Positions 1-24,253 of a stretch of 24,253 nucleotides of DNA are shown here, piece by piece. Within the stretch, counting starts at the first letter, position 1, and every line of letters begins with the position of its first letter. The position numbers and the translations under genes were made by a program. The notes under the pieces are model-generated. The model was not told the origin of the DNA. It worked only from the letters and a program-made list of their open reading frames with translations, and did no database searches. Origin of the DNA: a virus (taxonomy: Duplodnaviria; Caudoviricetes); IMG/VR virus record IMGVR_UViG_3300020043_000366, positions 1 through 24,253 of that record. One strand, 5' to 3'.

Positions 1-2
1 TT

Positions 3-1253
3 GCGTTTGAAGACCTCCTCGAAGGCTTCCAAGACGCGCTGGTTTTGTCTCGTCATGTCAACATCTACAACACAGATCAGACAATGATGGAACGCGCCAA
101 CAACACCATCTGGCGTCCCCAGCCTTACATTGCCCAGTCTATCTCCAGCACTCCTGGCACGACTATCGCTGGCCAATACCAAGGCATGACACAGTTGGCC
201 GTTCCTGCCACCTTGGGTTACAGCAAGACTGTGCCTTGGGAAATGACTGCCCTTGAGTTGCGCGATGCGTTGCAAGAAGGCCGTCTGGGTGAGAGCGCCA
301 AGCAAAAGCTGGCCTCTGACATCAACGTTGCCATCATGAGCTCTGCTGCAAACCTCGGCTCTTTGGTTGTGCCTATCGGTGGCGCTGCTGGTGACTATGA
401 CGATGTCTCTTTGTGCGACACCATCATGAACGAGCAAGGCGTGCCTGACTACGATCGTTTCATGGCTTTGTCTAGCCGTGACTACAACGGTCTGGCCGGT
501 AACTTGTCTCAAGCCAGCCGTTCGTTCGGCAATGCCAAGTCTGACAAGGCATACGAGCGCAACTACGTTGGCATGGTCGCAGGCTTCGACACCTACAAGA
601 TGGACTACGCAAACCGCTTGGCAGCTGCTGGCGGTGGTGGCTCGATCACCATCGACACAAGCGGTTCAGGCACACAAGCGAACTACGCTCCTCAAGCCAC
701 TTCCACAGCTGTGGGCGGCCAGATCAACGTGGACAACCGCTTCCAGACCGTGACCGTCTCCTCGACCACTGGCGTGGTTGCTGGCGATGCATTCAAGATC
801 GCAGGCGTGTACGCTGTGCACCACATCACCAAGCAAAGCACTGGTCAGTTGAAGACTTTCCGTGTTGTGTCTGTTGATTCCAGCACCACCATGACCATCA
901 CTCCTCCTATCATTGGCGCTCAAAGCGGTGCAACAGATGCTCAAAAGCAATACAAGAACGTGGAAGTCGATCCAGCTTCCAACACTTCTGCAATCACCTT
1001 CTTGAACGCAAACGCAGCTTCTGTGAACGTGTTCTGGCAGCGTGACTCCTTGGAAATCTTGCCTGGCCGTTACGCAGTGCCCTCTGACGCTGGTGTCGCA
1101 GTGATGCGTGCAAGCACAGACCAAGGCATTGAGTTGGTCTTGCAAAAGTGGTACGACATCAACAGCATGACGATCAAGTATCGTATGGACACGCTGTTCG
1201 GTGTGGTTAACAAGAACCCCGAGATGTCCGGCATCTTGTTGTTCAACCAGTAA
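3..1253 (+). CDS. Major capsid protein, P22 gp5 coat family (5'-truncated at window edge)
   Basis: Frame is open from base 3 (AFEDLLEGFQDALVLSRHV...). P22-coat-like motifs: MERANNTIWRP, insertion-domain GDAFKIAGVYAVHHITKQSTGQLKTFRVV, C-terminal YRMDTLFGVVNKNPEMSGILL. Followed by a terminator hairpin. Confidence 0.92.
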   Translation, partial: AFEDLLEGFQDALVLSRHVNIYNTDQTMMERANNTIWRPQPYIAQSISSTPGTTIAGQYQGMTQLAVPATLGYSKTVPWEMTALELRDALQEGRLGESAKQKLASDINVAIMSSAANLGSLVVPIGGAAGDYDDVSLCDTIMNEQGVPDYDRFMALSSRDYNGLAGNLSQASRSFGNAKSDKAYERNYVGMVAGFDTYKMDYANRLAAAGGGGSITIDTSGSGTQANYAPQATSTAVGGQINVDNRFQTVTVSSTTGVVAGDAFKIAGVYAVHHITKQSTGQLKTFRVVSVDSSTTMTITPPIIGAQSGATDAQKQYKNVEVDPASNTSAITFLNANAASVNVFWQRDSLEILPGRYAVPSDAGVAVMRASTDQGIELVLQKWYDINSMTIKYRMDTLFGVVNKNPEMSGILLFNQ

Positions 1254-1269
1254 TCCAGCAAAATAGACT

Positions 1270-1292
1270 GGGGGGCTTCGGCCCCCCTTTCT
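1270..1292 (+). terminator. Intrinsic terminator after the coat gene
   Basis: GGGGGGC-TTCG-GCCCCCC: 7-bp stem with C(UUCG)G tetraloop, followed by TTTCT, just after the coat stop. Confidence 0.8.
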
Positions 1293-1307
1293 CAATAGGA
1301 GCACACC

Positions 1308-1478
1308 ATGCCATTGACAAAAGGTTATTCAAGCAAATCCATCGGCAAGAACATCAAAGCCGAGAAGAAAGCAGGCAAGCCTATGAAGCAAGCCGTGGCC
1401 ATCGCATTGAATGTGGCCACCAAAGCAGCCAAGGCCGCAGGCAAGCCCAGCAAAGCGCCAAAGAAGGCCATGAAATGA
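1308..1478 (+). CDS. Small Lys/Ala-rich basic protein (56 aa), absent from ORF track
   Basis: AGGAG RBS then ATG 1308; MPLTKGYSSKSIGKNIKAEKKAGKPMKQAVAIALNVATKAAKAAGKPSKAPKKAMK*; stop overlaps next start (ATGA). Confidence 0.85.
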   Translation: MPLTKGYSSKSIGKNIKAEKKAGKPMKQAVAIALNVATKAAKAAGKPSKAPKKAMK

Positions 1479-1651
1479 AGTCCGGTCTCTATGCCAACAT
1501 TCACGCCAAGCGTGAGCGTATTGCAGACCAGAAGGCCGCAGGCAAGACACCTGAGCGCATGCGCAAGCCAGGCACAAAGGGCGCACCTACAGCCGCAGCT
1601 TTCAAAGCCGCAGCAAAAACAGCAAAGCCCATGAAAAGAAAGGCTAAGTGA
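1475..1651 (+). CDS. Small basic protein (58 aa), absent from ORF track
   Basis: MKSGLYANIHAKRERIADQKAAGKTPERMRKPGTKGAPTAAAFKAAAKTAKPMKRKAK*; coupled at both ends (ATGA, TGATG). Confidence 0.85.
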   Translation: MKSGLYANIHAKRERIADQKAAGKTPERMRKPGTKGAPTAAAFKAAAKTAKPMKRKAK

Positions 1652-1944
1652 TGCAAGACATCATTCTCATGCCAAGGTACGCAAAGAATAAAAAGCCTAT
1701 CAAGGTCCGAAAGCCATCCAAGCCCATCGACGGCATCAATCACAGATTGCTGCGTGAGCAGGCCGAGGCAGCGGCAAAAGCCGCTGAAACTCAGGCCATC
1801 GTTCCAGAAGACGATGCAGCGCCAACTCGCGAGGAACTTGAGGCCAAGGCCACAGAACTCGGAATTCGCTTTGATGGTCGCACAAAAGACAAAAAACTGG
1901 GACAATTGATCCAAGACAGATTGTCTGAGAACACAGGAGAATGA
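1651..1944 (+). CDS. Hypothetical protein with C-terminal HeH/LEM-like helical motif
   Basis: TGATG coupling; C-terminus PTREELEAKATELGIRFDGRTKDKKLGQLIQDRL resembles helix-extension-helix motifs often encoded next to phage coat genes. Confidence 0.7.
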   Translation: MQDIILMPRYAKNKKPIKVRKPSKPIDGINHRLLREQAEAAAKAAETQAIVPEDDAAPTREELEAKATELGIRFDGRTKDKKLGQLIQDRLSENTGE

Positions 1945-1945
1945 C

Positions 1946-2428
1946 ATGGGATGGACAAAACGCCAATTCGTCGCACAGGCCTTCGAGGAAATTGGCCTAG
2001 CCTCCTACGTCTTTGATCTGACCCCAGAGCAGTTGCAATCCGCACTGCGCAGGCTGGACACCATGATTGCAGCATGGAACGCACTTGGCATTCGCCTCGG
2101 CTACCCACTGCCATCCAGCCCTCAAGACAGCGATCTGGACGAGCAGACCAACGTGCCTGACTCATCCAACGAGGCCATCTACACAAACTTGGCCATCAAA
2201 CTGGCACCGAGCTACGGCAAGCAGGTCATGCCAGACACCAAGGCCACGGCCAAGGAGTCCTATAACACCCTGCTGTCGCGTGCGGCAATGCCAATGGAGC
2301 AACAACTCCCAAGCACAATGCCAGCAGGCGCAGGCAACAAGCCTTGGCGCGTATACGACAATCCTTTCATCCGTCCGCCAGTCGATCCAGTCTTGGCCGG
2401 TCAAGATGGCCCACTCGAATTCAACTGA
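1946..2428 (+). CDS. Head completion / tail accessory protein, P22 gp4-like
   Basis: TKRQFVAQAFEEIG, LRRLDTMIAAW, NLAIKLAPSYG and PSTMPAGAGN parallel P22 gp4 (NLACRIAPDY, PSRMPTGSGN); size and position fit; AGGAG RBS. Confidence 0.88.
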   Translation: MGWTKRQFVAQAFEEIGLASYVFDLTPEQLQSALRRLDTMIAAWNALGIRLGYPLPSSPQDSDLDEQTNVPDSSNEAIYTNLAIKLAPSYGKQVMPDTKATAKESYNTLLSRAAMPMEQQLPSTMPAGAGNKPWRVYDNPFIRPPVDPVLAGQDGPLEFN

Positions 2429-2440
2429 GGAAACACAATC

Positions 2441-2896
2441 ATGCCAACAATCAATCAACTATCAGGCATCAGCCAAGTCTCTGGCGGTGATCTGCTTCCG
2501 GTTTATGTCTCCAATAATGGTGATGCTCGCAAAGTTTCGATCACGCAACTGCTGCAATATTTTGAGCAGACCTTTGCAGCACCAACCGTGGCCACCAACC
2601 TGTACACACCAGGCACTGGCTTCAACATCACCGTTCCAACGCCTACCAGCGAACAGCAGTGGATGGTCATCCAGCCTGCTGGCACTCTGGCCGCAGGCAC
2701 AGTCACGCTGCCATTGAACACTGGCGTGCCTGATGGCACTCAAGTGCTGGTGACAACCACACAGATCATCACTAGTTTTACGCTTGCAGCCAATGGCGCA
2801 GCTAACACATATGGCGCACCAACAACATTGGCAGCCAATGCGTTCTTCACCATGCGCTTTTACCAAGCCACAAATTCGTGGTATCGCGTTGCTTAA
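2441..2896 (+). CDS. Putative virion structural protein (small fibre/decoration)
   Basis: Thr/Gly/Ala-rich, beta-type sequence ending WYRVA; N-terminus resembles that of the fibre at 12622; GAGGA RBS. Confidence 0.6.
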   Translation: MPTINQLSGISQVSGGDLLPVYVSNNGDARKVSITQLLQYFEQTFAAPTVATNLYTPGTGFNITVPTPTSEQQWMVIQPAGTLAAGTVTLPLNTGVPDGTQVLVTTTQIITSFTLAANGAANTYGAPTTLAANAFFTMRFYQATNSWYRVA

Positions 2897-2912
2897 TTCT
2901 TAGGAGAAAACC

Positions 2913-3206
2913 ATGTCTGTAGTCAATCAATTCAGTCAGCGCCTTGGCTCAAACCAAGTTGTCACACCTGCGGCAACATCCGCAAGCATTACCATCAACC
3001 AACAGGACAAAGCAGTCCGACTGGTCAACAGTGGTGCAAACATTTGCTATGTTCGCATTGGCGGTGGTGCAGCAACTACAGCTGACATCCCAGTTCGTGC
3101 AAACAGCGAGATCATTATTCGCAAATCTACTGAAGACACCGAGTTGGCTCACATCTCTGCTTCTGGCACCACATTGAATGTGGCCACAGGAGAAGGCGGC
3201 ATCTAA
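2913..3206 (+). CDS. Hypothetical small beta-rich virion protein
   Basis: AGGAG RBS, 97 aa, within the structural operon, TAATG-coupled to the next gene. Confidence 0.7.
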   Translation: MSVVNQFSQRLGSNQVVTPAATSASITINQQDKAVRLVNSGANICYVRIGGGAATTADIPVRANSEIIIRKSTEDTELAHISASGTTLNVATGEGGI

Positions 3207-3490
3207 TGGCCACCAAAGACTCAAGACTTGCTCGTGTTGGCGTGGAAGGCTACAACAAGCCTAAGCGCACACCATCGCATCCGACCAAAAGCCACGTTGT
3301 CGTGGCCAAGGCAGGTGACCAAGTGAAGACAATTCGCTTTGGTCAGCAGGGCGTGTCTGGGTCTCCAAAGAAGGAAGGCGAGTCCAAAGCAGACAAGACT
3401 CGTCGAGAATCATTCAAGGCCAGGCACGCTGAGAACATTGCCAAGGGCAAGATGAGCGCAGCGTACTGGGCCAACAAGGTCAAGTGGTAA
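3206..3490 (+). CDS. Basic hypothetical phage protein (IRFGQQG...SFKARH...SAAYWANKVKW type)
   Basis: 94 aa, K/R-rich, translationally coupled; motif pattern resembles recurrent uncharacterised viral basic proteins. Confidence 0.8.
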   Translation: MATKDSRLARVGVEGYNKPKRTPSHPTKSHVVVAKAGDQVKTIRFGQQGVSGSPKKEGESKADKTRRESFKARHAENIAKGKMSAAYWANKVKW

Positions 3491-3493
3491 GCC

Positions 3494-4906
3494 ATGCAAA
3501 TCCCAATCCTAAACGGCATCTACGCTGACAACACACCAGAACTTCGCACCAGCTATCCTGTCAATATGATTCCGGTGCCAAAGAAGTCTGGCATCAGCAA
3601 TGGATTCCTGCGACCAGGCGATGGCATTGTGGCTAATGGCACAGGACCAGGCATCGATCGTGGTGGCATTAATTGGAATGGTGTCTGCTACCGAGTCATG
3701 GGAACCAAGCTGGTATCTGTGGCCAGCAACGGTACTGTGACCACATTGGGTGATGTTGGTGGTCCAGTTGATACCTTGGTGACATTCGACTACAGCTTCG
3801 ATCTGCTAGCCATTGCGTCTGGTGGCCGTCTGTATTTCTGGGACCCAGTTTTATTAACTCTCACGCAAAACACCGACCCAGATTTGGGTGTGGTGCTTGA
3901 TGTGGCATGGGTGGATGGTTACTTCATGACCACCGATGGCGAGTTTTTGGTTGTCACAGAGTTGTCTGATCCATTGGTCGTCAATCCTCTGAAATACGGC
4001 AGTGCAGAAGCTGATCCCGATCCAGTTGTCGCACTGCTCAAACTGCGCAACGAAATCTATGCACTCAACCGAAACACCATAGAAGTGTTCGACAACGTGG
4101 GTGGTGAGCTTTTTCCATTTGCACGCATTGAAGGCGCTCAAATTCAAAAGGGCGTGATCGGCACATTTGGATGTTGCGTTTATATTGAGCGCATTGCATT
4201 TTTGGGTGGTGGCCGCAATGAAGCGCCAGGCATCTATGTTGGTGCAGCAGCTGTCACTCAAAAGATCAGCACGCAAGAAATCGACAATTTGCTCCTGCAA
4301 TATACAGAAGCGCAATTGGCCACTGTCAAGCTCGAAGCACGAAATGACAAAAACCATGAACACCTTTATGTGCACCTTCCAGATCGCACCATAGTCTATG
4401 ACGCATCGGCATCTGAAGCGCTTGGTGAACAAGTCTGGTTCACACTGACCACCACCGTGGTTGGCTTTTCACAGTACCGCGCACGCAACATGGTCTGGTG
4501 CTATGACAAGTGGCTGGTTGGTGATCCTCAATCCAACTCAATCGGATACTTTGTGCAAAGCACTGGTGAACATTGGGGGCAACAGGTGCGCTGGGAATTT
4601 GGCACGCTGATTGTCTACAACGAAAGCAATGGCGCAATCTTCAATGAGCTGGAGCTGGTCAGCTTAACCGGCAGCGTGGCCATTGGCACCAATCCACAGA
4701 TCAGCACTAGTTACTCGCTTGATGGAAAATCATGGAGCCAAGATCGCAGCATCAGTGTTGGAACCACAGGAAACACAGCCAAGCGCCTTGCATGGTTTCA
4801 GCAAGGGCATATGCGCAACTGGCGCATTCAGCGCTTCCGTGGTGATAGTGATGCCCACGTGTCATTTGTTCGTCTTGAAGCCCAGATCGAGGCATTGGTG
4901 TACTAA
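3494..4906 (+). CDS. Tail hub / packaged-DNA stabilization protein, P22 gp10-like
   Basis: 470 aa, similar in size to P22 gp10; YPVNMIPVPK..SNGFLR, GSAEADPDPVVAL..NTIEVF, ISTSYSLDGKSWS motifs; syntenic. Confidence 0.9.
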   Translation: MQIPILNGIYADNTPELRTSYPVNMIPVPKKSGISNGFLRPGDGIVANGTGPGIDRGGINWNGVCYRVMGTKLVSVASNGTVTTLGDVGGPVDTLVTFDYSFDLLAIASGGRLYFWDPVLLTLTQNTDPDLGVVLDVAWVDGYFMTTDGEFLVVTELSDPLVVNPLKYGSAEADPDPVVALLKLRNEIYALNRNTIEVFDNVGGELFPFARIEGAQIQKGVIGTFGCCVYIERIAFLGGGRNEAPGIYVGAAAVTQKISTQEIDNLLLQYTEAQLATVKLEARNDKNHEHLYVHLPDRTIVYDASASEALGEQVWFTLTTTVVGFSQYRARNMVWCYDKWLVGDPQSNSIGYFVQSTGEHWGQQVRWEFGTLIVYNESNGAIFNELELVSLTGSVAIGTNPQISTSYSLDGKSWSQDRSISVGTTGNTAKRLAWFQQGHMRNWRIQRFRGDSDAHVSFVRLEAQIEALVY

Positions 4907-6666
4907 TGGCAACCGCACCAACATCCCGAAAACTTAACCTAACGCGAGATCAACTCTCGCAGTTTTTGACTGATCAACAACAAATCAGACAGTTTGAGTT
5001 GTTATTTTCCGCTGTTGATGCACTTCAGGTCATTGTCGGAACTGACTTTGAGTACCAGGCAGACACAGCAGCGGCCACAGCAAATGAGGCTCTTGCACAA
5101 TTAAGTGCGCTGGCCCAAGACACCGCAGTCGAGGATGCTGTACTCAACGCCAAGGTGCAGCAGGCATTGGATGCCGTGGCTCAATTGGCTCGAACGCTTG
5201 AACTGATTGCAACTGCGCCAGCTATCGAAAACAACAACTCGGTGGTGACGGATTACATTGATTTCAACAGTAATGCTCCTTATCCTGTAAACAAGGTCGG
5301 AAGATTGCATTGGAATGGTGGATACACGCTCAACTTGGATATGACACCAGATGTCAATCAATCCATTGGCGAGGCACAGTATTACTACATCAAGGCATCA
5401 GCAGCTATTGCCAAAGGTGAGCTTGTGATGTTCGATGGCTCTGTTGGTGCGTCTGGCGTGCTCAAGGGCAAGCCATCGACTGGCGTGACAAACGGCCAGC
5501 TCATCATGGGTGTGGCCGCAGAAGCAATTGCAAACAATGGATTTGGATTGGTCTCCAGTTTCGGACTGGTGCGAGGTTTTAACACTACTGGCACACCATA
5601 TGGTGAGGTCTGGGCAGATGGTGACATTTTGTACTACAACCCATCATTTGCTGGTGGATTGACCAAGACGCAACCGACCGCACCACTTCCACACATTGTG
5701 GTGGCCGCAGTCGTCAATGCAGCCACAGCAGGTTCTGGCTCTGTCTTTGTCAGAGTTCAGGCCGAGCCATTGGTCAGCCAACTTTCTGACGTTTACGCAC
5801 CAACACCAGCCAATAATGATGTGCTGATTTATGACTCAGTCCAACAGCGCTGGGAAAATGCTCCTATAAGCACAGCTGGCGCAGTCACATCTGTCACAGG
5901 CACATCGCCTGTCGTGTCGTCTGGCGGCACAACACCTGCGATCAGCTTGGCTTCTGGATACGGTGACACTCAGAACCCCTACGCTGCCAAAACAGCCAAC
6001 TATGTGCTGGCCGCACCTAATGGCTCATCTGGTGTTCCTACATTCAGGGCTTTGGTGGCCGCTGACATTCCTGCGCTACCTTATGGAACTGGCACAGTCA
6101 CTAGCGTCTCTGTCGTGTCGGCCAACGGTTTTGCTGGCACTGTGGCCACGGCTACGACAACGCCTGCGATCACCATGTCGACAAGCATCTCTGGCCTGCT
6201 ATACGGAAATGGCACAGCGCTTGCAGCCACTACAGTTAGCGCACCACTGGCCTACTCCGCTGGAACACTGAGCATCACGCAATCTGGTACGGCCAGCAAT
6301 GGTTATCTGTCCAGCACCGACTGGAACACATTCAACAACAAACAATCGGTGTCTGCACCAGTCACAAAGACAGCTGACTTTACGGTTGCGGCCACTGAGT
6401 TATGGCTGATCAACAATAAGTCTGGATCGACTTGTACGGCCACACTTCCTGCGGCTTCATCTTACTCAGGCCGAGTGTTGCATTTTCAGAACTACCAGGC
6501 ACAGACACTAGTTTCAGCATCATCAAATGTCGTTCCATTGGCTGGTGGAGCTGCTGGAACGTCGATTCTCTTGGCAAGTTCAGGTGACTCTGCGACACTT
6601 GTGTCAGACGGAACTAACTGGCTGATGACACAATACATCCCGAACAATATCCTTCTTTTGGAGTAA
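4906..6666 (+). CDS. Tail needle-position protein (gp26 slot) with long fibre-like C-terminal extension
   Basis: Directly after gp10; N-terminal ~110 aa helical/coiled-coil, then S/T/G/A-rich fibre segments with repeated VTSV...TPAI motifs and a terminal LVSDGTNW knob-like domain. Confidence 0.65.
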   Translation: MATAPTSRKLNLTRDQLSQFLTDQQQIRQFELLFSAVDALQVIVGTDFEYQADTAAATANEALAQLSALAQDTAVEDAVLNAKVQQALDAVAQLARTLELIATAPAIENNNSVVTDYIDFNSNAPYPVNKVGRLHWNGGYTLNLDMTPDVNQSIGEAQYYYIKASAAIAKGELVMFDGSVGASGVLKGKPSTGVTNGQLIMGVAAEAIANNGFGLVSSFGLVRGFNTTGTPYGEVWADGDILYYNPSFAGGLTKTQPTAPLPHIVVAAVVNAATAGSGSVFVRVQAEPLVSQLSDVYAPTPANNDVLIYDSVQQRWENAPISTAGAVTSVTGTSPVVSSGGTTPAISLASGYGDTQNPYAAKTANYVLAAPNGSSGVPTFRALVAADIPALPYGTGTVTSVSVVSANGFAGTVATATTTPAITMSTSISGLLYGNGTALAATTVSAPLAYSAGTLSITQSGTASNGYLSSTDWNTFNNKQSVSAPVTKTADFTVAATELWLINNKSGSTCTATLPAASSYSGRVLHFQNYQAQTLVSASSNVVPLAGGAAGTSILLASSGDSATLVSDGTNWLMTQYIPNNILLLE

Positions 6667-6669
6667 ACC

Positions 6670-7005
6670 ATGACTGTATCAATCAAGGTGCTAATCCCAC
6701 CAAAACAGGCCGAAAATGCCCAAACTACGCAGTACACAGCAACCAACTGCAAGGCGATCATTGACAAATTCACGATCACCAATACCAACACAACAAATGT
6801 GACCATCAGCGTCAATTTGGTGACTGTTGGAGGAACGGCTGGCGCATCAAACCTGATCATGGACACTCGCGCCATTGCACCCGATGAGACCTATACCTGT
6901 CCCGAGCTGGTCGGTCAAGCGCTGGAGTCCGGTAGTTTCATATCCACTATTGCCAGTTCAGCCACATCGCTGACCATCCGCGCATCTGGCCGCGAAATCA
7001 CTTAA
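6670..7005 (+). CDS. Hypothetical beta-rich virion protein
   Basis: GGAG RBS, 111 aa, Thr-rich, in the tail operon. Confidence 0.7.
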   Translation: MTVSIKVLIPPKQAENAQTTQYTATNCKAIIDKFTITNTNTTNVTISVNLVTVGGTAGASNLIMDTRAIAPDETYTCPELVGQALESGSFISTIASSATSLTIRASGREIT

Positions 7006-7015
7006 GGAGAACAGC

Positions 7016-7417
7016 ATGGACAAATTTATGATGATGCCCAAGGGTTTCATGGGCCTGCCGATGGAGGAAGAATTCATCACCACAGCCGAGAACAAAAAAA
7101 ACACCCAGATCGCCATCGATGACTGGATGCTCGGCCCAGAAAACCCAAGCAACGAGCCAACGGCCAATAAGACCTACTGGATCGCTGTAGGCAAAGCCAT
7201 GCAAGTGGACGAAAAAGAGTCTCGTCGTCGTCGCTGCTCGAACTGCGAGTATTACGACAACAGCACCATGACACAGGCCAAGATGGAGCGCATCCCACGC
7301 AATGAGTGGGACACCGATGCTGGTTTTCGTGGCTACTGCACCAAATTCGAGTTCATCTGCCACGACCTGCGCGTCTGCCAGGCATGGGAAGAGCGTGAAT
7401 TTGAAATGGAAGATTGA
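7016..7417 (+). CDS. Cys-rich hypothetical protein (CxxC...C...C, HiPIP-like spacing)
   Basis: TAAGGAG RBS; CSNCEYY...GYCTKFEFICHDLRVCQAW. Confidence 0.75.
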   Translation: MDKFMMMPKGFMGLPMEEEFITTAENKKNTQIAIDDWMLGPENPSNEPTANKTYWIAVGKAMQVDEKESRRRRCSNCEYYDNSTMTQAKMERIPRNEWDTDAGFRGYCTKFEFICHDLRVCQAWEEREFEMED

Positions 7418-7442
7418 CCAAATGCTGAAATGTGGGAAAATA

Positions 7443-7475
7443 GAGCCGCTGAGTCTATCGGGCCGCCAGCAGCTC
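7443..7475 (+). promoter_or_regulatory. RNA hairpin upstream of the RBS of the DDxxD gene
   Basis: GAGCCGCTG (7443-7451) pairs with CAGCAGCTC (7467-7475) with one mismatch; AGGAG RBS at 7485-7489; no U-tract. Confidence 0.4.
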
Positions 7476-7495
7476 ACCCTGAATAGGAGTTGTGC

Positions 7496-7945
7496 ATGAT
7501 TGGTATCGAATGGCTCAAAGAGAACCTGCAAAGGGTTTTCATGCTGCCTGCGCCAGTCGTGGAATGGCTCGTAATGGTTTACGATGCCATTCAGGTGTTT
7601 GACGATATTGCCGATGGCGATACGGTCGAGCGCAAAGACCTGAATGCGACCATCTGGAACACACTGGTGGGAATGCACCAGAACCAATTTTTTATCACAA
7701 ACAGCCATCATCTCGTGCCATTGCTGGCAACAGCAATCATGAAGTGGCAAGCCTCTGATCATGCCGAGCGTGCAGGTGATGCCGATGCCAGATCATTTGT
7801 CTGGCGTGCAGGCTACTATGACCTGATTTTGATGGCCGTATCGCTCACGCATGGCCCAGGCTTTGCCACAAAAAATGCTCATCTGGTCATGGAGTTATAT
7901 GGCGAGAAATTTGAAGACTACATGAAGGAGTTCGGCAATGCCTGA
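7496..7945 (+). CDS. Alpha-helical protein with DDxxD motif; putative isoprenoid synthase / prenyltransferase fold
   Basis: ATG 7496 lies 6 nt after AGGAG; AIQVFDDIADGD (DDIAD at 7601-7615) at the end of a hydrophobic helix; overlaps the next gene by 8 nt. The CDS is solid; the function is inferred. Confidence 0.6.
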   Translation: MIGIEWLKENLQRVFMLPAPVVEWLVMVYDAIQVFDDIADGDTVERKDLNATIWNTLVGMHQNQFFITNSHHLVPLLATAIMKWQASDHAERAGDADARSFVWRAGYYDLILMAVSLTHGPGFATKNAHLVMELYGEKFEDYMKEFGNA

Positions 7946-8588
7946 TCCAGTCACAGCCCTAGTTGTTGGTGGAACCCAACTTGTTGGAAGTTCAATGCAG
8001 GCCAGCGCAGCTGGCGAAGCCGCAGGCATTCAATCCGGTGCGGCTCAAGCAGGAATTGAAGAACAGCGCAGGCAATTTGATGCCATGCGTGAATTGCTAA
8101 AGCCTTACACCGAGGCAGGCCTGCCAGCACTCGAAGCACAGCAAGCATTCCTTGGCCTCAAAGGTCCAGAGGCAGAACGTGCGGCCATTGAGCGAATCAC
8201 AGGCGGTGAGACATTCCAAGCACTTGCTGGCCAAGGCGAAGAAGCATTGCTTCAGCGTGCATCGGCCACTGGTGGCCTGCGTGGTGGCAATATCCAAGGT
8301 GCACTAGCTCAATTCCGTCCTCAACTGCTTAACTCATTGATTGAGCAGCAATATGGTCGCTTGGGTGGTATGACGCAACTAGGCCAGCGATCTGCTGCTG
8401 GTGTTGGCGCTGCTGGCATGGAGACAGGCACCAACGTGGCCAACTTGCTGTCTCAGCAAGGTGCGGCTCTGGCCGGTGGCGAACTTGGCCAAGCCAAGGC
8501 TTATGGTCAGCTCTTTAATCTACCTGCTCAAATGCTGGGCTTCCAGTATGGTGCAGGTGGCAAGGCTGGCGTAGGCTTCGGGTTCTAA
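7938..8588 (+). CDS. Ejection (DNA transfer) protein, P22 gp7-like
   Basis: 216 aa, G/A/Q-rich; QRRQFDAMRELLKPYTEAG and ASATGGLRGGNIQGALAQF match gp7-type pilot proteins; AAGGAG RBS. Confidence 0.82.
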   Translation: MPDPVTALVVGGTQLVGSSMQASAAGEAAGIQSGAAQAGIEEQRRQFDAMRELLKPYTEAGLPALEAQQAFLGLKGPEAERAAIERITGGETFQALAGQGEEALLQRASATGGLRGGNIQGALAQFRPQLLNSLIEQQYGRLGGMTQLGQRSAAGVGAAGMETGTNVANLLSQQGAALAGGELGQAKAYGQLFNLPAQMLGFQYGAGGKAGVGFGF

Positions 8589-8600
8589 AAGGAAAACAAC

Positions 8601-10145
8601 ATGGCAGGCATTAACCCATTCCAAGCACCAATCAACTATGCAGTTGAGGTGCAAAGTCCATTTGAGGCAGCAATCGGTGGATTCAAACTAGGTGCAGCAG
8701 GTGCAGAGGCACAGGCACAAGCACAGGCACGTGAGCGTGCAATGGCAGCACAAACAAAACTGTCAGCTTTGTTTAAAAATCCAAATGCAACAGCTACAGA
8801 CTATGCGGAAGCCTCTGCATTCTTGCCAAAAGATCAAGCTGATAGTGTTCGAAAATCTTTCGAAATGCTTACAGCAGATCAACAACAAAGTTCACTTCGC
8901 AATGCAGCTCAAGTTTATTCAGCAGTAAAGTCTGGTCAGATTGACATTGCAAAAAACATGCTCAAGGAACAAGCAACTGCATATAGAAATGCTGGTCGTG
9001 AACAGGATGCCAAAGCAACTGAAAATTCTTTACAGTTGATTGAGATTAATCCAGCTGGTGCTCAAGCAACAATTGGAGTGATGACTGCCGTTCTTCCTGG
9101 TGGTAAAGATTTACTCGCTAATGTTGATAAAGCATTGTCAACTATTCGATCAGAAGCCAAAGCACCAGCAGAATTGACACAAGCCATTGCAGCGGCAGAC
9201 AAAGCAGTTGCCGAGGCAACTACAGCTCAAGCAACAGCTACCAATGCAGCAGAAAAAGCAGCCGCAGATGCGGCCAAAGCAACAGCAGACGCAAATGCGG
9301 CTAAGGTTAAAGCAAAATATGCAGAGCAAGTCGAGATTGCAGGCCTTAACAAGACCAACTGGGACATCAACAATCTGCGCAGCCAAATTGGAGATCGTTC
9401 TGCACGTTTAAATCTTGACACTCAAAAAACAGCCGCAGATGTTGCTGCAAAAATGTCAGACATTCAGAAAAATTTGAATGACATTCCAGCAGACACACGC
9501 AAACTGATCAACGAATCCGCAGTATTGGCTGCAACATCAAAGCAATCTGCTGAACAGTTCAATGACTTGGCCAAACGCCTCGATGAATCTGGTGGTGGTT
9601 ATGGTGTGTTCTCAAGCGCATCAGACTTCTTGAAAAAGGGCGCAGGTTTCCAAGGTGGTATGACACAACTGCGTCAAGAATACACACGCCTTCGCAACAC
9701 AGCGGCCATTAAGTCTTTGCCACCAGGCCCAGCCACCGACAAAGACATTGCAATGGCCATGAAAGGCTTTCCAAGCGACAATGCATCTGCTGGTGACTTG
9801 TCGAGCTTCTTGCGAGGAATGGCCAAGTTGCAAGATGTTGATGCATCCATCAACAACGCCAAGACCGACTGGCTTGCCCAGAACAATGGCACGCTTACAC
9901 GTGCCAAGAACACATTTGTTGCTGGCGACTATGCAACAAAGCCTGGTGAAACATTTAATGACTTTTCTCAACGAATCGTCAGTGATGTATCGAAAAAGTA
10001 TCGATCACCAGAACAGATTGCAGAGGAAAGACGCCAGCAACTTGTTTCTCAAATTCCAACCAATCAAGCACCAGTGGCTGCACCAACAGCTGCACCAGCA
10101 AATATTCGATCACAGGCTGACGCAATCCTGCGTGGAGGTCAATAA
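8601..10145 (+). CDS. Ejection protein, P22 gp20 position
   Basis: 514 aa, Ala/Gln-rich helical; LPPGPATDKDI motif; second of three ejection-type genes. Confidence 0.7.
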   Translation: MAGINPFQAPINYAVEVQSPFEAAIGGFKLGAAGAEAQAQAQARERAMAAQTKLSALFKNPNATATDYAEASAFLPKDQADSVRKSFEMLTADQQQSSLRNAAQVYSAVKSGQIDIAKNMLKEQATAYRNAGREQDAKATENSLQLIEINPAGAQATIGVMTAVLPGGKDLLANVDKALSTIRSEAKAPAELTQAIAAADKAVAEATTAQATATNAAEKAAADAAKATADANAAKVKAKYAEQVEIAGLNKTNWDINNLRSQIGDRSARLNLDTQKTAADVAAKMSDIQKNLNDIPADTRKLINESAVLAATSKQSAEQFNDLAKRLDESGGGYGVFSSASDFLKKGAGFQGGMTQLRQEYTRLRNTAAIKSLPPGPATDKDIAMAMKGFPSDNASAGDLSSFLRGMAKLQDVDASINNAKTDWLAQNNGTLTRAKNTFVAGDYATKPGETFNDFSQRIVSDVSKKYRSPEQIAEERRQQLVSQIPTNQAPVAAPTAAPANIRSQADAILRGGQ

Positions 10146-12068
10146 ATGGCAACAGCCGACGAATACGCAGCTTGGATTGTCAAGAATTCCGCAAAACGCG
10201 GAACTCCTGAGTTTGACACCGTGGCACAGGCCTACCAGCTTGCCAAGGCAGAAGAAACCACGGCAGTCACACAAAAGCAGATTGCACCACCAACACCACA
10301 ACCAAGCATTGGACAACAAATTGTTGGTGCTGGTGAAACAGCATTGACATTAGGCACTGGTGCAGTCGGTGGAACACTTGGCACATTGGCTGGAACCTTG
10401 CAAGGCTTATCACAGCAAATTCTGTCAGGAAACTTTGGCACACCAGAAGCCATGCGTGCGGTCGAGAAGGCCGCAGCCGAAGGTGCGCAGGCGCTCACCT
10501 ATCAACCACGCACAGAAGCTGGACAAGAGCAGGTGCAGGCCGTTGGTCAAGTATTAGCCAACGTCTTGCCACCAGTCCTGCCTGCAATCGCAGCCCCAGG
10601 CGCTATTATGCAAGCCGCACGCACAACAGCCCCGACCGTTGGCGCAGCAGGTCAGATTGCAGGCGCAGCAGGTCGTCGGGCAGCCACCGCTACAGGCCAA
10701 GCTATTGTCAAGCCAGTACAAGCGGCCACAACAGCCGTTCGTGAGACTCTTGGCATGGAGGTAGCACCAGCGCCAGCGCAAGCCGGTGCGCGTGTCTCAG
10801 CAGGTGCAGCAGCAACACCAGAGGCTTTGCGTCGAACCACCACAGCCGAAGGCTTGCCAGTGCCTGTCACCCTTACCAAAGGTGCGGCCACCAGAGATGC
10901 CCAGCAGTTGGCTTTCGAGAAGGAACAGATCAAGAGCGATCTTGGTGGCCCATTGCGCCAACGTGCCGAGGAAAACAATCTGCAAGCCTTGCAGAACTTT
11001 GATGCCTTAGTCGACATGACAGATGCCCAGCTCATGGACTTGTCAAGCACAGGAGGTGCAGTCGTCAAGTCCCTGACTGAGGGACTGACAGCAGCCAAGA
11101 ACAGAACTCGCGCAGCTTACAAAGCAGCCGAGAAAGCAGGCGAGCTGGAGAACAATGTCACCCTAAACACCGTGGTGGACTACATCAACGAGAACATTCC
11201 AGAGGGCGACTTGGCTCCGATACTCAAGGCAGCACAACAGAAAGCCATTGCAATCGGTGCGGCAGTCCCAGACGCAGACGGAAGGCTTGTGGCACAGCCC
11301 ATCACCTTGCGCCAAGCAGAAAGCCTGCGCCAGACATTCCAACGTGCTGGTTTTGAAGGTGCAGACCAGTTCCACGGTGGAAGCCTTAAACGAGCTTTTG
11401 ATGTTGAGACAGAAGGCCTTGGTGGTGATCTCTACAAAAAGGCTCGTCAAATTCGCCTTGAACAAGCACGCAAGTTTGAAAATCGCGCCATTGTTGCTCG
11501 ACTTATCAAAAATCGAAAAGGCATGGAAGACCCACAGGTCGCAGCCGATCAGGTTTTTCGCAAGTCCATCCTAAACTCGTCACCAGAGGAAATCACGTTT
11601 TTGAAGCGTGTTCTTTTGACTAGCGGAAACGATGGCCAGCAAGCCTTCAAAGAGTTGCAAGGTGCCACTGTTCGCCATCTCAGAGACGAGGCCACAAAAG
11701 GCATGGGCATGGATTCGCAAGACCGTCCTTTGATCTCTCCAGCCAAGCTGCACCAATCTGTGCAAGCACTCGATGCAAATGGCAGACTTGATGTCATCCT
11801 TGGCAAGAAAAACGCACAGATCGTGCGTGACCTTGATGATGTCGTGCGCTACGTCACCACAGTGCCACCAGGCACATTGGTGAACAGCTCTGGCACAGCA
11901 GGAACGCTTCTGGCAGCAATGGCAGAGGCAGGAGCCACAGGTGCACTTACTGGCCTACCATTGCCAGTGGCATCTGGCATACGTCAGATCATTAAAATGC
12001 GACAAGAGGGTCGCACAAAGGCCAAGATCAATGAAGCCCTCAATGCATTGCCACAAGTGCAACCTTGA
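10146..12068 (+). CDS. Ejection protein, P22 gp16 position
   Basis: 640 aa, Ala/Gly-rich helical with hydrophobic G-rich stretches; third ejection-type gene, before the tailspike module. Confidence 0.7.
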   Translation: MATADEYAAWIVKNSAKRGTPEFDTVAQAYQLAKAEETTAVTQKQIAPPTPQPSIGQQIVGAGETALTLGTGAVGGTLGTLAGTLQGLSQQILSGNFGTPEAMRAVEKAAAEGAQALTYQPRTEAGQEQVQAVGQVLANVLPPVLPAIAAPGAIMQAARTTAPTVGAAGQIAGAAGRRAATATGQAIVKPVQAATTAVRETLGMEVAPAPAQAGARVSAGAAATPEALRRTTTAEGLPVPVTLTKGAATRDAQQLAFEKEQIKSDLGGPLRQRAEENNLQALQNFDALVDMTDAQLMDLSSTGGAVVKSLTEGLTAAKNRTRAAYKAAEKAGELENNVTLNTVVDYINENIPEGDLAPILKAAQQKAIAIGAAVPDADGRLVAQPITLRQAESLRQTFQRAGFEGADQFHGGSLKRAFDVETEGLGGDLYKKARQIRLEQARKFENRAIVARLIKNRKGMEDPQVAADQVFRKSILNSSPEEITFLKRVLLTSGNDGQQAFKELQGATVRHLRDEATKGMGMDSQDRPLISPAKLHQSVQALDANGRLDVILGKKNAQIVRDLDDVVRYVTTVPPGTLVNSSGTAGTLLAAMAEAGATGALTGLPLPVASGIRQIIKMRQEGRTKAKINEALNALPQVQP

Positions 12069-12096
12069 GCGACAATTCAACTAGGAGAACCAATAA

Positions 12097-12588
12097 ATGT
12101 CCACGATTGAAGTCAAACCACCGTATCCAGCATTTGCTGGCGCTGATGGCCAGCCGCTGGAGAATGGTTACATCTGGATTGGTGTGGTCAATCTGTCTCC
12201 ACAAGTCAATCCAATCTCAGTTTATTGGGATGATGCACAGACAATTCCTGCACCTCAGCCAATTCGCACACTCAATGGATATCCATCGCGCAATGGAACG
12301 CCTGCACGTTTCTACGTGACAGACGACTACAGCATTCAAGTGCTGGATTCAAAAGGCAGCGTGGTCTACACATCGCTGAATGGAAACGCTTTCCCAGGCT
12401 CGGCCGGCAACTTATACCTCAATGAAACAGGCGATGGTGTTGAAACGGTCTTTGCTGTGCCATTCGTGCCAAGCCTGATCTTCATCAATGGCGTGTACCA
12501 GAATCAGAACACCTACACGCTTTCTGGTGGGGATGTTACATTCTCAGAAGCGCCACCATTTACATCTGTAATTGAATTTTTAATTTGA
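12097..12588 (+). CDS. Stand-alone tailspike head-binding domain (P22 gp9 N-terminus-like) adaptor
   Basis: GQPLENGYIWIG...NPISVYWD...QPIRTLNGYP...YSIQVLDSKG matches the P22 tailspike head-binding domain; followed only by a short IFINGVYQ...TFSEAPP module, then stop. Confidence 0.8.
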   Translation: MSTIEVKPPYPAFAGADGQPLENGYIWIGVVNLSPQVNPISVYWDDAQTIPAPQPIRTLNGYPSRNGTPARFYVTDDYSIQVLDSKGSVVYTSLNGNAFPGSAGNLYLNETGDGVETVFAVPFVPSLIFINGVYQNQNTYTLSGGDVTFSEAPPFTSVIEFLI

Positions 12589-12621
12589 TTTTGCTTAAAA
12601 ACGTTAACTCAAAAATTAGTT

Positions 12622-13368
12622 ATGTCTAACAGCAAAATATCAGCACTAACCTCTGCTACCACGCCATTGGCTGGTACAGAAACTTTGCCGATTGTTCAAA
12701 GTAGCACAACCAAAAAAGTTGCAACTAATGATCTAACTGTTCGGAACATTAGGGCAAATGCAACAACAGGTATTTTGCAAGTCACTGGGCCTACTGCTGC
12801 GGCCACTAGAGTGATGACCACACCAGATGCTAATTTTACGGTTGCTAGAACAGATGCAGCTCAATCATTCACTGGCGATCAAACATTAAGCACTGGCAAC
12901 CTAGTCATCGGTACATCAGGCAAAGGCATTGACTTTTCTGCCACACCAGGAACAGGCACAAGTGAGTTGTTTGCTGACTATGAAGAAGGTACTTTTACGC
13001 CAACATTTACAGGGTTGACTGTTGGTAATGGATCTGTATTTGGAACTTACCGAAAAATTGGCAAACAAGTCACATTAACTTATGGTTTCTTTTTGGGTTC
13101 AACATCGGTAGTTGCCACTTTAACTGGTATTACAGGCTATCCTTTCACAACAGGCACAATTGGCGCAAGCCGCTTCTTTGCCGCAAACGGAACTGCGTTT
13201 AAAAGTGGTGTTGGGTGGTATGGTGCTTACGCCGCAATTTATAACGCAGCAACATCGGGAACAGGCCCAATAGCCGCCGCAACAGATATAAGCATGGCAG
13301 CAGCATCACCATTTGTTTGGGCTGCAAACGACAGTCTTTCTTTAACCGCAACTTATTTTGTAGATTGA
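12622..13368 (+). CDS. Tail fibre / receptor-binding protein 1
   Basis: N-terminal SKISALTSATTPLAGTETLPIVQ anchor; GKGIDFSA, DYEEGTFTP...YRKIGKQV C-terminal fibre domain. Confidence 0.75.
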   Translation: MSNSKISALTSATTPLAGTETLPIVQSSTTKKVATNDLTVRNIRANATTGILQVTGPTAAATRVMTTPDANFTVARTDAAQSFTGDQTLSTGNLVIGTSGKGIDFSATPGTGTSELFADYEEGTFTPTFTGLTVGNGSVFGTYRKIGKQVTLTYGFFLGSTSVVATLTGITGYPFTTGTIGASRFFAANGTAFKSGVGWYGAYAAIYNAATSGTGPIAAATDISMAAASPFVWAANDSLSLTATYFVD

Positions 13369-13373
13369 TCAAT

Positions 13374-14831
13374 ATGGCACTTACAAAAGCAACCTACTCA
13401 ATGATCCAAGGCGCTGTCGCCAACATCTTGGATTTTGGCGCAGACCCAACTGGGGCCGCTGATTCAACAACAGCAATTCAAGCGGCTGTTGATTCTGTAA
13501 AAGTTTCTGGCGGTGCGGTTTACTTTCCGACAGGAACTTACAAAATTACAGACACAATTGTTGTTGACACTGGTGTGTATACAACAGGCTTGATTTTGTT
13601 CGGTAATGGCCGTAACTCAATCATTTCTCAGACTGGAACCAATAAAGATGCGTTTCATTTTTCCACAACGCAATTCTTACAAAACAGTGGTTTTCGGGAT
13701 TTAAAGATTACTTGCGATGCTGACGCAGGGCATTGCATTAACATCGTCTATGGTTGCACAACTTGCTTTGTGACTAATGTGGACATGGTTCAGCTAAATC
13801 CTTCAAAGTCACTAATTTATGGCGATTACACCAGTTTTGGTGGTGGCGTGTATGACACCAAGTTTAGCGGTGGCTCTTGGTATTGCGCCACCACATCAAC
13901 TGTTGCGGGTGTTAGATTTATTGCAAACGGCACAATTTTCAACGAAAACATTTTTGAAAATCTGCGTTGCTATAACTCTAAAACAGTTCAATTTTTTCAA
14001 ATTACAACTGTCACAACAGGCACTATTTGGCTTACTGGTAATGTGTGGAGAAACATCAACTTTGAGATTTGCCCAGGTGGTGGTTTCTATGTTGACTCGT
14101 TTAAATCTTGCATCTGGCAAAACATTTCGTTTTGGGATTCGGGCGGCACTTACACAAACAACTTGTTTGATTTTGCCTCTGGTGCGGGTTACGAAACAAC
14201 CTCTTGCACGCTGATTAACTGCACACGAAATGGTGATTCAGTAGGTGCATCTGTTTACGACATTCGCTTGCTGTATGGTCAAAACATGACATTGATTGAC
14301 TGCTACACAGCAGCATCACCCGTCTATGATTTCAACAACAAGCGCGTGACTGTCATTGGATCGTTGACTGGCACTATCAACAATAAAGCTGGAATCCTTT
14401 GGTTGGGTTCTCAGTTTAGTGGCATCCAGTTTGGTGGCGGTGTTAATGGCGCTGTATTGAGTTATTACGATGAAGGCACATGGACTGCTTCATTAACGGG
14501 AAGCACAGCCAATCCAACAACGCCCGTCACCGCAACTGGAGTTTGGACTCGTATCGGCAGACAAGTTTTTGTAAGTGTTGAGTTTTTAAATGTAAACACA
14601 ACAGGCGCAACAGGAAATGTCCGAGTTACTGGTTTGCCTTTTAGCGCTGTAACTGCAAACGGCTATGGCCCCGTATCTATAAAAAATCTTGGGGCTACGC
14701 CAGTTGTCGCTTCGCCAACTACAGTATCAACTCAAATTGATTTTTACCTTGCAACTGATAGATCAACAAACCTGACATTTGGCGCTGGCACTGGTCAGTA
14801 TCTTGCATTCTCAGCAACATATATTGCATAA
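13374..14831 (+). CDS. Tailspike / receptor-binding protein 2 with pectate-lyase-like beta-helix (putative depolymerase)
   Basis: Probable start MALTKATYSMI at 13374; NILDFGADPTGAADSTTAIQAAVD..GGAVYFPTGTYKI is the typical beta-helix N-cap; C-terminal YYDEGTWT..WTRIGRQV..GLPF domain. Confidence 0.85.
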   Translation: MALTKATYSMIQGAVANILDFGADPTGAADSTTAIQAAVDSVKVSGGAVYFPTGTYKITDTIVVDTGVYTTGLILFGNGRNSIISQTGTNKDAFHFSTTQFLQNSGFRDLKITCDADAGHCINIVYGCTTCFVTNVDMVQLNPSKSLIYGDYTSFGGGVYDTKFSGGSWYCATTSTVAGVRFIANGTIFNENIFENLRCYNSKTVQFFQITTVTTGTIWLTGNVWRNINFEICPGGGFYVDSFKSCIWQNISFWDSGGTYTNNLFDFASGAGYETTSCTLINCTRNGDSVGASVYDIRLLYGQNMTLIDCYTAASPVYDFNNKRVTVIGSLTGTINNKAGILWLGSQFSGIQFGGGVNGAVLSYYDEGTWTASLTGSTANPTTPVTATGVWTRIGRQVFVSVEFLNVNTTGATGNVRVTGLPFSAVTANGYGPVSIKNLGATPVVASPTTVSTQIDFYLATDRSTNLTFGAGTGQYLAFSATYIA

Positions 14832-14842
14832 AGGACTTCATC

Positions 14843-15097
14843 ATGGCTATCAAACTTACCAAAAAAACAGTCACTGGTCTTACGGCACTTGATGCTTATC
14901 ATCGTGTGGAAAATCTGTCGCTTGCCAACAAAGAACAAATGAACTTTGCCGTTCGCAGTTACGCAAGCGTTGACAACCCTTCATTTTCCGAAGTCTATTA
15001 TTCTTGTGCTTACAGCATTGACAGCAGTAACCCGTTTAAGCAAGCCTACGATCACTTGAAAACTTTGCCAGAGTTTGCTGGCGCTGCGGATTGCTAA
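14843..15097 (+). CDS. Hypothetical protein (possible tail-fibre assembly factor)
   Basis: AAGGA RBS; 84 aa ending QAYDHLKTLPEFAGAADC; immediately follows the RBP. Confidence 0.7.
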   Translation: MAIKLTKKTVTGLTALDAYHRVENLSLANKEQMNFAVRSYASVDNPSFSEVYYSCAYSIDSSNPFKQAYDHLKTLPEFAGAADC

Positions 15098-15099
15098 TC

Positions 15100-15354
15100 A
15101 TGCTTGAAAAAGTTATCTCTGTCGATCTGATTGAAGTCATTGAAAACGGCTCAATCCAAGTTCGCACCAAGACCGCTATCAAAGAAGACGGCGTGGAGAT
15201 CATCAGCCAGTTTCACCGCCACGTTGTCGTGCCTGGTGCTGACTACAGTGCTGAGGATGCCAAAGTGCAAGCAATTGCAGCATCTATTCACACGCCTGAA
15301 GTGATCGCTGCGTATGTTGCTGCACAAGAAGCTGCAAAAACACAAGTTTCATAA
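15100..15354 (+). CDS. Hypothetical protein (possible tail-fibre-associated)
   Basis: ATG 15100; MLEKVISVDLIEV...IQVR...FHRHVVVPG type small protein following fibre genes. Confidence 0.7.
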   Translation: MLEKVISVDLIEVIENGSIQVRTKTAIKEDGVEIISQFHRHVVVPGADYSAEDAKVQAIAASIHTPEVIAAYVAAQEAAKTQVS

Positions 15355-15366
15355 TTGGTGAAATAA

Positions 15367-15582
15367 ATGGCTTTCGATGATACAAACTTTGATCCGGTGA
15401 AATATGGCGTGCTCTGGCAAAAAGTTCAGGACATGGACAAGAAAATGGACAAGGTCGAGCGCCAGCTCGAAGAACTGGTGGCGCTGGCCAACAAAGGTCG
15501 TGGAGGCCTCTGGTTTGGCATGACCATCGTTTCTGGTGTGTCTGCTGTGATCGGTTATCTGCTGAATTATTGGAAGCATTGA
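15367..15582 (+). CDS. Small coiled-coil protein with C-terminal TM helix (lysis-region membrane protein)
   Basis: KVQDMDKKMDKVERQLEEL coiled coil, then GGLWFGMTIVSGVSAVIGYLL TM. Confidence 0.7.
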   Translation: MAFDDTNFDPVKYGVLWQKVQDMDKKMDKVERQLEELVALANKGRGGLWFGMTIVSGVSAVIGYLLNYWKH

Positions 15583-15719
15583 AATATGTACTTGCGATGG
15601 TTTTAACACTATCGCAAGCCTCATCAACTGAATATAGATGCGTCCGATGGGCATGGACCGGTGATGTTTTCAATCGCAAAGTAGTATGCCTTGAGTGGAA
15701 AAAGGTAGAGCGAAAATGA
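15579..15719 (+). CDS. Small putatively exported two-Cys protein (46 aa), absent from ORF track
   Basis: TTG start overlaps the previous stop (TTGA); MKYVLAMVLTLSQASSTEYRCVRWAWTGDVFNRKVVCLEWKKVERK*; stop overlaps the next ATG (ATGA). Confidence 0.7.
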   Translation: MKYVLAMVLTLSQASSTEYRCVRWAWTGDVFNRKVVCLEWKKVERK

Positions 15720-16210
15720 TCGATCCAATTACAGCCCTAGCAGGACTACAAAGTGCAATCAGCGTAGTCAAAAAAGCCAGCAAGGTCGCAAATGACCTGG
15801 CTGGTTTGGCTCCATCTATCGCCAAGATGTTTGATGCCAAAAGCGTGGCCACCAAAGCAATGGTGGAAGCCAAGCGCTCTGGCAACAAGTCAAACCTTGG
15901 AACAGCCTTACAAATTGAGATGGCGCTCGATGAGGCCAAGCGCTTCGAGGCTGAATTGATGATGCTATTTCAGGCCACTGGTCGTGCCGATGTATGGGAC
16001 AAGATTAAAAAGCGCCAGCAACAAATGGACATTGAAGACGCGCATCTAGCCAGACAAGCCAGAGAAGAAGAAAAGAAGCAAAAAGAAGAAGAAGCCGAGC
16101 AGATGGCATGGGCCATTGGCATTGTCGTAATCGTGATGCTTCTTGGTGCAGTTGGTTGGGGAGTTGCTGAGATACAAGACTTGTGCGCTAGAACGCGCTG
16201 TGGGCGATGA
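15716..16210 (+). CDS. Helical membrane protein with amphipathic N-terminus, coiled coil and C-terminal TM
   Basis: Start MIDPITALAG via ATGA coupling; TM WAIGIVVIVMLLGAVGWGV; short CxxxxC tail. Confidence 0.75.
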   Translation: MIDPITALAGLQSAISVVKKASKVANDLAGLAPSIAKMFDAKSVATKAMVEAKRSGNKSNLGTALQIEMALDEAKRFEAELMMLFQATGRADVWDKIKKRQQQMDIEDAHLARQAREEEKKQKEEEAEQMAWAIGIVVIVMLLGAVGWGVAEIQDLCARTRCGR

Positions 16211-16356
16211 ATGAGTATCAAAAGCAATTTGACCAATTCCTCAAAATCTTCGTGCGCTTGTGCATTGTTTGGTGGGTGCTTGGCCTGCTTAAATTCTTGC
16301 CAGACGAGATTGCCGATAAGGTTGTCAATAAACTACTTGGGATGATTGGACTATGA
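16207..16356 (+). CDS. Small membrane protein (49 aa), absent from ORF track
   Basis: MNEYQKQFDQFLKIFVRLCIVWWVLGLLKFLPDEIADKVVNKLLGMIGL*; ATGA-coupled at both ends, exactly filling the gap. Confidence 0.78.
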   Translation: MNEYQKQFDQFLKIFVRLCIVWWVLGLLKFLPDEIADKVVNKLLGMIGL

Positions 16357-16964
16357 GCGAAGAAAAGCCATCAGACATATTGAGCAAAGTGCTGTCCTAT
16401 GTAGACAGCCCATTCAAGTTGTTTGCACTGATACTCATGGCGGTGTTTGCCTTTGCTGGCTACTTTGTTTGGCAGAACCAAGAGTTGCTGATGGGCGCAT
16501 ATAAAGAGTCTAAAAAGATGCCAAGCATTGTTGAGGACAGGGTGGAAGACGCAGCCGCCCATCTGTTCAAAACCACCAACGCCACCGTTGTGGCCGTGTT
16601 CAAAGTTAACCCCATGTTTGGAACGCGAGTGTTATATCGTGCTTACACAAAAGAAGGCAGGGACAAAACCAACGATGGACTTGATGTTGGCCTGTTCACC
16701 CAGAACGCAGCCAACAATGCGGATGTGGTCAGGCTGATGGCCAGCGAGATTCCTTGCGGTGAATACCGATCAGCACAATCCGAGATGGGCTTGTGGTATA
16801 TCGCCAAAGGGGTTGCCTATACTTGCCGAATTAGCATCCCACCAGACCCAAACCGTTTTGTTGGTCAAATCACTGTAGGCTGGGATAATGAACCCACCGA
16901 CATTCAGGTGACAAGAACCATGATGGAAATTGCAGCAACCATGCTTTCAAGGAGCAAACAATGA
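16353..16964 (+). CDS. Putative T4 T-like (class III) holin: single TM plus large periplasmic domain
   Basis: N-terminal amphipathic PSDILSKVL, one TM, ~160-aa C-terminal domain with 2 Cys ending FVGQITVGW...IAATMLSRSK. By recall, T4 T has PSDILFGVL and YAGTITMYW...QAARILGRAK. Located in the lysis cassette. Confidence 0.65.
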   Translation: MSEEKPSDILSKVLSYVDSPFKLFALILMAVFAFAGYFVWQNQELLMGAYKESKKMPSIVEDRVEDAAAHLFKTTNATVVAVFKVNPMFGTRVLYRAYTKEGRDKTNDGLDVGLFTQNAANNADVVRLMASEIPCGEYRSAQSEMGLWYIAKGVAYTCRISIPPDPNRFVGQITVGWDNEPTDIQVTRTMMEIAATMLSRSKQ

Positions 16965-17419
16965 TCGCACTCGACGCAATCCTAAACGTGGGCGGCAAGC
17001 TCATTGACAAGTTGATTCCTGACCCAGAAGCCAAGGCCAAAGCGCAACTGGAGCTGACCAAGCTGGCGCAGGATGGCGAGCTGGCAAAGATGGCTAACGA
17101 CATCAAACTGGCAGAACTCGAAAACGCCAACACTGACAGCGCACGCGACATGAACGCAAAAGTGCAGGAATCCACCAACGCATCATGGCTGGCCAAGAAC
17201 ACGGCCTACGCGCTCGACATTGGCATTGTCACGGCCACCATATTCTTGGCGTGGTTTGCATTCATGAAGGGCGTGCCAGAGGCCAACAAAGAACTGGTGT
17301 ACATGGCCCTTGGCTCACTGATCACTATGAGTGGCACCGTACTGAACTTTCACCGTGGCAGCTCTCAAGGCTCCAAAGACAAGGGTGGTGAAATCCAGAA
17401 ACTCAAGGACATGAAATGA
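16961..17419 (+). CDS. Holin, GTA 3TM-holin-like family
   Basis: GGKLIDKLIPDPEAKAKAQLEL N-terminus, SAR motif, TM segments and a C-terminal F.RGSSQGSKDK; directly upstream of the endolysin. Confidence 0.72.
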   Translation: MIALDAILNVGGKLIDKLIPDPEAKAKAQLELTKLAQDGELAKMANDIKLAELENANTDSARDMNAKVQESTNASWLAKNTAYALDIGIVTATIFLAWFAFMKGVPEANKELVYMALGSLITMSGTVLNFHRGSSQGSKDKGGEIQKLKDMK

Positions 17420-17853
17420 ACCTCACACCTCACTTCACACTCGAAGAACTGACGGCCTCAGAGACCGCAGAACGCAATGGCTGGGACAACAGCCCTAATG
17501 ACACCGAGCTGGCCAACCTAACGCGCCTGGCAGACTTTCTGGAGCAAGTGAAGGTGGTGCTAAATGGCAAGCCAATCATGATCAGCTCAGGCCTGCGCAC
17601 AAAGAAGGTGAATGATGCGGTTGGAAGCAAAGACTCCAGCCAGCACCGGACTGGCTGCGCTTGTGACTTTCGAGTGCCAGGCATGACACCTGACGATGTG
17701 GTCAAAGCAATCGTGGCCAGTGGCATTGGCTACGACCAGATCATTCGTGAGTTTGACCGCTGGACCCATATCAGCATCTCAAACAGCGAAGACACCAGCC
17801 CACGCAAGCAGGCGCTAATCATTGACAAGGCTGGCACTAGACCTTACGCATAA
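17416..17853 (+). CDS. Endolysin, peptidase M15A family
   Basis: MNLTPHFTLEEL...ISSGLR...N..VG...SQH..G.ACDF...WTHIS: the Zn-binding H-x6-D...H motif of M15 peptidases. Confidence 0.9.
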   Translation: MNLTPHFTLEELTASETAERNGWDNSPNDTELANLTRLADFLEQVKVVLNGKPIMISSGLRTKKVNDAVGSKDSSQHRTGCACDFRVPGMTPDDVVKAIVASGIGYDQIIREFDRWTHISISNSEDTSPRKQALIIDKAGTRPYA

Positions 17854-18029
17854 TTGGCAACGATAGTCACCACAAAGACCATCCACAGCAGGCCGAAAAT
17901 GGCAACCAACAGCCAATAAGAAAAGCGCCTAAGAAGGCGCTCAAAAAATAAAGGCTCAGAAGCACGAGCAATGCGCACAGGGCAGTCACGGCCCTGTCTG
18001 CAATTGCCGTATTCGTCGCAGCAGTTCAT
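17844..18029 (-). CDS. Small membrane protein with CC..GNCRQGRDCPVR N-terminus (61 aa)
   Basis: AAGGAG RBS before ATG 18029; C-terminal TM; 3' end overlaps the endolysin stop convergently. Confidence 0.75.
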   Translation of the reverse strand: MNCCDEYGNCRQGRDCPVRIARASEPLFFERLLRRFSYWLLVAIFGLLWMVFVVTIVANYA

Positions 18030-18139
18030 GTGTTCTTCTCCTTGCATTTGTGAAATGGCATAACTCGACCGAGCCACCCAATCAGTTCACCGCATTTCTG
18101 ACAGCAATAAGATGGGTACTTCATGTGTTCTTCTCCTTG
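18025..18139. repeat. Exact 20-bp direct repeat at gene junctions
   Basis: TTCATGTGTTCTTCTCCTTG at 18025-18044 and 18120-18139. Confidence 0.9.
18026..18124 (-). CDS. Tiny Cys-rich protein (32 aa), absent from ORF track
   Basis: MKYPSYCCQKCGELIGWLGRVMPFHKCKEKNT*; AAGGAG RBS, ATGA-coupled at both ends; CxxC...HxC zinc-finger-like. Confidence 0.7.
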   Translation of the reverse strand: MKYPSYCCQKCGELIGWLGRVMPFHKCKEKNT

Positions 18140-18465
18140 AGTTTGGTTTCAATGGCTCGGGCAATGTCAATGCGATGCTGATCCCAAGGAACTGTGTAGT
18201 CAACACTGCGCCATGCCTTGTCAATTTCTTCATCCGTCAGCCCTACCCATGTGCGCTGTGGTTGAATCTTGTGGCCTTCTGATGCACAAACACCCACCCG
18301 CAAACAATTACCAGTGCGTACCTTTGGTTGCGCCACAGGCTCATCCTTCGCTTCTAGTGCGGCTTTAATGGCGGTGATGGCTTCTTCACATTCAATGCTG
18401 TATCCAGCGTCAGATGCTCGCTTTAACACCCCCAATGAAAGGCGTAATGCTTCGTCTTTAGTCAT
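18121..18465 (-). CDS. Hypothetical early protein (EPVA / WVGLTDEEI / IETKLKEKNT modular type)
   Basis: Start MTKDEALR at 18465 via ATGA coupling; modular motifs typical of mosaic phage accessory genes. Confidence 0.78.
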   Translation of the reverse strand: MTKDEALRLSLGVLKRASDAGYSIECEEAITAIKAALEAKDEPVAQPKVRTGNCLRVGVCASEGHKIQPQRTWVGLTDEEIDKAWRSVDYTVPWDQHRIDIARAIETKLKEKNT

Positions 18466-18626
18466 GACGACCACCAGGCGACCAAGAGGCAGGCCATGCC
18501 AACGCCAATGGCAAAGGCCAAAACATAGCCAGCCACACGCTCCCAAAGCGGCTCTGTGCGGCCATAGCCCTGCACCCAAGTGCAGTCTGCAAAGTTTCTT
18601 GGTGTTTGAAAGTTTGAGTTTTTCAT
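18462..18626 (-). CDS. Small membrane protein (54 aa)
   Basis: AAGGA RBS; MKNSNFQTPRNFADCTW...VAGYVLAFAIGVGMACLLVAWWSS. Confidence 0.75.
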   Translation of the reverse strand: MKNSNFQTPRNFADCTWVQGYGRTEPLWERVAGYVLAFAIGVGMACLLVAWWSS

Positions 18627-18644
18627 GGTTTTTTCCTTAAAGAT

Positions 18645-18658
18645 GGGGCCGAAGCCCC
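18645..18658 (-). terminator. UUCG hairpin (weak terminator or mRNA stabiliser)
   Basis: GGGGC-TTCG-GCCCC on the minus strand just after the stop at 18667; followed by ATCTTT (weak U-tract). Confidence 0.55.
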
Positions 18659-18666
18659 TTTGGTGA

Positions 18667-19047
18667 TTAAGCTGCGGCTTTCTCAGCAAACAAGCGTTTG
18701 GCTTCTGTGCCTTGATAAACATATTCGTCAGAACCGTAAGCAGGATCAATTTCTTCCCAAAATGTTGGAGACAAGAATTGATCAGACTGAAGGGCAGCGT
18801 TAACACGAGCTGCTAAACGCTCGGCTTTGGCAGATGCTTCTTGACGCATATCGGGAAAATAAGAATCGCCAGACTCTTCGCAAACAACTTCCTGAGTGCC
18901 GTTGAAAATTGCTGTATGACGAAAGCGACGACCAGCTGCGTTTTCGATGATGACGTAATACTGTTCTGCGATGAATGGATGACCATCGCATGAGTATCCT
19001 GCATTGAAAAGATCAGATGCGACATAAGCGGTATAAGTTTTGTTCAC
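18667..19047 (-). CDS. Hypothetical early protein (126 aa)
   Basis: AAGGAG RBS then GTG at 19047; flanked by a putative promoter and a hairpin. Confidence 0.75.
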   Translation of the reverse strand: MNKTYTAYVASDLFNAGYSCDGHPFIAEQYYVIIENAAGRRFRHTAIFNGTQEVVCEESGDSYFPDMRQEASAKAERLAARVNAALQSDQFLSPTFWEEIDPAYGSDEYVYQGTEAKRLFAEKAAA

Positions 19048-19084
19048 GGTCAGCTCCTTGCTGGTTGTTGGTTGGTAGGCCTCC

Positions 19085-19137
19085 AGTATAAGGCATTTCC
19101 CACGAAGTCCCACAATTTATTTATAGGGACAAACCCT
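19085..19137 (-). promoter_or_regulatory. Putative sigma70-type promoter with operator-like repeats
   Basis: Minus-strand TATACT (19085-19090), TTGTGG 19 nt upstream (suboptimal spacing), AT-rich UP-like tract; TCCCAC x2 at a 10-bp period; AGGG-N5-CCCT palindrome at 19125-19137. Confidence 0.45.
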
Positions 19138-19625
19138 TACATTGAAGTTATCTCTACATCATGCGGCCTGCGCTTGCCATCGAGCAGGTCATGCAGTCGT
19201 TTTTCAGTCAAGCGGTGGCAACGAATCATCACCCGAGCAGGCAACACTTCCAGAAGGTCGGCATAGTCGCGCAAAAGGGCGCGTACAGCCTGAATTCCAG
19301 CCCCATCCATACGAATGGTGCCACCAGCCCTGTTTCGCTTGCCAGCGACCGCCAAAGCGGTAATAGCATCCATCAGCAGGCCACCAGAATCCTCGCAGAC
19401 CTTCATGTCGAGCACCAGCGTCTCCATGAGGTTGACCGCATCGGAAACCACACGCCAGTCGTCCGTGGTGGGTGTTGGCGCTGTCTCCATAGCATTCAAG
19501 CCACCATACATCATGGTGAGCTGGTGCGTGCGGTGCTCAATAGGCAATGGCTCAGTTGGACTGGCCATCATCTCATCCATGATGGTGTAGTACTTCCTCC
19601 GCTGCTGGCGCTTCTTTTTTTGCAT
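19137..19625 (-). CDS. Hypothetical helical protein (162 aa)
   Basis: Start MQKKKRQQRRK at 19625 via TGATG coupling; the track's upstream extension overlaps two other genes. Confidence 0.75.
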   Translation of the reverse strand: MQKKKRQQRRKYYTIMDEMMASPTEPLPIEHRTHQLTMMYGGLNAMETAPTPTTDDWRVVSDAVNLMETLVLDMKVCEDSGGLLMDAITALAVAGKRNRAGGTIRMDGAGIQAVRALLRDYADLLEVLPARVMIRCHRLTEKRLHDLLDGKRRPHDVEITSM

Positions 19626-19756
19626 CAGTAACCTCTCCAGATGCGAACATCCACCAGCCACAACGAGACAAAGAACTCGCCACCAGAAAAGCCAATACCA
19701 AACACTGGCCACTTGTGCATCAACGTGTCGATGCTGATGTGAATCTGCTTCTTCAT
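19625..19756 (-). CDS. Small hypothetical protein (43 aa), absent from ORF track
   Basis: AGGAG RBS; MKKQIHISIDTLMHKWPVFGIGFSGGEFFVSLWLVDVRIWRGY*; coupled at both ends. Confidence 0.7.
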   Translation of the reverse strand: MKKQIHISIDTLMHKWPVFGIGFSGGEFFVSLWLVDVRIWRGY

Positions 19757-19923
19757 GCCTTGGTCTCCTGTGCTTGCTGGCGCTCCAATTCCATCTTGAC
19801 GCAGTGCAGAATCTGCGCGGCCAGAGTGCGCGTGTTGCGCTCGGCCATCTTGCGCAGCTCGATCTCAATGTCGGCAGGCAGTCTGATCGTCATGTAGCGA
19901 TCTTTGATTTTTGCGGTGCTCAT
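19753..19923 (-). CDS. Arc-like ribbon-helix-helix DNA-binding protein (56 aa), absent from ORF track
   Basis: MSTAKIKDRYMTIRLPADIEIELRKMAERNTRTLAAQILHCVKMELERQ...: alternating beta-strand TIRLP and A....R[ST]L..QI RHH pattern; ATGA-coupled. Confidence 0.82.
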   Translation of the reverse strand: MSTAKIKDRYMTIRLPADIEIELRKMAERNTRTLAAQILHCVKMELERQQAQETKA

Positions 19924-20333
19924 AGGTCGACCCCCTGATAAATGCTTTCAAGTCGGTTGATTTGATGTGCCAGCATGTTGTTAAAAGAACTGAGCTGGCT
20001 GGCCAAGGCAGAGCCTGACTGGTCTGATCCGCGTAGCGTGTTACTTGTCTCTGGCTGCGGAATAGTTGCCGTTGCCAAACGACGATCAAGCTCGTCAATG
20101 ACGCATATCAACGCATTGAGGTGTTTCTCGTACTGCTGCAATTCGCGAGCCACGTTCCCTTGAGGGCGAACCTTTTCGATTGAGGGCCCAGGAATGGCTC
20201 CGCCACGCATGTATGCCTGCTTCTCCGCCATGTGATGAGCGTACTGGCCCAAGTCAATACCCTTCTGCCGTTGCTCGGCACTGCTGTAAGGGTCTCTTGG
20301 CTCGTAGTCTCTTGAAAGTTGGTCGTAGCTCAT
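19920..20333 (-). CDS. Hypothetical coiled-coil protein (137 aa)
   Basis: Coupled to neighbours (TGATG, ATGA); GGAGG RBS. Confidence 0.7.
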   Translation of the reverse strand: MSYDQLSRDYEPRDPYSSAEQRQKGIDLGQYAHHMAEKQAYMRGGAIPGPSIEKVRPQGNVARELQQYEKHLNALICVIDELDRRLATATIPQPETSNTLRGSDQSGSALASQLSSFNNMLAHQINRLESIYQGVDL

Positions 20334-20569
20334 CAGTCAGTCCCTCCAGCATTGATCACATCCTCGAACATGTCAGCGGTAGCAGGAACACCGGCCAACT
20401 CAATTGGCACGTTATTGGTCAGCAAGTTGACCAAGTCATCTTGGCCAGCCACCTCGATGTCGAATTGAGTCTGGGCAGCATGGCGAATTGCTTGTGCCTG
20501 GTTGCCAGCGCGAATCAGGCGGTGGCGATTGGTCTCCACATCGGTGACCACATAAATGCGTGTGCTCAT
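20333..20569 (-). CDS. Hypothetical protein (78 aa, RLIRAGNQAQAIRHAA type)
   Basis: AAGGA RBS, ATGA coupling. Confidence 0.75.
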   Translation of the reverse strand: MSTRIYVVTDVETNRHRLIRAGNQAQAIRHAAQTQFDIEVAGQDDLVNLLTNNVPIELAGVPATADMFEDVINAGGTD

Positions 20570-20928
20570 AAATTGTCCTTGTGTTGGTTAAAAAAGGCCT
20601 GAAGTTTGCCCTTGGCATCATCAGCACCTTTTCCCACTATACAACAGAATCTCACACTTTCAAGATAGGCAATCCAGTCTTTCTGCTCGGTACTCAGGCT
20701 GCCACCCTTGGTGCGCTTCATCTCAACCCAAAGCCCCCAAGCAGGGATGAACAGATCAGGAACACCAGAGGAAACACCCTCGGCCTTCAGACGGCCAGCG
20801 GTGGCCGGACTGCGAGCACCACCATTGGGAATGGCAAAGATGCGCACGCCTGGCCAAGTCTGGCGAAACCAACGCACCAGCTCGCGCTGCTCCTCATGCT
20901 CGGTGGGTATACGGTCTAAAACGGACAT
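20566..20928 (-). CDS. VRR-NUC domain nuclease
   Basis: EHEEQ...FAIPNGG...LKAEGVSSGVPDL...WVEMK...G.LS.EQ..WI: PD-(D/E)xK VRR-NUC signature. Confidence 0.9.
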   Translation of the reverse strand: MSVLDRIPTEHEEQRELVRWFRQTWPGVRIFAIPNGGARSPATAGRLKAEGVSSGVPDLFIPAWGLWVEMKRTKGGSLSTEQKDWIAYLESVRFCCIVGKGADDAKGKLQAFFNQHKDNL

Positions 20929-21110
20929 TCTGGCTCCCACTTAGGACAGGCATCCACCTCAGCAGCAAACTCGGCTGGTGGTGTCATGAAGAACTCGGTG
21001 CACAGGCCATCTGTGCCATACATCTCGCAGGTGTGGCAGCACTTCGGTGGACCGGCCTTGATCCACTCGCGGTAGTCAACCAAGAATTGTGGCTCTGGTG
21101 GTCGGCTCAT
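20916..21110 (-). CDS. Small Cys-rich hypothetical protein (64 aa)
   Basis: ATGA-coupled start MSRPPEPQF; CCHTCEMY..GLCTEF...CPKW. Confidence 0.72.
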   Translation of the reverse strand: MSRPPEPQFLVDYREWIKAGPPKCCHTCEMYGTDGLCTEFFMTPPAEFAAEVDACPKWEPECPF

Positions 21111-21259
21111 TTCAGACCCCTTTGCATCAACTTCACCCAGCACCGAGCGCAATGCCACTTGGTGCGCACCTTGACACCACCAAGCGGATCAGCCTCACGA
21201 CTGCACACATCACAAACCTTGAGCTTGTGCATTCGATTCATTTGTTCTTCAACTGTCAT
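21107..21259 (-). CDS. Small zinc-finger protein (50 aa)
   Basis: TAAGGAG RBS; MTVEEQ...CDVC...CARC. Confidence 0.7.
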   Translation of the reverse strand: MTVEEQMNRMHKLKVCDVCSREADPLGGVKVRTKWHCARCWVKLMQRGLK

Positions 21260-21269
21260 TCCCAACTCC

Positions 21270-22019
21270 TTAAAATCCGCAGTAACCACTACTGCATTGG
21301 TTAAACATTTGATCTTGACGATCGTCATACTTTCCACGCTCTGCATAAGCCCATGCAATAACCTTGCGGATACCAACAGCTCCACCGTGGCGCTTTGGCC
21401 TAAACATTGTCTTTCCGACCTTTGCCTCAAGTTCTTCAACGCGAGCAATATCAGCCTCAGTGAGTTGTCTCATGTCGTCTCGGTTTGAATTGATGCAAGG
21501 TGAGCACTCCTTGCTTCTATGTGGCAACTTGTCAATGCCAGCACGCGCCAATAGCTCATCTCGCATTGCCTCGGTATGCAAATACAGTGGGTGCCATATT
21601 TTTCTACCACCGTGATACTCACTTGAATCAATAAATTCTGGTGTATCTGCTCGTTCTTGGCTTTCTTCCCTACGCTTTCCAATCATCACAATGGCTGAGT
21701 TTTCTTTGTCTGTCTCATCAATCCAAGTCAAAAATGGCAGACCCTTCAAAATTCCACTGCACCACTGATAACGCTGACTTGGGAAACCTTTTTTCCGAAG
21801 CATTAGTTCCTCAAAAGACACGGCTGATGCAATGTGAACTGGCGTAAAACCAATTGAATCAACCCAACTTTCAAGGCGACTTACGCGATCAAGCCAACCT
21901 GGTGCAGCCCATCCGGTATCAACAAAGATGACAGATACATCTTGCAGATTCTGTTCTTTGGCCCACTGAATCATGGCCACACTGTCGTTGCCGTAGCTCG
22001 TACTGATGGCGTATTTCAT
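21270..22019 (-). CDS. PAPS reductase-family (adenine nucleotide alpha-hydrolase fold) protein
   Basis: PP-loop variant SYGNDS, DTGW, WC...K..P, IG.RREES..RA, PL, CSPC and terminal CSSGYC. Confidence 0.82.
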   Translation of the reverse strand: MKYAISTSYGNDSVAMIQWAKEQNLQDVSVIFVDTGWAAPGWLDRVSRLESWVDSIGFTPVHIASAVSFEELMLRKKGFPSQRYQWCSGILKGLPFLTWIDETDKENSAIVMIGKRREESQERADTPEFIDSSEYHGGRKIWHPLYLHTEAMRDELLARAGIDKLPHRSKECSPCINSNRDDMRQLTEADIARVEELEAKVGKTMFRPKRHGGAVGIRKVIAWAYAERGKYDDRQDQMFNQCSSGYCGF

Positions 22020-23605
22020 TCCCAGCTCCTTTTGATCACTCTAAAAAACTTTCCGTCCTTGCGATACTCAATCCACTCTGGTGGCGTGGCCTTGTTCATG
22101 TTCTGCACCATGTCTTCCAGCGTCTTCACATTCAGACCACCAGGCACAATGCTGGCGCTGTTGGCAATGCTCAGAAGCTGGCTCATTGCACGCTGGCCTG
22201 CATAGCCTTCGTGCATGATCGGCAAATACTCGGTGATCGGTGTGTCGCTCAGGCCACCGTAGTAAGTCACGGCCAGCATCTCGATGCCAGAGGCCTTGCT
22301 GATGTGCTTGCGCCATGTCCAGCTCGTCACTTCCAGCTCTTGGCCATCCAGACCCATGATGTCGTCATTTCGCAACACCATCGATTTTTTTACTGGCTCA
22401 GGAAACTGCTCACCGCATGAAGGGCAAAGCATCACCGAGATGTGCACCAACTCACCGCAGTGATCGCACACCTTGACTGGTGCCTCGCCATTGCCATCGC
22501 CACCCTTCTTGGGCGGCTGCACATTGGTGATCGGACCATGCGACTCGACAACACCAGCAAAGTCGAGCACCAAACAATGATCGGTGTGCGACTTCACGCG
22601 CATGCCACGGCCTGCCATCTGCACATAAAGGCTGGCGCTCATGGTCGGGCGCAGCATCACCACCAGATCGATGTCTGGATAGTCAAAGCCAGTGGTCAGC
22701 ACATTGGCATTGGTGAGCGCACGCACACGGCCAGCCTTGAAGTCGGCCAGCATGCGCTCGCGCTCTTTCTTTGGTGTCTCGCCAGTCACGCACTCAGCGG
22801 TCACACCATGCTGGCGCAGGACTTCGGCCACGTGCTCGGCATGCTTCACGCCAGCACAAAAGAACAGCCATGCCTTGCGCTCACCGGCCAAGCCCATGAC
22901 CTCATGCACCACGGCCTGATTCTTGTCGTCAGTATCCACAGCGGCCTGCAACTCGGACTCGATGAACTCGCCACCACGCTTCTTCACGCCAGTCACATCC
23001 AGCTTGGCCTTGGTGACCTTGGAGCGCAGTGTGGCCAGATAACCTTTGAACACCAGCTCCTCGATGCTGACAGGCGTGAGCAGATCATCAAACAACGCAG
23101 GCTTATCGGTGATCAAGCCATGCCCCAAGCGGTAAGGCGTGGCAGTCAGGCCAATCACGCGCAGGTGTGGATTGATGGCCTTCAACTCGCCAAGCAGTTT
23201 GCGATAGCCACCTTCGTCCTTATGGTTGACCAAGTGGCACTCGTCAATGATCACCAGATCGATGTGGCCAAGCGCACCGGCCTTGGTGCGCACAGACTGG
23301 ATGCCAGCAAAAGTGATCGGCTCGCTCAAGTCTTTCTGACCAATGCTGGCGCTGTAGATGCCCATCGGTGCACCAGGCCAATGCTGGCGCATCTTCTCGG
23401 CATTCTGCTCGATCAGCTCCTTGACATGGGTCAGCATGAGCACCCGAGTCTCTGGCCAGTTCTGCAAGGCATCCTTGCACAGCGCAGCCACAATGTGCGA
23501 CTTGCCTGAGCCGGTCGGCAGCACCAGACATGGATTACCTTGATTGCCAGCCTCAAACCATCGGTACAGCTCGTCGATGGTGCGCTGTTGATAGTCTCTC
23601 AGCAT
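22016..23605 (-). CDS. Superfamily 2 DNA helicase (RadD/YejH-like) with zinc ribbon
   Basis: LRDYQ Q-motif, PTGSGKS, DECH, TATP, LTTGFDYP, QMAGRGMR, CDHC...CPSC. Confidence 0.93.
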   Translation of the reverse strand: MLRDYQQRTIDELYRWFEAGNQGNPCLVLPTGSGKSHIVAALCKDALQNWPETRVLMLTHVKELIEQNAEKMRQHWPGAPMGIYSASIGQKDLSEPITFAGIQSVRTKAGALGHIDLVIIDECHLVNHKDEGGYRKLLGELKAINPHLRVIGLTATPYRLGHGLITDKPALFDDLLTPVSIEELVFKGYLATLRSKVTKAKLDVTGVKKRGGEFIESELQAAVDTDDKNQAVVHEVMGLAGERKAWLFFCAGVKHAEHVAEVLRQHGVTAECVTGETPKKERERMLADFKAGRVRALTNANVLTTGFDYPDIDLVVMLRPTMSASLYVQMAGRGMRVKSHTDHCLVLDFAGVVESHGPITNVQPPKKGGDGNGEAPVKVCDHCGELVHISVMLCPSCGEQFPEPVKKSMVLRNDDIMGLDGQELEVTSWTWRKHISKASGIEMLAVTYYGGLSDTPITEYLPIMHEGYAGQRAMSQLLSIANSASIVPGGLNVKTLEDMVQNMNKATPPEWIEYRKDGKFFRVIKRSWE

Positions 23606-24161
23606 GGAAGTTTTCCCCACTGGTCAGCCATTGCTTGCGCAATTCCTGAGAATGTCTCGCTGCGCAACTTCCATCGATCTGCGCTAGGTGGCATTTTGTG
23701 GATGCGCGGTTCCCTGCCATCGACAATGTTTGTTGGCCTGAGCAATGGCAGATTTTTAAGCCACAGACTGGTGGCCTTTGTCTCGCCATGACCAAACTGC
23801 CACGGCTGGATAATCTGATCAGGCTTGCGCCACAAACTGGACATGATGCAAATCGGGTTCTCAATTGCAATGCGAGGAATGTTGCAATTTGCAAGCATCA
23901 TGAAAAATGATGCACTGGCCTGTTGGCGACCAATTAAACGCTTGCCTTCAAAGTGTCGCGCACCACTGACAGACAGATCGGTGCATGGAGGATGGGCAAT
24001 CATCAAATCCCAAGGATAGTCCAGCACATCGCGAACATCACCTTGGTAATGTGGCCCAGGCACATCGGTGGGCAATAGATCACAGCTCATTGCTTCCCCC
24101 CCCCCCGAATGAAAGCATCGCGAACACGGCCAGAGTATTCGCAAGCCACAAGAATTCGCAT
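23599..24161 (-). pseudogene. Compact C5-cytosine DNA methyltransferase-like gene, frameshifted at a G11 tract
   Basis: N-terminus MRILVACEYSGRVRDAFIR (ATG 24161 or 24170) hits a stop just after G11 (C-run 24096-24106). The body EAMSCDL...AHPPCT...IENP...QFGH...RSETF...AMADQWG lies in another frame. May be phase-variable or a sequencing error. Confidence 0.78.
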
Positions 24162-24253
24162 CTTTCTCATCCCACAATCCTTCCACCAAAGTCCTTTACC
24201 ACACAACCCATGAAGACATCAACCCTTCGTCAAGCAGCACCCTTTGACAGTAC

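Follow-up and report, generated by a model that had tools for sequence, protein, structure and literature searches.

The window considered here is a 24,253-nt stretch of DNA, taken from the record of a linear virus contig that is 70% complete, and it represents the late region of a P22-like podovirus, with coat, Ad3 adaptor and Hc3 head-closure genes that match P22 families. Within this region, a gene on the + strand (7496..7945; ATG 7496, TGA 7945), preceded by AGGAG at 7485-7489, encodes a 149-aa protein; it contains AIQVFDDIADGD, with DDIADGD at 7601-7621. This DDxxD protein matches phrog_21390 only, a family whose function is unannotated, and no Pfam or NCBIfam family matched it. Its gene shares an 8-nt overlap with the ATG of the next gene (ATGCCTGA, 7938-7945), which encodes a P22 gp7-like first ejection protein (7938..8588, + strand; 216 aa; N-terminus MPDPVT; Pfam P22_gp7 PF25688, E 2e-9; phrog_598 'DNA ejection', E 2e-33), our candidate substrate. 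The AAGGAG ribosome-binding site of this gp7-like gene (7925..7930, + strand) is encoded by K144-E145 of the DDxxD protein. Farther downstream lie two genes for alternative substrates: a gp20-like gene (8601-10145, + strand; phrog_917; Trp at 254 and 424) and a presumed gp16-like gene (10146-12068, + strand; Trp at 10), the latter assigned by position only, its 640-aa product having no family match. Upstream of the DDxxD gene, and outside the cassette defined below, is a 4-Cys gene (7016..7417, + strand) that occurs with all types of gene found in the slot 5' of gp7 and that, judged by its cysteine pattern, is presumably HiPIP-like. A sequence-only reading of this DNA had described a 149-aa, apparently all-helical DDxxD protein overlapping a gp7-like gene by 8 nt, and both the coordinates and the AlphaFold model agree; the gp7-like protein also lacks Trp, as that reading had remarked (0 Trp counted), and Cys is likewise absent.

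The DDxxD family is real, widespread and uncharacterized. A word-indexed search yielded 584 proteins at E<=0.001 among 598 candidates, and a profile search of 50%-identity representatives yielded 820 at E<=0.001. Residue conservation was counted in alignment A2, which comprises the query and 114 of the 150 representatives listed, out of 820, at 22-61% identity to the query; the 36 dropped from the 150 were mostly fragments, partial matches or proteins of atypical length, with the two-domain protein P0249 among them. Because the A3 and A4 loci were retrieved through a DDxxD-containing pattern, they were left out of these counts. With 820 clusters at 50% identity, it is frequent among environmental phages, and a cultured carrier exists: tblastn of the query against GenBank phages gave no match, and distant homologues used as queries recovered only Achromobacter phage CF418P1. 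In a sample from the order of the Achromobacter genome G003, the family was found in 2/301 genomes, one of them the seed.

Conservation in A2 is concentrated at a few positions. Within the acidic motif D36-D37-x-x-D40-x-D42 (7601..7621, + strand), a predicted Mg2+/diphosphate site, D36, D37 and D40 are each retained in 115/115 rows, in an alignment whose profile search favors rows with the motif retained, and D42 is retained in 88/115; the Asp conservation among homologues that the sequence-only reading had asked about is thus present. Q33, three residues before the motif, is Q in 90/115 and H in 15/115. Other acidic positions (E5, E9, E23, D30, E45, D95, E133) are kept in just 10-26 of the 115. 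A second conserved stretch, W84-x-x-x-N/D88-x-x-E91 (7745..7768, + strand), lies on the long third helix (W84 115/115, N/D88 103/115, E91 114/115); R104 (7805..7807, + strand) is R in 114/115 and K in 1/115; and the acidic E137 (7904..7906, + strand), before the last helix, is found in 112/115 and is near-invariant also in alignment A7, bacterial copies included. E145 is present in 106/115, but this count calls for caution, since the codons of K144-E145 are also the AAGGAG that serves gp7 as ribosome-binding site. Bacterial copies in which no gene overlaps have K-N here instead, and the gp7 ribosome-binding site is the likely explanation for E145 conservation. We also considered E137-E145 as a degenerate second motif; this idea is weakened by the same ribosome-binding site and by the alteration of K144-E145 in bacterial copies.

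DDxxD at a helix end is the Mg2+/diphosphate-binding motif of class I isoprenoid synthases. The AlphaFold model of the 149-aa protein is all-helical (pLDDT 92.4, pTM 0.86) and places DDxxD where helix 19-39 ends. A wide VIA-align search with this model ranked the S. aureus HepPPS small chain first (5h9d_D; Z 10.5, rmsd 3.5, 138 aligned), a subunit not known to be catalytic; class I isoprenoid-synthase or UbiA folds filled the first 28 rows and 45 of the 50 listed, and residues 1-149 of the model span approximately residues 40-245 of full-length synthases. A second model (pLDDT 95.2), built for a homologue from Halomonas that shares 30% identity with the query, gave the same fold class in its first 36 rows and in 47 of the 50 listed (best Z 8.5, rmsd 3.3-3.7, 134-151 aligned). 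These scores are moderate, since Z values of 8.5-10.5 lie below the ~13 that VIA-align asks of helical bundles; the case for the fold rests on consistency and on the motif. Foldseek with the query model returned nothing at E<=0.001, its top rows being GGPP synthases and prenyltransferase domains (TM(query) 0.5-0.6, E > 0.5); with the Halomonas model, unrelated helical proteins with low TM scores lead by E-value. A fold search of BFVD at E<=0.001 gave 4 proteins, all uncharacterized or unnamed, and the named neighbors in the ESM Atlas (HEPPP_synt_1, HexPS-like, DUF2600) scored 0.77-0.78, below the 0.9 line of the tool, and serve as no more than a lead. Ord1 is among the VIA-align matches of both models (Z 6.0-6.4), and no ComQ or PalQ entry is among the top fold matches listed, an absence that carries no weight against them.

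Sequence comparison adds detail to this picture. A PDB sequence search at E<=10 returned only 4 matches, all of them isoprenoid synthases aligned on DDxxD (E 0.3-1.1), and none of the 115 A2 members matched an isoprenoid-synthase Pfam family. Comparison by hhalign with 11 IspA/IspB proteins was weak (P 0.013 for the second motif and 0.033 for the first, probability under 4%) and uninformative outside the DDxxD helix; because this profile-profile comparison is weak, residues past DDxxD were mapped by hand. On that mapping and on helix order, W84-x-x-x-N/D88 may correspond to the GQxxD-type stretch of prenyl diphosphate synthases, and R104, by helix order, may stand where the KT motif has its Lys, which binds diphosphate. 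Set against IspA/IspB sequences, the A2 consensus lacks the RRG loop, the GKRxR IPP site and the second DDxxD, and therefore the protein cannot work as a chain-elongating synthase on its own. A GNAT alpha/beta fold was not found: the query model has helices only, and there is no GNAT Pfam match. Together, the models of two distant members, which both match this class best as the sequence-only reading had suggested, indicate that the 149-aa protein very probably has a class I isoprenoid-synthase-like fold, in which the predicted helices correspond to those in the first two-thirds of a prenyl diphosphate synthase and the half that binds IPP is missing. A complex predicted for the enzyme, Mg and residues 2-45 of gp7 scored 0.18 against a mark of 0.32 and carries no weight for or against this picture.

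The closest known relatives differ from the DDxxD protein in instructive ways. With class I trans-prenyl diphosphate synthases (IspA/IspB/GGPPS, PF00348) it shares a predicted helical core over the whole 149 aa and a DDxxD at a helix end, but it has no PF00348 match, is 5-15% identical to these synthases and is encoded in a phage ejection module. HepPPS small subunits (5h9d_D, 9kp1_A) are of similar size; they presumably lack a perfect DDxxD, whereas the phage protein has one. The ComQ gene adjoins its substrate gene, and the phage protein is about half ComQ-type length. In contrast to ComQ-type enzymes, it is without the repurposed second motif and Gln, and the gene next to it encodes a virion protein of 200-800 aa in which no Trp is conserved. 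In the accessible part of PMC13290415, the trans-IDS-like ComQ, PalQ, ChrPC P domain and Ord1 have the same superfamily fold and a donor-binding aspartate motif, all characterized peptide prenyltransferases of this type target Trp through the second motif with Gln, and the word 'phage' does not occur. In the DDxxD protein, Q33 lies three residues before its sole Asp motif. ComQ-type Trp chemistry, raised in the sequence-only reading, thus finds no footing here, because the enzyme is about half the length, the second Asp motif with its preceding Gln is absent and gp7 has no Trp. In our judgment, the DDxxD protein would work like a neighbor-modifying prenyltransferase, yet it stands outside both the ComQ and the chain-elongating synthase families.

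To see how regularly the gene accompanies ejection genes, we grouped 241 DDxxD loci into 70 clusters at 75% identity and scanned the next gene in 67 of them (2 clusters have no downstream DNA, L082 was left out, and the ORFs of L134 and L140 were corrected by hand). In 52/67 clusters the next gene matches phrog_598, 4287, 8003 or 6121 (DNA ejection or virion structural); it belongs to other families in 2/67 and has no match in 13/67. In the cultured phage CF418P1, the DDxxD gene (5369-5842 of OQ817832) lies directly 5' of genes for 395-, 591- and 2684-aa proteins. The linkage to ejection genes elsewhere that had been anticipated from the window is therefore found, and the neighbors in 52/67 clusters together with the CF418P1 layout argue that the coupling spans several podovirus-type modules. 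Across the family, the neighbors begin MPDP/MPNP, MCC, MCG, MGC or MGS, or have leaders ending before C/F-D-G-G, with no conserved Trp among these starts. Given this variety (P, C, G, S, leaders), the neighbors have no one acceptor residue in common.

The slot upstream of gp7 is filled by several kinds of putative enzyme. To avoid circularity, we anchored loci on gp7: a gp7 motif scan gave 120 loci from an estimated 2400 stretches, of which 42 lack upstream DNA, leaving 78 usable, and the slot was searched up to 2.5 kb upstream of gp7. With classes assigned by profiles built on the same proteins (leave-one-out E 1e-5 or better), the slot holds a DDxxD gene in 25 loci, a cupin in 25, a gp14/DUF2824-like gene in 13, another GNAT in 6 and none recognized in 9; double occupancy was seen in 0/78. 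Pfam partly backs these classes, with Cupin_2 below cut-off in 11 and Acetyltransf or DUF2824 in others, and it identifies SET fusions in 5 cupin-slot proteins. Among 312 DDxxD-anchored loci, the same profiles found 0 GNAT and 2 cupin genes, the GNAT profiles being shallow, such that distant GNAT genes may be missed. In the two loci with both DDxxD and cupin genes (L140 and L301), the cupin has its own MTF- or MSW-starting neighbor. Annotated phages carry an acetyltransferase (Pseudomonas phage PfAn1), cupins (ct3Oc712, Vibrio phage 234P9) or gp14 homologues (APSE-1, epsilon34) in the slot, or no recognized enzyme gene (ct76p945, VSN-002); the DDxxD family is in 0/7 of those examined. The epsilon34 gp14 homologue is annotated with head morphogenesis only, required at high temperature.

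P22 gp14/DUF2824 (PF11039) and the other GNAT-like genes thus share slot and size (~150 aa) with the DDxxD gene and are mutually exclusive with it in the sampled loci, but they differ in fold, which is unrelated, in predicted chemistry and in the gp7 starts they accompany. T7 gp13 is predicted GNAT-like, and the PfAn1 slot gene is labeled 'putative acetyltransferase'; in the literature on GNAT-like slot genes we found no report of activity on gp7. It had been proposed from the sequence that a GNAT-like gene is replaced here by a prenyltransferase-like one. The exclusivity with GNAT genes held up, but the genes that trade places proved to be DDxxD genes, cupins (some of them fused to SET) and two groups of GNAT-like genes. 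We read the slot as a plug-in site whose enzymes would each modify the N-terminus of the first ejection protein, in a step that seems dispensable because 9 gp7-anchored loci have no recognized slot gene.

The start of gp7 follows the slot gene. Among gp7-anchored loci, gp7 begins MP[D/N/S] in 25/25 with DDxxD versus 0/53 others, and MS, MT or MW in 25/25 cupin loci; starts were called heuristically, and a few non-DDxxD calls are probably wrong. Pro2 alone is not specific, because 3 gp14-type loci start MP[V/P]. A query starting MPDPVTGV retrieved 10 loci, with a DDxxD gene upstream in 10/10. On a weakly resolved gp7-core tree (83 rows, 115 columns), 14 changes of the DDxxD label are required, and strong branches force at least 4 of them; independent strong contrasts number only 4, all concordant (p 0.125), and about half of the strong contrasts set DDxxD against 'no gene' rather than against another enzyme.

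Near-identical phages exchange the enzyme gene and the first ~20-30 codons of gp7 as one DNA block. The relative L387 matches the window by blastn at 86% over 6670-7499, up to the enzyme start codon, and at 79% over 8031-8467, with no blastn match between 7499 and 8031; in that interval it carries a cupin gene and an MTFG gp7 start. Between the two gp7 proteins, identity is 4/18 in the first residues and 149/198 afterwards. The exchangeable cassette in the window accordingly extends over 7496..8030 (+ strand), from the DDxxD gene through approximately the first 20-30 codons of gp7. Because the crossovers land in conserved flanks, the N-terminus could ride along passively, and such hitchhiking can explain recent swaps; it fits less well with the persistence of MPDP across distant gp7s and across overlap frames. 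The -8 overlap is seen in 139 of the Pro starts among coupled loci. In 19/115 homologues, a C[PLQRH] tail (e.g. CQIQ, CPTP) is the trace of ATG-CC in another overlap frame, and most of the M-P starts seen through these tails read MPDP. Since overlaps in the other frame also give an M-P start, that start is not just an overlap effect, and the idea that MPDP is a mere overlap artefact is weakened.

Copies of the family also occur outside phages. Among bacterial and archaeal genome records we found 61 loci, 20 of them not prophage-like, and those 20 are without any ejection gene; they come from Halomonadaceae, Alcaligenaceae and two unclassified bins, and the DDxxD motif is retained in copies without gp7. 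In 18 loci the gene comes after one for a large protein, and 2 more loci have it within the same Lap neighborhood. All 6 large proteins tested, of the 18, carry the type I secretion target domain TIGR03661, and LapG- and LapD-like neighbors give strong scores, below equivalog cut-offs. The gene order varies while the DDxxD gene stays, which suggests that these copies are linked to a type I-secreted adhesin. Cyanobactin N-terminal prenyltransferases such as AgeMTPT prenylate the N-terminal amine of a peptide and are paired with a methyltransferase; L280 (368 aa), 5' of an ejection-type gene, fuses a DDxxD domain to a SAM methyltransferase, which may suggest a similar pairing. AgeMTPT-type enzymes have an ABBA barrel fold, small-peptide substrates and no phage link. 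No fused form turned up in a search over 355-2000 aa, but the search is weak, because the 368-aa L280 fusion exists.

Because the first residues of gp7 travel with the enzyme, the earlier suspicion that the N-terminus is the modification site is strengthened, and we consider it probable that the DDxxD protein is a covalent enzyme acting on the gp7 start, whether with a prenyl or another group. That it is specifically a metal-dependent enzyme prenylating the ejection protein's N-terminus is a tentative proposal, which we hold at slightly short of an even chance. In this proposal, a cut-down enzyme of class I isoprenoid-synthase fold would bind Mg2+ and a host prenyl diphosphate at the invariant DDxxD, with DMAPP, GPP or FPP supplied by the host, and would attach the prenyl moiety to the start of the gp7-like protein encoded directly downstream. 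The acceptor in the window would be the alpha-amine of Pro2 once Met is removed, and in other clades Cys/Gly-type or leader-trimmed starts; the modification may serve ejection-protein handling in assembly, or first envelope contact. The purpose first suggested for it, lipidation for membrane insertion, is unsupported because, in the accessible part of an in situ study of P22, it is the C-terminal arms of gp7 (hydrophobic residues 191-229) that lie in the outer membrane (10.64898/2026.09.03.749273).

Much of this evidence would look identical if the enzyme were metal-dependent and acted on the same N-terminus with a non-prenyl group, using another diphosphate-activated donor, or by hydrolysis or trimming. 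The cassette and covariation do not distinguish the two, the invariants W84, E91 and E137 have no clear IspA/IspB counterpart and the sequence likeness to prenyl synthases is limited to the DDxxD helix; yet the matched fold families, judged by titles and established knowledge, all use prenyl diphosphates, and we give this version a minority chance. A protein without catalysis would account for other observations: as an assembly chaperone, it might use what was once an enzyme pocket to bind the hydrophobic N-terminus of gp7, and the GNAT and cupin occupants might do likewise. A small HepPPS subunit is the closest fold match, the epsilon34 homologue is annotated only with head morphogenesis and a high-temperature need, and we found no publication showing catalysis by any slot protein. 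We nevertheless regard a chaperone as unlikely, as three Asp, one Glu and one Arg are (near-)invariant at 22-61% identity, SET and SAM-methyltransferase fusions occur at the slot and the motif is retained in bacterial copies without gp7.

Those same bacterial copies, along with a size and best matches like the small subunits of heterodimeric synthases (5h9d_D, 9kp1_A), would suit a protein that produces a small isoprenoid or diverts one, whether by itself or as a small subunit with host IspA/IspB, with gp7 adjacency reflecting late co-expression only. This seems improbable: it does not account for the class-specific gp7 starts or for the strictness with which GNAT and cupin genes replace the DDxxD gene, and the IPP-binding half is missing. 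Least probable is a ComQ-like Trp prenyltransferase with its target in the gp20-like (W254, W424) or gp16-like (W10) protein. Such Trp residues are present, Ord1 is among the fold matches (Z 6.0-6.4) and, in the accessible part of PMC13290415, the characterized peptide prenyltransferases of this fold all modify Trp; but the second Asp motif with a preceding Trp-recognizing Gln that the same source describes is absent, the exchanged block includes the gp7 start only and the Trp-starting gp7s pair with cupins rather than with the DDxxD gene.

N-terminal prenylation, if it occurs, could be one instance of something broader. The other slot occupants resemble modifying enzymes (Acetyltransf, Cupin_2, SET fusions), and it is conceivable, although we lean against it, that 'writer plus N-terminal tag' cassettes (prenyl, acyl, oxidative, methyl), interchangeable among short-tailed phages, chemically modify the first ejection protein, with the DDxxD family as the prenyl version. 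On that speculative reading, the family would be the first protein prenyltransferase of a bacteriophage, a class I enzyme of half size whose lipid goes onto non-Trp N-termini, and, with the same reserve, one that bacteria may have recruited to modify giant type I-secreted adhesins. Our literature search, which most subscription papers lay outside, found no account of the DDxxD family or of the slot swap, nor any of prenylated phage proteins; the accessible parts of PMC2629481, PMC3765740 and PMC8954989 contain nothing on these subjects. The family matters for the question of how ejection proteins are loaded, kept soluble and carried across the envelope; the gene at the P22 gp14 position has only a vague assembly annotation. 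The swaps offer a natural comparison, in which the gp7 core is constant and the enzyme and N-terminus differ. Were prenylation true, it would add a lipid modification to phage biology, extend class I prenyltransferase chemistry beyond Trp and make available, for lipidating proteins, an enzyme of 150 residues together with a short N-terminal tag; for biofilm proteins, the same question arises from the copies next to Lap-type adhesins in bacteria.

A few loci depart from the usual arrangement. P0249, and apparently the split L140, carry two DDxxD domain copies in tandem. The enzyme tree is poorly resolved. In two Desulfovibrio prophages, the DDxxD gene lies between a small Gly/Ala-rich ORF and a portal-like gene.

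Many ejection proteins encoded after the DDxxD gene carry a basic leader of 15-25 aa (L103, L113, L139, L143, L146-L148, L150, L155, L197, L204 and L240), which terminates in Y/F preceding C, F-D or G-G-G. These leaders suggest that the proteins are trimmed by proteolysis, as P22 gp7 is. A leader is also found on the ejection-type gene product encoded after a 368-aa fusion of the DDxxD domain to a SAM methyltransferase in a betaproteobacterial prophage (L280:7989-9095). Tandem two-domain versions (homologue P0249; L140:5992-6901) have DDxxD in each half, a hint that the single-domain form acts as a dimer.

The position before gp7 has other occupants. One is a cupin family (L337, L357, L373, L385, L388, L401 and others), accompanied by gp7 starts of MS, MT or MW. 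Five of its members carry SET-domain fusions, and the family is a candidate hydroxylase/methylase for ejection proteins. In Pseudomonas phage PfAn1, the GNAT gene in this slot is immediately preceded by a gene for an aspartyl/asparaginyl beta-hydroxylase (L303:1811-2407; PF05118, E 2e-17), which gives the start of the ejection module a second modifying enzyme.

Upstream of the slot, window 7016-7417 (+) encodes a 133-aa four-Cys protein whose CSNC...C...CQAW residues form a HiPIP-like pattern; the homologue from phage ct3Oc712 bears the annotation 'high potential iron-sulfur protein'. Because this gene is present upstream in 37 of the 78 gp7-anchored loci, with every slot type represented, it lies outside the exchangeable cassette.

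The DDxxD gene also occupies a second slot in Desulfovibrio prophages (L263:7645-8507, L284:7681-8465), flanked by a Gly/Ala-rich ORF of ~90-105 aa on one side and a portal-like gene on the other. Bacterial copies lie within type I secretion adhesin/LapG/LapD loci of Halomonadaceae and Alcaligenaceae (L246, L248-L252, L254-L257, L260, L262, L267, L271, L272, L275, L276, L282, L283 and L287), and in these loci the ejection gene is absent.

After the coat gene, two short, very Lys/Ala-rich ORFs (window 1308-1651, +) encode 56- and 58-aa products that are possibly DNA-binding.
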